From a virus: a stretch of 64,000 nt of DNA. The position numbers were made by a program, and so were the translations under genes. Under the pieces are notes generated by a model, which saw only the letters and a list, made by a program, of their open reading frames with translations, was not told the DNA's origin and ran no database searches. The stretch spans positions 1 through 64,000 of the IMG/VR virus record IMGVR_UViG_3300044733_003647. The stretch is one strand, 5' to 3'. Positions 1 through 64,000 of the stretch are shown here, in pieces. Numbering within the stretch: the first letter of the stretch is position 1; every line of letters starts with the position of its first letter.

Positions 1-231
1 GATTGGCAAAGTTACTATGGTTCCAATGAAGAACTTAAAAAAGACGTTGCAACTTACGGTAAAGAAAATTTTAAAAGAGAGATAAAACACCTTTGCAAAA
101 CAAAAGGTGAATGTGGTTATCTTGAAGCAAAAGAACAATTTGTCAATGGTGTTTTGGAGAGTGATGTGTATTACAATTCATGGATTATGGTAAGAGTGCG
201 AAAATCACACATCAAAGGATTACAATGTTAA
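1..231 (+). CDS. Partial (5'-truncated) conserved T4-like protein, GIY-YIG-related C-terminal part
   Basis: Frame 1 translates DWQSYYGSNEELKKDVATYGKENFKREIKHLCKTKGECGYLEAKEQF...YYNSWI; the YxGS..F.REI..YN pattern is typical of GIY-YIG-like phage proteins. Confidence 0.6.
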   Translation, partial: DWQSYYGSNEELKKDVATYGKENFKREIKHLCKTKGECGYLEAKEQFVNGVLESDVYYNSWIMVRVRKSHIKGLQC

Positions 232-578
232 AGTTTTTTGAAACAGTAAAAGATTATGATACATTATGTTTTATACCAGTAGAGGGACAAAATAATTCTC
301 TTAATATAATAGTGAGTCAACACAAAACCGCTGGAGAACCTGTTGGTGGTAGCCCAATGGGTCCAGAATGGCACGTAGTATTATTCAAATCAGAAAATGA
401 TGCTGTAGGTGACCTAGATCATTTTGATGCGATACTGACGGATCCTAGAGAGTATGTTTCCTCTTTAATAGAACAAGATTGGTATGGAATGGTTTCCAGA
501 AAAACAACAACCTCCAAAGAATTTGTTGAAAGGGTGTTGACTTCACTGAAAGAATGTGATAAGATTGGTGAAGTGTAA
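225..578 (+). CDS. Hypothetical protein
   Basis: ORF track 180-578; ATG at 225 follows the SD-like AAGGA. Confidence 0.7.
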   Translation: MLKFFETVKDYDTLCFIPVEGQNNSLNIIVSQHKTAGEPVGGSPMGPEWHVVLFKSENDAVGDLDHFDAILTDPREYVSSLIEQDWYGMVSRKTTTSKEFVERVLTSLKECDKIGEV

Positions 579-595
579 TTTTTTTAAGGTTTGTT

Positions 596-1462
596 ATGAT
601 TCTCGTTGATCTAAATCAGGTATTGTTGGCCGGTCTAATGGCACAAATTGCCAGCCAAAAAGGAGTTAAGTTGGAAGAAAGCTTAATTCGCCATATGATC
701 CTAAACATCATTAGGACTCATGTTAAAAACTTCCGAAACGATTATGATGAAATTGTTCTCTGTTGCGACAACAGGAAATATTGGCGCCGTGAGTTGTTTC
801 CTTTTTACAAAGCTGGCCGCAAGAAAACTAGAGAAAAATCTGATCTAGACTGGCACCTCATCTTTGATATGTTGACGAAATTTAAACAAGAACTGAAGGA
901 TTACTTTCCTTACAAAGTTGTTGATGTTGAAGGTGCCGAAGCTGATGATATTATCGGCACACTTGTACCACGACACATTATGCATGAAAATATATTGATC
1001 ATTTCTAGTGATGGTGATTTTCTGCAACTACAACAGTACAATATGCCATCAAACAAATACACAGTCAAGCAATATAATCCATCACAAAAGAAATTTATTG
1101 TTTCCGAGAATCCATTGATGGAACTAAAGGAAAAAATTATTCGTGGTGACAAAGGTGATGGCATTCCTAATATTTTATCACCATCAGATTGTTTCGTTCG
1201 TGATTTACGACAAACAACAATTTCCAAGATCAAATTCGAAAAGCTGATGGAAAAAAACTATGGTGACTGGGATAATGAAAATGAAAAAATTGGTTTTTCT
1301 CGCAATCAGGCTTTGATTGATTTGAGAAACATACCCGGTGATATTAAAGACAAAATTATAAATACTTATGATGAAATCAAACCGGCACCTAAAAATAAAC
1401 TACTAGATTATCTAATAGCCAATAAACTTAAAAATTTAATTGATGTAATTGAGGATTTTTGA
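596..1462 (+). CDS. rnh: T4-like RNase H (5'-3' exonuclease)
   Basis: MILVDLNQ, YWRR..FPFYKAGRK, EADDII, SSDGDFLQL and GDKGDGIPN motifs. Confidence 0.95.
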   Translation: MILVDLNQVLLAGLMAQIASQKGVKLEESLIRHMILNIIRTHVKNFRNDYDEIVLCCDNRKYWRRELFPFYKAGRKKTREKSDLDWHLIFDMLTKFKQELKDYFPYKVVDVEGAEADDIIGTLVPRHIMHENILIISSDGDFLQLQQYNMPSNKYTVKQYNPSQKKFIVSENPLMELKEKIIRGDKGDGIPNILSPSDCFVRDLRQTTISKIKFEKLMEKNYGDWDNENEKIGFSRNQALIDLRNIPGDIKDKIINTYDEIKPAPKNKLLDYLIANKLKNLIDVIEDF

Positions 1463-1887
1463 TGAAAACAATGTATGAGATTTTTGATGAATTTGAAAAT
1501 GCCAAAAGCAAAAAAGAAAGAATGCAAGTAATTGGTAATAACTTGTCACAGACTTTAGTTGACATTCTAAAATTGACTTATCATCCAGATTTTAAATGGA
1601 AAATAAAAGAGATTCCAGAAAATTATAAAGTACCAACTGATGTATTGCCAGGCATAACACATGATAGTTTAAATGCACAACTACGAAGAATTTATATCTT
1701 TCTAGAAGGCAATCATACAGCAGAAACTCTCTCCGAGAAAAGACGCAACGAACTACTAATTCAAATGTTAGAATCTATTGAACCAAGAGAAGCTGAAGTA
1801 CTGCTAGGTATTTTTCAAAAAGATTTAGGTGTAAAAGGATTAGATTATAAGTTTGTCAAGGAGGCTTTTCCTGATCTACTACCATGA
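1459..1887 (+). CDS. Conserved T4-like hypothetical protein
   Basis: 142 aa with RRNELLIQMLESIEPREAEVLL..KDL; start overlaps the rnh stop. Confidence 0.75.
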   Translation: MMKTMYEIFDEFENAKSKKERMQVIGNNLSQTLVDILKLTYHPDFKWKIKEIPENYKVPTDVLPGITHDSLNAQLRRIYIFLEGNHTAETLSEKRRNELLIQMLESIEPREAEVLLGIFQKDLGVKGLDYKFVKEAFPDLLP

Positions 1888-2261
1888 TAACCAAAGAAAA
1901 AATAATAGTAACGTCTGGTTATTTTGATCCAATATCTTTAAAAGAAATAATACACCTACAGAAATGTAAACAGATGGGTGATTGGTTAATTGTGGGTATA
2001 CATTCCGATATGTTACTTCATATGAAGACGGGTATACTAAACCAAAGTATGGAAACTAGAAAAACAATATTAGAAAGTATAAAATACGTTGATGAAGTTT
2101 TTATCTTCAACGATTGTAACGATAATGTATGTAATTTATTAAAAGTGGTGAAGGTATGTTACCCCCGCACAAACATCACTTATGTTTCTGAGTTTGATAT
2201 GTCAGATAGACCAGAAACAAAAATTGGGGGCATTAATTTTGAAGTTTTAAGTAAGGAGTAA
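1884..2261 (+). CDS. Cytidylyltransferase-like protein with degenerate HxGH motif
   Basis: IVTSGYFDP, GDWLIVGIHSD and ILESIKYVDEVF match the family; SLKE replaces HxGH. Confidence 0.8.
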   Translation: MITKEKIIVTSGYFDPISLKEIIHLQKCKQMGDWLIVGIHSDMLLHMKTGILNQSMETRKTILESIKYVDEVFIFNDCNDNVCNLLKVVKVCYPRTNITYVSEFDMSDRPETKIGGINFEVLSKE

Positions 2262-2265
2262 CTAA

Positions 2266-2448
2266 GTGCCGAAAAATGTTGAAAGGTTTCGTAGGAATAG
2301 AGACTACAACGAAGATGAATATGAGTTCTTCTATGAAAAAAAGAAGACAACTAAAACAAAACCATCTAGAAAAGCATTTTATAATGAAGATTATTATGAT
2401 AATGAATATCAAAAATCTTCCAGAAAACGATATAGACGACAAGACTAA
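2266..2448 (+). CDS. Small charged hypothetical protein
   Basis: GTG start after a strong SD (AAGGAG). Confidence 0.6.
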   Translation: MPKNVERFRRNRDYNEDEYEFFYEKKKTTKTKPSRKAFYNEDYYDNEYQKSSRKRYRRQD

Positions 2449-2461
2449 TATAAATCAATGT

Positions 2462-2513
2462 TGTTGTTAGAACGCAACAACCATCTTGACATTAAATCCA
2501 ATTCTGTTATACT
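2462..2513 (+). promoter_or_regulatory. Early promoter with upstream TGTTG-N8-CAACA palindrome
   Basis: TGTTG(2462)-N8-CAACA, 6 nt, TTGACA(2486)-N16-TATACT(2508) with extended TG. Confidence 0.75.
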
Positions 2514-2532
2514 TATAGCATTGGAGATTATT

Positions 2533-2871
2533 ATGATGATTTATACACGAATACAAAAATCGAAGGTCAAAAAACGGCCTAAAGCTGAACGCGAGCAATA
2601 TGAGAAATGGTTGGAGTCACACAAACCAACCAAAATTCTTAAACTTGCAAAGACCAGCAATTTGTTGACTGGTTATAAACTGTCGGCTCCTGCCGGCCGA
2701 GAGACTGTACGCCTTCCTTCACTAAGTACCGGTGAAAATGGCGGCACAAAAGCTGATCCCAAGGTTTATACTGGCACAAAAGTTGTCGGAATCGCTACAA
2801 TGCACAAATCCAATGCTGTTCCTGTGTTTTCCAATGAACAAGCGGTCGAAATTTCTAAAATGCGGCGTTAA
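2533..2871 (+). CDS. Conserved T4-like hypothetical protein
   Basis: C-terminal YTGT..GIATMHKSNAVPVF motif; SD GGAG before ATG 2533. Confidence 0.75.
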   Translation: MMIYTRIQKSKVKKRPKAEREQYEKWLESHKPTKILKLAKTSNLLTGYKLSAPAGRETVRLPSLSTGENGGTKADPKVYTGTKVVGIATMHKSNAVPVFSNEQAVEISKMRR

Positions 2872-2872
2872 A

Positions 2873-3025
2873 ATGAAGACAAAAAAGACTTTTGTTGTAA
2901 AATTACAACGTCCTGTGTGTCGGACTCCAATTAAATATGTTCAAAAGCACAAAAATGATGTAAAATACTCACGTAGAGACAAAAATTTGCGTAATTTTAC
3001 TAAATTTGTAATTGGAGATGAATGA
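2873..3025 (+). CDS. Small basic hypothetical protein
   Basis: MKTKKTFVVKLQRPVCRTPIK, packed between neighbours. Confidence 0.55.
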   Translation: MKTKKTFVVKLQRPVCRTPIKYVQKHKNDVKYSRRDKNLRNFTKFVIGDE

Positions 3026-3217
3026 ATGTCGAAAGATTTTTCAAAAAAACACTGGACTACAAAACTGATCGAATCAGAAGATGGTTCCGGTGATGCAATC
3101 CTTCAATTTCCTGATGAACTCATTCAAGAAAAAGGTTGGAAAGAAGGAACTGTTCTAAATTTGAAAGTAGAACAGACAGAAACTGGCAATGTACTTGTAA
3201 TTACCGAGAAAAAGTGA
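3026..3217 (+). CDS. AbrB/SpoVT-like small DNA-binding protein
   Basis: GDAILQFPDELIQEKGWKEGTVL swapped-hairpin signature. Confidence 0.7.
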   Translation: MSKDFSKKHWTTKLIESEDGSGDAILQFPDELIQEKGWKEGTVLNLKVEQTETGNVLVITEKK

Positions 3218-3218
3218 T

Positions 3219-5324
3219 ATGAATCTGATTGACTCAAAATCTATTTTGGCCAAACTGATGGCCACCGAAGACCTGATCGTTGAACAGCGTAATGTATCAA
3301 CGGCTTTCTTTGATGTGCAGAACCGGATTCTTACAGTTCCTGTTTTGGATAAAAATATCTCTTCTCAACTTTATGATCTTTTCATGGGACATGAAGTTGG
3401 CCATGCTCTGTATACTCCTTTGGAAGGCCTGAAGAAATCCAAAGAAGAAAAAGTCAACATGTCGGTTTTGAACATTGTTGAAGATTCCCGCATCGAGCGT
3501 AAAATCAAATACAAATATCCTGGTCTAAAGAACTCTTTTGTAAAAGCTTATCAAGAGCTTCTGGAAAGAAATTTCTTTGAAACGACCGGCAAAGACCTTA
3601 ATGAGTATAACTTCATTGATCGTGTAAACCTGCACTGCAAAGGTGGCGCATTGCTTACTATTAAATTCAACGAAATCGAGCGCGAATTGCTGGGTCTTGT
3701 TGAATCAACCGAAACTTTCGATGAAGTTGTTGAAGTCACTAAAAAAATTATTGACTACATGAAGTTTGAAGAAGAGGAACGCAAAAAACAAAAAGAAGAA
3801 CGCGGAGAAGACGACTCCGATGAAGATTATGACATTGAAGAATATGAACTAGAAGAAAGTGATCCTCCTAGTGATGAAGAAGATGGTGAACCAAAAGATC
3901 AGAGTGAAGATAATTCTGAAGAAACTGAGAAAGAGGCCAATTCTTCTTCAAGCAATAAAGATGATAAAAAATCCGACAAAGATGAAGAAGAAAAAATTCG
4001 TTCTAAAACGGATGACGCCTATCGTAAAAACGAATATCAGTTGTTCGCTAATGATGACACCGAAATTCGTTATGTGAATATTCCAGATTTCAAAGTTGAG
4101 AACAACATCTTTGATTATAAAGATGTGTACAAACGATATGAAGAAGAAGGATATGATATCGCCAAAAAAGAATTCGATTCGTTCCGTAGAGATTCGAACA
4201 AAGTTGTTTCCTATCTTGTCAAAGAATTTGAAATGCGTAAGAATGCAGATCAATTGAAACGTGCTACGACAGCGAAAACCGGTGACTTGAATATGAAACA
4301 GGTGTTCTCATATCAATTCAATGAAGATATCTTCAAGAAAATTACTGTGGTGCCTGGTGGTAAATCACATGGATTGATCATGTTTGTTGACTGGTCTGGT
4401 TCGATGGCTCGTCACCTTGCAAATACAATCAAACAACTACTTAATCTTGTAATGTTTTGTAAGAAGGTGAATATTCCTTTTGAAGTGTATTCTTTTGTTG
4501 AGAGCACCATTACAGAAAATTCATCAACATTCAAATCAAAGAAAAATGATTTTGTGATCAATGATTTTGGTCTAATCAATTTGTTGTCTAGTCGAATGTC
4601 GGCCAAAGATTTTACTTATGCTGGCGCTGCTCTAATGTATATGGGTGGATTATCATCTTATCGTGCAATTCCCCGTACTCCTCACTGGATGGCCTTGTCG
4701 GGTACTCCGTTGAACGAAACAATTATTGCTGCTATGGAAATCATTCCTTATTTCCAGAAAAAATACAAGTTGCAGATTGTTAACACCGTTTTTCTGACTG
4801 ACGGTGATGGACACTCTTTGTCACAGTATCTACTCAACGATAAACCTTATCACACTGGAGATGTTCGTTATTCTCTTTCGAGCAGTAGAACGAAAAAAGT
4901 TAATAAGGTTGTAATTCGTGATACGAAAACCAAAAATCAAGAAGAATATCAAGCGGATTCTTATCACAATGGTCAAACTTCAGCTCTTATTAAATTGTTG
5001 AAGGCAAGAACCAAATCTAATGTGATTGGTTTCTATATTGCTCATGGTAAAGACTATCGTCAGAAAGTTGATCACTTTATTCCTATAACTAAGTCTATTG
5101 AAAGAGAAAAGGCAAAGAAAGATAGGTATTGTGTTGTGACAAGTGCAGGTTTTGATGACTACTATATCTTGCGTTCGGAGTCTATGGACACCGATGAAGA
5201 CAACGAACTTGTCGTCAAAGAAAACGCAACGACACGTGGTATTGTATCTGCTTTCAACAAGTATACGGGTAACCGAGTTGGTAATCGTGTGATTCTTAAC
5301 CGTTTCATCAATCTTATTATTTAA
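3219..5324 (+). CDS. T4-like metallopeptidase/VWA protein (CobT-like partner of CobS)
   Basis: HEVGH..NIVEDSRIE peptidase motif, acidic linker, MIDAS DWSGS, GTPL and FLTDG. Confidence 0.9.
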   Translation: MNLIDSKSILAKLMATEDLIVEQRNVSTAFFDVQNRILTVPVLDKNISSQLYDLFMGHEVGHALYTPLEGLKKSKEEKVNMSVLNIVEDSRIERKIKYKYPGLKNSFVKAYQELLERNFFETTGKDLNEYNFIDRVNLHCKGGALLTIKFNEIERELLGLVESTETFDEVVEVTKKIIDYMKFEEEERKKQKEERGEDDSDEDYDIEEYELEESDPPSDEEDGEPKDQSEDNSEETEKEANSSSSNKDDKKSDKDEEEKIRSKTDDAYRKNEYQLFANDDTEIRYVNIPDFKVENNIFDYKDVYKRYEEEGYDIAKKEFDSFRRDSNKVVSYLVKEFEMRKNADQLKRATTAKTGDLNMKQVFSYQFNEDIFKKITVVPGGKSHGLIMFVDWSGSMARHLANTIKQLLNLVMFCKKVNIPFEVYSFVESTITENSSTFKSKKNDFVINDFGLINLLSSRMSAKDFTYAGAALMYMGGLSSYRAIPRTPHWMALSGTPLNETIIAAMEIIPYFQKKYKLQIVNTVFLTDGDGHSLSQYLLNDKPYHTGDVRYSLSSSRTKKVNKVVIRDTKTKNQEEYQADSYHNGQTSALIKLLKARTKSNVIGFYIAHGKDYRQKVDHFIPITKSIEREKAKKDRYCVVTSAGFDDYYILRSESMDTDEDNELVVKENATTRGIVSAFNKYTGNRVGNRVILNRFINLII

Positions 5325-5335
5325 AAGGGCATAAA

Positions 5336-5566
5336 ATGAATTCTGAATATTATAATGGCAACAAGAAGGCTGTCGTCAGTAAAAAGACTTCAACCAATAT
5401 CGATGAGAATCGATCTCTATGGGAAGTTTCAATGTATATCGATAATCGAATCGTACAAAAAACTAATGCATACAACGAACAACAAGCCGAGAATATTGCT
5501 GAAGACTTCATCAATGCTGGTTCACAGACTTCTCCTACTTTTTTGAATGAGCATCTCAATGGATAA
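5336..5566 (+). CDS. Hypothetical protein
   Basis: ORF track, SD present. Confidence 0.6.
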   Translation: MNSEYYNGNKKAVVSKKTSTNIDENRSLWEVSMYIDNRIVQKTNAYNEQQAENIAEDFINAGSQTSPTFLNEHLNG

Positions 5567-5831
5567 GCAAATCAAAGAAGTTTTCTGTATTGCACAGGAA
5601 GAGTGTGCAGAAGTAACCCAAGCAATTTCCAAAATCTTCCGTTTTGGTTTCGATTCAAAGAATCCACAGACAAACAAAAGTAATAAACAATGCCTTGAGG
5701 AAGAAGTGGGTGACCTCCTGGCCATGGTTGACATTATGGTGGAGAAGTGTATAATCTCGGATAGTAACGTTAATGCTGCTCGAAAAGCCAAACGTGAAAA
5801 ACTAAAGGTCTGGTCCAATATCGAGGTTTAA
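5559..5831 (+). CDS. MazG-like NTP pyrophosphohydrolase domain protein
   Basis: EECAEVTQAISK...LEEEVGDLL acidic helices. Confidence 0.75.
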   Translation: MDKQIKEVFCIAQEECAEVTQAISKIFRFGFDSKNPQTNKSNKQCLEEEVGDLLAMVDIMVEKCIISDSNVNAARKAKREKLKVWSNIEV

Positions 5832-5832
5832 A

Positions 5833-6288
5833 ATGTTTCACAAGATTATGAACAAGGTGGGTCGGTATCGGCTCATCAAAGACAGGTTGTCCGGTGACGA
5901 TTACATGCACCGTTATTACCTGTTTCTGAAAGATCGTAAATGGTTTCCGTTTAACTTCACCTTACACAAAATTGTAAAGTCTGATGAACCAGTGATGCAC
6001 GACCATCCGTGGCCGTACATGACAATCGTTCTCAAAGGCGGTTACCATGAGCACACACCAGTCTTTGACAAAGATGGCAAGATTTTTGCCGAAGTCACTA
6101 AGTGGCGTGGTCCCGGCTCCGTCATTATCCGTGGCGCAAAAGAATATCACTGGTTAGAACTGGACAACAATCAACCAGCAACGACACTGTTCTTCATGGG
6201 ACCACAGCTTCGCGAATGGGGTTTCTGGAAGGGCAAATGGATTCAATCCGAAGAATATCTAGAGAAACGTCTTAAAAATGAGCAATGA
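5833..6288 (+). CDS. Cupin-like hypothetical protein
   Basis: HDHPW, GGYHE, H.LEL and TLFFMGP..REWGF. Confidence 0.7.
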   Translation: MFHKIMNKVGRYRLIKDRLSGDDYMHRYYLFLKDRKWFPFNFTLHKIVKSDEPVMHDHPWPYMTIVLKGGYHEHTPVFDKDGKIFAEVTKWRGPGSVIIRGAKEYHWLELDNNQPATTLFFMGPQLREWGFWKGKWIQSEEYLEKRLKNEQ

Positions 6289-6430
6289 AGAGTTAGAAAG
6301 AATTTACGATGAGATGAAGGAAATCTTTGGAGATAATCTTCCTCATCCAGAACAGGAACCAATCCGTTTTGCATATTATGTTAGGCTCTACAAATACTAC
6401 CACGTTTCAAGCGCTTCCGACATTTCCTGA
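6278..6430 (+). CDS. Small hypothetical protein
   Basis: Manual translation MSNEELERIYDEMKEIFGDNLPHPEQEPIRFAYYVRLY. Confidence 0.55.
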   Translation: MSNEELERIYDEMKEIFGDNLPHPEQEPIRFAYYVRLYKYYHVSSASDIS

Positions 6431-6435
6431 GTAAA

Positions 6436-6618
6436 ATGCAAATCTTCTTTGAAATTTCTTTTGTTTCACTGAACCTTTTCAGCTTCATGCTCGGTATGCT
6501 GTATACCCTCAGCAACATCTCGACATTTGGTAATCCGAAAAAACTCTGGTTACAAGTTGTTGCCTATATTGTTGGTATCGCAATTTATTTTTACTTAAAG
6601 AGTATAGGATACATTTAA
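6436..6618 (+). CDS. Small membrane protein
   Basis: Two hydrophobic segments. Confidence 0.6.
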   Translation: MQIFFEISFVSLNLFSFMLGMLYTLSNISTFGNPKKLWLQVVAYIVGIAIYFYLKSIGYI

Positions 6619-6920
6619 TGGTTCCCCAGTCCAACTTAAAGTATTACCGCATAGACGTTGTAATGAAGACGGGATTCAAGTACTCACTGGCTTGCATGGG
6701 CAAACAGTTGAATGGTATGAAAGAAAGTTCAAGTGGGCACTGGACCGAATCTTTGAACGTTGCTGAGATAACCGAAGAAGATTATCGAAAATTCTATTAT
6801 GACGAAGAGTTGGACGCAGAACCGGCTCCTGAAAAAAAATCCAGAAAGTCTAAGAAACCAGTTGTGTTTTCCACTGTGGAAGATTTCTTAGAAGGTAACA
6901 CGAAGAAGAGAAAGAAATAA
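6618..6920 (+). CDS. Hypothetical protein
   Basis: ORF track, TAATG coupling. Confidence 0.6.
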   Translation: MVPQSNLKYYRIDVVMKTGFKYSLACMGKQLNGMKESSSGHWTESLNVAEITEEDYRKFYYDEELDAEPAPEKKSRKSKKPVVFSTVEDFLEGNTKKRKK

Positions 6921-6922
6921 TT

Positions 6923-7225
6923 ATGCCAGTATTTGATGATATGAAATTCGAACACCAAGAGTTTGCAATTGGCGGTAAACTCGTTACCGGTAGTATAATC
7001 GTTAAAGAATACGAATACCAAGATCCAATTGCAGTTCAAAAAGTAATCAAAGAAAAACTCTTAGAAAGATTAGTGAATCATATCATAGAGAATAAACTTG
7101 CAGAATTCACTATGGTTAAAAATCCAATAGAAGATTCCAGAATTTACAGAGTCCGTTGTTACCTTGCACCAGACCACACTGTTAAGATTCTAAGAACCCT
7201 TAAACAGAACCAATTACAGTTATGA
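6923..7225 (+). CDS. Hypothetical protein
   Basis: ORF track. Confidence 0.65.
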   Translation: MPVFDDMKFEHQEFAIGGKLVTGSIIVKEYEYQDPIAVQKVIKEKLLERLVNHIIENKLAEFTMVKNPIEDSRIYRVRCYLAPDHTVKILRTLKQNQLQL

Positions 7226-7362
7226 AATACGTTTACTCAGAAGAATATGATGCGTATTACGATGAAGACACCAATGAGTGGCTTGATGATAAGTGTGATG
7301 ATCCGAATTGTGAATTCTGTATGAATAGACCAGAAAAACCACTGGAAAAATTAGATGAATGA
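7222..7362 (+). CDS. Small acidic Cys-containing protein
   Basis: Manual translation MKYVYSEEYDAYYDEDTNEWLDDKCDDPNCEFCMNRPEKP. Confidence 0.6.
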   Translation: MKYVYSEEYDAYYDEDTNEWLDDKCDDPNCEFCMNRPEKPLEKLDE

Positions 7363-7642
7363 ACTTGTAGAAAAAAGACTATTAACCAGAAAGAAAAAAC
7401 CAAAGGCTGGTTATCATCCGAACAGTGCGCCCTATAAAGTTATTGTGCATCCCTATCATTCTGATCCGTATATTAAAAGAGAATATTTGACAAAAGAGAA
7501 GGCTGAGAGATATGCTTTGGAACTATCAAAGAAATATAGATGTAAGATAACAATCGAATATATTAAGGTTTCCGGTCCAGGAAAAAAATTCGAATCTTCA
7601 GATTCCGGCCCAGAAAATAAAAAATTGGAAAAAAGAGTTTGA
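7355..7642 (+). CDS. Hypothetical basic protein
   Basis: ORF track; its 3' end overlaps an A-tract element. Confidence 0.5.
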   Translation: MNELVEKRLLTRKKKPKAGYHPNSAPYKVIVHPYHSDPYIKREYLTKEKAERYALELSKKYRCKITIEYIKVSGPGKKFESSDSGPENKKLEKRV

Positions 7643-7737
7643 CCTGGTGGGGCTTTTTATTATATACGCGCTCACCCATACCCCCCATCCATACCCCATA
7701 ACAGCTGCCATGGCAACCAGCAGCCACCATATAAGCC

Positions 7738-7761
7738 AAAAAAAAGGACGCCGAAGCGTCC
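7738..7761 (-). terminator. Rho-independent terminator of the leftward island
   Basis: Minus strand GGACGC-TTCG-GCGTCC followed by T8 (cUUCGg tetraloop). Confidence 0.9.
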
Positions 7762-7789
7762 CAAAGCAACCACCAACCACTAACCAATA

Positions 7790-8437
7790 TTAAGCAGCCA
7801 CTGCTATCCGAATAACCTTTGCCATTTTCCGTCCATGGGCCGGATATCCAACCACTGCCACATCCTTGGAGTAGCAGGCACGGCAGCCATTACACTTGCC
7901 ACCATGCTCATATGCACGGCACAGCGTGACACCAGCAGGCACATTGGATGCATCCGGCAGGATGGTGCTGCCATGGACACCATCCGTATACGTACCATCC
8001 ACAGCATCACTGGATGGACGGACCATGACATTAGGCAGTGCTTGCATGGCAGCAAGGATGGCAGCGAATTTAGTAAACTTATGCATCCTAGTGGGCAGCC
8101 AGTGCTTTACATGGGGAGTAGCCACCATGACAGCGTACATTTTCTCCGCAAGCTCAAGGCTGTACATGTCCCCAGAATCGAACCACCGGAAGAAGCGCTG
8201 TTTGGAGAGCGCTTTCACCATGGTGTCCACCCAGTCAGCTTCCTGCCAAGCCAGCTTATTGTCGAAGCGGACGGCTTTGACGCCAGGGAAATTGTACATT
8301 CCGGTGGTAGCGTAGCAACCAGAGCAAGCAGCGACCAGGTCGCCGTTGGTGGCTTTGCTGCCGGGGCAAGTCTCAATAGCTTGCAGCGACCAGGACAGGA
8401 TGTTGTCCAGCTTGGAGGTTTTGGAGAGCTTATTCAT
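7790..8437 (-). CDS. GP88-family Cys-rich (Fe-S/radical-SAM-like) protein
   Basis: TCPGS..CSGCYA, FRWFDSGD, HWLPTR and C-terminal CNGCRACY. Confidence 0.8.
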   Translation of the reverse strand: MNKLSKTSKLDNILSWSLQAIETCPGSKATNGDLVAACSGCYATTGMYNFPGVKAVRFDNKLAWQEADWVDTMVKALSKQRFFRWFDSGDMYSLELAEKMYAVMVATPHVKHWLPTRMHKFTKFAAILAAMQALPNVMVRPSSDAVDGTYTDGVHGSTILPDASNVPAGVTLCRAYEHGGKCNGCRACYSKDVAVVGYPAHGRKMAKVIRIAVAA

Positions 8438-8467
8438 TTTCTTGCCTTTTCTTGAATCGATGGATGG

Positions 8468-8495
8468 ATTATGACAGGACCAGAGGAAATGGCAA
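8468..8495 (-). promoter_or_regulatory. Leftward promoter P1
   Basis: TTGCCA-N16-CATAAT with TG extension. Confidence 0.8.
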
Positions 8496-8567
8496 CTGTA
8501 AACTTTAGTACTCCATCCGCCTGGTCAACCTCTTGCCAAGGACAATGGACTATGATAGGCTGCTCGG

Positions 8568-8705
8568 TTATGCTAGGACTGTACCGATTTGCTTGGCAAT
8601 GCTGACAACACCATTCCAGAGGATGTTAGCGGTGGCCATGGTTTGCACAGGAAACGCAGCACCAAGAACCATGAAACCAAAAGCAAGCAGCAACCGAATG
8701 ATCAT
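8568..8705 (-). CDS. Small membrane/secreted peptide (45 aa)
   Basis: Manual translation MIIRLLLAFGFMVLGAAFPVQTMATANILWNGVVSIAKQIGTVLA; ATGA-coupled to the upstream ORF. Confidence 0.6.
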   Translation of the reverse strand: MIIRLLLAFGFMVLGAAFPVQTMATANILWNGVVSIAKQIGTVLA

Positions 8706-8803
8706 ACAGCTCTCCAAAAGAAAACGTCCATACCAACCACGAACAATGCAAGCGCACCAACCACGGACAGGATCAGCAGCTCATGGCGATCAAAAAAGGA
8801 CAT
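8702..8803 (-). CDS. Small single-TM peptide (33 aa)
   Basis: Manual translation MSFFDRHELLILSVVGALALFVVGMDVFFWRAV; TAATG-coupled. Confidence 0.6.
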   Translation of the reverse strand: MSFFDRHELLILSVVGALALFVVGMDVFFWRAV

Positions 8804-9066
8804 TAAGCCCCCTTGGTGATAGTAACAGCACCAGCCTTGCGGTTGGCTTTGGCAGCCTTGGCACCAACCTTGCCGACCTGCTTGGACAGCAGCTTCTGGA
8901 GGCGAGCCTCTGCCTTAGCGATGGCAGCTGCCTGCTTGGCTTCTGCAGCCTCCAGCTTCTCTGCTTTCACCCGAGCAGCCAGCTGCTGGATCATAGCTTT
9001 AATTTCCTTAACATCAGCGCGAGCCTTACGGAGAGCTGCAACGGAGGGGGAGAGAGTCTTGGACAT
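8803..9066 (-). CDS. Ala/Lys-rich basic coiled protein
   Basis: SD GAAAGGAAG, directly downstream of promoter P2. Confidence 0.75.
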   Translation of the reverse strand: MSKTLSPSVAALRKARADVKEIKAMIQQLAARVKAEKLEAAEAKQAAAIAKAEARLQKLLSKQVGKVGAKAAKANRKAGAVTITKGA

Positions 9067-9096
9067 ATTGTCTTCCTTTCAAATTACGATGGTTGA

Positions 9097-9124
9097 ATTA
9101 TGACAGAATTGGAGGGATTGGCAA
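9097..9124 (-). promoter_or_regulatory. Leftward promoter P2
   Basis: TTGCCA-N16-CATAAT; CCGGTCAA box upstream. Confidence 0.8.
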
Positions 9125-9148
9125 GCATCCATTGGATACTTGACCGGA

Positions 9149-9352
9149 TTAGTATGATTGACCACCAGGAAAACGCTCCCGGCTCCGACCAGGTTCGTGA
9201 TAAGATTCGAAAACCTTCTCCTTAAGCTTGGTGCCACGAACCGTGCGGATGGCTTGAATCTCCGCCTCCAAGCGCCGGTGTTCGGTATGGTAAGCTTCCA
9301 AAGCCTTGGCTTGGAGGGCTTTTAATTCTCGGATAGATTGTGTTTTCATCAT
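9149..9352 (-). CDS. Hypothetical protein, probably leaderless
   Basis: MMKTQSIRELKALQ; ATG lies 7 nt after the P3 -10 box. Confidence 0.6.
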   Translation of the reverse strand: MMKTQSIRELKALQAKALEAYHTEHRRLEAEIQAIRTVRGTKLKEKVFESYHEPGRSRERFPGGQSY

Positions 9353-9359
9353 GGAATGG

Positions 9360-9387
9360 ATTATGACAGAACCACAGGAAGTGGCAA
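9360..9387 (-). promoter_or_regulatory. Leftward promoter P3
   Basis: TTGCCA-N16-CATAAT. Confidence 0.8.
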
Positions 9388-9396
9388 TATACAACC

Positions 9397-9609
9397 TTAG
9401 TTCTCCAGCGGAGCGAACGGCTTTGCCATTTCATTATTGCAGGCCGCCGGGAACACTTTGCGGATGTCCTTGTGAACTGTCGCCAAAGACACTTCGAAGA
9501 TCCAAGCCACAGTCTCCGCTCCTTCGGCACTGGGCCACAAAGCACCGCTATGATACTGGTGAGCTTTGGCTAAAGCCAGTTCCCAGATCGCTTCTTTGTA
9601 AGTTTTCAT
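9397..9609 (-). CDS. Hypothetical protein, possible HTH
   Basis: SD AAGGAG; AETVAWIFEVSLATVHKDIR resembles an HTH. Confidence 0.7.
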   Translation of the reverse strand: MKTYKEAIWELALAKAHQYHSGALWPSAEGAETVAWIFEVSLATVHKDIRKVFPAACNNEMAKPFAPLEN

Positions 9610-9636
9610 GGTCAGCTCCTTGTTGTCTATGTGTGT

Positions 9637-9664
9637 ATTATACCGGAACCGTGGAGAATGGCAA
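9637..9664 (-). promoter_or_regulatory. Leftward promoter P4
   Basis: TTGCCA-N16-TATAAT; CCGGTCAA box upstream. Confidence 0.8.
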
Positions 9665-9695
9665 CCATCCAAGGATAGTTGACCGGACTGGAGGG

Positions 9696-9914
9696 TTATT
9701 CCTCCTTAGCCAGCTCCTTGCCCATATCAAAGTCCAGGCATTCCTGAAGCGTAGGCTCGGGGAAGGCCAAGCACTCCTGCTCGACCATTTCACAATAGAC
9801 CTCAGCCACCCAGGACACGGGGACCTCATACTTGGAGGCAATCTCCGCAAAGGTCAAAGGACCATCCAGTATGTCCTTTTGGATATCAAAAACAAGGTTG
9901 GACATAGCGCTCAT
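9696..9914 (-). CDS. Hypothetical protein, HTH-like
   Basis: LTFAEIASKYEVPVSWV; SD GAAAGGAAG. Confidence 0.7.
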   Translation of the reverse strand: MSAMSNLVFDIQKDILDGPLTFAEIASKYEVPVSWVAEVYCEMVEQECLAFPEPTLQECLDFDMGKELAKEE

Positions 9915-9941
9915 ATCTTCCTTTCAAATTACAATGGTTGG

Positions 9942-9969
9942 ATTATGGCGGATCCACAGGAAATGGCAA
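9942..9969 (-). promoter_or_regulatory. Leftward promoter P5
   Basis: TTGCCA-N16-CATAAT. Confidence 0.8.
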
Positions 9970-10002
9970 CCATAAACTTTAGTATTCCATCACCTTGGTC
10001 GG

Positions 10003-10152
10003 TTATTCCACAATCCGATACTTCCCGCTTTTGGGGAGGACGGTACCGTATGCACCAGCAATCCATACGGCGCGCTGGTAATGTGAAGCAGCAATGTACA
10101 TTGTGACAACCTCACCATCCGGCTTCAGAATTTTGAGCTCATACCGTGTCAT
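10003..10152 (-). CDS. Small hypothetical protein (49 aa)
   Basis: Manual translation MTRYELKILKPDGEVVTMYIAASHYQRAVWIAGAYG; SD AAAGGAA. Confidence 0.65.
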   Translation of the reverse strand: MTRYELKILKPDGEVVTMYIAASHYQRAVWIAGAYGTVLPKSGKYRIVE

Positions 10153-10181
10153 CCGCATTCCTTTGTTTAACCGATGGATGG

Positions 10182-10210
10182 ATTATGGCGGAGGATGGAA
10201 GGATTGGCAA
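10182..10210 (-). promoter_or_regulatory. Leftward promoter P6
   Basis: TTGCCA-N17-CATAAT. Confidence 0.75.
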
Positions 10211-10233
10211 GCGCTCAGGAATGATCCAGCGGA

Positions 10234-10275
10234 CCGGTCAAGAATGCTTGACCGGGGCTCCAGCTCTGGTATAAT
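10234..10275 (+). promoter_or_regulatory. Rightward promoter overlapping the inverted repeat CCGGTCAAG-AATG-CTTGACCGG
   Basis: TTGACC(10248)-N16-TATAAT(10270) with TG extension. Confidence 0.7.
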
Positions 10276-10389
10276 GGACTCATTCGAAAGCAGCCTGGGG
10301 TGGACGCTGGGGCTGCGTGACTGATCCACGACTATCGATACCTCTGCCGCGATAGGAATTTCCAATCGCAAAACGCTTGCCATAGCACT

Positions 10390-10440
10390 CCGGTCAAGAA
10401 TGCCAAAAGCGCTTGACAAACCGACCAATGCCTGTATTAT
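10390..10440 (+). promoter_or_regulatory. Rightward promoter with CCGGTCAA box
   Basis: CCGGTCAA(10390), TTGACA(10413)-N16-TATTAT(10435). Confidence 0.75.
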
Positions 10441-10470
10441 CTCATTATTGATTCAACGAAAGGCGACACC

Positions 10471-10680
10471 ATGAAAGCAGTAAAACTTCAGTATGCGGAA
10501 ATTCGGAGTATTATCAGCAATATGTCCGAAGCATCATATTCAAAATATGGATCATATTCATATTCTGCTGGTTATCTGGAATCTCAATTGGCGCAAGTAA
10601 TGGCCGATTTACCCGCTAATAAGCAAATTGATATTATCAAAACGCTTCAGCGGACCATTAATGATTTGCAAAAGGCATAA
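10471..10680 (+). CDS. Hypothetical protein
   Basis: SD GAAAGG; contains GSYSYSAGYLES. Confidence 0.7.
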   Translation: MKAVKLQYAEIRSIISNMSEASYSKYGSYSYSAGYLESQLAQVMADLPANKQIDIIKTLQRTINDLQKA

Positions 10681-10681
10681 T

Positions 10682-10855
10682 ATGGATTATAAAATCGAAT
10701 ATGATGGCGAATTCTATAATGTATATTATGGAGATAATCATTTAGAAACCTTTTGGTCTCTGAGTGAGGCTCTGGATTATCGCGCTATTATGATATGGGA
10801 GCGAGATAATGCCTTTCAGGACTATGGTACCGAGTGGGATATTGAGATGGTTTGA
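10682..10855 (+). CDS. Hypothetical acidic protein
   Basis: ORF track with adjusted start. Confidence 0.6.
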   Translation: MDYKIEYDGEFYNVYYGDNHLETFWSLSEALDYRAIMIWERDNAFQDYGTEWDIEMV

Positions 10856-10967
10856 GCGTCTCCTGCGTGATTTTGGTAGGTTTTGGATATATTTCGGTGC
10901 AATGCAGAAACTAAGTATCCAATCCTACTACCTATCCGCGACATTCTCCGCGCAGGTACGTACAGGC

Positions 10968-10998
10968 TGTGGATAACTTGTGGATAACATGTGGATAT
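10968..10998. repeat. Three tandem DnaA boxes with 11-bp period
   Basis: TGTGGATAA at 10968 and 10979 and TGTGGATAT at 10990 (reverse complement of TTATCCACA). Confidence 0.8.
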
Positions 10999-11137
10999 CA
11001 TCAGGTATGCATTATATTGCATAGTACTATAATGCATATCAGGTAAGCATTGAGGTAAGCATGGCGGTAGCGATCAGGTAGACTCTATTTAATACAATGG
11101 TTCTCATACTAAAACACTGGAGAACTATTGTATTAGG

Positions 11138-11165
11138 TTGACAAACCTAGGAATACCTGTATGAT
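11138..11165 (+). promoter_or_regulatory. Early promoter
   Basis: TTGACA-N16-TATGAT. Confidence 0.7.
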
Positions 11166-11205
11166 TCAGGTATTGATTGATTGATTCTTTACATGAGGTA
11201 ACATT

Positions 11206-11460
11206 ATGCGACATTCTGACATTATTGAGATGGTAAACGATTTGCTGGATGAGCAAGGTGAGGTTACTATTGGTAATCTAACCTTTTATCCTTCCCAGAT
11301 TCTCCGTGAGTGTGATCCGGTTGCTTATCGGATTACTGTCAACGAATATATCGATAATATGATTCAAGATTTGGAATATGATCTTGAGCGTACCGATGAT
11401 GGTGATGAGCAGGTAGATTTGAAAGAGCAAATTGCTCACCTTGAAGATTGCTATATGTGA
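11206..11460 (+). CDS. Hypothetical acidic protein
   Basis: SD GAGGT; PSQILRECDPVAYR. Confidence 0.7.
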   Translation: MRHSDIIEMVNDLLDEQGEVTIGNLTFYPSQILRECDPVAYRITVNEYIDNMIQDLEYDLERTDDGDEQVDLKEQIAHLEDCYM

Positions 11461-11468
11461 GGTAATAG

Positions 11469-11675
11469 ATGGGTTTCGAAAAACGTATTCTAAATGAGAT
11501 TGATCCTTTGTTGGATTCTGATACTCATGTTGAATTCTATAATGGTACATTGTTCTTGGAGAATGTATCAGGCGAGACAGGTAAGCGGATCTATAATAGG
11601 TTGGTGAAACGTCTAGGTAAGGAAAATATCATTTTCTCTACTATTGGTGATGGTTTCGCTGTTGATTTTGTTTGA
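11469..11675 (+). CDS. Hypothetical protein
   Basis: SD GAGGT. Confidence 0.65.
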   Translation: MGFEKRILNEIDPLLDSDTHVEFYNGTLFLENVSGETGKRIYNRLVKRLGKENIIFSTIGDGFAVDFV

Positions 11676-11696
11676 CGAAGTAATTGAGGTAAGGTT

Positions 11697-12011
11697 ATGG
11701 CAAAATTGTTGATTACTACCCAGGTTCACGAAAACTATGGTGCCCATACTTGGGATGGTGAAGGTGTATGCCCCCAATACTGGAAAGCAAAGGGTGGTAG
11801 CCATTATGTGGTACGTAATATTACCGATTTTAGTAATATCACGGAGATTGTGATGGCGGTTCGACCTCAGGTAGAATCGGATAATGAATATTTCCGTGAA
11901 TACATTATCGATTGGGAGGTAGTCGCTGATGATTATCTCACCGAATTCGAAAAGCATCAGCTGGAATATGATGGTGTGATTCGTTTTGCACCCAAAGAAT
12001 TGACAATCTAA
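11697..12011 (+). CDS. Conserved phage hypothetical protein
   Basis: TQ.HENYGAH.WDG.G.CPQYWKAKGG motif. Confidence 0.75.
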   Translation: MAKLLITTQVHENYGAHTWDGEGVCPQYWKAKGGSHYVVRNITDFSNITEIVMAVRPQVESDNEYFREYIIDWEVVADDYLTEFEKHQLEYDGVIRFAPKELTI

Positions 12012-12021
12012 AGGAGATATC

Positions 12022-12228
12022 ATGGATTACGAAATGTTCACCGATAAAGGTAATGCAATGGTGCATGGTATCGTGGTCGCAGCAAAATATAAGGGCCTAT
12101 CATGGGGCGAAGTATATGATATGCTGATTACTATCTCCGAAATTGATGGTTATGGTGAGGCAACCGATACTGCGGTGCGTGAATGTGTATATTCTGCACT
12201 CGGTGTTAAGACCAATTTTTATATTTGA
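12022..12228 (+). CDS. Hypothetical protein
   Basis: SD AAGGAG; EATDTAVRE.VY. Confidence 0.7.
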   Translation: MDYEMFTDKGNAMVHGIVVAAKYKGLSWGEVYDMLITISEIDGYGEATDTAVRECVYSALGVKTNFYI

Positions 12229-12479
12229 AAGTGTATACTAACATGATTGATCTTGCTTGTAAATCGGTTGCCGGTGGTTGGCAATGTATTGATAATGTCA
12301 CGAATAATGTATTCGGTCCTGTTTTTAATGATATTCAGGAACTATGGGATTGGCAACGGGCCAATCCTGTCGAAGGCATGAAATTGGTTAAAAACCTTAT
12401 GTCGGGTGAATATATTATGATTGCAGAAGATACACCTTGGTGCTGCAACCCGGCATCTGAAACTTATTGGAGTATGTAA
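12225..12479 (+). CDS. Hypothetical protein
   Basis: C-terminal VKNLMSG..TPWCCNPASETYWSM. Confidence 0.65.
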   Translation: MKVYTNMIDLACKSVAGGWQCIDNVTNNVFGPVFNDIQELWDWQRANPVEGMKLVKNLMSGEYIMIAEDTPWCCNPASETYWSM

Positions 12480-12700
12480 TGAACCGTAAATTGCCTTTTG
12501 AATGTATTATCTTTGATTCTGAACCCCAAGTGGTTACTAACCGATTCTCTGGTGAATCGTGTACGCTTGAACCAGATGCTATTGCAGTTTATGATTGTAT
12601 TATCGGTGCAGAAATGATCGGTGATTATAAACGTATGCAAAAAGGTCTGAATTGGTTCCGTAAATACTTTCCCGAAGAATATATGGTGCTTTTGGATTGA
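12479..12700 (+). CDS. Hypothetical protein
   Basis: NRFSGE..AVYD.IIG.E..WFR..FP.EYM.LLD. Confidence 0.7.
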   Translation: MNRKLPFECIIFDSEPQVVTNRFSGESCTLEPDAIAVYDCIIGAEMIGDYKRMQKGLNWFRKYFPEEYMVLLD

Positions 12701-12885
12701 TTATGCGAAAATCTCATCTTGTATATGTTGCGGAAGATCATAAACTTGATATTGATCAGTTTGTAGATTACTGCTTCAAATACCATTCTCAGTATGTTTG
12801 GGCAGTTCAAGGTATTGAATATTGCCACCCTAGTGATGCATCGTTTTTGGTGCAAGAGTTTAAAACGTTTAAGGAACAAGTATGA
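12697..12885 (+). CDS. Hypothetical protein, paralog of 15348-15557
   Basis: Shared LVY.AE.H.L.I..F.DYC motif. Confidence 0.6.
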   Translation: MIMRKSHLVYVAEDHKLDIDQFVDYCFKYHSQYVWAVQGIEYCHPSDASFLVQEFKTFKEQV

Positions 12886-13061
12886 AAGATTTGAATTGGG
12901 TTATGATGCTGGATATTCTGTCTGGCGCAAAGTTTACTAACTTTGGTCTCCACCAAATGGCACAACTTAACTGTGGTGATGTTATTGAATCTAAACAGTA
13001 TACCCTTATGACGGATCGTAATTACGAACCGACCAGTGCGGAGAAGTTTGCAAAACTATAA
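12882..13061 (+). CDS. Small hypothetical protein
   Basis: Manual translation MKDLNWVMMLDILSGAKF...; SD AAGGA. Confidence 0.5.
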   Translation: MKDLNWVMMLDILSGAKFTNFGLHQMAQLNCGDVIESKQYTLMTDRNYEPTSAEKFAKL

Positions 13062-13065
13062 TATT

Positions 13066-13281
13066 ATGACAGTTGTACGTACCCCTATTAAAATGGCTCT
13101 TTTGTCTATGGTCAAGGAACATTGGACAGCAGAAACCAAGGAAGAATTGATCCAGACATTTGATCGGATCGAATCGGAGTATCCCACACAAGGTTATGGC
13201 ACCATGCTCACCAACATTCGCCAGGACCCAACCGGGGCGCTCTGGCACGCTGAGTTTAGTCGGTTTATCAGTTGTGATTGA
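13066..13281 (+). CDS. Hypothetical protein
   Basis: YPTQGYGT...RFISCD. Confidence 0.6.
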   Translation: MTVVRTPIKMALLSMVKEHWTAETKEELIQTFDRIESEYPTQGYGTMLTNIRQDPTGALWHAEFSRFISCD

Positions 13282-13302
13282 CCACTAACTTACAGATAAT
13301 AC

Positions 13303-13363
13303 TTGACCGGACGGATGGAGTACTTTTGTTGTACTTGACAATCCTACGGGAAACCGTTACAAT
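13303..13363 (+). promoter_or_regulatory. Early promoter with upstream TTGACC..GGATGGAGTACT element
   Basis: TTGACA(13335)-N17-TACAAT; upstream block resembles that of P1. Confidence 0.75.
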
Positions 13364-13400
13364 GGTATCTTTCTTTGATTGACATGGAGTTTTGATTATT

Positions 13401-13904
13401 ATGGAATTTAACAGCGATAAACCTACCCGTTCTGGCATGTATCTTGTCGACCGTGGTATGCAAGGCAAAGCATATCGATATTATAACGCAGATACCGATT
13501 TCTGGGGTATGTGCGGTTATGATATGTCAGATGCTGATGCCAATAAAGATAAACCTTCCGCTGTTGGTTTCTTCCCTTGGGTTGGTCCTTTGACTGGTCC
13601 GAACTACAATAAGAAAGCGGAAGAAGTCGAATCGAAACCCGCAAAGCGTAAGATGGCAAAAATGCGTGGTGTTGCACCTGCTGTCACCAAGGCGCCTGCG
13701 GTACCCAAGGTCAAAGCACCGAAGGCACCGCGTGCCAAGTCTACTGCTGTGCATCCTGATGGCACCGTATTCTACCGCGAAGACCGTCAAAAGTGGGTTG
13801 CTATGTATGCAGGCAAACAAGAGGCAGCACGACCTACTGCCGAAGCGTGTCTTAAGTTTCTTAAGAAGAAATACGATATCGTTGGTGTTGTAATCGAGAA
13901 ATAA
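13401..13904 (+). CDS. Hypothetical protein with Pro/Ala/Lys linker and AP2-like C-terminus
   Basis: GTVFYREDRQKWVAMY..TAEAC resembles an AP2-type DNA-binding fold. Confidence 0.65.
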   Translation: MEFNSDKPTRSGMYLVDRGMQGKAYRYYNADTDFWGMCGYDMSDADANKDKPSAVGFFPWVGPLTGPNYNKKAEEVESKPAKRKMAKMRGVAPAVTKAPAVPKVKAPKAPRAKSTAVHPDGTVFYREDRQKWVAMYAGKQEAARPTAEACLKFLKKKYDIVGVVIEK

Positions 13905-13905
13905 T

Positions 13906-14127
13906 ATGACTATACCCGTGGAAAGAACTCGCGCCGTTATTCATACACGGCAGTTTCTGTACGATCTATTAGATCCGAAGAAAACCCCACGGGTATCTAA
14001 ATCTATCCGTGCAAGTGCCTTGCATTGTTTGCGGCATTATCCAACCGATTTTGATATGGAAATAATTGCAGAACGGGAAGATAATGACACAAACAATATG
14101 TACAAAATCTTTGGCAAAGGTGTATAA
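13906..14127 (+). CDS. Small conserved protein (BPSL0761-like)
   Basis: MT.P.ERTRAV..TR.FL..L...R..A..LRHYP. Confidence 0.7.
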   Translation: MTIPVERTRAVIHTRQFLYDLLDPKKTPRVSKSIRASALHCLRHYPTDFDMEIIAEREDNDTNNMYKIFGKGV

Positions 14128-14293
14128 TGGACTATTTGATTCGTGCTGAGAAATATGCTGAGGCTCGCGGTGATGAAATGTGGTTTAAAAACCTGTACAC
14201 CGGTTATCGTGAATATAACGGCGTAACCGATTCGGTTTGGAAAACCCTTTCTTATCTTTATAGTAACCAAGTCGCTGATATGTTGGAGTTTCA

Positions 14294-14524
14294 ATGAACG
14301 AACGATTGATTGAATTGTACCGTGCATCTAAACCAAAAGAGGCATTGGTATCTCAAGATGAATATAAAACGGCAAATGTATTGCTTGGTTCTGATGTTGA
14401 AAAGTTTGCCAATTTGATTATTCAAGATTGTTGTGATGTTTTACTTAAATGGAAAAATGAACCTTTTCCCTTTGATGAAGACCTTGCAGCATCTTTGATT
14501 CGTGAACATTTTGGAGTTAAGTGA
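14294..14524 (+). CDS. Hypothetical protein (NERI..EKFA.LI..HFGV family)
   Basis: Paralog of the next ORF. Confidence 0.65.
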   Translation: MNERLIELYRASKPKEALVSQDEYKTANVLLGSDVEKFANLIIQDCCDVLLKWKNEPFPFDEDLAASLIREHFGVK

Positions 14525-14775
14525 TGAAAGATAAGACCAAACATTTTGCTGAACTGGCCGGTTTTATGTTATGGCGTAATGAACCGTGGAATCCTGGTGA
14601 TGTAGTTGATTGGTCGGCACGTTATGATGATGAGTTGCAAAGGTTTGCTGACCTGATGATTAACGAAGCGATTAGAGTAGTCGAAAAGCGATTCATGGGT
14701 GACTTGAACCGCGAGGACATGGAAGTCCGCCGGTGCATCGAAGATTTAAAGAAACATTTTGGTGTTGAAAAATGA
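14521..14775 (+). CDS. Hypothetical protein, tandem paralog
   Basis: RFADLMI...KKHFGVE. Confidence 0.65.
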   Translation: MMKDKTKHFAELAGFMLWRNEPWNPGDVVDWSARYDDELQRFADLMINEAIRVVEKRFMGDLNREDMEVRRCIEDLKKHFGVEK

Positions 14776-15025
14776 ACGAACGAATTGATTTTTATGAGTG
14801 CTGAACCAGATTTTAAAATGTTTAGGTGGGTACCTGATGGTACTTATGACTACAGTGAATTTCTTGTAAGGTATGTCATTGTAAACGGTAACCCAATAAT
14901 TGTTATCAATAAAGCATGGGTAGATAAAGGCGGACCAACGGATGTGTCAGATGAACTGAGACAACCATGGGGGTCATTTCCCGATATGCCACCTAAGCCA
15001 TCTAAAAAATAATGGGTACTATTTA

Positions 15026-15361
15026 ATGAAACTAAGTGAATTGCACCGTATCGTTAACCTTTATCATCGTGATGGTCATTATGAGGACCCGGAGGTGGTG
15101 ATTTTGATTAAACTACCCTATAATACAGTTGGTTCCCGTCCCATGGTGCCTGTAAAAAATATAAGCATGGGTTTCGATTGGGAAGCCGGTAGATTCATTA
15201 TCATGCCTGAGGAAGACATTACACCTTCTGACCGTGATTTTGCTAAACAAATGAAAGAAATGCAAGACCGTGCAGCATGGGCTGATTATGATAATCGTAA
15301 TCTCAAAGCAGAGATTCGTAAGTTGAAGAAACAGTTGGAACAGAAAAATGGTCAAGTGTAA
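15026..15361 (+). CDS. Hypothetical protein
   Basis: GFDWEAG motif and coiled C-terminus. Confidence 0.65.
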   Translation: MKLSELHRIVNLYHRDGHYEDPEVVILIKLPYNTVGSRPMVPVKNISMGFDWEAGRFIIMPEEDITPSDRDFAKQMKEMQDRAAWADYDNRNLKAEIRKLKKQLEQKNGQV

Positions 15362-15557
15362 CCTTGTCTACACCGCTGAAACACACCGGTTGAATATCGG
15401 TGATTTTATTGACTACTGCTTAGGTAATTTTCCTGAGTTGACTTGGGACCGTGGCGGTATTGTTTATTGCCTAAAATCTGATGAAGAAAAGCTTGTCAAA
15501 GAATACATTGAGTGGTATAATCTGAAAGAAGAAATATGGAACGAAAATACATTGTAA
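15348..15557 (+). CDS. Hypothetical protein, paralog of 12697-12885
   Basis: LVYTAETHRLNIGDFIDYC. Confidence 0.6.
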   Translation: MVKCNLVYTAETHRLNIGDFIDYCLGNFPELTWDRGGIVYCLKSDEEKLVKEYIEWYNLKEEIWNENTL

Positions 15558-15862
15558 TGTGTAGCGAATGCTCAGAGGAGCATTCTGTTTCTGAAGTTGA
15601 ATTCCTGAATATTGAAGAAGATATTCATGGGCGAGACACTATGCATTTTGTCTGCCCTATTACAAAAACGGAGACCAAGAGTTTGGTTTATGGAGTTTGA
15701 AGATGTATAAAGAAGATATTTTTGCTTTCCTGGATAATGTTCGTGAATGCGGTAGAATCAATATGTTCGGTGCGGCCCCCGTCCTGCAAGAGGTCTTTGG
15801 TCTCGATAGGCGCGATGCTCGGGATATGCTTCTGGAGTGGATGGACACTTTTGCTGAACGTC

Positions 15863-16066
15863 ATGCAAAACAATAATAAGGTCTATGTGCTTTGGCACAA
15901 CTCGCTTAATTCCGAACAGGAAGAAACTGAACTGCTAGGCATTTTCAAGTCTAAAAAGGGCGCTGAGGATTATCGTGATGAACAAATTCTGGAAATGTAT
16001 GGTGATGAAATCCAAGCATCTGACCGTTTAGAATATTTTATTGAATCTTTCTATTTGGGTGAATAA
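15863..16066 (+). CDS. Hypothetical protein
   Basis: KVYVLWH..LLGIF.SK..AE. Confidence 0.6.
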   Translation: MQNNNKVYVLWHNSLNSEQEETELLGIFKSKKGAEDYRDEQILEMYGDEIQASDRLEYFIESFYLGE

Positions 16067-16446
16067 TGGGAACTAATTATTATGTGGCTAAAAACCTTTG
16101 TGAATGCTGCAACCGGTATGATGAAGAATATCATATCGGTAAATCGTCGTTTGGATGGGCATTTTCTTTTCAGGGATATCCTGCTGAGAGACTGACTTCA
16201 TGGAAAGCATGGAAAGAATTTCTGAAAAATCAAATCATCATGGATGAATATGGTGATAGGAAAGACTATGAATGGTTTGTCGTATTCATAGAAAAAGAAA
16301 AGTCACCAGGCTTTGTGAATGCTACTGGTCGTAAAAATGCATTGCACAATGAAGCTGGTAAAAAAGATAAGTACCCATGGTTCAATTCTGAGTATGATTG
16401 GGATGATGAAGATGGCTACTCGTTTACAACTAGGGAGTTTTCTTAA
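16066..16446 (+). CDS. Conserved phage hypothetical protein
   Basis: MGTNYY..C..C..HIGKSSFGW.F..DEYG..EFS. Confidence 0.75.
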   Translation: MGTNYYVAKNLCECCNRYDEEYHIGKSSFGWAFSFQGYPAERLTSWKAWKEFLKNQIIMDEYGDRKDYEWFVVFIEKEKSPGFVNATGRKNALHNEAGKKDKYPWFNSEYDWDDEDGYSFTTREFS

Positions 16447-16851
16447 ATGGATGAAGAATCAAGAAATAAATTGATAGATGAATTGAGTAATGCATTGAGT
16501 GATGACTCAAATTTTTATATGAAAGTGATGAAAGAGATTGAGAATGAACAGGAAGCATATTGGAACTCCTTGTCTAAGGAAGACCAACTAAAAGCTTTTT
16601 GTGCAGTGGTACGCCGTATTCATCAGGCCGAAATTCTAGACCAAGGTACTTACCGTCATGCATTGTATGGTGTTTTTGGTTTTGGTCCAGAATCTTATGC
16701 AAGAGGTATGGACTGTGGTTACATGGCAATTCATAATGCTATCATGCCGGAGGACCATGACCAAAGGCTATTGAAAGAATTCTGTAAAAAGTATGACATT
16801 GAAAATAGTGATGAAAAGATTACGGGCTTTTTTGAATTTAAGTGGACTTAA
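16447..16851 (+). CDS. Hypothetical protein, duplicated at 26124
   Basis: Near-identical N-terminal ~100 aa. Confidence 0.75.
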   Translation: MDEESRNKLIDELSNALSDDSNFYMKVMKEIENEQEAYWNSLSKEDQLKAFCAVVRRIHQAEILDQGTYRHALYGVFGFGPESYARGMDCGYMAIHNAIMPEDHDQRLLKEFCKKYDIENSDEKITGFFEFKWT

Positions 16852-16859
16852 GGATTGAA

Positions 16860-17297
16860 ATGAAATTATTTCTTGATACCGAATTTAACGGCTTTCAAGG
16901 CAAGTTAATCTCTATGGCACTGGTGCCCGAAAATGACTCGGTGCCTGAGTTTTACAAAGAACTTGAGATTAAAGACCAGCTAGAGCCGTGGGTGCGCGAT
17001 AACGTTGTGCCGCATTTGTTTCTAGCGCCATGTAGTTACTCTGAGTTTCAAAATGAACTGTCTAACTATCTGCGACACGTTACCTTTCACCATGACTGCA
17101 CCATTGTTGCTGATTGGCCAGATGATATTCGGTATTTTTGTGAATCACTGATTACTGGTCCCGGCATGATGATAAAGCTTAATGATAATCTCAATTTTGA
17201 ATTGGACTTTGATATTGAATATGAATCGCTGGTGCCACACAATGCACTGCATGACGCAAGGGCTATACGTGATTTTTATATGGGAAGATTGAAATGA
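16860..17297 (+). CDS. DEDDh 3'-5' exo(ribo)nuclease
   Basis: LFLDTEF, ADWPDD and HNALHDA. Confidence 0.8.
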   Translation: MKLFLDTEFNGFQGKLISMALVPENDSVPEFYKELEIKDQLEPWVRDNVVPHLFLAPCSYSEFQNELSNYLRHVTFHHDCTIVADWPDDIRYFCESLITGPGMMIKLNDNLNFELDFDIEYESLVPHNALHDARAIRDFYMGRLK

Positions 17298-17539
17298 AAA
17301 ATCGTTATGGTGATGAATACGGCTTTCGTAAACTGACCGATAACACTTACACCATCGAAGGTGATTTGAAGCATTGGCGTTTCGGTGGTCGAGAAGGTCA
17401 ACAACAAATGGATATGTCTGACCTTGGTTATGTTGACCCAAGCGGCGGCCCGTTTATCTCAATTGATTATCCGATTGATGGTCGCCTGGTCAAACGCATC
17501 GGCCTGGTTGAGGGAAAAATTGTTTTTGAGGTTGAATGA
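17294..17539 (+). CDS. Hypothetical protein
   Basis: NRYGD..VDPSGGPFI. Confidence 0.65.
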   Translation: MKNRYGDEYGFRKLTDNTYTIEGDLKHWRFGGREGQQQMDMSDLGYVDPSGGPFISIDYPIDGRLVKRIGLVEGKIVFEVE

Positions 17540-17823
17540 TGATAAAAGTTGTAATTAACAGAGATTTTGGTGGCTTTGGGTTGTCTGATGATGCTGAAGC
17601 ACTATACAAAGAACGCAAAGCTATCACCGACCCAGATTGGTGGTATAGAGATATTCTCCGTGATGACCCGGTTCTTGTTCAAATTGTAGAAGATATGGGC
17701 ACCAAAGCTGATGGCACTTTTGCTGCATTAAAAGTTGTGGAAGTTCCTGATGATGCTGATTGGTACATCGAAGAATATGACGGATCAGAATGGGTAGCAG
17801 AGAGACACCGTACTTGGAGATAA
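17536..17823 (+). CDS. Conserved phage hypothetical protein
   Basis: VVIN..FGGFGLS..RDDP.LV.IVE..EYDG.EW. Confidence 0.75.
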   Translation: MMIKVVINRDFGGFGLSDDAEALYKERKAITDPDWWYRDILRDDPVLVQIVEDMGTKADGTFAALKVVEVPDDADWYIEEYDGSEWVAERHRTWR

Positions 17824-18313
17824 AATGGCAACCTTTAGTCTTTTCATTTCTATATTGTGTGCAGTTGTATCCAAACAGGCATTTGAAAACGGTCTAAATG
17901 GATCCGGTTGGATGAATTTGGTATTCTCTGCTGTAAATATGGCAGTCTTTCTTGATGCCACATTTTAACGGCTTGCCAAGACAAAACAATTCCTATAGAA
18001 TCGCGGTGTAGCCCCTTTGAGAATATATTATGAATGATAAAACCACCATCTTAGATAACATCCTATTCTTTGTATTGATTACATTGTTTGTTGTCTCCAC
18101 AGTTGCATTAATCCAATCAGGCATTGTTAGTTTATTTTCTCTTATTGGTTCATGTAAATGAAAAATGATTTTGCCAATTTGATTGTGTTTATTGCATTTA
18201 AAACAATACAATATACCGCTTTATTTCTTGCTGTTATTGTTTTTATATACGGCATCGTTAATACTTTCTTCTTACAATAACACTACGGGTAAAAGTAAGA
18301 CTTTTTACTGATA

Positions 18314-18341
18314 TTGCCTCTTGTCTTGGTTGTGTTATACT
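18314..18341 (+). promoter_or_regulatory. Early promoter
   Basis: TTGCCT-N16-TATACT with TG extension, upstream of the ATPase gene. Confidence 0.65.
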
Positions 18342-18376
18342 CCTCTTATTGATTCAGTAACACAAGGAGTTTTTAT

Positions 18377-19219
18377 ATGCCCCGTGGCGTCCCCAAAGCA
18401 GGTTTCCGTATGACTAAGAATCGTATCGCTTCTGGCGGTGTTCCTACCACCACCAGCGCACCTGTTTCCGCACCTGTAGAGTCCCGCTTCTCTATCAATG
18501 AGCGCTTTGGTTTTGTGTCTGACATGGTGACTATGCTCGCACGTGGTGACCAGGCGGCCGTTGTTGTCACTGGTCCTGGTGGTCTTGGTAAGTCTTTCAC
18601 CGTCACCAAGGCATTGGCTGACATTGGCATGACCGATGTTTCCCTGGTCGATGATTTTGCTGTTGGTTCTACTCTTAACACCAAGAAGTCTTTCCGTGTT
18701 ATCAAAGGTTACTCTACACCTAAAGGCCTGTACCGTACCCTTTATGAGAATCGCGAAGGCGTGATTGTGTTTGATGATTGCGATTCGGTTCTCAAAGATC
18801 CGACCTCTCTTAACCTTCTTAAAGGTGCTCTTGATTCTTATTCGCGCCGTATTATCTCTTGGCGTGCTGATATGCGTGATGAAGAGCTGCCTACGTCCTT
18901 TGAATTCAAAGGTCGCGTGGTGTTTATCTCTAACCTGTCGTCCACACAAATCGATCAGGCGATTATCACCCGTTCTATGGCGGTTGACTTGACTATGACA
19001 AATGATCAGAAGGTCGAGCGTATGCGCCACCTGTTGGACTCTGGTGAGTTTATGCCTGAGTTTGACATGGCACACAAGGTTGACGCAATGAATCTTATCG
19101 ATTCTCTCAAAGATACTGTCAAAGAGCTGTCGCTTCGCACACTCATTCAGGTAACAAAAATTCGCAAGAGTGCAGGTGCCAACTGGCGCAATCTTGCTGA
19201 GTACACCATCTGCGGTTAA
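18377..19219 (+). CDS. AAA-family ATPase
   Basis: Walker A GPGGLGKS, Walker B IVFDDCD, FISN and SR. Confidence 0.85.
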   Translation: MPRGVPKAGFRMTKNRIASGGVPTTTSAPVSAPVESRFSINERFGFVSDMVTMLARGDQAAVVVTGPGGLGKSFTVTKALADIGMTDVSLVDDFAVGSTLNTKKSFRVIKGYSTPKGLYRTLYENREGVIVFDDCDSVLKDPTSLNLLKGALDSYSRRIISWRADMRDEELPTSFEFKGRVVFISNLSSTQIDQAIITRSMAVDLTMTNDQKVERMRHLLDSGEFMPEFDMAHKVDAMNLIDSLKDTVKELSLRTLIQVTKIRKSAGANWRNLAEYTICG

Positions 19220-19233
19220 TTAAGGAGAATATT

Positions 19234-19710
19234 ATGGCTTCGAAAGTTCTTGTTAAGAAGGTAAAAGGTTTTGATGGTTATTTTGTCACCTCTGAAGGTG
19301 AGATCATTTCCAAAAAACGTGGTAAAGAAATTGTACTCAAGGCCACAAACACCAATGGGTATGATAAGATTGGTATGAAAAGTGATGATGGTATAACCAA
19401 GACATTTCAGGTGCACCGTGTTGTCGCTCTTAACTTCTTGAAGAAACCAAAAGGTTGTGACATTGTAAACCACATTGATGGCAATAAGCTGAACAACCGG
19501 TTGGCCAATCTGGAATGGACGACACGCAGCCAAAATGCTCAGCACTATGAAAAGAAGATTAAACCGAAATATGTTGCTAATCGAAAAGAAAAGAAACATG
19601 ATGATGTTGTGACTCGACTAAGTATTATTAAACATGCACAATCGGCCTGCACCAATAATCCACAATTGTTTAACTCCATTGTGTCGGCTGCACTAGATGG
19701 TTTGAGTTGA
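19234..19710 (+). CDS. HNH endonuclease with NUMOD4-like N-terminus
   Basis: Y.VTSEG.I, VHRVVA.NF and VNHIDGNKLNN...NLEW. Confidence 0.85.
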   Translation: MASKVLVKKVKGFDGYFVTSEGEIISKKRGKEIVLKATNTNGYDKIGMKSDDGITKTFQVHRVVALNFLKKPKGCDIVNHIDGNKLNNRLANLEWTTRSQNAQHYEKKIKPKYVANRKEKKHDDVVTRLSIIKHAQSACTNNPQLFNSIVSAALDGLS

Positions 19711-19711
19711 T

Positions 19712-19945
19712 ATGTTCAAATCACTATTACACAGTCGACCATATGCAACATTCGATGCACACAATAAGAACCATCGAATGGAGTATTTTAAGTTCTTGCA
19801 AACAAACACTTGGTCGAATTGTCCCGTACAGTTTATGGTCGAGGCGCCATACACCGAATTGCCGCATGAGATAAACAATAAATTGGTGCGATACTATTTC
19901 AATAAAGAATTTATTAAAAAGGATAAGAAAAATGGAAATCTTTGA
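19712..19945 (+). CDS. Hypothetical protein
   Basis: FDA.NK.HR..F....W..CP. Confidence 0.65.
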   Translation: MFKSLLHSRPYATFDAHNKNHRMEYFKFLQTNTWSNCPVQFMVEAPYTELPHEINNKLVRYYFNKEFIKKDKKNGNL

Positions 19946-20408
19946 TGATGGTTCGGGTATGAGTGTCAACTACGAAAATTTGATCAATTCAAGGGAGTAT
20001 CTGGCGGTGACACGTAAACTTGCCAGCGATTTGATGAAGAAACCCTACATGACTGTAGAACAATTTATCAAAAGTCTTTCTAATGGTGACATTAGTCAAC
20101 TGCTTGAAATATCGGTAGATGATGACGATGAAGATGCGGATCCTTTTGATAGTATTGCTGAAACGGAAAAGAATTTGGGTGACCTTGTTCTAATTGCAGA
20201 GATGTTGGCTGTTGCTGAGGGACTTCCAAATTCTGATAGTTATGACATGGTGCAAAACAGGGTTAGCCAATTGATTGCATTTCTTGCAGTAGAATCATTG
20301 GCAAGGAAAGGTCTAGTCAAATCCCATCCACACAATATGTCTTTTGGTGAAGAGATGGCGAAGAAAATTATTGCAGAAAGGATTGATGATGAGTCAGACG
20401 ATTATTAA
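19932..20408 (+). CDS. Hypothetical acidic protein
   Basis: ORF track. Confidence 0.7.
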   Translation: MEIFDDGSGMSVNYENLINSREYLAVTRKLASDLMKKPYMTVEQFIKSLSNGDISQLLEISVDDDDEDADPFDSIAETEKNLGDLVLIAEMLAVAEGLPNSDSYDMVQNRVSQLIAFLAVESLARKGLVKSHPHNMSFGEEMAKKIIAERIDDESDDY

Positions 20409-20640
20409 GAGTGATGTTAACAAGATGCTTTATGGCATTCTTGGCAATATGAATTCGGTCGAAAGTTGGTGGCACTCCGAGAATATCAACTTTAATTTGT
20501 ATACACCCGAAGATATCTACCATTCTGGTGACGCAGGACGTAAGCTCGTGTATGATCTTGTAAGTATTCACGTAAACAAAGATGTTGATCATACAGTGTT
20601 CGAACAAAACGTTAAAGCATTTTTTAAAGGTAAGAAATGA
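20386..20640 (+). CDS. Xre/MbcA/ParS antitoxin C-terminal-like domain protein
   Basis: LG....V..WW.S.N..F...TP..I....G...V pattern. Confidence 0.5.
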   Translation: MMSQTIIKSDVNKMLYGILGNMNSVESWWHSENINFNLYTPEDIYHSGDAGRKLVYDLVSIHVNKDVDHTVFEQNVKAFFKGKK

Positions 20641-20809
20641 AATATGTTACGTATCTAATCTATATTTTGCTGTTCGAAACACTGGTTCTTGGCGGCATAG
20701 GTTATGCGGTGTTCGTGTTGGATCACAGTGGATGGTGGATGTTACTTGCAGTTTTTTTGGCGTGTTCGGCATATTCACCAACAAAGTGGATTCATGGTGG
20801 TGAATAGTG

Positions 20810-20861
20810 TGTTGTAAACTTGCAACAAAATACTTGCCATCCAGACCTATTCTGTTATAAT
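20810..20861 (+). promoter_or_regulatory. Early promoter with TGTTG-N8-CAACA palindrome
   Basis: TGTTG(20810)-N8-CAACA, 6 nt, TTGCCA(20834)-N16-TATAAT(20856). Confidence 0.8.
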
Positions 20862-20889
20862 GGTATTTCAGTTGATGGGGAAGGTGTTT

Positions 20890-21159
20890 ATGATTTCTGA
20901 ATATTCTCTCAAGATTTTCGAATACGATGGTAAAAGAAAACTACTAAAAACCAGTTCTAATAATACTGGTCGTATACCCAGTGAACTCATTATAAGAAGT
21001 CATATCACTGGCGTAAGAATTCATTTCAAACCCATCAAACCAGATCATCCATGGTTCGATCAAGACCAATGGGATGGTGAACAAATGATCTATGAACCTG
21101 TTCCCGAACACGCACATTTGTGCCGTACTGTTGAAACCCTTGTTATTTACAATTGTTAA
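20890..21159 (+). CDS. Hypothetical protein
   Basis: I.SH.TG...F..DQDQWDGEQMIY. Confidence 0.65.
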   Translation: MISEYSLKIFEYDGKRKLLKTSSNNTGRIPSELIIRSHITGVRIHFKPIKPDHPWFDQDQWDGEQMIYEPVPEHAHLCRTVETLVIYNC

Positions 21160-21161
21160 TT

Positions 21162-21380
21162 ATGCGATTCAAATTAAAAAAGAAAGAATATAAGATAGGC
21201 GATCTTAAATCGTTTGCCAAATTTGCTTGGTATCCTATCAAAGTCGAAGACCATATTGTTTGGTTGGAAAATTACAACTCAATGTGTGAACGTAAAACTT
21301 ATACAAAGAATTTTACTTTTGAACAGGTTGAAAAGTGGGTCGAATATGACCGTAGGCTTCGTGATAGTTATTCTGTCTAA
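21162..21380 (+). CDS. Hypothetical protein
   Basis: KFAWYP....VWLE motif. Confidence 0.6.
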   Translation: MRFKLKKKEYKIGDLKSFAKFAWYPIKVEDHIVWLENYNSMCERKTYTKNFTFEQVEKWVEYDRRLRDSYSV

Positions 21381-21389
21381 GGATTGAAT

Positions 21390-21638
21390 ATGAGTTTTGA
21401 AAAAGACCGAGTGAAACGTAACAAACGCATTCAAACCAAAGAGAATGCAATTAAGAGACAGGCTAAGATTGCTAAGAGCAATGGGCTTGACGTAAAACAA
21501 ACTCACAGGTTTGTCAAACATCATGCAATGGACTGTGGTAATCCTAAGTGTATGTTGTGTGGTAATCCTAGGAAACTATATAAAGAACCTACTATTCAAG
21601 AAGAATCTTTTAAACAAACGGAATCCTGGGATGATTGA
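21390..21638 (+). CDS. Hypothetical protein with CxxxxCxxCxNPR motif
   Basis: DCGNPKCMLCGNPRK..TIQE. Confidence 0.7.
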   Translation: MSFEKDRVKRNKRIQTKENAIKRQAKIAKSNGLDVKQTHRFVKHHAMDCGNPKCMLCGNPRKLYKEPTIQEESFKQTESWDD

Positions 21639-21641
21639 TGC

Positions 21642-21670
21642 TTGCCAACCACATTAGATTGATATATAAT
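21642..21670 (+). promoter_or_regulatory. Early promoter
   Basis: TTGCCA-N17-TATAAT. Confidence 0.7.
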
Positions 21671-21701
21671 CAGTACACCTTTTAATCATGGAGTTTTTTG
21701 A

Positions 21702-22850
21702 ATGAGTTTCAACAAAAATCAAATGGCTTTTATCAAAGCCGCAGAGAACATTTTCGGTGTTGGTTCAATTCTGACACGTGACGGCATCCAACACGTTGTC
21801 AATGAATCTGGTGCTCCTTTTCCCTATTGGTTGGTGACAAAATCGGAGTTCCGTTATGATCGTGGTCGCTATCAACTTCCCGATATCGGTAGCAAACCTA
21901 AAGCAAAAGAGGTTCAACCTGAACCTGAGGCTGAGATGGCTCTTGCTGCACAGGTTCTTACTTTTAAACAACCTAAACTGATTGATGACTCTGATGTTTC
22001 CATTCCCTCAAAGTATCCTGACTATGTTCCGTTTGGCTTCTTTAAAGACATGCGTAACATTATTAAGTCTTCACAATTCTATCCTATCTTTGTTACCGGT
22101 CTTTCTGGTAATGGTAAAACGTTGATGGTCGAGCAAGTGTGTGCCGATCTGAAGCGTGAGTGTATTCGTGTTAACATTTCGATTGAAACTGATGAATCTG
22201 ATCTTCTTGGTGGTCCTACCCTTGTTAATGGTAATATTGTTAACCGTGATGGTCCTGTCATCACCGCAATGAAGCGTGGTGCAGTGCTGTTGATTGACGA
22301 AGTTGACCGTGGTTCCAATAAACTGATGTGTCTGCAAGGTATTCTTGAAGGCAAACCTTACTACAACAAGAAGAACGGCGAGATGGTTTATCCTGCTGAT
22401 GGTTTCAACATCGTTGCTACTGCAAACACCAAAGGTCGTGGTTCAGAAGAAGGTCGTTACCTGTCGCAGATTCTTGACGATGCATTCCTTGAGCGTTTCC
22501 CTATCACTGTTGAACAGGATTATCCTGACGCCAAGACCGAGAAGAAAATTCTTACGCCTCTTATTGAAGACAAAGACTTTGTTGATAACCTTGTGCAATG
22601 GGCCGATGTTGTTCGACAATCGTTTAATCAAGGTGCTGTTGACGAAATCATTTCGACTCGCCGCCTTGTTCATATTGCCAAAGCATTCAAAATCTTTGGT
22701 GATCGTATGAAAGCAATTGAATTGTGTGTCAGCCGTTTTGATGCTGAAACCAAGACGGCTTTCTTAGACCTGTATTCTAAAGTTGATGCCAAAGTTGAGG
22801 CACCTACTCAGAATACTGCACCCACCACAACGGAAGAAATCCCGTTTTAA
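21702..22850 (+). CDS. cobS: CobS-like (MoxR-type) AAA+ ATPase
   Basis: GLSGNGKT, LLIDEVD, ATANTKG.G, AFLERF and ISTRRLVHI. Confidence 0.9.
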   Translation: MSFNKNQMAFIKAAENIFGVGSILTRDGIQHVVNESGAPFPYWLVTKSEFRYDRGRYQLPDIGSKPKAKEVQPEPEAEMALAAQVLTFKQPKLIDDSDVSIPSKYPDYVPFGFFKDMRNIIKSSQFYPIFVTGLSGNGKTLMVEQVCADLKRECIRVNISIETDESDLLGGPTLVNGNIVNRDGPVITAMKRGAVLLIDEVDRGSNKLMCLQGILEGKPYYNKKNGEMVYPADGFNIVATANTKGRGSEEGRYLSQILDDAFLERFPITVEQDYPDAKTEKKILTPLIEDKDFVDNLVQWADVVRQSFNQGAVDEIISTRRLVHIAKAFKIFGDRMKAIELCVSRFDAETKTAFLDLYSKVDAKVEAPTQNTAPTTTEEIPF

Positions 22851-22880
22851 TTTGTAATGTTAACTTGAAAAGGAAATTAT

Positions 22881-23207
22881 ATGACTAACACCGTTCGCAA
22901 AGGCAAACAAAATCGCCATGAGAAAATCACCGTCACTCTGCTGTCTGGCAAACCTGTGACGCCTGATGAAATCAAAGCCGTGTTCAAAGACACAGATCAA
23001 GAATCGGTTCTTTACCGACTGCCGACCAACATCTATAACATCCGCAAGGATGGCGGCATCATCAAGGTGCATAAGAGTGGTCGAAACGTAACCGCATATC
23101 AGCTTGTCAATTACACCGAGTTTGATGCGAAAGGTCGTTATGTTGGTGTCACCACGGCAAGCCCTAGCGCACCTGTGCAAGAACAAGAATCTGTTACCAA
23201 TGAATGA
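22881..23207 (+). CDS. Hypothetical protein, possible wHTH DNA-binding
   Basis: LLSGKPVTPDEIK..YRLPTNIYNIRK.GG. Confidence 0.65.
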   Translation: MTNTVRKGKQNRHEKITVTLLSGKPVTPDEIKAVFKDTDQESVLYRLPTNIYNIRKDGGIIKVHKSGRNVTAYQLVNYTEFDAKGRYVGVTTASPSAPVQEQESVTNE

Positions 23208-23421
23208 TTGGGATAGAGACAATCTAAATTTTCTTCTAACAATTAGTTCAGAAACTTTTGAAGACTGGCTTGAACAAGCCGATGAAGATGATATTGATTA
23301 TGCAATTGAACTCTTACGTGCTGCAAAGTCTGAACTAATTATTGAACAGATGGAAGTTTTAGACATGGTGCAGGACACTTCTACAGCAAATAATTTTATT
23401 GAACAAATAAGGAAAAAATGA
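23200..23421 (+). CDS. Hypothetical acidic protein
   Basis: DRDNLNFLL..W...D.DD..YA.EL. Confidence 0.65.
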   Translation: MNDWDRDNLNFLLTISSETFEDWLEQADEDDIDYAIELLRAAKSELIIEQMEVLDMVQDTSTANNFIEQIRKK

Positions 23422-24320
23422 AAGTCACAATCTGTTCCGATCTTCACCTAGAATTCGGCACCATCTCACTAGAGAACACCGAAAACGCGGATGTTTTGAT
23501 CCTGTCCGGTGATATCTGTGTCGTAAATGATTTGCGTGAATGTGATAGTTACAATATCCGAGGTGAAAATGATAAGTCCAATAAAATTCATACATTCTTC
23601 CAAGAATGCTGTGCAAGATTCCCTAATGTTATTTACATCTTGGGAAACCATGAACATTATCATGGTGATTTTGCTAAGTCTTTTACAGTTCTCCGTACCT
23701 GTCTTGGTTATCTACGCAATCTTCACATTCTAGAAAAAGAATTTGTAGAAATTGATGATCACATGTTCTTTGGTGCAACTTTGTGGACAGATATGAACAA
23801 GGAAGATACCAATACCTTGTATCGTATTAAAAGTTACATGAACGATTATCGTATCATCAAAGACAGTACGGAAAAAGTTTCATACAAAGTTCCTGAGTAT
23901 GAAATGCTTGAAGATGGCACCTATGATTATCAGAAACTAATCGGTGTAACATTCAAAGAACGCGAAGCACATTTCACACCTGAAAAGTCGGTGTCTGAAC
24001 ACAAAGAAACTCTGCGCCTTCTGAAGGAGAACATTGCTTCTAAACCTGATGCGAAGTGGATTGTTGTTGGGCACCATGCGCCTAGCAAACTGTCTACCAA
24101 GCCTCAGTATGAGAATGATGTGATTGTGAATGGTGCATACAGTTCTGATTTGAGTGAATTCATTCTGGATCATCCTCAGATCAAGTTGTGGACTCATGGG
24201 CATACGCACCATGATTTTGACTACATGATTGGTGGCACGCGAGTAGTTGCCAATCCTCGTGGTTACATTGGCTATGAAGAACAAGCCGATATCTTTAATT
24301 TAAAATTTGTTGAGGTTTAA
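23418..24320 (+). CDS. Metallophosphoesterase (calcineurin-like)
   Basis: SDLHLE, GDI, GNHE, HHAP, HGHTH and NPRGY. Confidence 0.9.
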   Translation: MKVTICSDLHLEFGTISLENTENADVLILSGDICVVNDLRECDSYNIRGENDKSNKIHTFFQECCARFPNVIYILGNHEHYHGDFAKSFTVLRTCLGYLRNLHILEKEFVEIDDHMFFGATLWTDMNKEDTNTLYRIKSYMNDYRIIKDSTEKVSYKVPEYEMLEDGTYDYQKLIGVTFKEREAHFTPEKSVSEHKETLRLLKENIASKPDAKWIVVGHHAPSKLSTKPQYENDVIVNGAYSSDLSEFILDHPQIKLWTHGHTHHDFDYMIGGTRVVANPRGYIGYEEQADIFNLKFVEV

Positions 24321-24321
24321 A

Positions 24322-24636
24322 ATGGAAAAGAAACTCTATCTCGTTGAAACTATATCTTTCTTCCGCCAACGTTATGTTATCGAAGCACTTGAGGCTTCTC
24401 ATGCGGAAGATGAGGTTGTTATGACTATGCATGATGGTTCAATCACTGAGTTTTCACAGAAACATATTGATGAGAACATCACTTCTACTCGCGAAATTTC
24501 TGTAGATGAATATTTGAAACTATTTGATCAGGACAATGACTACCTAAGTAGTTGGAGTGTCTCTCAAAAAATGCAATCAATCAACACAATTAAATATGAT
24601 GATGAAAAAGATGAAAAAAATTCTAATCACTGGTAG
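24322..24636 (+). CDS. Hypothetical protein
   Basis: YLVET.S.FR.RYV..EFSQKH..E. Confidence 0.7.
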   Translation: MEKKLYLVETISFFRQRYVIEALEASHAEDEVVMTMHDGSITEFSQKHIDENITSTREISVDEYLKLFDQDNDYLSSWSVSQKMQSINTIKYDDEKDEKNSNHW

Positions 24637-25441
24637 TTCGGGATACATCGGCAGGCATCTTGCCGATCTTTTGAAAAATGACTTTGTTGTTGGGCTAGAT
24701 AAAGTGTTTAGACCACAAATGACAGAGAAGTTTATTCAACAAGACATTAATGATCACAAACGCATTTGGCATCCAGATGGTGGTTATGATGTTGTTGTTC
24801 ATTTGGCTGCACATGTCAATGTTGGCAAATCTGTAATTGCTCCAATGCAATATTATCGAAACAACATTGGCGGCACAATGTCGATGCTTGAAAATGTTGA
24901 TTATGATCATTTCATCTTTGCATCTACTGGTGCCGCAGCCAATCCAACTAGCCCTTATGCAACCTCAAAGTTGGCTGCTGAAAGTCTTGTCAGAGAGTTT
25001 TGTGGATTGAATGGTAAAAAGGCTACAATCTTTCGTTTTTATAATGTTGTTGGTTCTTCTGGCTATGAACCAACGAATGTTGATGGTTTAATGTATAACT
25101 TGATGAAAGCGAGGCGAACCGGTGAGTTTAATTTATTCGGTACTGACTACGATACACCTGATGGCACCTGTATTCGTGACTATGTACACATACTTGAAGT
25201 ATGTGAAGCCATCAGAAACGCTATTGAACAACCTGTTGCAAGACACGAATTGGAAAACTTAGGATCAGGCATAGGTTACACAGTCAAGCAAATGATCGAA
25301 ACTTTTAAAATAGTTAACGAATGTGATTTCAAAGTAAATTATTTGCCGCGCAGAGAAGGTGATCTGGCCAAATCCGTACTCAATGGCGTTTCACCATACA
25401 TGCAAGTGAAATACACAATTGATGAAATGATGAAGGTTTAA
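24611..25441 (+). CDS. galE: NAD-dependent epimerase (UDP-glucose 4-epimerase-like)
   Basis: GSSGYIG, HLAA, YATSK, DGTCIRDYVH and RREGD. Confidence 0.85.
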   Translation: MKKILITGSSGYIGRHLADLLKNDFVVGLDKVFRPQMTEKFIQQDINDHKRIWHPDGGYDVVVHLAAHVNVGKSVIAPMQYYRNNIGGTMSMLENVDYDHFIFASTGAAANPTSPYATSKLAAESLVREFCGLNGKKATIFRFYNVVGSSGYEPTNVDGLMYNLMKARRTGEFNLFGTDYDTPDGTCIRDYVHILEVCEAIRNAIEQPVARHELENLGSGIGYTVKQMIETFKIVNECDFKVNYLPRREGDLAKSVLNGVSPYMQVKYTIDEMMKV

Positions 25442-25443
25442 AA

Positions 25444-26112
25444 ATGAAAGTATACATCTCCAAATATCGCAATCATTGGATTTCTCCTTACACGATTTTG
25501 GAGAAGGTATTCTTTTGGCGTGAGATCGATTATGATGAACCGCTGATTAACAAGTTGTCCAATATTCTAACTCCTTTCAGTTTTGGTCTACAAAAGGTTT
25601 TAGATTTTGTTCATCCCGAAATTAAATATGTGAAAATTGATCATTACGATACGTGGAGCATGGACTACACGCTGTCGCCTATTATTCTTCCTATGTTAAA
25701 ACAACTGAAGGCAACAAAACAAGGTTCTGGTTATATTGACCTTGAAGATGTGCCGGAGAACCTGCGTTACACGACCACAGAAGATTATGATGCACAAGAA
25801 ACATTTGATTTCTACAAAGATGAACGCACAAAGAAAATTGAATGTGACATTCATGTTCGTTATGATTGGGCATTGAGTGAAATGATTTGGGCTTTCGAAC
25901 AACTGGTTGATGAAGATTGGGAAGGTCAATATTGGATCAAATCACCAGAGATTGATTTCACCAAGCATGCCGAAGATGAAGGTAAAGAGGTCACACCAGT
26001 TCGTTGGAAAGTTCATGGTGAATGTGACTGGGAAGGTCGCAACAAACACCAAGAACGAATCAACAACGGACTGAGACTATTTGGTAAATATTACCAAACT
26101 TTGTGGGATTAA
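25444..26112 (+). CDS. Conserved T4-like hypothetical protein
   Basis: DTWSMD.TL..II.PML.QL..EMIWAFE..GLRLFGKYY..LWD. Confidence 0.75.
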   Translation: MKVYISKYRNHWISPYTILEKVFFWREIDYDEPLINKLSNILTPFSFGLQKVLDFVHPEIKYVKIDHYDTWSMDYTLSPIILPMLKQLKATKQGSGYIDLEDVPENLRYTTTEDYDAQETFDFYKDERTKKIECDIHVRYDWALSEMIWAFEQLVDEDWEGQYWIKSPEIDFTKHAEDEGKEVTPVRWKVHGECDWEGRNKHQERINNGLRLFGKYYQTLWD

Positions 26113-26123
26113 TGGAGTGAATA

Positions 26124-26516
26124 ATGGACGAAGAATCAAGAAATAAATTGATAGATAGATTGAGTGATGATTTGAGAGAAACCTCAAATTTTTATATGGA
26201 AGCAATGAAAGAGATTGAAAAAGAACAAGAGGCATATTGGAATTCTTTGTCTAAGGAAGACCAATTAAAAGCATTTTGTGCGGTGTCGCGCCGTATTCAC
26301 CAGGCCGAATTGATTGACCAAGGTTCTTATCGCCATGCATTGTATGGCGTTTTTGGTTTTGGTCCTGAAGCATATGTGAGGGGTATGGACTGCGGTTATA
26401 TGGCAATTCATAATGCTATTGTGGATGAAAACTATGATGTAAGACTATTGAAAGTATTTTGTGCAAAGTTTAAAATTACGGACAGTGATGAAAAGATTTC
26501 ACAGTTTTTGATTTAA
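26124..26516 (+). CDS. Hypothetical protein, duplicate of 16447-16851
   Basis: MDEESRNKLID..GSYRHALYGVFGFGPE. Confidence 0.75.
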   Translation: MDEESRNKLIDRLSDDLRETSNFYMEAMKEIEKEQEAYWNSLSKEDQLKAFCAVSRRIHQAELIDQGSYRHALYGVFGFGPEAYVRGMDCGYMAIHNAIVDENYDVRLLKVFCAKFKITDSDEKISQFLI

Positions 26517-26525
26517 GGATTTATT

Positions 26526-27035
26526 ATGAGTAATTATAGAATACATGCAATGAGCGAATTCAGAGCCGCAGGCTGGATTGATGAAGATGGTAAATACATC
26601 GATGAAATGCAAGAGGCTATTTGCCTTCATATTTTAAAACTGTTGGATGTATTTGGTGATGAAGGTCATTCTGGTACAACTGCACCGTACACGATTAATC
26701 TATTCAGTAAACTAGCAGCATTCGAACCTGTTGTACCGATTACTGGTGAAGATTGGGAATGGGTTGATCATGGAGAATGTATGCAAAACAAACGATGTGG
26801 TCATGTATTCAAACAGACCAACAGGTTTAATGGCCAGGCATATGATATTGATGGTAAAATCTTCTGGGAATGGTACAAAGATGAAGACGGAAAACCATTT
26901 AAATCATATTATACTGGTGCCGAATCACAGGTACCAATTACTTTCCCATATGTACCAAAGCGTGAGTATGTTTTTGTGCCGACTGAAGAATTTCCTAATG
27001 AAGTACTAGAGGTTGCCAACCAACCAGAATCGTGA
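26526..27035 (+). CDS. Conserved phage hypothetical protein
   Basis: EGHSG, PITGEDWEW, QNKRC..VFK and AYDIDG. Confidence 0.75.
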   Translation: MSNYRIHAMSEFRAAGWIDEDGKYIDEMQEAICLHILKLLDVFGDEGHSGTTAPYTINLFSKLAAFEPVVPITGEDWEWVDHGECMQNKRCGHVFKQTNRFNGQAYDIDGKIFWEWYKDEDGKPFKSYYTGAESQVPITFPYVPKREYVFVPTEEFPNEVLEVANQPES

Positions 27036-27047
27036 CATAATATTACT

Positions 27048-27287
27048 ATGTTTTCTGTACTACATTACATTTCGGCTTCACGCCGCCTAAAAGAATCGGA
27101 CAAAACCATCTTTATGTTGGGTGGTAAAGAAGATTGTGATGCAATGATTCTTGCACAAAATGAAATGATCAAACTAGAAAGAGATTACTACAAAGAAGAA
27201 TCAATCAAGTTTGCATTTTACTTTTCTGTTATCTTCTTTGTTGTTATCATGGGTTTAACTTTTTATGTGAAGATGGTTAGTGTTTAA
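27048..27287 (+). CDS. Membrane-anchored hypothetical protein
   Basis: C-terminal TM segment; promoter TTGCCA(27013)-N17-CATAAT upstream. Confidence 0.6.
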   Translation: MFSVLHYISASRRLKESDKTIFMLGGKEDCDAMILAQNEMIKLERDYYKEESIKFAFYFSVIFFVVIMGLTFYVKMVSV

Positions 27288-27311
27288 TTTTTTATATTGA
27301 GGAGTGTTAAA

Positions 27312-27641
27312 ATGAGTTTATTTGTTGAAGTTAATTCTATCGAAAAAGGTTGTCCAGTTATCATTAACTTAGACCACATTGTAGAGATTGCACCATTGAT
27401 TGATGGTGGGTGTGCTTTGTTTATGATTGATAACGCTGGCATGAATTCTAAATCTGCACTGCGCGTATCTGACAGTTATGATCAGTTCAAACAATTTGCA
27501 ATGCAAACTGTAACCGCTGAAGACATTGCTGCACGTTTTCCTAAGGCTAAAAAAGAACCTGCACCTGTTGCTGACCTGCTGCCGGGTCAAAAGAACATTA
27601 AGAGCAAGCCTTCTGAAAGCATTGAAATTCCCAAACTTTGA
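27312..27641 (+). CDS. Hypothetical protein
   Basis: SD GAGGAG. Confidence 0.7.
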   Translation: MSLFVEVNSIEKGCPVIINLDHIVEIAPLIDGGCALFMIDNAGMNSKSALRVSDSYDQFKQFAMQTVTAEDIAARFPKAKKEPAPVADLLPGQKNIKSKPSESIEIPKL

Positions 27642-27650
27642 AATAAATAG

Positions 27651-27938
27651 ATGATAGAGCTTTTTAAACCAACGTTCGATTGGATCAAAGATGACTTTGC
27701 CTCTCATCCTTTTCGCTTTTGTATTGAGCTTCTCGCTTGGGCTATCAGCATTGGTTGCTCTATCACTATGGCAATTACCGTCCCGAATCCTCCCCTTCTT
27801 GCTCTTTATCCTGTATGGATCTTGGGTTGTAGCCTCTACGCTTGGGCTGCTTTTACTCGGAAGAGTTTTGGGATGCTTGCTAACTACCTCTTGTTAACTA
27901 CAATCGATACTGTGGGTTTGATTAGGATGTTGATGTAA
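27651..27938 (+). CDS. Membrane protein (about 3 TM)
   Basis: Hydrophobic segments. Confidence 0.7.
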   Translation: MIELFKPTFDWIKDDFASHPFRFCIELLAWAISIGCSITMAITVPNPPLLALYPVWILGCSLYAWAAFTRKSFGMLANYLLLTTIDTVGLIRMLM

Positions 27939-28117
27939 TGATACCTCGCCTGAATCTTGTGTTACTTTCATTGTTGGGTTCCCACGAACTGGTAAACAAA
28001 TGGTGGAAATCCAACAATAAAGCCTTTGATAATGAAACACCGGAGAATATGTTTGCCAAAGACTCAGAAAGAGTGATAAACTACATCAAATCTCAACTTA
28101 ATGGTGATTATTCGTGA
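27938..28117 (+). CDS. Xre/MbcA/ParS antitoxin C-terminal-like domain protein (59 aa)
   Basis: Manual translation MIPRLNLVLLSLLGSHELVNKWWKSNNKAFDNETPENMFAKDSERVINYIKSQLNGDYS. Confidence 0.55.
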   Translation: MIPRLNLVLLSLLGSHELVNKWWKSNNKAFDNETPENMFAKDSERVINYIKSQLNGDYS

Positions 28118-28695
28118 ACATCTTTTATCTTGATCCTGATCCCAAAATCTGTGCAGAAATGCATGTGTCAAAGCATGTTGTCAAAATGATTATTGAGTAT
28201 GCACAGCTCATGTCAACGGCTCATCGTGTACTTGATGGCACACAATACACTGACTTGACAGCAAATGGCCGGCGTATTCAACGTTGGCGCATGAGTGATC
28301 CTGTTATGGAATCCACGTTGTACAAAGCATCACACATTAATCATCCATCGGCTATCTGGTGCCGCGAGAACAAAGAAAATTATGTGTGGCTCTACCGCAT
28401 GTGGTTTTATTTGTTGCAAGAATACACCTATCGTTATGGTAGACAACATGAATGTGCAAAACTACGCGCTGCACTTTATTTGACACCTGAAAATATTCCT
28501 GATGGCAAATTCTTTGCACCAACACCAGCAATGCCACAGGAACTGAAGATTGTTGCCGAAAATCCAGTGCCTGGACGCAAATATGACTCACTTAAGTCAT
28601 ATCATAATTACTATATAAAGGACAAGATTCGTTTTGCCTCATGGAAAGGCAAAATTAATTCACGTAATATTCCTGATTGGTTTCAAACTGCATGA
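28114..28695 (+). CDS. Pyrimidine-dimer DNA glycosylase (DenV)-related protein
   Basis: MNIFYLD.DP..CA..H..KHVVKMI.E.AQL.STAH, H.NHP and PAMP. Confidence 0.75.
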   Translation: MNIFYLDPDPKICAEMHVSKHVVKMIIEYAQLMSTAHRVLDGTQYTDLTANGRRIQRWRMSDPVMESTLYKASHINHPSAIWCRENKENYVWLYRMWFYLLQEYTYRYGRQHECAKLRAALYLTPENIPDGKFFAPTPAMPQELKIVAENPVPGRKYDSLKSYHNYYIKDKIRFASWKGKINSRNIPDWFQTA

Positions 28696-28970
28696 TCTAT
28701 ACATTTTTAAATACTAACACTGGTCAAGTCGAAGAACATACAATGAGACTTTCTGAGTATGATTCTTTTAAAGAAAACAATCCGCATCTCCAACGACATT
28801 TCTCATCTGACAGCATCCCTGGGTTAGGTGACGGAATGCGTATGGACACACCAGGAACAGGCAAGGCAGATTCCACCTTTGAGAAGTACGTCATCAACCG
28901 TATCAAAGAAACCGTGCCCGGAAACACGGTTAAATCTGGCCACAAAACAAAGATGCAAAGAGAGTGGTAA
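28692..28970 (+). CDS. Small FmdB-like protein
   Basis: MIYTFLNTNTG..F...NPHL; located upstream of phoH. Confidence 0.6.
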   Translation: MIYTFLNTNTGQVEEHTMRLSEYDSFKENNPHLQRHFSSDSIPGLGDGMRMDTPGTGKADSTFEKYVINRIKETVPGNTVKSGHKTKMQREW

Positions 28971-29108
28971 TGGTTCAAATACCTGCATTGTTCCTACCTA
29001 AGAAATCGTCTGAGAAAAGAAAACCTCAGACCAAAGAACCACAAAAGCAACAAAAAAAGCCCAGTGGTCCTGGTAAAAAAGTTTCTGCACTACTAAAAGG
29101 GAGAGTTG

Positions 29109-29873
29109 ATGGTTACAAAGAAAACAGCAGCCAGATATGCCGAGCAACAAGAAGAAGAGTGTGTTAATAAAACAAGACACCAACCGGTAACAAACAATTC
29201 ACTCAGAATCAAATTAGATCATTTAAAAACATTTGAACCACTAACAGAGAACCAAAAACTATTTTTTGAAATGTATAAAGGTGGTGCCTACTTCATGGGA
29301 CTATTTGGTAGTCCAGGTGTAGGCAAAACATTTTTGGCTCTGTACAAATCACTAGAAGAAGTTTTAGATAAAACCAATTCGTTCAAACAAGTTGTTGTTG
29401 TTCGAAGTCTAGTACAATTACGTGATGTTGGTTTCTTGCCAGGTTCACTGGATGAGAAACAAGAAATCTATGAGTTGCCATACAAAGAAATTTGTCATAC
29501 ATTATTTGGAAGACCTGATGCCTGGGATAGGTTGAAGGAACAAGGATATGTTAGATTCATTTCGACAACTGCAATTCGTGGTATCTCTATTGATGATGCC
29601 ATTATTATTGTTGATGAGAACCAGAACTTAAATTGGTCTGAAGTCAACACAATTATTACACGTGTTGGCCATCGTTCAAAGATTATTTTCTCTGGCGACT
29701 TCAAACAAACTGACCTAATTAAGAATAATAAAGATCAGTCTGCATTCCATAGTTTCTTGGAAGTTGCGAGAAAGATGCCATCGTTTCAGGAGATTTATTT
29801 TACGCCTGATGATATTGTTAGAAGCAGTTTAGTTAAGCAATGGATTGTGGCTTGCGAAGAACTCGGTTATTAA
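29109..29873 (+). CDS. phoH: PhoH-like ATPase
   Basis: PLTENQ, GSPGVGKTFLA, GFLPG, IRG, DENQN and SGDFKQTD. Confidence 0.92.
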   Translation: MVTKKTAARYAEQQEEECVNKTRHQPVTNNSLRIKLDHLKTFEPLTENQKLFFEMYKGGAYFMGLFGSPGVGKTFLALYKSLEEVLDKTNSFKQVVVVRSLVQLRDVGFLPGSLDEKQEIYELPYKEICHTLFGRPDAWDRLKEQGYVRFISTTAIRGISIDDAIIIVDENQNLNWSEVNTIITRVGHRSKIIFSGDFKQTDLIKNNKDQSAFHSFLEVARKMPSFQEIYFTPDDIVRSSLVKQWIVACEELGY

Positions 29874-29888
29874 TAGAAAGATTTTGCT

Positions 29889-30542
29889 ATGTTTAATTAT
29901 TGCCCACCAATGAAGTTGCCTGAACTGAAGTCAGAAACATTTCCAAATGGTAAAAGATATTACGTCACACCAAGTGGATCAAAACTGCCTTCAGTCACCA
30001 CTGTAGTCGGCGCACAGAAGAAAGAGGCCATCATGGCCTGGCGCCGTAGGGTTGGTGAAGAAACTGCAAATAAGATTTCTAAACAGGCAACTTCAAGGGG
30101 CACTAATGTTCATACGCTTTGCGAAAAGTATTTGAACAATGAGGCATTAGGTGAGATGATGCCTGATGCATTTCAAATGTTCAAGTCTCTTAAACCTCTA
30201 TTGAATCGTATCAACAACATTCATTATCAAGAGGTTGCGCTGTGGTCTGAACAACTAGGATTGGCAGGTCGTGTTGACTGTATCGGTGAATTTGATGGCA
30301 AACTATCGGTAATTGATTTTAAAACTTCTAAAAAAGTTAAGAATCTAGAAGACATTGAAGATTACTTTTGGCAAACTACCGCATATGCACTGATGTATGA
30401 GGAACTGGTCGGTAAACCGATTGATGATCTTGTGATTATCATGGCCGTACAAGATGGTGAGCCAATTCTTTTCAAGCAGAAGACCTCGGATCATATCGTT
30501 GGTTTGGTGAAAGCCATTGATTATTACCGAAAAAACTCTTGA
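29889..30542 (+). CDS. PD-(D/E)XK exonuclease (T4-like exonuclease A type)
   Basis: PSVTTV, RGT.VH, AGRVDCI, IDFKTS and Q..AYA. Confidence 0.88.
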   Translation: MFNYCPPMKLPELKSETFPNGKRYYVTPSGSKLPSVTTVVGAQKKEAIMAWRRRVGEETANKISKQATSRGTNVHTLCEKYLNNEALGEMMPDAFQMFKSLKPLLNRINNIHYQEVALWSEQLGLAGRVDCIGEFDGKLSVIDFKTSKKVKNLEDIEDYFWQTTAYALMYEELVGKPIDDLVIIMAVQDGEPILFKQKTSDHIVGLVKAIDYYRKNS

Positions 30543-30567
30543 CAACTAAATAAATTACCACTATAAT
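30539..30567 (+). promoter_or_regulatory. Perfect sigma70 promoter for tmRNA, with a late-like TAAATA in the spacer
   Basis: TTGACA-N17-TATAAT. Confidence 0.85.
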
Positions 30568-30573
30568 AGTGGT

Positions 30574-30919
30574 TATGGTTGTATGAAGCAACTGGAAACG
30601 TGTTCTGGACGGCGGTTCGATTCCGCCCAGGTCCACCAAAAGAATTCTGAGTGTACCGTAATCGGTCTTGAACCGTGCGGTGAAGGTGTTAAGCAGTAAC
30701 AAGTGAACCTGTAGCACTAGAGCGACACCTGCTCCTTAGACAGAATTCTTCTGATGGGCCTGACCAGGTTTCGACAGGGCAAAGAGTATAGAAGTGGACA
30801 ACTCACCAGAGAAGGTGTAAAAACTAAATTAAGTAAACGCAAACGATGAAAAGTTCGCATTGGCAGCCTAAACGCTGACTAGGGTTTCGATAGGTTTCCT
30901 CGTAACAGAATAACCTATC
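30574..30919 (+). ncRNA. ssrA: Circularly permuted (two-piece) tmRNA
   Basis: T-arm GGCGG-TTCGATT-CCGCC and CAGGTCC-A-CCA (ends 30638) precede GGGCCTG (30756). The acceptor stem has the G3-U70 pair. Tag ORF 30839-30871 reads ANDEKFALAA*. Outer ends are approximate. Confidence 0.93.
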
Positions 30920-30939
30920 ACAACATTGAAAGGAAAACA

Positions 30940-31497
30940 ATGAAAAGTAAACCAATACTTTTATCCATTGCTTTTTCTGCGACAATTCTGTTTTTGGGTA
31001 TGATTAACGTTGATCTTCATCGTATACTGCCATTCAAAACATCTTATGAGCTTTTGTCTAAAGATGTTCAGAAACAAGTTACATGTCTCGCGGAAAATAT
31101 CTACTTTGAGGCCGCACATGAGCCTCTAGACGGCAAAAAAGCCGTTGCGTTTGTGACGATTAATCGTTTGCAAACTGGAAATTATGCACACACTATCTGT
31201 GATGTTGTCTTTCAAAAGACTAATGGAACTTGCCAGTTCTCTTGGTACTGTGACGAATCCGTCCTTAGAAAACGCTTGACAATACGTGATACAAAACTGT
31301 ATAATGAGATTCGTGAGTTGGCAATTCACATGGTTGTCAATTACGAACGTATGAAAGATGTTACGGATGGTGCAACATACTATCATGCGGATTATGTGAA
31401 TCCTGGGTGGAAATTAAAGAAGGTCGACCAGATTGGTCGTCACATCTTTTATCGAAGCAACAAGGATAATATTGATAGAAATAAGGAGATTATATGA
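30940..31497 (+). CDS. Cell wall hydrolase, SleB/Hydrolase_2 family
   Basis: CLAENIYFEA, AVA.VT.NR, CQFSW, GATYYHADYVNP.W and IGRHIFY; N-terminal TM segment. Confidence 0.9.
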   Translation: MKSKPILLSIAFSATILFLGMINVDLHRILPFKTSYELLSKDVQKQVTCLAENIYFEAAHEPLDGKKAVAFVTINRLQTGNYAHTICDVVFQKTNGTCQFSWYCDESVLRKRLTIRDTKLYNEIRELAIHMVVNYERMKDVTDGATYYHADYVNPGWKLKKVDQIGRHIFYRSNKDNIDRNKEII

Positions 31498-31730
31498 CTG
31501 AAAAAGTGAGTAAAACTAACGAAATGATGACTGTTATTGTTTGTGTAACAATCATTGCATGTTCTCTTGTCATTGGTGGTTTCTTGTACAACATCAATGA
31601 TCGCAATAACATGGCAAAGAATATCGATTCAGCAATTCAAAAGGGTGTCGATCCAATTTCCGTTAAGTGTTCATATGAAGTCAATTCATCATCTACGTGT
31701 ATTGCATATGCAATGGCTCTGAAAAAGTAA
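31494..31730 (+). CDS. Membrane-anchored hypothetical protein
   Basis: N-terminal TM segment; AIQKGVDPISVKC. Confidence 0.7.
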   Translation: MTEKVSKTNEMMTVIVCVTIIACSLVIGGFLYNINDRNNMAKNIDSAIQKGVDPISVKCSYEVNSSSTCIAYAMALKK

Positions 31731-31732
31731 TC

Positions 31733-31954
31733 ATGCCAACAAAGAATGAAATTAGTGATTTCAGTAACAAGATTATTGAAATGGTTGAATCTGATGGTTG
31801 TACCATTATGGATGCAATCGTCAGTGTATGTGAAAAAACTGGTATGGAAATTGATGTTGCTTCTACACTCATTTCAAACTCTCTTAAAAGCAAACTGAGA
31901 GAAGAGGCAGAATCGCTTAACATGCTGAAGAAGAGTGCTAAATTGCCACTATGA
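31733..31954 (+). CDS. 33: Late transcription coactivator gp33
   Basis: FS..I..MV....MDAIV..CE....EI......LIS..LK.K...EA..LN; synteny with gp59 and gp32. Confidence 0.85.
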   Translation: MPTKNEISDFSNKIIEMVESDGCTIMDAIVSVCEKTGMEIDVASTLISNSLKSKLREEAESLNMLKKSAKLPL

Positions 31955-32571
31955 TTCTAACGTATGAAGAGGGTTCTGGCTTCTCTGCCTTTGCCATATT
32001 CAATGCCATCAAACTTCATTTTACTTCTGATTCTTACGATTTTTTTAGGTATAACGGTAAGTCAAACGTTACTAAACAAAACTTCGCCAATCGAAAAGAC
32101 AAGTATTCGTTCTATAAACTATCCAGAAAATATAGGAATGAAGACTTGATGAATTTCTATATTGCCAATTTCTTGGTCAAAGATGTGAACTGGATTGGTG
32201 ATATAACAGGCGCAGAAGGTGAAGAGAATTACAAGATGTGGCAGAAAAGAAACCAGAGCTTGAATTATCGATTCAAAGAAGATATAATGTACCTCATGGG
32301 CAAAGTTTCTATCGGTTCTGACATGATTAAAGTGAAAGATGGTCAGTATCCTTTACTGTTGAATGAGACTATGCAAGGTGCGGTGACCATCGAAACTTTG
32401 TCCATACTAAATCACATGATGGGCTTTTTTGAAATGTGGAACAAAAAGATTTCTGATACAATTATTTGGCCCACCTGGAAAAGAAAGTGTGAGAAATACA
32501 CACCATTCATTCATTACGATGAATCGAAATATAAAGAAACATTTAAAGAGGCAATCAAAGAATATGCCTAA
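31951..32571 (+). CDS. 59: Helicase loader gp59
   Basis: AIKLHFT...YDFFRYNGK, RKDKY.F.KL and KYTPF. Confidence 0.9.
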   Translation: MILTYEEGSGFSAFAIFNAIKLHFTSDSYDFFRYNGKSNVTKQNFANRKDKYSFYKLSRKYRNEDLMNFYIANFLVKDVNWIGDITGAEGEENYKMWQKRNQSLNYRFKEDIMYLMGKVSIGSDMIKVKDGQYPLLLNETMQGAVTIETLSILNHMMGFFEMWNKKISDTIIWPTWKRKCEKYTPFIHYDESKYKETFKEAIKEYA

Positions 32572-32577
32572 ATACTA

Positions 32578-32651
32578 TTGACATGGTTTCTTTATCATGT
32601 TACAATCCGTTTTTGTTATGAATCGTGTGGATAATCCGTTAATAATCCGTT
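32578..32651 (+). promoter_or_regulatory. Gene 32 promoter and repeated leader
   Basis: TTGACA(32578)-N17-TACAAT; AATCCGTT three times; DnaA box at 32626. Confidence 0.7.
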
Positions 32652-32666
32652 TAAAAAGGAAATACA

Positions 32667-33551
32667 ATGAGCAATTTTGCTAATATGAAGAAATCGTCCG
32701 GCAATCTGGACAAACTCACTAAAGCCATTGAAGCACTCAACGCTTCTTCTGAAGGTAAGTCCGACAAAGATAATTTCTGGAAACCAGAAGTTGATAAGTC
32801 CGGCAACGGCATGGCAACCATTCGTTTTCTACCTGCACCAGCTGTTGATGGTGATGATGGTCTGCCTTGGGTCAAAATCTATTCTCATGGATTCCAAGGT
32901 CCTGGTGGTTGGCTGATTGATAACTGTCTAACGACAAAGAATCAACAGTGTCCCGTGTGTGAACACAACAGCCGTCTGTGGAATTCAGGCATCGAAGCGA
33001 ACAAAGAAATCGTTCGTAAACAGAAACGCAAACTCAATTACATGGCAAACGTGTACATTGTTTCTGATCCAAAACATCCTGAGAATGAAGGTAAAGTGAA
33101 ACTATATCGTTTCGGTGCAAAGATTTTCGAGAAGATCACCGAAGCAATGAACCCACAGTTTGAAGATGAGACCGCAATCAATCCTTTTGATCTGTGGAAA
33201 GGTGCTAACTTCAAGTTGAAGATCACCAAGGTTGCTGGTTATCAGAACTATGATAAGTCTGAATTCATGTCACCTTCTGCACTTCTTGATGATGATGAAG
33301 AACTCGAAAAGATTTGGAAATCTGAACACTCTCTTAACGAAATGATTTCAGATAAAGAATTCAAGTCTTATGATGAACTGAAGTCTCGTTTGGATAAAGT
33401 TCTTGGTGGTGCTGATGCGCCTGCAAAGACTACTGTTGAACAGATGCGTTCTGGTCCTAAGAAACCAGTTGTTGCTGATGATGCACCTTTTGAAGTGTCT
33501 GCTGATGATGATGAAATGTCTTACTTTTCCAAATTGGCAAACGAAGATTAA
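32667..33551 (+). CDS. 32: Single-stranded DNA-binding protein gp32
   Basis: DKSGNG.ATIRFLP, HGFQGPGGW, CPVCE, NFKLKI and NYDKSEF; acidic tail. Confidence 0.96.
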   Translation: MSNFANMKKSSGNLDKLTKAIEALNASSEGKSDKDNFWKPEVDKSGNGMATIRFLPAPAVDGDDGLPWVKIYSHGFQGPGGWLIDNCLTTKNQQCPVCEHNSRLWNSGIEANKEIVRKQKRKLNYMANVYIVSDPKHPENEGKVKLYRFGAKIFEKITEAMNPQFEDETAINPFDLWKGANFKLKITKVAGYQNYDKSEFMSPSALLDDDEELEKIWKSEHSLNEMISDKEFKSYDELKSRLDKVLGGADAPAKTTVEQMRSGPKKPVVADDAPFEVSADDDEMSYFSKLANED

Positions 33552-33585
33552 ACTGAGAAAAAACTGATCCTTTCTTCACAGTTCG

Positions 33586-33609
33586 ACCCCGCCTAGTGCG
33601 GGGTTTTTT
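33586..33609 (+). terminator. Rho-independent terminator
   Basis: ACCCCGC-CTAGT-GCGGGGT followed by a T-run, between convergent genes. Confidence 0.88.
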
Positions 33610-33611
33610 GT

Positions 33612-35156
33612 TTATACGACCCTTGTATTGTCCATAATTAGTCGCATAAACGTTGAATCCACATTTCTAACAGCAATCGTATTCAAATCTGCTATTTTTT
33701 GTGGCATCTGTCGTTGTTGAGCATTGTTGACATTATTGACAACAGTTGGACCACTACTGGTTCTAGTTATTGGCAAATTGACATTCAGATTCTGACTAAC
33801 TGCATCATTTAATCTAGAGGTCAAACCCGTTCCAGGAACCGATGCAGGCATTGCTGGTGCTGTTTGTGCTGGTGAAGCTGTCACACCAGGAGTTGTAGAT
33901 GCTCCAGTCATGCGATTAAATTGACCCATTCGACCTGGCTGAGCCGCCGCAGATGCTGATGCTGGTGCTGCTGATGCTGGTGCTGCTGATGCTGGTGCTA
34001 CTGGAGCGGGAGCAGTTTGTTTACTTGCAGGAGGTTCAACACCCGTCTTTCTGGTGCCATCATCATTATAATATGGAGCATAAACTCTGTTCCATTCTTC
34101 TTCATTTCTTTTTGCTGCAAGACCTGTTCCAATAAATTGTTTTTTGGTGAAGGCAAGTTTATCTGCCGATCCTGGCATAACCGCTGGCGCTGCGGGAACT
34201 TCATAAACTTTTGTGTCCGCTTCAATTTCTTTGACTTTACTCTCACCACCCAAGTTCAAAATCGTTAGTTTTTTAGCTGCTTTTTCCTCTTCGGTGTTTT
34301 CTGGCATGGCTAGTGCTTCTACAGCACGTTGTCTGCCATTCCTTACAATATCTTCCAAATATTCGCGGCCACCAAGAGCATCTATGTCTCTGGGACTTCC
34401 TTTCAAAGCATTTTCTGCTTCAGATGGGCTCAACGCCTTCATATTGGGTGTATTTTTGGCCAATCTATCCAGACCAACTGACAACAAAGCAATAAGCCCA
34501 ACAAGACTAGCCACACCCAATAACGCAAGACCAAGTGGGCTAGCAAACCACTTTAACACATTCATTAATCTTGAAGCTAAAGATGCACTACCAAGCAAAT
34601 CCAACAGTGAAGGACGTTTCTCTTCTTCAGTAACTTTTGATGCAGTTCCCAAACTTAAAGAACTGAGAACCTTTAATAGTTCTTTGTGTCTCTTTTCTGC
34701 TTCCAATTTCTTTTCTTCAGCAAAGTTTAACTCTGCATCACTTCTTTTTAGGTCTGCTTGTCTAGTAACTTGCATCAGATAATATATTTTTCTGAGCATT
34801 TCGTTGACGCCTTCACCCATTCCTGTTCTGGGTTCTTTGCCTATTCTAGATGCAGTTCCTCTATCACGAATTGGTCGCATACGACCAGAGAAATATTGAA
34901 TGTCTCTATCGGAGCGGCCAGTGATTTTACCAAGTAGAGCTGGACCTAAACTTGATCCACCAGTCAAAAATTTTGCAATATTTAATGGATCAAATTTCTC
35001 TTTGAAACCTTTTACTCTGGCTTGAGCTTTTAGTGATATTGTCTTTTTAAGTGCGCCGCGAATTGTTGGTGAATCAGCTAACTGATCCGACAAAAGATCG
35101 GCAAAACTTGTACCGCGTACTCTACTTGCTTTTTGGTAATCTAAATTAGTAGCCAT
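33612..35156 (-). CDS. Tail/baseplate hub-associated protein (tape-measure-like)
   Basis: Helical and Gly-rich N-terminus, APASA repeats, PTVVNNVNN C-terminus; position downstream of gp26/gp51. Confidence 0.55.
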   Translation of the reverse strand: MATNLDYQKASRVRGTSFADLLSDQLADSPTIRGALKKTISLKAQARVKGFKEKFDPLNIAKFLTGGSSLGPALLGKITGRSDRDIQYFSGRMRPIRDRGTASRIGKEPRTGMGEGVNEMLRKIYYLMQVTRQADLKRSDAELNFAEEKKLEAEKRHKELLKVLSSLSLGTASKVTEEEKRPSLLDLLGSASLASRLMNVLKWFASPLGLALLGVASLVGLIALLSVGLDRLAKNTPNMKALSPSEAENALKGSPRDIDALGGREYLEDIVRNGRQRAVEALAMPENTEEEKAAKKLTILNLGGESKVKEIEADTKVYEVPAAPAVMPGSADKLAFTKKQFIGTGLAAKRNEEEWNRVYAPYYNDDGTRKTGVEPPASKQTAPAPVAPASAAPASAAPASASAAAQPGRMGQFNRMTGASTTPGVTASPAQTAPAMPASVPGTGLTSRLNDAVSQNLNVNLPITRTSSGPTVVNNVNNAQQRQMPQKIADLNTIAVRNVDSTFMRLIMDNTRVV

Positions 35157-37564
35157 TATGCTCTACTCTTTCTTGAGTATGGTGAACTGTCATCGACAAC
35201 ATCTCTATTTTGTTGTTGTGTTGCGTTTCCAGCCACGGTGTTTTGTTGGTTTATGACGACTGTTTGTGCAGGATTTTGGCTTGCTACATCAGTACGTCTT
35301 AAATTTGGAGTTGTATCAAGATTTAAAGGTGGACTTAGTGTAGATACAGATTCTTGCATTCTTTGTGGAGTGATGTTTAATTCTTCTATTTGTTCTTTTA
35401 TATAAATTTGTTTTGCTATTAGAAATTGTGAGACAGTCTGTGTAGCCAATTCTTTATTGGCAGTCATACCTTGCGTTGGATCAATTTTAATTCGTCTTAA
35501 GTAAGCTTCTCTTACCGTTACATTAGGATTTTTTTGCGCTTCATCCATAATGGCTAAAAATCCTCTAGCACCCAAGTAATTCGCTTGCAACATCATTGCT
35601 GCGGTTATTGGCCCCGTATAACCTATTTTTGGCAATCCCGCTTGCAACGATTTATATATTCCGTTAGAATTTATTTCAGAAAATTTTTTCTGATTATCTA
35701 GTGAAAATTTATCAGTCCATTTAAATCCAGATTCAAACCATAAACCAGCCGGATAAGTTTTTCCGTTAAATGTTGAAGTTCCATCCAAATTATATCCAAA
35801 AATTGTAGCAGGCATAAATCCTGCTATACCGACAGCACCATATGGTCCCTTTTTTCCTTCTTTTTTTGAAATCATTGTTGTTCTATATTTCACGTATTGA
35901 AGAAGTTCAGCAAAAGTGAAATCTGTTAAATCTTTTCTTTTTCCCAAATTATTTTCAGACCATTCTTGGGGCCTATCACCATGTTCGTTTAATATTCTTC
36001 CTGTTCTTTCCATCACATATTTTCCATTTTTAGCAACAATTGGTTTGCCGTCTTTTCCAAGTTTTGGTCTTCTTTCATAATAATCACCATAAACTGCGTT
36101 TTCATTTCCTTCATGTTTTGAAATTATTGCTCTCAAATCTTCCGATGTAATTGCTAAACCACCACCAATAGAAAATAAACGACCACCACTTGGTGCTCCT
36201 GTACCAGGTCTAGGTACTGGTGTAGCAGTTTGACCTGGTCTCGCAGGCGGCGGCGCTGGTTGAGCTGTCGCCGGTTGATCAGGTTTTCTCTCAACTCTCT
36301 CAGCACTTTTTCTGGCAGATTCTTCTCTAGCTCTTCTATCAGCTTCCCTTTTCGCCGCCTCACCAGCTGCTCTTACACCCTTTTCTTCTTCAGTGGTTCT
36401 ATCATTTCTTCTTTTATCTGCTTCTTTTCTAGCCAACTCTTCTCTGGCTTTTCTAGCAGTTTCTTCTCTGGCTTTCCTATCAGCTTCTCTTTTTGCAGAT
36501 TCGTTAGCCGCTCTTACACCTTTTTCTTCTTCGGTGGTTCTATCATTTCTTCTTTTATCTGCTTCTCTGGCTATTCTAGCAGCTTCAGCAGCTTCTCTGG
36601 CTTTTCTAGCGGATTCTTCAGCTTCTCTGGCTCTTTTAGCAGCTTCAGCAGCTTCTCTGGCTTTTCTAGCGGATTCTTCAGCTTCTCTGGCTCTTTTAGC
36701 AGCTTCTTCCGCATCTTTAGCTCTCTTGGCAGCTTCAGCTGCCTCTCTGGCTCTTCTAGCAGCTTCTTCCGCATCTTTAGCTTTCTTGGCAGCTTCAGCT
36801 GCCTCTCTGGCTTCTCTGGCTATTCTAGCAGCTTCAGCAGCTTCTCTGGCTTTTTTAGCGGTTTCTTCTTGAGCTCTTCTAGCAGTTTCTTCTTGAGCTT
36901 TTCTAACAGCCTCCTCTCTGGCTTTTCTCTCAACTTCTTCTTTAGCCTTATTTTCAGCTTCTCTTTCTGCTTTTCTGAAAGCCTCTTTTCTAGCAGTTTC
37001 TTTTGCAGTCTCAGCTGCCTGTCTTCTTGCTGTTTCTTCTGCTGCCCTTCTCGCGGCTTGTTGTCTAGCAATTTCACCAGCACTTGGTCCACTTGGTGCA
37101 CCAGGGCTTGGAACTGGTGCCGGAGTTCCTGGTTTTGGACCACTTGGTGCACCAGGGCTTGGAACTGGTGCCGTAGCGCCTGGTTTTGGACCACTTGGTA
37201 CACTAGGTTTGGCTGGAACAGGAACTGGTTTGCGACCAGGTAAAGTTGGTAATCTAAACGGCTTTTTTGCTTTAGCTTTCTTTGGTGCAGGCTTTCTACG
37301 AACAGTCAGTGCCTTAACTATTTCAGCATGTCGTCTAGCTTGTTCAATGTCTTGCTCTTCAGCGTAATTTTTTCTTTTCTCATAATCAAGTCTGTTCAAA
37401 TTTTCTTTTTGAACCATCAATTTGTATATACCGCCAAGAACTTCAGAATCGGATGCGTTTTTACCAAGTAGTTCCGAATCTTTATTACTGCCGCGCAAAA
37501 GACTCAATAGACCACCCATCAAACTTTTGGTGGTCTTTTTTGTTGAATCGTTTATATCTGCCAT
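35156..37564 (-). CDS. Tape-measure-like protein with E/A/R/K repeats and C-terminal lysozyme-like domain
   Basis: Pro-rich repeats, long AEAAKRAREA repeats, then ISKHEG..LTDFTFAE..GAVGIAGFMPAT..FSLDNQ. Confidence 0.6.
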   Translation of the reverse strand: MADINDSTKKTTKSLMGGLLSLLRGSNKDSELLGKNASDSEVLGGIYKLMVQKENLNRLDYEKRKNYAEEQDIEQARRHAEIVKALTVRRKPAPKKAKAKKPFRLPTLPGRKPVPVPAKPSVPSGPKPGATAPVPSPGAPSGPKPGTPAPVPSPGAPSGPSAGEIARQQAARRAAEETARRQAAETAKETARKEAFRKAEREAENKAKEEVERKAREEAVRKAQEETARRAQEETAKKAREAAEAARIAREAREAAEAAKKAKDAEEAARRAREAAEAAKRAKDAEEAAKRAREAEESARKAREAAEAAKRAREAEESARKAREAAEAARIAREADKRRNDRTTEEEKGVRAANESAKREADRKAREETARKAREELARKEADKRRNDRTTEEEKGVRAAGEAAKREADRRAREESARKSAERVERKPDQPATAQPAPPPARPGQTATPVPRPGTGAPSGGRLFSIGGGLAITSEDLRAIISKHEGNENAVYGDYYERRPKLGKDGKPIVAKNGKYVMERTGRILNEHGDRPQEWSENNLGKRKDLTDFTFAELLQYVKYRTTMISKKEGKKGPYGAVGIAGFMPATIFGYNLDGTSTFNGKTYPAGLWFESGFKWTDKFSLDNQKKFSEINSNGIYKSLQAGLPKIGYTGPITAAMMLQANYLGARGFLAIMDEAQKNPNVTVREAYLRRIKIDPTQGMTANKELATQTVSQFLIAKQIYIKEQIEELNITPQRMQESVSTLSPPLNLDTTPNLRRTDVASQNPAQTVVINQQNTVAGNATQQQNRDVVDDSSPYSRKSRA
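36300..37200 (-). repeat. Intragenic tandem repeats (60-bp units, duplicated EADKRRNDRTTEEEKGVRAA block, 54-bp Pro-rich units)
   Basis: Lines 36601/36661 and 36721/36781 are near-identical; PVPSPGAPSGP recurs at 37080-37200. Confidence 0.9.
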
Positions 37565-37752
37565 TATTGTCTACTTCGTTCTTTTAGTTTTAGGTTTTCT
37601 TCTTCAAGATACTGTATTAATAATGTGATGTAGATATCCCTTTCCCAAGGTATCATACTCTCAAGCTCAGACAAACTATATTTGTGGTGTTGCATCAATG
37701 AGAAGTTTGTCTTGTAATAGTTCTTTAAATCATCATAACAAATTATAAGCCG
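37564..37752 (-). CDS. 51: gp51-like baseplate hub assembly chaperone, in the -1 frame of gp26
   Basis: Manual translation ..DDLKNYYKTNFSLMQHHKYSLSELESMIPWERDIYITLLIQYLEEEN; first ATG only at 37695 with no SD. Confidence 0.85.
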   Translation of the reverse strand, partial: RLIICYDDLKNYYKTNFSLMQHHKYSLSELESMIPWERDIYITLLIQYLEEENLKLKERSRQ

Positions 37753-38474
37753 AAAAAACTTTCGAGGCCCTCCACCTCTAAGCTGTGGTCAAAACCACAC
37801 TTTGAGCATGTTATTGCAATTTTCTTCTTCAATTTTGGAATATTGTTGAAGAAGTGTTCGACCCTATCAAATTGTTCTTGACTCATACTTTCAACGAATT
37901 CAAGCAACTCTTCTTTTGTTGTTTCTTTTGCATAATGAAACTGTTCACCATCATAGATGTGTTCAATCGAACTTGCGATCATATTAAATGTAACATCGGT
38001 GATATTGTCCATATCAATAGAATCTTTGATCAACCCAAATTGTGGATATTTCATCTTCACAACGATCTTATCATTGATTGCAATTTCTGGATCAACCACT
38101 TCCTCGGATTCTGGATATATCTCAGTCAAATTGATTTTCGACTCCATGATATTACCACATTCTTTCGTGTCAGTAACTTTATTGTTGCAACGATACTTTG
38201 ATTCCGAAATTTCACCAACAGACTTTGCTCTGAGGTTGATGAAATAATATTCAACATCAATAATTGGAAGTTCATCCAAATCAACACCTTCAGTCATTGT
38301 ACAAACATTCAGAATCTCTCTGATGTTGTGTTGAATAGTGTCCGCATCACCAGATTCCATTGCCATCAGAAGATTCTTTTGCTCTTTGACTAGGAATGGT
38401 CTGTATTTTATTTTCTTTTTTGAAAGTGGCAATTCAATTTCATATGTTGGCACTTCAAGTCTTGGTAAAGCCAT
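37743..38474 (-). CDS. 26: Baseplate hub assembly chaperone gp26
   Basis: MALP....PTY...LP, YRPFLVKE.K.L, LRAKSVGE and CxxC..EGLESFF. Confidence 0.9.
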   Translation of the reverse strand: MALPRLEVPTYEIELPLSKKKIKYRPFLVKEQKNLLMAMESGDADTIQHNIREILNVCTMTEGVDLDELPIIDVEYYFINLRAKSVGEISESKYRCNNKVTDTKECGNIMESKINLTEIYPESEEVVDPEIAINDKIVVKMKYPQFGLIKDSIDMDNITDVTFNMIASSIEHIYDGEQFHYAKETTKEELLEFVESMSQEQFDRVEHFFNNIPKLKKKIAITCSKCGFDHSLEVEGLESFFGL

Positions 38475-38491
38475 AGTAACTCCTTATAAAT

Positions 38492-39028
38492 TCAAACGAT
38501 AGTTTCCCATCTAGTATATGCAAATGTTGCATTCAGTTTATGATATCCATCAGAACTCCAGTCCAAGTCCATCTGATTGATTGAAATTGGATACGATTCA
38601 ATAAATCTCACTTCATGTGTAACTTTATCTGTAACATCATATTGTTTAACGGTGATATCGGTACAATATGTGTTTCTATAATTAAAGTTGTTGGTGGAAG
38701 AAGGATTGATAAGTTGCATCCATGCATCAAACAACTTCTTTTGTTTCATGTCGCTATCGACAATTAACGTTACATCAAGATCGTTGTATGTTGTAAGATA
38801 TGGAAACTTTTCAATTGGTCCATAGGTTCTCTGTTCGGTTGTTGCTAAAGTTCTTCCTGGTATCTGTGCATTCTCACATCTGAATGTCAATATTGCTTCA
38901 GAACTACCATAAATATCTACTTCTAGAGATGGAGGAAAATTGGGCAGAGGAAAAAATACCTGAAATCTATTAGGTCTAGCAAAATCGCTCCTAAAAGATG
39001 CGACTATTCTGTCAATTGATAATGACAT
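38492..39028 (-). CDS. Tail-tube-like baseplate protein (gp54/gp19 family)
   Basis: ARPNRF.V, CE...IPG, YPISI....L.W and F.Y..W. Confidence 0.75.
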   Translation of the reverse strand: MSLSIDRIVASFRSDFARPNRFQVFFPLPNFPPSLEVDIYGSSEAILTFRCENAQIPGRTLATTEQRTYGPIEKFPYLTTYNDLDVTLIVDSDMKQKKLFDAWMQLINPSSTNNFNYRNTYCTDITVKQYDVTDKVTHEVRFIESYPISINQMDLDWSSDGYHKLNATFAYTRWETIV

Positions 39029-39649
39029 TTATGAATTCCTTATTTCTTCGATAGAATCTTGCCAAACTGATTTGGCGGCTTGTTTTTTAAACTGGTGTAC
39101 TGGTAAATATGTGGCAACGTCCCACTCATCAGGTTGAACCGCCAGGATTCTGGATCTGACATGTGAGTACAAGTACTGTTTCACGCACGGCCTGAACTCC
39201 CTCAGTCGCCTGGTTGCGTCCAGTATGTCATAGGTTATGCGGATGCGTTTAATCTCATCATTCTCATCATAGATGGCTCTACCCATCAACTTACGCATGA
39301 ACAGGATTCGGTAATTAACCGGTAAATAATGCAGATTTAAACCTAAAAACCCGTCAGATTGCCTTTGGAGTGGCATCACCAGTGGAAATCTATCATAATA
39401 TGGCAATTCAACTTTGGTTTTGGGATCATATATGAAGAAATACAAGCCACCAAGTAAAAACTTCTGTCTATTTGATGGTGGTGTGTATCTAAACTTTTCC
39501 CTCGTCATTGGTGGGATGTATGCAGTTGGATTTCTGAGCTGCAACATCTTTTGTCTTAACCATGCAAAAGACTGGCGACTCATGTTCTGAACGCCAGCCG
39601 CAGATTTTTCTTCTGCTATTGTAGTGAGTATTGAAGGTTTTGTAGCCAT
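39029..39649 (-). CDS. 2: DNA end protector gp2
   Basis: YDPKTK..LPYYDRFPL, GFLGLNLHYLP and CVKQYL..HV; late-type CTAAATA upstream. Confidence 0.9.
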   Translation of the reverse strand: MATKPSILTTIAEEKSAAGVQNMSRQSFAWLRQKMLQLRNPTAYIPPMTREKFRYTPPSNRQKFLLGGLYFFIYDPKTKVELPYYDRFPLVMPLQRQSDGFLGLNLHYLPVNYRILFMRKLMGRAIYDENDEIKRIRITYDILDATRRLREFRPCVKQYLYSHVRSRILAVQPDEWDVATYLPVHQFKKQAAKSVWQDSIEEIRNS

Positions 39650-39660
39650 GTAATATTTAG

Positions 39661-40107
39661 TTAGAGTCCAAGGTGTTCTTCGGTGATGATTTTGAACTCC
39701 CAACCACGGTCCAAACAGTATTCGGTCGCGGCTTTCCATTTTGCCTGATTGACACCCCAAGTTGCAACTTCATTGATATACTGTTTCGTTACTCTTTTCT
39801 TGACTTCTGGCGCGTGTGTTTGTTTCTTTGGTTTGACTTCCAACATCATCGTTTTTTGTTTTCCGTCTTTTGTTCGCACCTTGACTAGAAAATCTGGAAA
39901 ATATCTGTGCCACTTTCCATCAACCGGCGATATATAAGGAACAATCATTTCCTCAGAAGCCCATGATATTATATCTGGATTTTTGTCGAGCCAGTTCATC
40001 ACCCTACATTCCCAAGATGAACGATAAACAATATTTGTGTGATCACCCACATATTTCCGTGGATTTCTGGGTCTAAACAGACCCTTGTAAGATGATTTGT
40101 ATGTCAT
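39661..40107 (-). CDS. 4: Head completion nuclease gp4
   Basis: P.NP.KY.GD...I.YRSSWE, RYFPDF, EVKPKKQT and NQAKWKAA. Confidence 0.92.
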   Translation of the reverse strand: MTYKSSYKGLFRPRNPRKYVGDHTNIVYRSSWECRVMNWLDKNPDIISWASEEMIVPYISPVDGKWHRYFPDFLVKVRTKDGKQKTMMLEVKPKKQTHAPEVKKRVTKQYINEVATWGVNQAKWKAATEYCLDRGWEFKIITEEHLGL

Positions 40108-40114
40108 ATAAATA
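40107..40114 (+). promoter_or_regulatory. T4-type late promoter
   Basis: TATAAATA upstream of gp48. Confidence 0.75.
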
Positions 40115-40153
40115 TTATGTATGCACTCTGCAAACAAGAAAATAAGGTATTAA

Positions 40154-41143
40154 ATGGCAACAGCAAATACAGCCACTCAAACTGTTTACAACGAAATTAC
40201 ACAGCAAGTTTTTGACCCTTCGGCTGGTCCTGCTGCCGACCTGTATAAATCAAAGTATACAGTTTCTTCAAATTATTCATTATCTTATCCCAAAGATTTG
40301 GAAAGTTCAAGAAAAGGGCATGCTGTTTATTTTGATATATATGAAATTAATCCTGTTTCTTTGGCAGAAACACTAAAGCCTTTTGGTATAAATTTGAATG
40401 CACCAGCAACCACAACTGTTAATGATGAAAGTGGTGGGCATAGTGTTACCAATCCCAATGAAGTTACTTCTCAAGGTTTGATAGCTGGTACTAAAAGTTT
40501 TTTTCAAAGTGTGATTAGCCCAACCGCGGTTAACATTTCTCCCAGAACTAAAGATAATGCAGTTGCAACCATTGCATTGTATATGCCGGAAACAATGAAT
40601 TTTACTTATGATGCGACATATAATAGTTTAAGTTTGTCTTCGGCTATAAATTCTACACCCATAACCAGTCTTGGTGGATTGACAAATGCTATAACATCGA
40701 TAGCGGAAAATTCAGCCGTTAAACTAGCAATGAGTGCTGCAGGATATGTTTTCAATCCACAACAACAAGTGTTGTTTGAGGGCATAGATTTTAGACCATA
40801 TGACATGACATTTACTTTTACACCAAGTTCACCTGAAGAAACCAGAAGTGTGAATGCTATCATAAAAACACTTCGTTATCATGCTGCACCACAAATAGGT
40901 GGCGTAGGAGGATTCTTCTTCATACCACCATCAGTTTTTAATGTTTCTTTCCGTTATAATGGAAAAGTAAATCCAAATATAAATCTTTTAAAAAGAAGTG
41001 TTTTGAAAAACGTAAACGTAAATTATGCACCAAACGGATGGGCAGCTTTCGAGGGCAACGGCGCACCAGTTCAAACAGTTGTGTCACTTCAATTTCAAGA
41101 AATCGTTCTTGTCGATAAGACTCAGATCAACCAAGGATTTTAA
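40154..41143 (+). CDS. 48: Baseplate tail-tube cap gp48
   Basis: LYMP, NP....LF.G..FR...F.F.P.S..E and VNY.PNG..LQFQE. Confidence 0.85.
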   Translation: MATANTATQTVYNEITQQVFDPSAGPAADLYKSKYTVSSNYSLSYPKDLESSRKGHAVYFDIYEINPVSLAETLKPFGINLNAPATTTVNDESGGHSVTNPNEVTSQGLIAGTKSFFQSVISPTAVNISPRTKDNAVATIALYMPETMNFTYDATYNSLSLSSAINSTPITSLGGLTNAITSIAENSAVKLAMSAAGYVFNPQQQVLFEGIDFRPYDMTFTFTPSSPEETRSVNAIIKTLRYHAAPQIGGVGGFFFIPPSVFNVSFRYNGKVNPNINLLKRSVLKNVNVNYAPNGWAAFEGNGAPVQTVVSLQFQEIVLVDKTQINQGF

Positions 41144-41742
41144 TGAGTTACTTTACAAAATATCCAAAAGTAGTCACAACTCAGAAAGATGGCACAAGAA
41201 GTGTCATGGTGAATTTGCTGGCTAGAAGTAGCATTATACAAACTCTATTGGATAATCCACTTCTATTCTATAGTTATGATGTACAAGATGGTGAAACACC
41301 AGAAATGATTGCACATAGATATTATAATGATTCCTATTTTTACTGGTTAATTCTTTATGCAAATCAAATAAGTGATCCACAATGGGGTTGGCCACTAGAT
41401 CGTGCTTCTTTCGAAAGATACATTGTTGACAAATACACAACACAAAATCCATATTCAACAGTACACCATTACGAAAAAATTATTTCACAATATGAATCAT
41501 CAACAAGAACCACGACAGAAAAAAAGGTAACGATTGATGAAGATACTTATAATGGTTTGATACCATCGAAAACCGTTTATCAATTTCCAACAAGTACAAC
41601 CACGATAACAATTTCGAAAGCAGCGATAACAATGTATCAATATGAGTTGGATTTCAATGAATCGAAAAGAAACATAAAAGTCATAAAGAAAGAATTTGCA
41701 CAAACTATTAATTCGCAATTTGAAACACTAATGTCTGAATAA
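41143..41742 (+). CDS. 53: Baseplate wedge gp53
   Basis: YF..YP, DGETPE.IA..YY, W.IL..N..DP...WP, HHYE and NE.KR.I. Confidence 0.88.
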   Translation: MSYFTKYPKVVTTQKDGTRSVMVNLLARSSIIQTLLDNPLLFYSYDVQDGETPEMIAHRYYNDSYFYWLILYANQISDPQWGWPLDRASFERYIVDKYTTQNPYSTVHHYEKIISQYESSTRTTTEKKVTIDEDTYNGLIPSKTVYQFPTSTTTITISKAAITMYQYELDFNESKRNIKVIKKEFAQTINSQFETLMSE

Positions 41743-41743
41743 A

Positions 41744-43087
41744 ATGATTGATACTCCAAAAAACGTAGCTTACTATCCTCAAAGTGCGAGTGTAGATGAA
41801 TTAAGGATCTTTGCATCAACTGGTGAGTTTGATGTAACTAAGCTTTTTACAGAACTGTGTTTTTTCGAGGACATGTACAGCTTTGTTGTTTCTGGTTATG
41901 TTATCATACGTGATGGTGTTGGTTTGGTGGAAAAGTTTCAGTTGTCTGGTAAAGAAGAGATTCAAATCAGTTTTGGTCAAGTAAAAGGTGGGTCAGAAAA
42001 TATTGGTAAGTTGCCTGGAAATTTAAAAAAATATAGAATTTATTCTATACCAGATAGAAAACCGGTTGGAAATCAATCAAGTGAATATCTAAAAATATAT
42101 TTTTGTTCAAAAGAATTATTCGATTCTGAACAAACAAAAGTGGTGAAATCTTACAAAGGTAAGGCAATACATCAAATTATAACCGATATTCTTTTAACAC
42201 AATTGAAAGTTGATCCCAAAAGATTAGACTTACAAAATTTTGAAAAAACAGTTGGTGTTTATGATTTTATAATTCCAACACTTCGACCATTTGAGGCAAT
42301 AAGTTGGATGTGTACATATGCGAAACCACTAAAGAATGGTGGGCAAACTGCCGATATGTTGTTCTTTGAAACAAAAGATGGTTTTCAGTTTAGATCAATT
42401 TCTAGTATTTACAAAGATCAACCATACAAGACATACACATATAATATTAAAAACATTGAAAGTCAAACTTTTGAACAAAAGGCAACCTCTGTATTGGATT
42501 ACCAATTTGTCAAAGATTTTGATAGTTTGAATGAGATTAATTCTGGCACATTTGTAAACAGAGTTATGTTTTTTGATCCTTTAAATAGATCAATTAATTT
42601 TACAGATTTTGATTATACAAAATATACTGGTACAAGACTGAATAAAGGTTCACCAACAGATGTATCAGAATACACTGATTCAAGAGATACCAATTATTCG
42701 TCAGTCTTAAAATTGGTTGTGTCGAATTCAAATCAAAAATTGAAACCAACATTTCAAAACTTAGATGCTTTCCAAAAGAATTTGTCACCAGATGTTTTTA
42801 TTCAGGAAACTGTGAGAAACAGAACCGCACAACTGGCCTTAGCAAACTATACAATCCTAAAGATTAGAGTACCAGGCGACACAGGTTTAACAGCAGGTTC
42901 AGTTATCAATTTTAATCTGCCAGCTTTAGACTATAAAAGTGGTAGAAAAGAATTTGATAAATTTTATTCTGGTAAATATTTGGTGACAGCTGTGAGACAC
43001 ATAGTTCAATCACAAGGTGTGTTTCAAACTATTTTAGAAATAACTAGAGATAGTTCACCGGGAACATACGTTGATATACGTAGTTGA
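41744..43087 (+). CDS. Baseplate hub protein (gp27-like)
   Basis: IP..RPF.AI, FFET..GF.F.S, VPGD..L.AG and SGKYLV.AVRH; lies between gp53 and gp5. Confidence 0.75.
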   Translation: MIDTPKNVAYYPQSASVDELRIFASTGEFDVTKLFTELCFFEDMYSFVVSGYVIIRDGVGLVEKFQLSGKEEIQISFGQVKGGSENIGKLPGNLKKYRIYSIPDRKPVGNQSSEYLKIYFCSKELFDSEQTKVVKSYKGKAIHQIITDILLTQLKVDPKRLDLQNFEKTVGVYDFIIPTLRPFEAISWMCTYAKPLKNGGQTADMLFFETKDGFQFRSISSIYKDQPYKTYTYNIKNIESQTFEQKATSVLDYQFVKDFDSLNEINSGTFVNRVMFFDPLNRSINFTDFDYTKYTGTRLNKGSPTDVSEYTDSRDTNYSSVLKLVVSNSNQKLKPTFQNLDAFQKNLSPDVFIQETVRNRTAQLALANYTILKIRVPGDTGLTAGSVINFNLPALDYKSGRKEFDKFYSGKYLVTAVRHIVQSQGVFQTILEITRDSSPGTYVDIRS

Positions 43088-43102
43088 TGGAGCAAAATTG
43101 AA

Positions 43103-43450
43103 ATGACAAATTTTTTAGGTAAAGATGGATTAATTTGGTGGGTTGGAACTGTTGAAAATAGAATGGATCCTCTTGGTTTGGGCCGTTGTCAAGTTCGAAT
43201 TTTTGGTTGGCACTATGATGGCAGTAAAGATTCACAACAAAAAATACCAGTAACTGATTTACCATGGGCTTTACCAATATTACCATGCAATAATCCAAAG
43301 TCCTTTTCTTCGCCAGAATTAAATGATTGGGTGGTTGGTTTCTTCTTTGATGGTCTGGCCGGCCAGTTTCCTGTGATGTTTGGTGTTATCCCTGGTTTTG
43401 TACCCACAGCAGAAGATAAAAATATTGGCGGAAACGATTATTTCATTTGA
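43103..43450 (+). CDS. 5: gp5 N-terminal OB-fold as a stand-alone gene
   Basis: WWVG.VE.R.DP..LGRCQVR.FG.H, LPWA and WVVGFF.DG...Q.P.M.G. Confidence 0.85.
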   Translation: MTNFLGKDGLIWWVGTVENRMDPLGLGRCQVRIFGWHYDGSKDSQQKIPVTDLPWALPILPCNNPKSFSSPELNDWVVGFFFDGLAGQFPVMFGVIPGFVPTAEDKNIGGNDYFI

Positions 43451-43457
43451 GGTATAA

Positions 43458-44366
43458 ATGGCAACAGAAAAAAAACCAACAACAGTCAATATAGGCGGTT
43501 TTGACTTAATAAACTTCAAAATCACGGAAACATTTCCACCCAACTCAACGTTTTCCCGTATGTTTGCGAAACCTGGTGTGCAAACGACACCGGCTTTGGC
43601 TAGAGGTTATGTTCCGGGATCAGCAATTGATCTTATGAATAAGAACTTGACACACGTATGTGATTTCAGATTCATTTTTAATATTGATATTTTTGCGTCT
43701 TTGGGTTTGGTCAATCCAATTGCTGCAATACAACGTGCAATTCGTAATGCCAAATTGAAAGCAGCAATCCGCATGAGAGATTTGTTACAGAAAGCGATTG
43801 AAGTTGTCAAAAAAATAATGAAGGCGATAACAACGGCACTAAATTTCGATCCTTCTGGACAAATCTCTTTGGTCGTTGATTTTGCAAAAGATGCGATCAG
43901 AAGAGTAAATCAAGCTATCGAAGATGTGGCCGATGCGATTGAAAGTGTTTTGCAATGGGTATTTTTTGCACAACAAATTATTGAATTGATAAACTGGATT
44001 AGAAGTCTACCAGAAAAAATTAAAAATTTATTGCTTGCATGTATTGCAAACTTTACTAGTTCTCTGCAACAGGCAGTTCAAAGCTTACAGTCCATTCCTA
44101 GTCAGATTGAAAATGCAACTGTCGGCCAAGCAAGACGAATTGCTGATCAATTTGTTGGTGCAGTAAAGGAAGTTGAAGATGCCACAAGAATTGAATTTAA
44201 TAACGATTCACAAAATTATTCTCCGGAACTTCTGTCTTTAATAAACGATCCATCAGAAAATAGTGCTAATAATTTCATAACATATATAAATCAAAATACA
44301 CCGAATGCGAATGCTGCGTTTGCAAATACAACCGGAGCACTAATGGAACAATCATCTTCACCCTAA
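43458..44366 (+). CDS. Helical protein in the gp5 middle position
   Basis: TTPALARG linker-like motif followed by long amphipathic helices. Confidence 0.6.
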   Translation: MATEKKPTTVNIGGFDLINFKITETFPPNSTFSRMFAKPGVQTTPALARGYVPGSAIDLMNKNLTHVCDFRFIFNIDIFASLGLVNPIAAIQRAIRNAKLKAAIRMRDLLQKAIEVVKKIMKAITTALNFDPSGQISLVVDFAKDAIRRVNQAIEDVADAIESVLQWVFFAQQIIELINWIRSLPEKIKNLLLACIANFTSSLQQAVQSLQSIPSQIENATVGQARRIADQFVGAVKEVEDATRIEFNNDSQNYSPELLSLINDPSENSANNFITYINQNTPNANAAFANTTGALMEQSSSP

Positions 44367-44372
44367 TAAATT

Positions 44373-45245
44373 ATGACAACAACTGTAAAAAGACCCGACG
44401 GAGTATTGGCATGGACTGAACCCGAATCTGCTGCAAACAGCGATTATCAGCCTGTATATCCGTATAATAATATAACACAGACAAAAGGTGGGCATTCATT
44501 TGAACTGGATGACACACCAACCCGTGAACGAATTCGCCTACAACACAAATCCGGAACATTCACGGAGATACATCCAAACGGCGATGAAGTACACAAAATT
44601 ATCGGTGATGGTTATCATATTGTTTTGGGCGATCACAATATCTCTATTGGTGTGGATGATGGTCAATTAGCAAAAAAATTAAACATCACAGTAAATGGTG
44701 ATGCTTATTTCTATGTAAAAGGCAATAAAGTTGAACAAATTGATGGCAGTGTTGAACAGTACATTAAAGGTGATTATACACAGACTGTACAAGGTATACA
44801 CACTGTAACATCTTTTGGTAACATGAAAATTAATGCTGGTTCAAATCCTGGGCTTGTTCCTGGACTACAAAGTAAACTAACAATCAAAACATCTTTGGTT
44901 AATGTGAGTGGTGATCTTCAAGTTGAAGAAGCTTTGTCATCTGGTTATATTTTCTCTAGAGGAAGAATAGATGCTGGTTTGGGTGTTGCTGCAGGACCAT
45001 ATGGTTTCAATTCTCTTCTTGGCGGTATCTCTATTGGTCTACCAACTCCAGCAATACCAGCCACGATCATGTGTTCAGGTCCAATAACTTCATATTCAAG
45101 TATGTCTGCACCACTCGGTACTTATGGAATATCATCATCGATACTAGGTTTCGATGTTATAAACACACTTTTGAGAAAAGTACATACGCATATTGCGAAA
45201 GGTGGTCCAACAAGCCCACCACTTCAACAAGAAACATACATTTAA
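44373..45245 (+). CDS. gp5 C-terminal beta-helix/spike part
   Basis: YPYN...T.GGH.FE.DDTP..ERI...H.SGTF.EIHP.G, beta-helix repeats and C-terminal HTH..GPTSPP. Confidence 0.85.
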   Translation: MTTTVKRPDGVLAWTEPESAANSDYQPVYPYNNITQTKGGHSFELDDTPTRERIRLQHKSGTFTEIHPNGDEVHKIIGDGYHIVLGDHNISIGVDDGQLAKKLNITVNGDAYFYVKGNKVEQIDGSVEQYIKGDYTQTVQGIHTVTSFGNMKINAGSNPGLVPGLQSKLTIKTSLVNVSGDLQVEEALSSGYIFSRGRIDAGLGVAAGPYGFNSLLGGISIGLPTPAIPATIMCSGPITSYSSMSAPLGTYGISSSILGFDVINTLLRKVHTHIAKGGPTSPPLQQETYI

Positions 45246-45255
45246 GGATTATATT

Positions 45256-46143
45256 ATGGCTGGAGTATACGCACTATTAGAATTTGACACCACAGATCCT
45301 ATTGCCAACGGTGCGGTGGAAGAGTTGAGCCAATCGGTTCAAACGCAAATGAAAATGATGCCAAAGATGTTGCAACCTTGGCAAGAAACTGATTTGATTT
45401 CGGATGAACAAGAACAATATTTTGTTAATCCAATGGCCAACATTACCAATACGATTTGGTCTACAGCAAATTCTTGCGTTGCACAGTCTTTTAATTCACT
45501 TGCAACCGCAGGTTCTGGTGGTGCATCTAGTTATTGGGATGCATCCAATGGAAACATAATCATCACTTTTAGTAATCCTGGCGTTGCAAACGTTATGAAT
45601 GTCGCTTTGATGATGGTGAAAGAACTTTCAACAAATGTGTCAAATAATTTTATGATACATACAAATCGAATATCAAATGTTATTCCATTGGATTTCGATA
45701 TAACTTTACCACATTATGAAACTGCGATAGGTTATGGAAAGATGATAATGTATATTACCAATCAAACGGATAATATACAAAACAACTCACCAATGATTGG
45801 TAGTTTTTCCAGTCTTTTTTTAGCAAATACACTTAGTGGTTATGCAAATTCGTTTGTTTCTATTAATAATGTTTACTTGGGTTCAATTGTAAACAACGTT
45901 TCTTCACTAAGTTTGACGGATGCAAACCAATTTTCGAATGCAGCCAACCTAGTTTCCAGTACAATGGATACTTATAGACAAAAAGACACCAATTTCTTTC
46001 AAAACTCACAAATGATTGTTGATAGATACAATGATGTTAGTCAATTCAATAGGGTCGGTCAAACCGAACTGTTTTTAATTAACAATTACATCGGAACTCA
46101 GAATTTGAAGAATAATCTGGCAAATACCGGTAATACATCCTAA
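45256..46143 (+). CDS. Hypothetical structural protein
   Basis: SD AAGGA before ATG 45256. Confidence 0.65.
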   Translation: MAGVYALLEFDTTDPIANGAVEELSQSVQTQMKMMPKMLQPWQETDLISDEQEQYFVNPMANITNTIWSTANSCVAQSFNSLATAGSGGASSYWDASNGNIIITFSNPGVANVMNVALMMVKELSTNVSNNFMIHTNRISNVIPLDFDITLPHYETAIGYGKMIMYITNQTDNIQNNSPMIGSFSSLFLANTLSGYANSFVSINNVYLGSIVNNVSSLSLTDANQFSNAANLVSSTMDTYRQKDTNFFQNSQMIVDRYNDVSQFNRVGQTELFLINNYIGTQNLKNNLANTGNTS

Positions 46144-46233
46144 AATTTCGAAATTTTTCGTTCCGGCCCAAGAATTTTCTCCGACGAAACCAAAAGTCCA
46201 AAAAAGCGTTTTACTCCTAGACATAAATAAAAG

Positions 46234-46629
46234 ATGGCACAAACACTAAACAAACTATATTCGGACATAGATTTCACCTTCACCAGAGTACCGGTGACTG
46301 GTGATGTTGCCGTTAGTTATGATTTTCAAGCTGTCACACGTTCCGTCAGAAATTTGTTACAAACAAATAACTACGATAGACCTTTTAATCCTGATTTGGG
46401 TTCAAGATTGAATGCATTATTGTTCGAACCAATGAATCCTTTGACGGAAAACAGTATACAAAACGAAATTGCTCTGATGCTTGAAGCCTATGAACCTAGA
46501 GTAATTTTGCAAAAGGTGAATGTGGAAGCAGATGATGCTAGGAATGCCTACAATGTGACAATAAGTTTCTTCTTACAAAATGCTACCACACCAACATCAA
46601 TAACAATACTTTTAGAGAGAAACCGATAA
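46234..46629 (+). CDS. 25: Baseplate wedge gp25
   Basis: YSDID, SVRNL..T...RPF.P.LGS and YEPRV; CATAAATA upstream. Confidence 0.92.
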   Translation: MAQTLNKLYSDIDFTFTRVPVTGDVAVSYDFQAVTRSVRNLLQTNNYDRPFNPDLGSRLNALLFEPMNPLTENSIQNEIALMLEAYEPRVILQKVNVEADDARNAYNVTISFFLQNATTPTSITILLERNR

Positions 46630-48705
46630 ATGGCTGGAGCAAATAGCAATATTCAGATAACGGATTTGGATTTTAATGACATTAAAACCAATCTGAAGAA
46701 CTATCTAAAGTCACAAAACGCTTTAAAAGACTACAATTTTGAAGGTTCAGCACTCTCCGTACTATTAGACATACTTTCATACAATACGCAATACAATGCA
46801 TATTATTTGAACATGGTTGCAAATGAGATGTTTTTAGACTCTGCAATTCAGAGAGAATCTGTTGTTTCGTTAGCAAAATTACTGAATTATACACCAAAAT
46901 CCGCAATTGCACCTGAAGCCACTATCAATGTTCTTGTCAATCAGGTTACAGATGCATCACTAACATTACCAAAGAATACACAATTTTTATCTGAAAATAT
47001 CGATGGTGTCAACTACAATTTTGTTACAACAGATGCATCAACCGTTGCCGTTTCTGGTCAACAAGCATTATTTTCAAATGTATCAATAAAACAAGGTATT
47101 GTTGAATCAATATCATATGAAGTCGATTCAACTACAAATCCAACTTATACATTCTCTATTCCAGATGAAAATGTTGACACCACAACACTTTTGGTATCGA
47201 TACAACAATCTATTTCGAATACAACATCTGAAATCTATACAAAAGCATCAGATGTTTTGTTGTTAACAGGTGATTCAACAGTTTATTTCTTGCAAGAGAG
47301 TGTTAATGGATTGTATGAAATTAATTTTGGTGATGGTATACTTGGTAAACAACTTGTGGATGGTAACATTGTCAACCTAAGTTACTTGTCCACAAACGGT
47401 TCGGCTTCTGCTGGCGCAAATAGTTTCATCAATATGGACGCAATTGGAGGATTCTCCAATGTTGTGGTTACAGCTGTGCAAGCAACATCTTATGGGCAAG
47501 ATAAAGAATCCGTAAGTTCGATAAAGTTTCAGGCACCAAAGTCTTTTTCTGCACAGAAACGCGCAGTGACTAAAGAAGATTACATCACCGCAATTCAACA
47601 AAACAACTTGGGTTATTCTTTTGATGCTGTCAACGTTTGGGGTGGGCAAGAAAATGATACGCCAATTTACGGACAAGTTTTCGTTTGTTTGAAACCAGCA
47701 GGTTCTTACAATCTAACACAACTACAGAAACAAAAACTGATACAAGACGTTATCCGACCAATTTCTGTTCTGACAGTTACACCAACAATTGTGGATCCAG
47801 ACTACACATACTTGCAACTGACTGTAAATGTGTTGTATGACCCAAGTAAAACGAACTTGACTTCTTCACAAATTAAAACAAACGTAAAAAATGCGATTTC
47901 TAATTTGGCTGTAAGTCAGTTGAATACTTTCAATTCAACATTCAACATTACAAATTTCAATAATGCAGTCAACAATGTTAGCCCATCAATTATTACAAAT
48001 GAAATAAGTCTACAAGTTCAGAAAAAATTCTTGCCAATTTTGACTGTTCCAACAACATATAATTTGTACTACGGGACACCGCTCAAAAAAGGCATGTTTC
48101 AAAGTGGTATTAGCACATCACCATCTCTACAATTCAGAGATCCAGACAATTTAACAACAATTATTAGTGGTGTGCAGGTTGAAGAGGTGCCATCATCAAC
48201 TGGTGGTGTTGAATCAATTTCAATTATTAATCCAGGTTTTGGTTATCAGAGCGCACCAACAATCGAAATTCTTGGTGACGGAGTTGGTGCAACAGCTGTT
48301 AGTACAATTTCCGCCACAGGTACACTAAAATCAATCAATATAACCAAAAAAGGTTCGGGATACACAAGTGCAATTGTTAAGATCACACCAAAGTCTAATG
48401 ATACCACAGGTCAATTAGGAGCTGCAATTGCAAATCTTGAAGGTCGTTATGGTACATTGAGATCATATTATAACAACAATGAGAATGTAAAAATCATATT
48501 GAATAATTCTGTGGGTACTGTTGATTATAACTTGGGTGTCATTAATCTTGAAAACTTTAATCCCTTTGGTGTACAGAATGACCTTGGTCAACTGACAGTT
48601 TCTGCAAACCCGACAACATCGATTATATCATCGACTTATAACAGGATCATCACAGTAGATCCATTTGATCCAAATTCGATTATTGTCAACGTAACAGCTA
48701 AGTAA
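46630..48705 (+). CDS. 6: Baseplate wedge gp6
   Basis: LDF.DIK.NL, DYNFEGS.LS.LLD.L.YNT, FGDG..G and Q.RAVT..DY. Confidence 0.93.
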   Translation: MAGANSNIQITDLDFNDIKTNLKNYLKSQNALKDYNFEGSALSVLLDILSYNTQYNAYYLNMVANEMFLDSAIQRESVVSLAKLLNYTPKSAIAPEATINVLVNQVTDASLTLPKNTQFLSENIDGVNYNFVTTDASTVAVSGQQALFSNVSIKQGIVESISYEVDSTTNPTYTFSIPDENVDTTTLLVSIQQSISNTTSEIYTKASDVLLLTGDSTVYFLQESVNGLYEINFGDGILGKQLVDGNIVNLSYLSTNGSASAGANSFINMDAIGGFSNVVVTAVQATSYGQDKESVSSIKFQAPKSFSAQKRAVTKEDYITAIQQNNLGYSFDAVNVWGGQENDTPIYGQVFVCLKPAGSYNLTQLQKQKLIQDVIRPISVLTVTPTIVDPDYTYLQLTVNVLYDPSKTNLTSSQIKTNVKNAISNLAVSQLNTFNSTFNITNFNNAVNNVSPSIITNEISLQVQKKFLPILTVPTTYNLYYGTPLKKGMFQSGISTSPSLQFRDPDNLTTIISGVQVEEVPSSTGGVESISIINPGFGYQSAPTIEILGDGVGATAVSTISATGTLKSINITKKGSGYTSAIVKITPKSNDTTGQLGAAIANLEGRYGTLRSYYNNNENVKIILNNSVGTVDYNLGVINLENFNPFGVQNDLGQLTVSANPTTSIISSTYNRIITVDPFDPNSIIVNVTAK

Positions 48706-48706
48706 A

Positions 48707-51511
48707 ATGATTCCTGATTTTCAGAAGACTTCGTTACTAATACCATCACAGCTTCCCTCTTTCGTTAGGGAAAATCCAGACTATGACAAGTTTGTTACGT
48801 TCTTGCAGGCATACTATGAATGGATGGAAGAGAATGGTAATGTCACAGAGAGAAGTAAGAATATTCTCAACTATAAAGACATTGATAGAACGACAGAAGA
48901 ATTTATAAAATATTTTACAGATGAGTTTCTTCAATATTTTCCGCAAGAAGTTTTAATTGACAAACGTACTGCTGTAAAATATGCTCGTCAACTATACTAC
49001 ACAAAAGGCACACCAGCATCTTATCAATTCTTATTCAGGATTTTATACGATTCTGATTTCGATATTTTCTATACAAAAGATGCGGTTCTAAAAGCTTCTG
49101 ATGGTTCTTGGTACGTTGCAAGAAGTTTAAAGTTGGCAACGGGAAATAAAAATTTCTTAAAAGTTAATAACTATAGACTGTTTGGTGAAACAACAAAATC
49201 GATTGCAACAATTGAAAATGCAACATCAACAGGCAACAGAGTTGAAGTGTTTATTTCCGATATTACAAGATTGTTTCAGTCGGGTGAATTTGTTAAAGTA
49301 GTTGACACAAACAACCAAGATGTTTTGTTTGGTGGGCAACCACTCAGAGCAAAGATTGTTGGTCAAATAAATCAAATCAATATTGATCCAAACAGAAGAG
49401 GTTTGCTTTATCAAACTGGCGACCCAGTGGTAATTTATGGTGGATTGAACTCCGCCAATGGAATTGGTGCATCAGCAACAGTTGGACAAACAACATCAGG
49501 ATCTATTCAACGTATAAATGTTGTTGATGGAAGTTATGGTTTCAGAACTGATCCAAATACAATCATCACACTAACAAATGCACCTGGTGCAACTGCTGTT
49601 GTTGGTTCTGTGGAACCAGATCCCACAAAAACTGCCAATGTTACTTTATTGTCTATAGAAGCTATCGGCCTTAAAAGATTTGTAACAATTGGTAACACAA
49701 ATTATGGATTCACCAATGTGGCTTCAGCAAATGCGAACACCAGATTATCTGATGCATTTAGTTTCACTCAATTTGCAGCATATCCAATATCTTCTGTTAT
49801 TGTTACAAATGGTGGTGGTGGAATCAGAACTATTCCAACAGTGCAAGCAACATCTGTGTATCAAAATGAATTAGGTGATTCAATTGATCTTGGTAATTTA
49901 GGTATACTCTCACCAATTCAAATTTTAAATGGTGGGCATGGTTATCAAGCAAATGATCGAATTGTTTTCTCTGGTGGATCTGGTGTTGGTGCTCGAGCAA
50001 ATGTGGTGGCTGTTTCCAACACGGGTTCTATTACAGATGTTGAATACGTTTATGGTACTATAAGAGATTATCCACTTGGTGGTTTGGGTTATTCTGAATT
50101 ATCTATACCAACAGTGACTGTGCAATCAGCCAATGTGCAAGCCGCAAATGCAAGTTTAGTTGTACCAGGAATACTTGGTAGAGGTGCAACATTCTCTGTC
50201 GTAACAAACAGAACTGGTTCGGTGACAACAATCAATATTAGTAATCCTGGTGAAGATTATGTTTCTGCACCTGGCGTTTCTTTAAAGGTTGAAGATATTT
50301 TAGTTTCTAATGTTTTACCATCACTAATAGAAAGTGGAGATGTTATTTTCCAAGGAGTTGATGCAAACACCTCAACATATTTGGCATACGTGGATTCTTT
50401 TTCTGTGTATCGTTTTAATGCTGATTCCGCACAAACAGTATATAATTTGCGTGTTTACAACTATAACTCAACACCAAATACTGCATTACCACTAAGAACA
50501 GAAAACAATGTCAACTTACAAATGGTTGGTGCAGCACTAGATTCAAATTATAATTCTAGTGGTATAAGAAGATATGGTGACGGTAACGCAAGAGCTAATG
50601 CATCTTTCTTGAATGGATTAGTTGTCAGTCAAGGGCAATACCTAAACTCAAGAGGTAAACCAAGTTCTTCGGACGTATTGCAAAGCAAAATATACAACAA
50701 CTTCACTTATATAATCAGTGTCGAAAAAGAAATTGAAAAGTATAGAGAAATTCTACTGAACTTGTTGCACCCAACAGGAATGAATTTCTTAGGTCGTTAT
50801 GTATTAAGATCAAATACCGACTTTCAACTCGACACCTACAGTGCAGTATTCCAAGGTTACCCATTAGACCACTTTACGGGTTATACTGGTACACATGCAC
50901 ACATTTATACCAGTTTCACAAATGGCAGTAACAACATAGTTTATTTTGATGACCTGGCTGGTGCAAATCTCGCCAACATCATATTTGCAAACACAGATAC
51001 ACTTGTTTTGAAGACAACAAATGGTCCAGATGTTTCATCAAGAGTTGTTTCTGTTAATAGTGCTGCGAATACAGTAACACTTGAAAGCAATGTTTGGTTG
51101 ACATATGCGAATGTTGCATTCGTATCTGGCAATTCTGGTTCGAACGTCATAAATATTAGATCATTGACCAGTGCTTATAATATTATGAACAATGGTCAGT
51201 ACAGCAACACAGACTATCCAATCAAAGATATCGTTTATGTTGGTGATACAATTTTGGTGGATAACAATACAAGTAAGGTTGTACAGAGTGTTGACTTTGA
51301 AAATGATCGAATTTATCTGACAGCCAATTTGACTTCGAATGTTGGTAACTCATACATGGCAGTTAACAGAACATTTATTGCAAACACTGCACTGAACTCA
51401 AGACAGATATTCATTTATGGTGCAGTTGGACAAGTTTATATACCAGAACTTACAACAGAAGATGGTTTTTCAATAACAACTGAGGATGGTAGAACACTTC
51501 TATTAGGATAA
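48707..51511 (+). CDS. 7: Baseplate wedge initiator gp7-like
   Basis: QLP.FV, FL.AYYEW.E, KGT..S..FLFR.LY and LLHP.G. Confidence 0.8.
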   Translation: MIPDFQKTSLLIPSQLPSFVRENPDYDKFVTFLQAYYEWMEENGNVTERSKNILNYKDIDRTTEEFIKYFTDEFLQYFPQEVLIDKRTAVKYARQLYYTKGTPASYQFLFRILYDSDFDIFYTKDAVLKASDGSWYVARSLKLATGNKNFLKVNNYRLFGETTKSIATIENATSTGNRVEVFISDITRLFQSGEFVKVVDTNNQDVLFGGQPLRAKIVGQINQINIDPNRRGLLYQTGDPVVIYGGLNSANGIGASATVGQTTSGSIQRINVVDGSYGFRTDPNTIITLTNAPGATAVVGSVEPDPTKTANVTLLSIEAIGLKRFVTIGNTNYGFTNVASANANTRLSDAFSFTQFAAYPISSVIVTNGGGGIRTIPTVQATSVYQNELGDSIDLGNLGILSPIQILNGGHGYQANDRIVFSGGSGVGARANVVAVSNTGSITDVEYVYGTIRDYPLGGLGYSELSIPTVTVQSANVQAANASLVVPGILGRGATFSVVTNRTGSVTTINISNPGEDYVSAPGVSLKVEDILVSNVLPSLIESGDVIFQGVDANTSTYLAYVDSFSVYRFNADSAQTVYNLRVYNYNSTPNTALPLRTENNVNLQMVGAALDSNYNSSGIRRYGDGNARANASFLNGLVVSQGQYLNSRGKPSSSDVLQSKIYNNFTYIISVEKEIEKYREILLNLLHPTGMNFLGRYVLRSNTDFQLDTYSAVFQGYPLDHFTGYTGTHAHIYTSFTNGSNNIVYFDDLAGANLANIIFANTDTLVLKTTNGPDVSSRVVSVNSAANTVTLESNVWLTYANVAFVSGNSGSNVINIRSLTSAYNIMNNGQYSNTDYPIKDIVYVGDTILVDNNTSKVVQSVDFENDRIYLTANLTSNVGNSYMAVNRTFIANTALNSRQIFIYGAVGQVYIPELTTEDGFSITTEDGRTLLLG

Positions 51512-51514
51512 AAA

Positions 51515-52873
51515 ATGTCAACAGTAAAAATTACAGACTTAGCATCAAAAACACTGGCAACAAACACTGCAAATACAATATTTGTTGGTGTGGATTTGCC
51601 AACTGGCGTAACAGGAAAGTATACAGCCAAAAATTTAGTTGATAATCTGTATGCGAATGATCCTTTACCCATTGGTAATACAATTATATTTGCTGACAGT
51701 ACCACACAAAACACCTCTTTCGCTGCGGCCGCATCATATGCTAATGCTGCGTTCTTAAGAGCCAATGCAGCATACGGTTCACAGAACACAACAGGAACTT
51801 ATGCCAATGCAGCATTTTTGGTGGCAAATACACCACACGCTATTGCAAACTCTGCTGCACTATATGCCAACGGCGCATTCTTACAATCAAATGCTGCATT
51901 CTTGGTAGCAAATACACCTACACATGTAGCAAACTCAGCAGCTCTCTATGCTAACGGTGCATTCGCAAAAGCAAATGCTGCACTGGCCAATACATCAGGA
52001 ACATTTGCTGGCAACCTATCAATAACAGGTGATTTAAACCTATTGAATGGTTCATTATATTCTGCTGGAAACATGTCTGTCAATGGAACCATGGTTCTGG
52101 CAAACAGTAATTTTTCAGCAACAGAAGCCGCAATAACAATCAAGGCAACTGCAAATACGGCCACACCGTCAAATGATGGTTACATGCTGCACATTTCAGG
52201 TAAACAAAACGTTGCTTCACGAATCGTATTTGATTCTTATAGTGTGACCGGTAATGCATATGCTGTTGTTGCTGGTAGAACAGCAAGAGGTACAGTCGAT
52301 GCACCATTAGCCGCAGCAAATGGTGATGTGTTGATGAGAGTTTCGGGTAACGGACATGGTGGTGCAGGTGCAGGCTTCACACAGTTTGGTGTTGCACGTA
52401 TTGATATCGTTGCAACAGAAAACTATTCGTCCACAAATAGAGGATCACAGATTCAATTCTGGAATTGCCCAGTGGGATCTAATACACTACAAAGAATTGC
52501 ATCATTCAATGGTAATTCTGTAACTTTCACGGGTGTTGTTGAACCACAAAAAGGATTCATTTACGTACCAACGGTTCTCCCTGGTTCACAAACGGCATTC
52601 ACAATTGATTTTTCAACAACATCATTGATTAAAGCAAGTTTGGTAGCAGATTGTACCATAACACTTTCAAATTATGTGGCAGGTAAAGTTGTTGAAGTGT
52701 GGTTAACAAACACAGGTGGCACAAATAGAACTATTACACACGGATGCACAGCAACCAATTCTTCCGAAAATGCCACCACATTTACGATTCCTGCAACAAG
52801 TTCAGCTTATCTGAGGTATTTCAGTATTGATGGTGATAACGCAAATACATTTGTAGCAATCCAACACGGTTAA
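51515..52873 (+). CDS. Tail fibre/baseplate-associated protein
   Basis: MS.VKITDL N-terminus and ANAAF/YANGAF repeats. Confidence 0.65.
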   Translation: MSTVKITDLASKTLATNTANTIFVGVDLPTGVTGKYTAKNLVDNLYANDPLPIGNTIIFADSTTQNTSFAAAASYANAAFLRANAAYGSQNTTGTYANAAFLVANTPHAIANSAALYANGAFLQSNAAFLVANTPTHVANSAALYANGAFAKANAALANTSGTFAGNLSITGDLNLLNGSLYSAGNMSVNGTMVLANSNFSATEAAITIKATANTATPSNDGYMLHISGKQNVASRIVFDSYSVTGNAYAVVAGRTARGTVDAPLAAANGDVLMRVSGNGHGGAGAGFTQFGVARIDIVATENYSSTNRGSQIQFWNCPVGSNTLQRIASFNGNSVTFTGVVEPQKGFIYVPTVLPGSQTAFTIDFSTTSLIKASLVADCTITLSNYVAGKVVEVWLTNTGGTNRTITHGCTATNSSENATTFTIPATSSAYLRYFSIDGDNANTFVAIQHG

Positions 52874-52886
52874 TAAATAACTCACT

Positions 52887-54254
52887 ATGACAAATAAAAT
52901 CGTAATCACACCTGAAGCCAAGCTCTTACAAGTGCAACAGAGTTATTATGCACCTGTTGCCGTAATCACATCAAAAAACAATTTGCCTGTCGAGACAGAC
53001 TACTGTTTTCTTTCTAGAGTTGACCCGTGGCCACAGGCAAACACTCCACCCACTCCTGGATTGGACCAGAAGAGTCGAAAAGAAGTCTTCAAAAACATCT
53101 TTGCAGTAAAAAAAGTAAACACATCCGATATTTCTCCAGTAATTCAGAGAATTGATTGGAGGTCAGGAACAATTTACGATTATTATCGCGACGATATTAA
53201 TATCTTAGAACAAGATGAAAATGGAAATTTAGTTTATAATTTCTATGTCAAGAATAGATACGACCAAGTTTTTAAGTGTTTGTGGAATGGAAACGGTGCT
53301 GCTGCAACAGACGAACCAATGTTCACACCAGGCACATACGGAACAAACAACATTTATGTCGGTTCAGATGGTTACAAATGGAAATTTATCTATTCGATTG
53401 ACACCGGTTTAAAAGTTAAATTCATGGACACCAAGTGGATGCCTGTTGGTGTCAGCACAACTTCATTGAATGCATTAACAGCTCCAGAAGGCATTGGTGG
53501 AGTTGAAGTTATAAATGTTTATAGTGTTGGTTCTGGTTACGATGCACCCAATGCAACGATTACTGTAACTGTAACTGGTGATGGCAACGGTGCAGTTGCA
53601 ACAGCTAACACATCAAACGGATCTATTATAGATATTATCGTTACAAATCCTGGTGCAAATTATACTTTTGCGAACGTAACTATCACATCAGCATTAGGTA
53701 ATGGCGTTGTTGCATATGCAAATACGTCACCTGTCGGTGGCCACGGATTCGATCCAATTTCTGAACTTGGTTGTTCACATGTTATGTATTCGGTTGAGTT
53801 TAATGGTTCTGAAGGTGGTGAAATACCAACCGATATCGACTTTCACCAATTGGGTTTGATAGTAAATCCAACATCTAAGCAATCAAGTCCGAATCCAGCA
53901 AATGGTACAATTTATAGAACGACAACCGATTTAATTGTTGCTCCGGGTTTTGGTACATTTGAAAGAGATGAGGTTGTTTATCAAGGTTCTTCTTTGGCTG
54001 CAGCTACATTTACTGCAAAAGTTTTAAGCTTTGATGTTGCAACTAATGTACTTAGACTCATAAATACAACAGGCACACCAGCACTTAATGGTTCCGTTTA
54101 CGGAAACACATCATCAACAGCAAGAACTGTACTAACCGTCAGTTATCCAAACTTTGTTTTATTCTCTGGTTACTTGGCATATATAGAAAATAGAGAAAGC
54201 ATTCAAAGAAGTTTTGACGGCATAGAACAATATAGATTCGTATTAGGTTACTAA
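52887..54254 (+). CDS. 8: Baseplate wedge gp8
   Basis: R.DW.SG..YD.Y, VFKCL.N, DGYKWKF.Y and GHG.DP..ELG. Confidence 0.88.
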   Translation: MTNKIVITPEAKLLQVQQSYYAPVAVITSKNNLPVETDYCFLSRVDPWPQANTPPTPGLDQKSRKEVFKNIFAVKKVNTSDISPVIQRIDWRSGTIYDYYRDDINILEQDENGNLVYNFYVKNRYDQVFKCLWNGNGAAATDEPMFTPGTYGTNNIYVGSDGYKWKFIYSIDTGLKVKFMDTKWMPVGVSTTSLNALTAPEGIGGVEVINVYSVGSGYDAPNATITVTVTGDGNGAVATANTSNGSIIDIIVTNPGANYTFANVTITSALGNGVVAYANTSPVGGHGFDPISELGCSHVMYSVEFNGSEGGEIPTDIDFHQLGLIVNPTSKQSSPNPANGTIYRTTTDLIVAPGFGTFERDEVVYQGSSLAAATFTAKVLSFDVATNVLRLINTTGTPALNGSVYGNTSSTARTVLTVSYPNFVLFSGYLAYIENRESIQRSFDGIEQYRFVLGY

Positions 54255-54263
54255 AGGAAAAAA

Positions 54264-57200
54264 ATGGCTCTGAATTTTAACGTTGATCCATATTACGATG
54301 ATTTCGACCCATCAAAGAATTTTCATCGTATTCTTTTTAAACCAGGCGTTGCAGTACAGGCAAGAGAATTAACACAATCTCAAACAATTCTGCAAAGCCA
54401 GATTTCTAAATTTGCAGATAACATTTTTTCACAGAACACACCAGTTACTGGTGGTAAAGTTACTGTAAATCAAAATTGTTATTATTTAAAACTAAACGCA
54501 CAATACAATAGTGCTGACATTGTTGCTGGTGATTTTACCAATAAAATTATTCAGGATTCAACCGGTCAAGTTATTGCGAAAGTAATTAAGACAGCAGAAG
54601 CAACAGGTACAGATGTAACTGCAGGTGATCCACCAACACTAATTGTTACATATCTTTCTGGTAGTCAGTTTAGTGATGGCATGGATATTTTCCCTGCTGA
54701 CGGATCAAACTTTGCAGCAACAATTATTGGTACTCTTGGTGGTTCAACTGGTGTCGGGCTTTCTTCTGTTGCATCCATTTCTGATGGTGTTTTCTACATT
54801 GTTAATGGTTATTCACAGTCAAGTACACAGAATGAAGATGGTTCTTATACCAAGTATTCAATCGGTAATTTTGTATCCGTTCAACCACAAACAACAATAC
54901 TGGACAAGTACAGTTCAACACCGTCCTATCGTGTAGGTTTGTCGATCCAAGAAACAATCGTAGACTATATCGATGATCCATCACTATTGGATCCGGCAGT
55001 TGGTGCATCGAACTATCAGGCACCAGGTGCAGATAGATATCAAATTAACTTGTCACTCACAACATTACCATTAGAATTGGGTAATGATGATGCATTCGTT
55101 GAGTTACTAAGAATTGAAAATGGTAATGTTCAGAAGCAAGTAAACAGCACAGTTTATTCTGTCATTGATGAATACTTTGCAAAGAGAACTTCTGAGACAA
55201 ACGGTGATTATATCGTCAGTAATTTCAAGATAACACCTTCTGCAAACACAATTGACGCAAATACATATATCTTAGGCGTTGGACCGGGCATTGCATATGT
55301 TCAAGGTTTTAGAATAGAAAATCAATCGACATTGCAAATTACATCTGGTCGTGCAAGAACAACAGATTCTATCAATAACAATAGTAACTTTATTGATTAT
55401 GGTAACTACATCTATATTGATAATTTGAAAGGTCAAGGCGGCAGTTTCTTTGATATCACAACCGGCAGCCCAGTAGATTTTCATATTGTTGGCACCACGG
55501 GTGTTGATAGATCAAACACAACAACTTACAATTCAACTTTAGCTGGCAGTGGTTATATTCGTGCATTAAGTTATGTTCAGGCCTCAAACGGTTCAAATAC
55601 ACAAACATATACTTACAAGGCACACATCTTTGATCTTGCAAGTAAAACACTTTCAAGCAACGTTTCAGTTGCCAACACCAATTTCACAACACTGTATGTT
55701 GGTTCAGCTGGTCAATTGTCAAACGTAGCAAATGCATACGTTGGTTGTTCTATCACAATTAATTCTGGCACAAATGCGGGTGATGCAAGAACAATTACCT
55801 ATTACGATCCGAACAACAAAACAATTCAAACCGATGCACCTTTCACCATTTTACCTGACGGAACATCTCAGTTCTCAATTCGTTTTGGTGTAAAAGATTT
55901 CGAAACAATTGTGCAACCTGTTGTAGGTACACCTTACACATTTGAAGGTAGTGCAAGTGTTAGCAATTTGGGTAAAGTAAACAATGTCGCATCTGGTTAC
56001 ACACAGTTATTCAATCCAGGAAATCCACAACTGATCTTCCCATTGGGTAACAAGTTTGTTTCTGCTGTAACAGATTCTTCTTACACAACACTACAAGAAT
56101 TTAGAGCACAATCTTTCGCAAGTTACCTAACTGGTTCAAGAAGATATCTGCAATTGGATCCATCATCTACAGGAACATTTGATTTAATTAGAACAGGTAC
56201 AACAGAATCTGCTGATGCGATTAGACAAAATTGGATAGTTGTTGTAACAAACAGATTAACCAATACCACCATAAACAACGGTGATATTATCGATTTCACA
56301 ACAGGCAGCAGAAGTATTGCTGTTGACTCGGACAAAAATGGTGTTTATCTAACATGCCCGGATCTTGCTCCATTCGTTGCAACAATCTATACAAAACTAT
56401 CTGTTACAGATGGCAATGACACAAACTACGTACTGAAAACAAAGACACTTGTTCAAGCAAATACAACAGTTGCAAGTTCTGCTGGACCAGATGGTGTTGT
56501 CAATAACACATACATCGATCTGACAAATGGTCAAATCTGGATTCCAACTGCTGGCGTATTGAGTTATGGCAACAACCAGAAATTGTATGTTTCTGATGTT
56601 AAGAGAATTGTTAAGATTATTGATACGAATGGTGTAACACCAAATACAACACTGTTGACAACAGGTACCGATATTACATCTTACTATACATTTAATGATG
56701 GTCAAACAGACAGTTACTATGGGCACTCATACATCACATTGAAACCTGGTCGTCAGAAACCAGTTTCATTGTGGATTCTATTTGATCACTTCAACCATTC
56801 TGGTGGTGATGGTTACTTTAGCGCACAGTCTTATACAAACGTTGGTTTCACCGACAGACCAAAATACTATGCTGGCAATGGTACACTTTATGATCTGAAA
56901 GATTGTTTAGACTTTAGGCCTGCTGTGTTGAATGGACAAGGTAACTTTGTATTCAAATACAAAATCACGCCAACGACCACAAACAACTCCGGTTTCTTTA
57001 TTCCTTCAGACTTGAGTGCGTTTACATCCGATTATGCATACTATCTGGGAAGAAAAGATATACTTATAATTGGTAAAGACAAAGGCATAAGATTAATTGA
57101 AGGTGTTCCAGATATTAATCCTATTTTCCCCAGTCAGCCAGAAGGTTCTATGTTGTTGGCCAAAATTTCTTTGGATCCATACACCGAATATGTGACTGGT

Positions 57201-59351
57201 CAAACAACAACTGGGCAAATTGCAAACATCAGTGTTCAACCAGTACTACACAAACGTTGGGCATTCAAAGACATTACAGATTTGCAAACACGTGTCAATA
57301 ATCTGGAATATTATACATCATTAAATCTGTTGGAACAAAAGGCCGCAAATCTACAGATACCTGACGGAAATGGTTTAAATCGTTTCAAGAATGGTATTTT
57401 AGTTGATGACTTTTCAACCTTTAGTGTTGGTGACACATTCAATCCAGACTTTAGTGCAGCAATCAATACAAGATTGCAATATTTGACACCTGCATTATTG
57501 ATTAAAAATTATTCTCTACAGAACCAACAGTTGTTAAGTGTTGGTGGTTTCAAAGGCTTGTCAAATACAGCCACTACCGGACTATCATTCAAACCAACAA
57601 ATTCTGATAATTCTCCAATTTATACTTTAAAGTATACAGAAGAAATAATTGCAAGTCAACCTCTGGCAAGTAGAGTTATTTCGGTTAATCCTTTTGCTGT
57701 AGCAGATTCGGTTGGTACACTGACTCTGACTCCACCAATGGACAACTGGATTGACAATACAGCACAACCTGATTTGTTGTTCATTGATCCTAATCTGAGA
57801 ATGTATCAGCCTTCAAGCACTCTCAATTTACTTGAAGGTGATCCAACTTTGGCTGTTGGTGACTGGAAAACAATTCCAGGAACAGAAACAACAACCACAC
57901 AAACAATGACAGAAACTGTTGATGATGGTTTTTTTAATTTTTCTTCTTCTTACAACGCAAACGTCACAACCGTAGATAAACAAAACATCTACACCTACGG
58001 TTATTGGTCACAAACATATTCTGTTGAAGGTAATTATATTACCAACGTTTCTCTGTTGCCATATATCAGAGCACAACAGATTGCTTTCAGAGCAACAGAC
58101 ATGTTGTTTAATACAACAGTGAACGTATTCTTTGATGAGAAACGTGTCTCGCGTATGATTAGAAAGCCAAACATCATCGAATTGAGTGGTGTAACCGGTG
58201 AATTCAAAGTTGGTGACACAATTGGTTATGTCGTGAGTTCAATTTTCACAAAGACCGGTATTATTTCCGATATTTACAAGTATGCAAACGGCAACGTTCG
58301 TCTGTATGTTATTGGTGATATTGGCACCGCATCTTATGGTACAACTGTTAGAAACGGATTCTTCAATACGTCCGGTGTGTATCAGAACAGTACAGCAAGT
58401 GGTACATTTGTTTCGTTAACTCACTATTCTGGTGCATTCACAGCCAATACATCTTCAGCAAACACCGTAACACTTGCATCAACAGCTTCTTCAAGCAACA
58501 CAGCATATGTTGGGCAAGAATTCTGGATTGTTAATGGATCAGAGTCAAGTGTTCTGTCGATTCCTATCGGTCAGAAGGCAACAGTTTCAAGTTACAATGG
58601 TGTTACAAAAGTCGCCACATTGAATAGAAATATTACCGCAAAAACTGGCGAAACATATTCAATTGGACCTTTGGTTACCAACGAAGTTGGTTCCGTATCT
58701 GGTGTTTTCAACTGCCCAGGCGGTTACTTCCATGTTGGTGAAAGAACGATGAAGATTGATAACAGAATTGTTACAGAAGGTATATCAGACTTCTTCTACA
58801 ACAAAGGTACCGAAACAACATCGGCTCAAGCAACTTTCTTTGCACAAGGTTTATCTACAACATCTCAGCAAATTAATTATTCTGCAAGCGTGTCTGGTCA
58901 AGCAAACACAATCACAACCATCAAAACTGTTAATGACTTTGTTACAAATACACAGAGAATACAAACTGGTGGTGGCGGCGGAGGTTGCTGTGTTATTTCT
59001 ACAGCAATGGCTGACATGGGTATTTGGTCGAAAGATCAGAAGTTTGATCTGATTGAATGGTGTGAGAAGTATCTGCACAACAAAACACTTGGTGAATGCT
59101 TCCGCCGTGGTTATCAAGTGATTGGTTCTAAGGTTGCTGTGCCGTTGTTGAGGGATCAAGGCATTATTGGTAAGATTATAAGACCTTATGGTAATTGGGC
59201 ATTCACAAACGGAACAAACATGGTTCGTGGTAAGAAATTCTCATGGTTGTCAGTACCAAACTCTGTAGTTTGGATTGCAGGTTTCATGGCAGTTGGTGCA
59301 GTTGTCACAACAAAGTATGCAAACAAGTGCTGGAAAAAACTGTACGAATAA
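54264..59351 (+). CDS. Large virion protein (VrlC/DUF4815-like) N-terminal part, with C-terminal Gly-Cys-led domain and TM segment
   Basis: N..PYYDDF, F.PG..VQARELTQ.Q and RFKNG..VD.F; ends GGGGGGCCVISTA...hydrophobic helix. Confidence 0.85.
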   Translation: MALNFNVDPYYDDFDPSKNFHRILFKPGVAVQARELTQSQTILQSQISKFADNIFSQNTPVTGGKVTVNQNCYYLKLNAQYNSADIVAGDFTNKIIQDSTGQVIAKVIKTAEATGTDVTAGDPPTLIVTYLSGSQFSDGMDIFPADGSNFAATIIGTLGGSTGVGLSSVASISDGVFYIVNGYSQSSTQNEDGSYTKYSIGNFVSVQPQTTILDKYSSTPSYRVGLSIQETIVDYIDDPSLLDPAVGASNYQAPGADRYQINLSLTTLPLELGNDDAFVELLRIENGNVQKQVNSTVYSVIDEYFAKRTSETNGDYIVSNFKITPSANTIDANTYILGVGPGIAYVQGFRIENQSTLQITSGRARTTDSINNNSNFIDYGNYIYIDNLKGQGGSFFDITTGSPVDFHIVGTTGVDRSNTTTYNSTLAGSGYIRALSYVQASNGSNTQTYTYKAHIFDLASKTLSSNVSVANTNFTTLYVGSAGQLSNVANAYVGCSITINSGTNAGDARTITYYDPNNKTIQTDAPFTILPDGTSQFSIRFGVKDFETIVQPVVGTPYTFEGSASVSNLGKVNNVASGYTQLFNPGNPQLIFPLGNKFVSAVTDSSYTTLQEFRAQSFASYLTGSRRYLQLDPSSTGTFDLIRTGTTESADAIRQNWIVVVTNRLTNTTINNGDIIDFTTGSRSIAVDSDKNGVYLTCPDLAPFVATIYTKLSVTDGNDTNYVLKTKTLVQANTTVASSAGPDGVVNNTYIDLTNGQIWIPTAGVLSYGNNQKLYVSDVKRIVKIIDTNGVTPNTTLLTTGTDITSYYTFNDGQTDSYYGHSYITLKPGRQKPVSLWILFDHFNHSGGDGYFSAQSYTNVGFTDRPKYYAGNGTLYDLKDCLDFRPAVLNGQGNFVFKYKITPTTTNNSGFFIPSDLSAFTSDYAYYLGRKDILIIGKDKGIRLIEGVPDINPIFPSQPEGSMLLAKISLDPYTEYVTGQTTTGQIANISVQPVLHKRWAFKDITDLQTRVNNLEYYTSLNLLEQKAANLQIPDGNGLNRFKNGILVDDFSTFSVGDTFNPDFSAAINTRLQYLTPALLIKNYSLQNQQLLSVGGFKGLSNTATTGLSFKPTNSDNSPIYTLKYTEEIIASQPLASRVISVNPFAVADSVGTLTLTPPMDNWIDNTAQPDLLFIDPNLRMYQPSSTLNLLEGDPTLAVGDWKTIPGTETTTTQTMTETVDDGFFNFSSSYNANVTTVDKQNIYTYGYWSQTYSVEGNYITNVSLLPYIRAQQIAFRATDMLFNTTVNVFFDEKRVSRMIRKPNIIELSGVTGEFKVGDTIGYVVSSIFTKTGIISDIYKYANGNVRLYVIGDIGTASYGTTVRNGFFNTSGVYQNSTASGTFVSLTHYSGAFTANTSSANTVTLASTASSSNTAYVGQEFWIVNGSESSVLSIPIGQKATVSSYNGVTKVATLNRNITAKTGETYSIGPLVTNEVGSVSGVFNCPGGYFHVGERTMKIDNRIVTEGISDFFYNKGTETTSAQATFFAQGLSTTSQQINYSASVSGQANTITTIKTVNDFVTNTQRIQTGGGGGGCCVISTAMADMGIWSKDQKFDLIEWCEKYLHNKTLGECFRRGYQVIGSKVAVPLLRDQGIIGKIIRPYGNWAFTNGTNMVRGKKFSWLSVPNSVVWIAGFMAVGAVVTTKYANKCWKKLYE

Positions 59352-59354
59352 ATT

Positions 59355-59804
59355 ATGGGACTAAGTGTAGCTGAATATTTCGCACAAAAGGAGGCATGTG
59401 CCTCCTGTGTGGATCATGGCACCGAAGAACATTGTGTTACCACATTGTTAAGTAGAAAAGAAAATTGTTTTGTTTATAGTATTATACATAATCAAATTGG
59501 TGAGTATAAACAAGAAGAGATTGAGTTACTTAGAAAAATGAGGGAAGATTCTTCAGAAGAAGAGAACGTAATTTATTATGTTAGAGGTGAAAGAATCATT
59601 GAAAAGATGCATCTGATGGAAAAACCTTTCTATGAGCAGGTATCCTTTTTCAGTTATATTAATTTTAAGTATATCAAAAGTGTCGTCGAAGCATTAGTTC
59701 AAAAACGAACAGATGACGCAAAACGTCTAATAAATACTATGTTAGAAGTTCTTGAAAAAGAAAATAACATACCGAAGGAATTAAATGAGTTCAAGTACTA
59801 TTGA
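59355..59804 (+). CDS. CFI-box-like helical protein
   Basis: CFV...E..LLR..R....YY.....I....YI..VV pattern. Confidence 0.55.
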   Translation: MGLSVAEYFAQKEACASCVDHGTEEHCVTTLLSRKENCFVYSIIHNQIGEYKQEEIELLRKMREDSSEEENVIYYVRGERIIEKMHLMEKPFYEQVSFFSYINFKYIKSVVEALVQKRTDDAKRLINTMLEVLEKENNIPKELNEFKYY

Positions 59805-61440
59805 TCCAGTAGCGCAAACATTTATCATAGATGGTCAGAATTTTCCATCTGGAGCTTTTTTAAGTTCCGTTAATTTGTTTTTCAGAACAAAACCATCAAC
59901 GAGTGTGCCTGTTCGTGTTTGCATATTACCAACTCTTAATGGTTATCCAACTGGACAACCATTACAGTATTCTATTGTTAGTTTGCCTTCTACTTCTGTT
60001 AATGTATCTGAAACACCACACTATCTGAATTCAAATACATATACAAATTTTGCCTTTTCGTCACCGGTTTATATTAACCCGGATCAATTATACGCAATAG
60101 TTGTACAGTCATCTTCAGATGATTATACTTTATGGTGTTCACAACAAGGTGATACTGCACTATTATCAACATCAAAAGCTCTGCCAACAGACGTTAATCC
60201 ACCATCACCAACAAAGATTGTTACGACACCATATGTTGGTGATTTATTTGAGTCGCAGAATGGATTGACTTGGACAGCCGATTTATTAAAAGATTTGATG
60301 TTTACAATTAATAGATGTAAGTTTAGTACCAATACATCACCATCAATTTCATTTGTTGTTCCGGCAGGATTACCGGAAAGAAGAAGAATCGAATCGACTA
60401 CAGCTCTTGCTGCAGCCAATTCCATATATGATGCACTCAACCTATCCACAACAGACTTAACACCACCAGGAACATCTCTTACATATCAGTACACAACGAC
60501 ACTAGAGTCTGGTATATCCGATGGTCCATACAGTGTGGTTCCAGGAAAATATGGAACACCAAAATCAGAAGATGTTAGTCTGAATGACAACAAAGGATCA
60601 AGAGTATTAAATTATACCGCAAATGATTCATTCAAATTACAAGTTACTTTATCAACGGATAATGATGCGGTAAGTCCAGCAATTGCAGAAGATGGATTGA
60701 ACCTATGGACAATTCGTTATAGAATTAATAACATGGGTATTTCGAATGATGATATTTTCTTAATTACTGGTGGAATTGGCTACTTAGCTAATGCAAACGG
60801 AACAATTTCTTATCCTCAAATTAGCGTTTCTGCACCAGATTTGGATGTTGGCGAACAAGCTTATGTTTCCGCCAACATTCAGTCTGGAAATATTGTCAGT
60901 GTGTATGTTACATCAGAAGGTTCTGGATATCTGACAACACCAACAATTACTATTTCAAACACATCAAACGTGTCTGCGAACGTAATTATTGCTGGTGAAA
61001 CTTCACCTTCCGGTGGAAATAGCAGAGCCAGATACATTACACAGATTGTCACATTAGCTGAAGGCAGCGATTCGGGTGACTTAAGGGTTTACACATCAGC
61101 CTATAGACCAACAAATTCCGACATTCATGTGTATTATAAAATTGTGGCTAGAGATGATACACAGAAAATTGAAGAAGGTGATTGGAAACTAATGACAATT
61201 ACAAGTGGTGCTGGAAGATATTCGACAAGTTTTTCCGATATCATTGAATATGAATTTTCACCAGGAACCTTAAATGTTGCGGATGAATTTGTAAGTTATA
61301 CCAGTAAAGCCAATGGGCTTTCTTACACATCATTCTATCAGTTTATGATCAAGGTTGTTATGTCATCTTCTGATTCAACATTTGCACCATTCTTGGATGA
61401 TATAAGAGCGATTGCTCTACCACCAGGAACAGGACTATAA
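59785..61440 (+). CDS. VrlC/DUF4815-like virion protein C-terminal part
   Basis: Begins IDPVAQTF..G.FL.SV.LFF..K; also LF.SQNG.TW..DL.F, ARYIT..V.L and D.RAIAL. Confidence 0.85.
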   Translation: MSSSTIDPVAQTFIIDGQNFPSGAFLSSVNLFFRTKPSTSVPVRVCILPTLNGYPTGQPLQYSIVSLPSTSVNVSETPHYLNSNTYTNFAFSSPVYINPDQLYAIVVQSSSDDYTLWCSQQGDTALLSTSKALPTDVNPPSPTKIVTTPYVGDLFESQNGLTWTADLLKDLMFTINRCKFSTNTSPSISFVVPAGLPERRRIESTTALAAANSIYDALNLSTTDLTPPGTSLTYQYTTTLESGISDGPYSVVPGKYGTPKSEDVSLNDNKGSRVLNYTANDSFKLQVTLSTDNDAVSPAIAEDGLNLWTIRYRINNMGISNDDIFLITGGIGYLANANGTISYPQISVSAPDLDVGEQAYVSANIQSGNIVSVYVTSEGSGYLTTPTITISNTSNVSANVIIAGETSPSGGNSRARYITQIVTLAEGSDSGDLRVYTSAYRPTNSDIHVYYKIVARDDTQKIEEGDWKLMTITSGAGRYSTSFSDIIEYEFSPGTLNVADEFVSYTSKANGLSYTSFYQFMIKVVMSSSDSTFAPFLDDIRAIALPPGTGL

Positions 61441-61441
61441 G

Positions 61442-61669
61442 ATGTTAGTCAAAGTAGAAGGCACCAATCTGTATCGCGATACAGAAACCATGGCTTTAAT
61501 TAATAGAGACACCAAAGAAAAAAATGATTATATAATGAAGTCTCGTTTAATTAAGAACCAAAAAGATCAAATAAATACCGTCAAAGAAGAAATAGAAGTC
61601 ATCAAAGGCGAAATGTCAGAAATTAAACAGTTGATGATAAAACTACTCGAAAAAGGTTCAAATGGCTAA
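61442..61669 (+). CDS. Small conserved coiled-coil protein
   Basis: KVEG..L.RD..T.A.IN...EIK.L...L. Confidence 0.75.
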   Translation: MLVKVEGTNLYRDTETMALINRDTKEKNDYIMKSRLIKNQKDQINTVKEEIEVIKGEMSEIKQLMIKLLEKGSNG

Positions 61670-64000
61670 TACAGTTACATCGTTAAGTTACGCAAACACA
61701 TTTGGTGAGTGGGTTGTTGCGACTAATAGTCTTATTAGAGAGAATAATGATCTTGCGGCAAATGATTATGTTAAAAGTACAGGTACAATTTACCTAAATG
61801 AAACTACACAAAACTCTCTTCAATCAAACGGAACTGTAATTATACAGAAAGAACTGCTTGTACAAGGTACAGGTTCATCTGCGACAGTACAAAATAATTT
61901 AAACGTTGGCAGTCAACTGTATCTAACAAATGGCGCACTAAGTTTAGTTGCATCAGGTCAAGCAAACGTTGCTGGTCAGATTAACGGGCAAGCTTCTGGT
62001 ATTGGTCTGTTTATTGCAAACAATGCACACATTGGTGGAACTACAGTTTCTGCTGTTAGACTGACAACAGGAGTTTTGCAGGCAAACTCTTCTGTTAATA
62101 CATCAAACGCATCGATTGTTAATACATTATTCACTAAAGATTTACAGGCAAATTCAACAGTTAATACAGCAACCGCTTCTGTAACTGGTACCACATTTAC
62201 CAATGTACTACAAGCCAACACATCAACAAACACAAGTAATGCTTCGATTGTTGGAACGACATACACCGGTATGTTACAAGCCAATACTTCTGCAACTGTT
62301 GGTACATTGCAAGCTAATACATCCACAAATACTGCAACTGCGTCCGTAACAGGCACAACATTTACTAATGTGTTGCAGGCAAATACGTCAACTAACACCG
62401 CGACAGCATCCGTAACTGGTACTACATTTACCAGTGTGTTGCAAGCCAATACATCGACAAATACTGCCACAGCATCTGTCACAGGCATCACATTTACTAA
62501 TGTATTACAAGCCAATACTTCTTCAAATACCAGAACAGCTTCCGTAACAGGAACAACATTCACTGGTTCATTACAGGCTAATACATCGACAAATACTGCC
62601 ACAGCATCTGTCACAGGCACAACATTTACGGACATTTTACAAGCGAATACGACCGCAATAGTTGGTACATTACAGGCCAACACAACTGTAATTGCACCAA
62701 CATCATCCGTATCTGGTACAACATTCACCAATGTTTTACAGGCCAATTCGACCGTCAACACAGCAACAGTATCTGTAACTGGTACAGTAATTACAAATGA
62801 AGTTGCAGCAAACACATCTGTAAATTCTCCATTAGTTGTTGCGAATAATATTACATCAAACAACACAATTACTGCAAATAATATTTTTCTTTCTAATGTA
62901 TTGAATGGAAATACAAGCACTGCTTATTTTAATAGTATACTTGTTCAAGGTGGTGGTCTAACAATTAATGGAAATTTTGTTTTAACTGGAACAACAGTTT
63001 ATACAGCAAATACATTCTTACTTTCCGCCAACGTATCAACCGCAGTATCCAGTTTCTACAATGTTGACAGAGGTTCAACTGGCGTCGATGCTGCATTTCG
63101 TTGGAATGAACCTGCCAAATATTGGGACACATTGAATGTCACTTCAAACACATATTATCGTGTATTGACTGATGAATATTTCAACGATACATTAACATCG
63201 ACTAGCACAACATCTGTTGCAACTGCAAACGCAGTTAACGCATTAAATACACTTTATAATACATCAAATACGTTCTTGCAAGCTGGTGTTATTTCTGCTG
63301 GTTTGTATGCAAACGGAGCATTCTTAAGAGCTAATGCTGCATATAATTCTCAAAATACAACTGGCACATACGCAAATAATGCATATGCACAGGCAAATAC
63401 AGCAACTAATAACGCAGCTGGTGCATCACTTTATGCCAATGGTGCTTTCATACAAGCCAATGCAGCGTTTTTGGTAGCAAATACAGCAACTAATAACGCA
63501 GCTGGTGCATCACTTTATGCCAATGGTTCTTTCATACAAGCTAATGCTGCGTTCTTGAGAGCCAATACACCAGATGCTATAGCGAATTCGGCTGCACTAT
63601 ATGCAAATGGTGCTTTTACACAAGCAAACACTGCGACCACTAATGCAGCCACAGCCGACAGTAAAGCAGTAACAGCTGGTTCTTATGCTAACTCCGCATA
63701 CGGACAAGCAAACACTGCTACAACCAATGCAGCAATAGCAGACTCCAAAGCTGTTACGGCTGGTTCTTATGCAAACTCAGCATATGGTCAGGCTAATACC
63801 GCAACTAATAATGCCGCAGGTGCTTCTCTATACGCCAATGGTGCTTTTAGACAAGCTAATGCTGGTTACGCTCAAGCGAACACTGCAACAACCAATGCTG
63901 CAACAGCAGACTCTAAAGCTGTCACTGCCGGATCATATGCAAACTCCGCATTCACTCAAGCCAATTCGGCTTTCTCAACAGCAAGTAGTGCATTGAATGC
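61662..64000 (+). CDS. Long tail fibre-like protein (3'-truncated by the window)
   Basis: MANTVTSLSYANTFGEW..TN; 66-bp/22-aa LQANTSTNTATASVTGTTFTNV repeats, then YANGAF.QAN repeats; no stop seen before the window end. Confidence 0.75.
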   Translation, partial: MANTVTSLSYANTFGEWVVATNSLIRENNDLAANDYVKSTGTIYLNETTQNSLQSNGTVIIQKELLVQGTGSSATVQNNLNVGSQLYLTNGALSLVASGQANVAGQINGQASGIGLFIANNAHIGGTTVSAVRLTTGVLQANSSVNTSNASIVNTLFTKDLQANSTVNTATASVTGTTFTNVLQANTSTNTSNASIVGTTYTGMLQANTSATVGTLQANTSTNTATASVTGTTFTNVLQANTSTNTATASVTGTTFTSVLQANTSTNTATASVTGITFTNVLQANTSSNTRTASVTGTTFTGSLQANTSTNTATASVTGTTFTDILQANTTAIVGTLQANTTVIAPTSSVSGTTFTNVLQANSTVNTATVSVTGTVITNEVAANTSVNSPLVVANNITSNNTITANNIFLSNVLNGNTSTAYFNSILVQGGGLTINGNFVLTGTTVYTANTFLLSANVSTAVSSFYNVDRGSTGVDAAFRWNEPAKYWDTLNVTSNTYYRVLTDEYFNDTLTSTSTTSVATANAVNALNTLYNTSNTFLQAGVISAGLYANGAFLRANAAYNSQNTTGTYANNAYAQANTATNNAAGASLYANGAFIQANAAFLVANTATNNAAGASLYANGSFIQANAAFLRANTPDAIANSAALYANGAFTQANTATTNAATADSKAVTAGSYANSAYGQANTATTNAAIADSKAVTAGSYANSAYGQANTATNNAAGASLYANGAFRQANAGYAQANTATTNAATADSKAVTAGSYANSAFTQANSAFSTASSALN

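What the first reader, a model, noticed from the sequence alone, without database searches (positions are those of the whole stretch)
58968..59830. Virion VrlC-like gene interrupted by a Gly-Cys-led CFI-box-like two-part cassette (candidate protein-processing system)
Seen: the 1695-aa protein switches at TQRIQT-GGGGGG-CCVISTA into a ~125-aa helical domain (L..W....L....G..F..GY) ending in a TM helix and basic tail. A 149-aa ORF follows with CFV...E..LLR..R...YY...YI..VV. The structural protein then resumes in a new ORF at DPVAQTF, a motif I recognise as internal in single-chain homologs. Both inserted parts resemble CFI-box-CTERM domains (GGCFIATA..LR.FRD..G..F...YY), whose mechanism I do not know, and a Gly-run plus Cys recalls Hint auto-processing junctions. 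Inference: a non-Hint cleavage, membrane-tethering or ligation module that matures the virion protein.
Basis: partly seen in the sequence, partly recalled or inferred. Interest (0 to 1): 0.75.

Follow-up and report, generated by a model that had tools for sequence, protein, structure and literature searches.

The report
Cap cassette splitting phage baseplate gene
In this T4-like phage the gene for a large baseplate protein is cut in two by a conserved, undescribed two-gene insert that starts with a cysteine-led helical 'cap'. Other phages carry self-cleaving Hint domains at the same spot, so this is probably an unstudied way of processing virus-particle proteins.

Summary
VrlC (DUF4815/phrog_358) is encoded as two ORFs, 54264-59351 and 59785-61440. 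They break 6 residues before the DPVAQTF motif, which is internal in single-chain homologues and in relatives about 49% identical.

Between the two parts lie a Gly6 linker, a 121-aa Cys-led all-helical domain fused to the N fragment, and a 149-aa ORF. Both insert genes are under strong purifying selection (dN/dS 0.01-0.09) and diverge in step with VrlC.

The same pair also interrupts unrelated Gly-rich fibre genes. The cap domain belongs to a large phage-only family (208 representatives) that always sits at the extreme C-terminus of virion-type proteins.

Both parts resemble the prokaryotic CFI-box-CTERM domain weakly but above shuffle controls. They fail its curated HMM threshold.

The key new evidence is that other phages carry Hint domains at the same VrlC junction, either alone or in front of a related cap. 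About 59% of 74 surveyed VrlC genes are split.

Best reading (confidence 0.4): the junction is a post-translational processing site and the cap is a removable assembly-phase module. Cleavage, membrane insertion and ligation are all untested.

First readers of this scan noted the same kind of module on other phage DNA.

The parts
52887..54254 (+). gp8-like baseplate wedge gene directly upstream (context)
   Evidence: phrog_438 baseplate wedge subunit, E 1e-77. Mosig and ACG-2014d show the same gp8-then-VrlC order.
54264..58967 (+). VrlC N fragment, host part (P0001 aa 1-1568)
   Evidence: Pfam DUF4815, E 1e-62. phrog_358 profile positions 5-1416, E 6e-233.
58968..58985 (+). Gly6 linker between the host part and the cap domain
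   Evidence: Read directly. Relatives have G/S/P-rich linkers of variable length at this place.
58986..59351 (+). Cys-led all-helical cap ('tail') domain, 121 aa plus stop. The second Cys of CC is the invariant one.
   Evidence: Family alignment A1 has 60% mean column identity. The profile search found 208 representatives, always at the C-terminus. AF2 pLDDT 90.6, six helices. No Pfam, PHROG, NCBIfam, PADLOC or PDB match. dN/dS 0.04-0.09.
59244..59309 (+). Hydrophobic helix of the cap (..SVVWIAGFMAVGAVVTT..), followed by a basic end
   Evidence: AF2 helix at model residues 93-112. Best 19-aa Kyte-Doolittle mean is 1.66, borderline for a membrane helix. The tier-2 relatives score only about 1.0.
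59355..59804 (+). 149-aa partner ORF (P0002). It has four invariant Cys and a free-standing CFI-box-like stretch at aa 37-82.
   Evidence: Alignment A2 invariants are M1 G2 C15 C18 C27 C38 Y74 Y75 R77, numbered as the alignment tool reported them. More than 180 relatives, all from phage-type metagenome contigs, none with a Pfam hit. It directly follows tier-1 caps on VrlC and on Gly-rich hosts. dN/dS 0.014-0.07.
59775..59779 (+). Shine-Dalgarno-like AAGGA, 5 nt before the ATG of the C fragment and inside the end of P0002
   Evidence: Read directly. No TATAAATA late promoter lies inside the cassette, so the three ORFs are probably co-transcribed and translationally coupled. That last step is an inference.
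59785..61440 (+). VrlC C fragment (P0003, 551 aa)
   Evidence: phrog_358 profile positions 1420-1580 onward, E 6e-84. 38% identical to internal parts of Mosig and ACG-2014d VrlC.
59803..59823 (+). DPVAQTF, the conserved VrlC motif just after the break
   Evidence: Invariant D, P, A, Q and F in alignment A6. The motif is internal in 30 of 74 surveyed VrlC genes.

Best explanation
The window encodes the baseplate protein VrlC in two pieces. The N fragment carries a removable C-terminal 'cap' behind a flexible Gly linker. The cap is a compact six-helix domain that begins at an invariant Cys and ends in a hydrophobic helix plus a basic tail. A dedicated small Cys4 partner protein (P0002) is encoded right behind it and is translationally coupled.

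The cap belongs to a large, undescribed, phage-only family of C-terminal domains found on baseplate, fibre and ejection-type virion proteins. That family is a distant relative of the prokaryotic CFI-box-CTERM domain.

Other phages place Hint autoprocessing domains at this same VrlC junction, either alone or between VrlC and a related cap. I therefore read the junction as a post-translational processing site. In this reading the cap works during synthesis and assembly, for example by folding, oligomerising, tethering or holding the fragment, with P0002 as its partner. It is then detached from the structural part at or near the Gly-linker/Cys boundary, and the two VrlC fragments assemble non-covalently in the baseplate.

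Shown here: the split, the family, its conservation, its transfer between host genes, and Hint occupancy of the same site.
Inferred: removal of the cap, the role of the Cys, the role of P0002, and any contact with membrane.
For: 1. The split lies exactly inside one family profile, and the site is continuous in relatives.

2. The cap is always at the extreme C-terminus and always follows a G/S/P-rich linker. It starts at an invariant Cys on many unrelated hosts: DUF4815, Gly_rich_2, PA14 and others.

3. Both cassette genes are under strong purifying selection and diverge together with VrlC over 49-95% host identity. Neither is a decaying insert.

4. Hint domains occur at the same junction.
- L029/L030: Pro-rich linker, two Hint domains (Hom_end_hint 50.3 bits against a cut-off of 32.1), then G6 and a tier-2 cap. 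The next ORF starts ..DRIDPLAQTF.
- L240: Hint-Hint-GGG followed by another helical module.
- L310: the N fragment ends in a Hint-like domain alone (motif match only, no HMM run).
- L236: weak Hint hits.
A Hint at the end of a polypeptide has no known activity other than acting on the bond in front of it. This rests on established knowledge of Hedgehog and BIL domains.

5. Some split VrlC N fragments end in the linker only (L252, L255). The cap is therefore not a necessary part of the finished baseplate.

6. The cap has collinear profile similarity to CFI-box-CTERM, starting at the Cys and above shuffle controls. CFI-box-CTERM is itself a Gly-run/Cys-led C-terminal domain ending in a membrane helix and a basic tail.
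Against: - No experiment and no proteome shows cleavage.
- The predicted fold is all-helical, with no resemblance to Hint or to any known self-cleaving domain.
- The residue before the Cys is not fixed. In prokaryotic CFI boxes it is G in only about half of the cases.
- A subset of caps at a second VrlC split site lacks the otherwise invariant C32 and H37, for example L251.
- The 'ICT' modules that replace the cap elsewhere carry their Cys three residues into the helix. L241's module has no Cys at all. That fits a side-chain role for the Cys, such as metal binding, a disulfide or lipid attachment, as well as it fits backbone chemistry.
- The CFI-like Cys of P0002 is internal (C38).
- In the window phage there is no Hint domain, so removal would need the cap itself or a protease. 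I have no evidence for either.
Confidence: 0.4

Rival explanations
1. The cap stays on the virion and is a membrane-active or anchoring domain used at infection. Its hydrophobic helix would be buried in a helical bundle in the particle and would insert into the host envelope when the baseplate fires. P0002 would be a producer-cell chaperone that keeps the cap soluble.
For: - The tier-2 relatives cap roughly 500-aa proteins that sit in the internal-virion/ejection-protein position of podophage-like contigs, just before a lytic-transglycosylase protein.
- The hydrophobic helix is modelled with pLDDT 95-97 inside a compact domain with pTM 0.83.
- The hosts are all tail-tip or baseplate-type proteins.
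Against: - Hint domains placed between host and cap would detach the cap in the producer cell, before assembly.
- Linker-only and Hint-only ends show that VrlC works without a cap.
- The tier-2 last helix is only weakly hydrophobic, with a Kyte-Doolittle mean of about 1.0.
- Both flanks of the tier-1 helix are basic, which argues against simple tail-anchor insertion. This was read from the sequence.
Confidence: 0.2
2. The cap is a cargo released from a structural carrier, following polymorphic-toxin logic. The layout would be a structural N part, a linker, an optional Hint releasing domain, a C-terminal effector and a small cognate partner or 'immunity' gene (P0002). The freed, roughly 120-aa hydrophobic protein would act in the infected cell late in infection, for example on the membrane or on lysis timing.
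For: - Variable C-terminal modules follow Pro/Gly linkers on one carrier: tier-1 cap, tier-2 cap, 'ICT' module, or none.
- Hint domains, including weak PT-HINT similarity in P0194, lie just upstream.
- A small, tightly linked downstream gene travels with the tier-1 cap.
- The cap family tree shows a few transfers between host genes.
Against: - The cap is far more conserved than polymorphic toxin tips: 60% mean column identity and dN/dS below 0.1.
- No toxin or immunity family matched in Pfam or PADLOC.
- Tier-2 caps and second-site caps lack any P0002-like gene.
- A function in lysis or host takeover is pure conjecture.
Confidence: 0.12
3. The cassette is mainly a selfish, gene-splitting mobile element. 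It would be analogous to 'fractured genes', where a split intein plus a free-standing homing endonuclease break a gene. Here it would persist because the split host protein still assembles. P0002 would be the mobility protein, and the cap would only limit damage.
For: - The tail+P0002 pair interrupts two unrelated genes in mid-domain. One is VrlC. The other is Gly_rich_2 domains, in L008/L009, L010 and L024, where the domain resumes after P0002.
- The VrlC site lies immediately before the most conserved motif, as intein and homing sites typically do (general knowledge, PMC2814812 abstract).
- The P0002 region has a different composition, GC 0.29-0.34 against 0.37-0.42.
- P0002 has an invariant Cys4 cluster that could bind zinc and DNA. 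That reading is an inference.
Against: - P0002 matches no nuclease, recombinase or any other family.
- The cassette and host diverge together with no sign of recent spread within the VrlC clade.
- The cap also sits at natural C-termini, with no resumed gene, e.g. L011.
- The cap is more conserved than its host, so it has a function of its own.
- The genome holds only one copy.
Confidence: 0.12
4. The Gly-run/Cys boundary forms a thioester by an N-to-S acyl shift. The acyl group is then passed to an amine or hydroxyl of another chain. This would re-join the two halves of the split protein, or cross-link VrlC-N to a neighbour, without a Hint fold.
For: - The unhindered Gly run lies directly before an invariant Cys.
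- Hint domains, which make such thioesters, stand in the same place elsewhere.
- All 29 distinct N-termini of split VrlC C fragments have T, S, A, P or G as their second residue, so the Met is probably removed. Of these, 18 of 29 expose Ser or Thr, against 10 of 42 long ORFs in the window.
- The cassette sits in mid-domain in Gly-rich hosts, where a Gly-rich scar would be tolerated.
Against: - There is no catalytic motif and no known fold.
- The N-terminal statistics are not phylogenetically independent, and A/S/T is common at position 2 anyway (50% background).
- Caps at natural C-termini have no acceptor fragment.
- Second-site caps lack P0002.
Confidence: 0.1

Closest known systems
CFI-box-CTERM domain (NCBIfam NF041770), on prokaryotic surface or secreted proteins; function unpublished as far as I could find
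   Same: - It is a C-terminal domain that starts at a Cys right after a Gly-rich linker (C-F/V-I/V-A/S-T-A).
- It has a helical region with L..[FW]...L and G..F..[YG]Y motifs, followed by a hydrophobic helix and a basic end, about 100-120 aa in all.
- Profile-profile similarity is collinear from the Cys and above shuffle controls, both for the cap and for P0002.
   Different: - The curated HMM threshold is not reached.
- The phage caps have their own invariant core, WCE..LH....GECFRRGYQV and NGT..V.GKKF.
- The hosts are cytoplasmically made virion proteins, not exported cell-surface proteins.
- A stand-alone partner gene (P0002) and gene splitting were seen here on the phage side. I did not examine the neighbourhoods of the prokaryotic family.
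Hint-superfamily autoprocessing domains (Hedgehog C-terminal domain, bacterial intein-like BIL domains, PT-HINT)
   Same: - Both are Cys-led modules placed directly after the C-terminus of a passenger protein, behind a Gly-containing junction.
- Hint domains occupy the same VrlC junction in other phages and can stand directly in front of a related cap.
   Different: - The cap has no Hint HMM match.
- It is all-alpha rather than the Hint beta fold.
- It has no TxxH or terminal HN motifs.
- No autoprocessing has been shown.
'Fractured genes': a split intein plus a free-standing homing endonuclease breaking a conserved gene (Dassa et al. 2009, PMC2677866, abstract read)
   Same: - A conserved gene is broken in two.
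- The N fragment is extended by a Cys-led domain.
- A small free-standing ORF lies in the gap.
- The C fragment resumes next to a conserved motif.
- The arrangement is found in environmental phage-type DNA.
   Different: - There is no intein N or C half. Only 6 residues precede DPVAQTF in the C fragment.
- The middle ORF has no endonuclease similarity.
- Classical trans-splicing is therefore excluded.
C-terminal intramolecular chaperone domains of phage tailspikes and fibres (Peptidase_S74), self-cleaved after trimer folding (my own knowledge; not tested against a structure here)
   Same: - It is a promiscuous, highly conserved, largely helical C-terminal add-on shared by otherwise unrelated tail proteins.
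- It is expected to be absent from the mature protein.
- It is often accompanied by a small downstream assembly gene.
   Different: - There is no S74 HMM match.
- The leading residue is Cys rather than a Ser-Lys dyad.
- The cap has a hydrophobic helix and a basic end.
- It sits in the middle of what is elsewhere one gene.
Polymorphic toxin C-terminal modules with PT-HINT and immunity genes (reviewed in PMC4436062; listed, not read further)
   Same: The order is carrier, linker, optional Hint, exchangeable C-terminal module, small linked gene.
   Different: - The module is conserved rather than polymorphic.
- There is no toxin or immunity family match.
- The carrier is a core virion protein whose own second half follows.

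Membership tests
CFI-box-CTERM (NF041770) | Score at or above the curated cut-off (40 bits) of the NCBIfam model | tested here: not met
   The window tail did not hit at E<=10. Only 2 of 17 family members hit, with best E 0.13. The model also found nothing in the phage's own genome.
CFI-box-CTERM (NF041770) | Extreme C-terminal position, starting at a Cys after a Gly-rich linker (C-F-I-A-T-A type motif) | tested here: met
   The window has G6-C-C-V-I-S-T-A, with 121 aa to the stop. All 100+ relatives are C-terminal. For comparison, I fetched 121 occurrences of the CFIATAAYG motif from prokaryote contigs. I took these as CFI boxes but did not score them with the NF041770 model.
CFI-box-CTERM (NF041770) | Hydrophobic (membrane-type) helix and a basic cluster at the end | tested here: inconclusive
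   Tier-1 best 19-aa Kyte-Doolittle mean is 1.66, against a CFI median of 1.96 and a tier-2 value of 1.0. AF2 packs the helix into a compact domain. No dedicated membrane-helix predictor was available.
CFI-box-CTERM (NF041770) | Homology detectable by profile-profile comparison | tested here: inconclusive
   hhalign, cap against 106 CFI boxes: probability 63%, E 7e-5, 77 collinear columns, score 29.3 against a shuffle maximum of 22.1. Tier 2: probability 59%, score 28.4 against 17.3. P0002: probability 35%, score 26.4 against 17.2.
Hint / intein / BIL | Match to Hint-family HMMs and the Hint beta fold | tested here: not met
   Pfam finds only DUF4815 in P0001 and nothing in P0002. AF2 gives six helices and no strands.
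Hint / intein / BIL | Nucleophilic Cys/Ser as first residue, directly after the passenger | tested here: met
   An invariant Cys opens the domain after the linker. This is position only. No chemistry was tested.
Fractured gene (split intein + free-standing HEG) | Intein C half at the start of the C fragment, with a nucleophile at +1 | tested here: not met
   P0003 has 6 residues (MSSSTI) before the conserved DPVAQTF. Relatives have 6-11.
Fractured gene (split intein + free-standing HEG) | Free-standing homing endonuclease between the fragments | tested here: inconclusive
   P0002 matches no nuclease family in Pfam, NCBIfam, PHROGs or PDB sequences. An unknown nuclease type cannot be excluded.
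Peptidase_S74 intramolecular chaperone | Match to the S74 HMM with its Ser-Lys cleavage dyad | tested here: not met
   No Pfam hit at E<=1. The VIA and Foldseek lists contain no S74 structure, which by itself is inconclusive.
VrlC / DUF4815 / phrog_358 (the host gene) | Match of both fragments to one family profile in collinear order | tested here: met
   phrog_358 positions 5-1416 match P0001 and positions 1420-1580 onward match P0003. DUF4815 E 1e-62.
Group I/II intron or other RNA element | Match to an Rfam covariance model in the insert | tested here: not met
   No Rfam match at E<=1 in 58500-60200. In addition, the ORF frames between the parts differ among relatives, while the proteins are conserved.

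The most novel reading that the evidence does not exclude
The Gly-run/Cys boundary of the cap makes a thioester, as Hint domains do at the same VrlC site in other phages. With help from P0002 it would transfer the VrlC-N carboxyl end onto the exposed Ser/Thr/Ala N-terminus of the C fragment, or onto a neighbouring virion protein. That would be a protein-ligation or cross-linking system built on an all-helical, non-Hint fold, one that lets phages carry core structural genes in pieces. It would also point to a chemistry for the prokaryotic CFI-box-CTERM domain, for which I found no published function.
Probability: 0.1. Interest if true: 0.95.

Novelty: new variant of a known kind. Interest (0 to 1): 0.68.

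Why it matters
VrlC is a core baseplate protein of cyano- and pelagimyophages and is thought to replace T4 gp7 (PMC7029224). Three findings make this more than a curiosity.

1. VrlC is split in more than half of the 74 sampled relatives.

2. The break is occupied interchangeably by Hint domains and by an undescribed Cys-led helical cap.

3. The same cap sits on hundreds of fibre, baseplate and ejection-type proteins.

Together these point to a widespread, unstudied step in the maturation of phage tail proteins.

The finding also gives a tractable phage model for the prokaryotic CFI-box-CTERM domain. That domain is curated, but I found no paper on it.

If the cap self-cleaves or ligates, it would be a new protein-processing chemistry and a possible protein-engineering tool. 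If it is only a chaperone or an anchor, it still explains a large set of 'hypothetical' phage genes and matters for annotating host-recognition modules in aquatic phages.

Tried and rejected
- **Read-through or frameshift joining the ORFs: rejected.** In the window, P0001 and P0002 share a frame (TAA, ATT, ATG). In L001, L002, L020, L021 and L023-L027 the frames differ while the proteins are conserved. The P0002/P0003 frame relation also varies.

- **Intron: rejected.** There is no Rfam hit, and both insert ORFs are protein-coding with dN/dS below 0.1.

- **Classical split intein: rejected.** There is no Hint fold or HMM match, and no intein C half.

- **The two insert parts as paralogues of each other: not supported.** hhalign probability is 0.1%.

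- **Known fold: none found.**
  - Foldseek against PDB gave no hit at E<=0.001 for either model.
  - VIA-align wide gave at best Z 4.6 for the cap (IpaH NEL domain 3ckd_A, rmsd 3.0, 71 aa) and Z 6.0 for the P0002 part. Both are below the tool's stated noise level for helical proteins.
  - PDB sequence profiles gave nothing credible.
  - The ESM Atlas gave only unnamed clusters at 0.76.

- **Cultured phages: no match.** tblastn found none for the cap, P0002 or the tier-2 cap in the 50,697 phage records, and none by DNA.

- **Defence-system libraries:** no hit.

- **'ICT' helical modules as relatives of the cap or of CFI boxes: not supported.** The alignment was shallow, with only 4 sequences.

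- **Complex prediction: not informative.** The single-chain fold of cap+P0002, made by reading TAA as Q, gave pTM 0.48. No contact or PAE output was available, so it says nothing about binding.

Full report
**What is in the window.**

The record is a 156.7-kb virus contig, estimated 94% complete. It has T4-type structural genes. A gp8-like baseplate wedge gene at 52887-54254 (phrog_438) is followed by three tightly packed ORFs on the + strand:
- P0001, 54264-59351, 1695 aa
- P0002, 59355-59804, 149 aa
- P0003, 59785-61440, 551 aa

P0001 residues 3-1564 match PHROG phrog_358 at profile positions 5-1416, and also match Pfam DUF4815. P0003 residues 5-188 continue the same profile at positions 1420-1580. 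The two ORFs are therefore the two halves of VrlC, a protein that is one chain in Pelagibacter phage Mosig (2045 aa) and in Synechococcus phage ACG-2014d (2472 aa). In both of those it also follows gp8.

The break lies 6 residues before the motif DPVAQTF. Between the halves lie:
- six Gly codons (58968-58985)
- a 121-aa domain beginning CCVISTA and ending in a hydrophobic helix and a basic tail
- the 149-aa ORF

P0002 starts 3 nt after the P0001 stop. P0003 has an AAGGA 5 nt before its ATG, inside the end of P0002. No T4-type late promoter lies inside the insert.

**It is a real, conserved cassette and not an artefact.**

The same N-fragment+cap / partner / C-fragment layout occurs in at least 15 viral contigs. 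Host-part identity to the window ranges from 95% down to 49%. Cap identity (100-61%), partner identity (99-50%) and C-fragment identity (96-51%) fall in step with it.

Nei-Gojobori dN/dS against two close relatives is 0.04-0.09 for the cap and 0.014-0.07 for the partner. That is as low as, or lower than, the flanking structural parts at 0.08-0.09.

The reading frames between the three ORFs differ among relatives, which excludes read-through or a programmed frameshift. No Rfam family matches.

An empty site exists. Contigs L237-L239, whose C part is 48-49% identical, read straight through ..NIVAQTPNI-DPLAQTF...

**The cap is a promiscuous phage domain.**

A length-unrestricted search found the cap at 53-99% identity on about 100 proteins:
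- VrlC N fragments
- glycine-rich fibre-like proteins (PF21722), some also with PA14
- a DUF4214 protein
- several proteins with no Pfam match

The cap is always the last 116-127 residues. It always follows a G/S/P-rich linker and always begins x-C-V-[VIM]-[SA]-[TS]. Only the second Cys of the window's CC is invariant.

A profile search of 1.84 billion representatives gave 208 hits, 53 of them at E<=1e-10. Below the close relatives lies a second tier, G-C-V-I-A-T-H-A..WC..LH..WWGE..RRGYR. hhalign links it to tier 1 with 99% probability. This tier caps roughly 500-aa low-complexity proteins in small marine phage contigs. Those proteins sit between virion structural genes and a lytic-transglycosylase internal-virion protein.

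A tree of tier-1 caps shows VrlC-borne caps in at least three clusters, with a large Gly-rich-borne clade nested among them. This means a few transfers between host genes on a mostly vertical background (FastTree, supports not examined).

No cultured phage record contains the cap, the partner or the tier-2 cap.

**The partner gene.**

P0002 has more than 180 relatives, all 134-166 aa, all from phage-type metagenome contigs, and none with a Pfam hit. The invariant positions reported for alignment A2 are M1, G2, four Cys (C15, C18, C27, C38), Y74, Y75 and R77. The Cys4 pattern suggests a zinc site. That is an inference.

P0002 directly follows tier-1 caps on VrlC and also on Gly-rich hosts (L008-L011, L024). 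In the Gly-rich cases it is only about 30% identical to the window's copy, while the caps stay 60-68% identical.

P0002 is absent in three situations:
- next to tier-2 caps
- next to caps at a second VrlC split site
- after a second cap in L008

**The cassette splits other genes too.**

In L008/L009, L010 and L024 the cap+partner pair sits in the middle of a glycine-rich domain. A short ORF after the partner carries the missing end of that domain, ending ..G.V.[IV].W. In L011 the cap closes an apparently complete protein and nothing resumes. So the module can be a plain C-terminal cap or a gene-splitting insert.

**Relation to CFI-box-CTERM.**

The curated model NF041770 (69 positions, cut-off 40 bits) does not recognise the window cap. 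Only 2 of 17 family members reach even E 0.13.

To test the resemblance properly, I fetched 121 occurrences of CFIATAAYG from prokaryotic contigs. These sit at C-termini, often behind Gly runs, about 100-110 aa from the stop, and are followed by a hydrophobic helix and a basic tail. I aligned 106 of them and compared profiles:

| Query | hhalign probability | Score | Column-shuffle maximum | Notes |
|---|---|---|---|---|
| Cap (tier 1) | 63% | 29.3 | 22.1 (150 shuffles) | E 7e-5; 77 collinear columns starting at the Cys |
| Tier 2 | 59% | 28.4 | 17.3 | |
| P0002 residues 37-82 | 35% | 26.4 | 17.2 | |

I read this as probable distant kinship, or at least a shared design. It is not family membership. 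The two insert parts do not match each other directly.

**Structure.**

With a 45-sequence alignment, AlphaFold2 gives the cap a mean pLDDT of 90.6 and a pTM of 0.83. The model has six helices, with the hydrophobic helix (model residues 93-112) among the most confident parts.

The fused cap+partner model (TAA read as Q) is all-helical with pTM 0.48. The Cys-rich N-terminus of P0002 has low confidence in that model.

Neither Foldseek nor VIA-align finds a credible PDB match. The best cap hits are NEL-type E3 ligase domains at Z 3.8-4.6, below the stated noise level for helical proteins. That is a lead only.

The hydrophobic helix is borderline for a membrane span in tier 1 (Kyte-Doolittle 1.66) and below threshold in tier 2 (about 1.0).

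**Hint domains at the same junction.**

This evidence does most to shape my interpretation.

- **P0159 (loci L029/L030).** This is a VrlC N fragment that ends in a Pro-rich linker and two tandem Hint domains. Each Hint runs C-F-x-G-x-T ... V-H-N-K. Pfam Hom_end_hint scores 50.3 bits against a cut-off of 32.1. After the Hints come G6 and a tier-2 cap. The next ORF begins MALDRIDPLAQTF.
- **L240.** Two Hints, then GGG, then a different helical module starting K-V-I-C-T. The next ORF holds ..GRIDPLAQTF.
- **L310/L311.** The N fragment ends in a single Hint-like domain and little else. This call rests on a motif match only; no HMM was run. The C fragment starts MAITILDPLAQSF.
- **L236.** A weak Hint match, a helical extension and a 186-aa ORF precede MAITGTSTVLLDPIAQSF.
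- **P0194.** It also shows ..V-V-H-N-K-G6-C-V-I-A-T-H-A.

I then surveyed the 80 viral loci closest to the window's C fragment. Of the 74 with a recognisable motif, 30 were continuous and 44 were split. The 44 split loci break down as follows:
- 10 carry cap+partner at the DP-proximal site.
- 7 carry a tier-1-like cap without a partner, at a second site 163-186 residues upstream.
- 8 carry the 'ICT' helical module.
- 1 was flagged as Hint-bearing by my motif screen (L280).
- 18 had no module that my crude screens recognised. By eye these include linker-only ends (L252, L255) and the Hint-like end of L310.

The sample is biased towards the window's relatives, and the classification used simple HMM and regular-expression screens.

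**Interpretation.**

A Hint domain at the C-terminal end of a polypeptide has, on established knowledge of Hedgehog and bacterial intein-like domains, one kind of activity. It attacks the peptide bond in front of its first Cys. Finding Hints alone, Hints followed by caps, caps alone and bare linkers at the same place in one protein family suggests two things. First, the C-terminal end of VrlC-N is a processing site. Second, the cap is an accessory that the finished baseplate does not need.

The cap's position (always last, behind a flexible linker, opened by an invariant Cys), its strong conservation and its spread over unrelated tail proteins resemble the behaviour of the self-cleaving intramolecular chaperone domains of tailspikes. 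A small coupled partner gene fits the usual fibre-plus-assembly-factor arrangement.

I therefore prefer the reading 'removable, assembly-phase C-terminal cap at a processing junction', with confidence about 0.4. Within it, I give self-cleavage at Gly|Cys perhaps half of that weight.

Several points count against a backbone role for the Cys:
- The residue preceding it is variable in prokaryotic CFI boxes.
- The Cys is shifted or absent in the replacing 'ICT' modules.
- C32 and H37 are lost in second-site caps.
- The CFI-like Cys of P0002 is internal.

**Rivals.**
- A retained membrane-active domain used at infection (0.2). The ejection-protein context of tier 2 supports it. Upstream Hints and cap-less VrlC fragments weaken it.
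- A released cargo with a cognate partner, on polymorphic-toxin logic (0.12).
- A mainly selfish gene-splitting element (0.12). Mid-domain insertion in two unrelated genes next to conserved motifs supports it. Co-divergence, a single copy per genome and the lack of any nuclease signature weaken it.
- Thioester-mediated ligation or cross-linking (0.1). This is the most novel reading. One small observation favours it: all 29 distinct N-termini of split C fragments have T/S/A/P/G at position 2, and 18 of 29 have Ser or Thr, against 10 of 42 long ORFs in the window. These counts are not phylogenetically independent.

**Novelty.**

I found no paper on CFI-box domains and none on Hint domains or split genes in VrlC. 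Papers that mention VrlC treat it as a single core baseplate protein.

The closest described arrangement is the 'fractured gene', a split intein plus a free-standing endonuclease (PMC2677866). Its defining intein halves are absent here.

First-stage notes of this scan describe the same kind of module on other phage genomes: a CFI-box-like cap at a VrlC split, Gly-linker-Cys helical domains with a stand-alone CFI-like gene, and 'ICT' domains. Those notes are unverified. They agree with what I found independently in metagenomic loci.

I class the finding as a new variant of a known kind: a CFI-box-like C-terminal domain and a gene in pieces. It has a real chance of being a new processing system.

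Noticed in passing
L241:547-6063: A glycine-rich fibre-like protein of about 1838 aa carries seven tandem, directly abutting Hint-like domains (..V-H-N-K|C-F-I-A-G-T..). These were counted by motif match and read by eye; no HMM was run. A C-terminal helical module without the leading Cys follows. I know of no described tandem Hint array on a phage fibre.
   Followed up: partly
L251, L257, L264, L269, L270, L285, L293 (about nt 2000-2500 of each locus): VrlC has a second split site 163-186 residues upstream of DPxAQTF. There the N fragment ends in a tier-1-like cap with no P0002-like gene. In L251 that cap lacks the otherwise invariant C32 and H37. Other contigs have an 'ICT' helical module (L267) or only a Pro/Gly linker (L252, L255) at this site.
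   Followed up: partly
L031-L110 (for example L054:3798-5300): The tier-2 cap family (G-C-V-I-A-T-H-A...) has 326 relatives in viral contigs. It ends roughly 500-aa low-complexity proteins that sit in the internal-virion/ejection-protein position of small marine phage contigs, followed by a Q/P/A/G-rich ORF and a lytic-transglycosylase protein.
   Followed up: partly
L236:1922-2482: The 186-aa ORF between a Hint-capped VrlC N fragment and the C fragment matches phrog_1128 (labelled enoyl-CoA hydratase/carnithine racemase-like, E 5e-16). By eye it contains a D-x-W-x-C-S-E-F stretch, which might point to a peptidase instead.
   Followed up: no
window 30546-30962 (+): ARAGORN calls a permuted tmRNA with tag peptide ANDEKFALAA inside this phage record. 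I did not check it against Rfam or against relatives.
   Followed up: no
window 8001-10000: This 2-kb block has GC 0.507, in a genome that is otherwise 0.33-0.42. I did not examine it.
   Followed up: no
window 59300-59900: The P0002 region has GC 0.29-0.34 and the cap+P0002 region has GC skew up to +0.33. The VrlC flanks have GC 0.37-0.42 and skew near zero or negative. The cause could be amino-acid composition or a separate origin.
   Followed up: no
model mc7705a681764 (window 58968-59348): Four of the nine best VIA-align hits for the cap are NEL-type bacterial E3 ubiquitin ligase domains (IpaH, SlrP, IpaH1880, SspH1). These are all-helical enzymes that use a Cys thioester. The scores are Z 3.8-4.6, below the noise level for helical proteins.
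   Followed up: no
L243-L322, starts of VrlC C fragments: All 29 distinct N-termini of split VrlC C fragments have T (11), S (7), A (7), P (3) or G (1) as second residue. The corresponding A/S/T share among 42 long ORFs of the window is 50%.
   Followed up: partly
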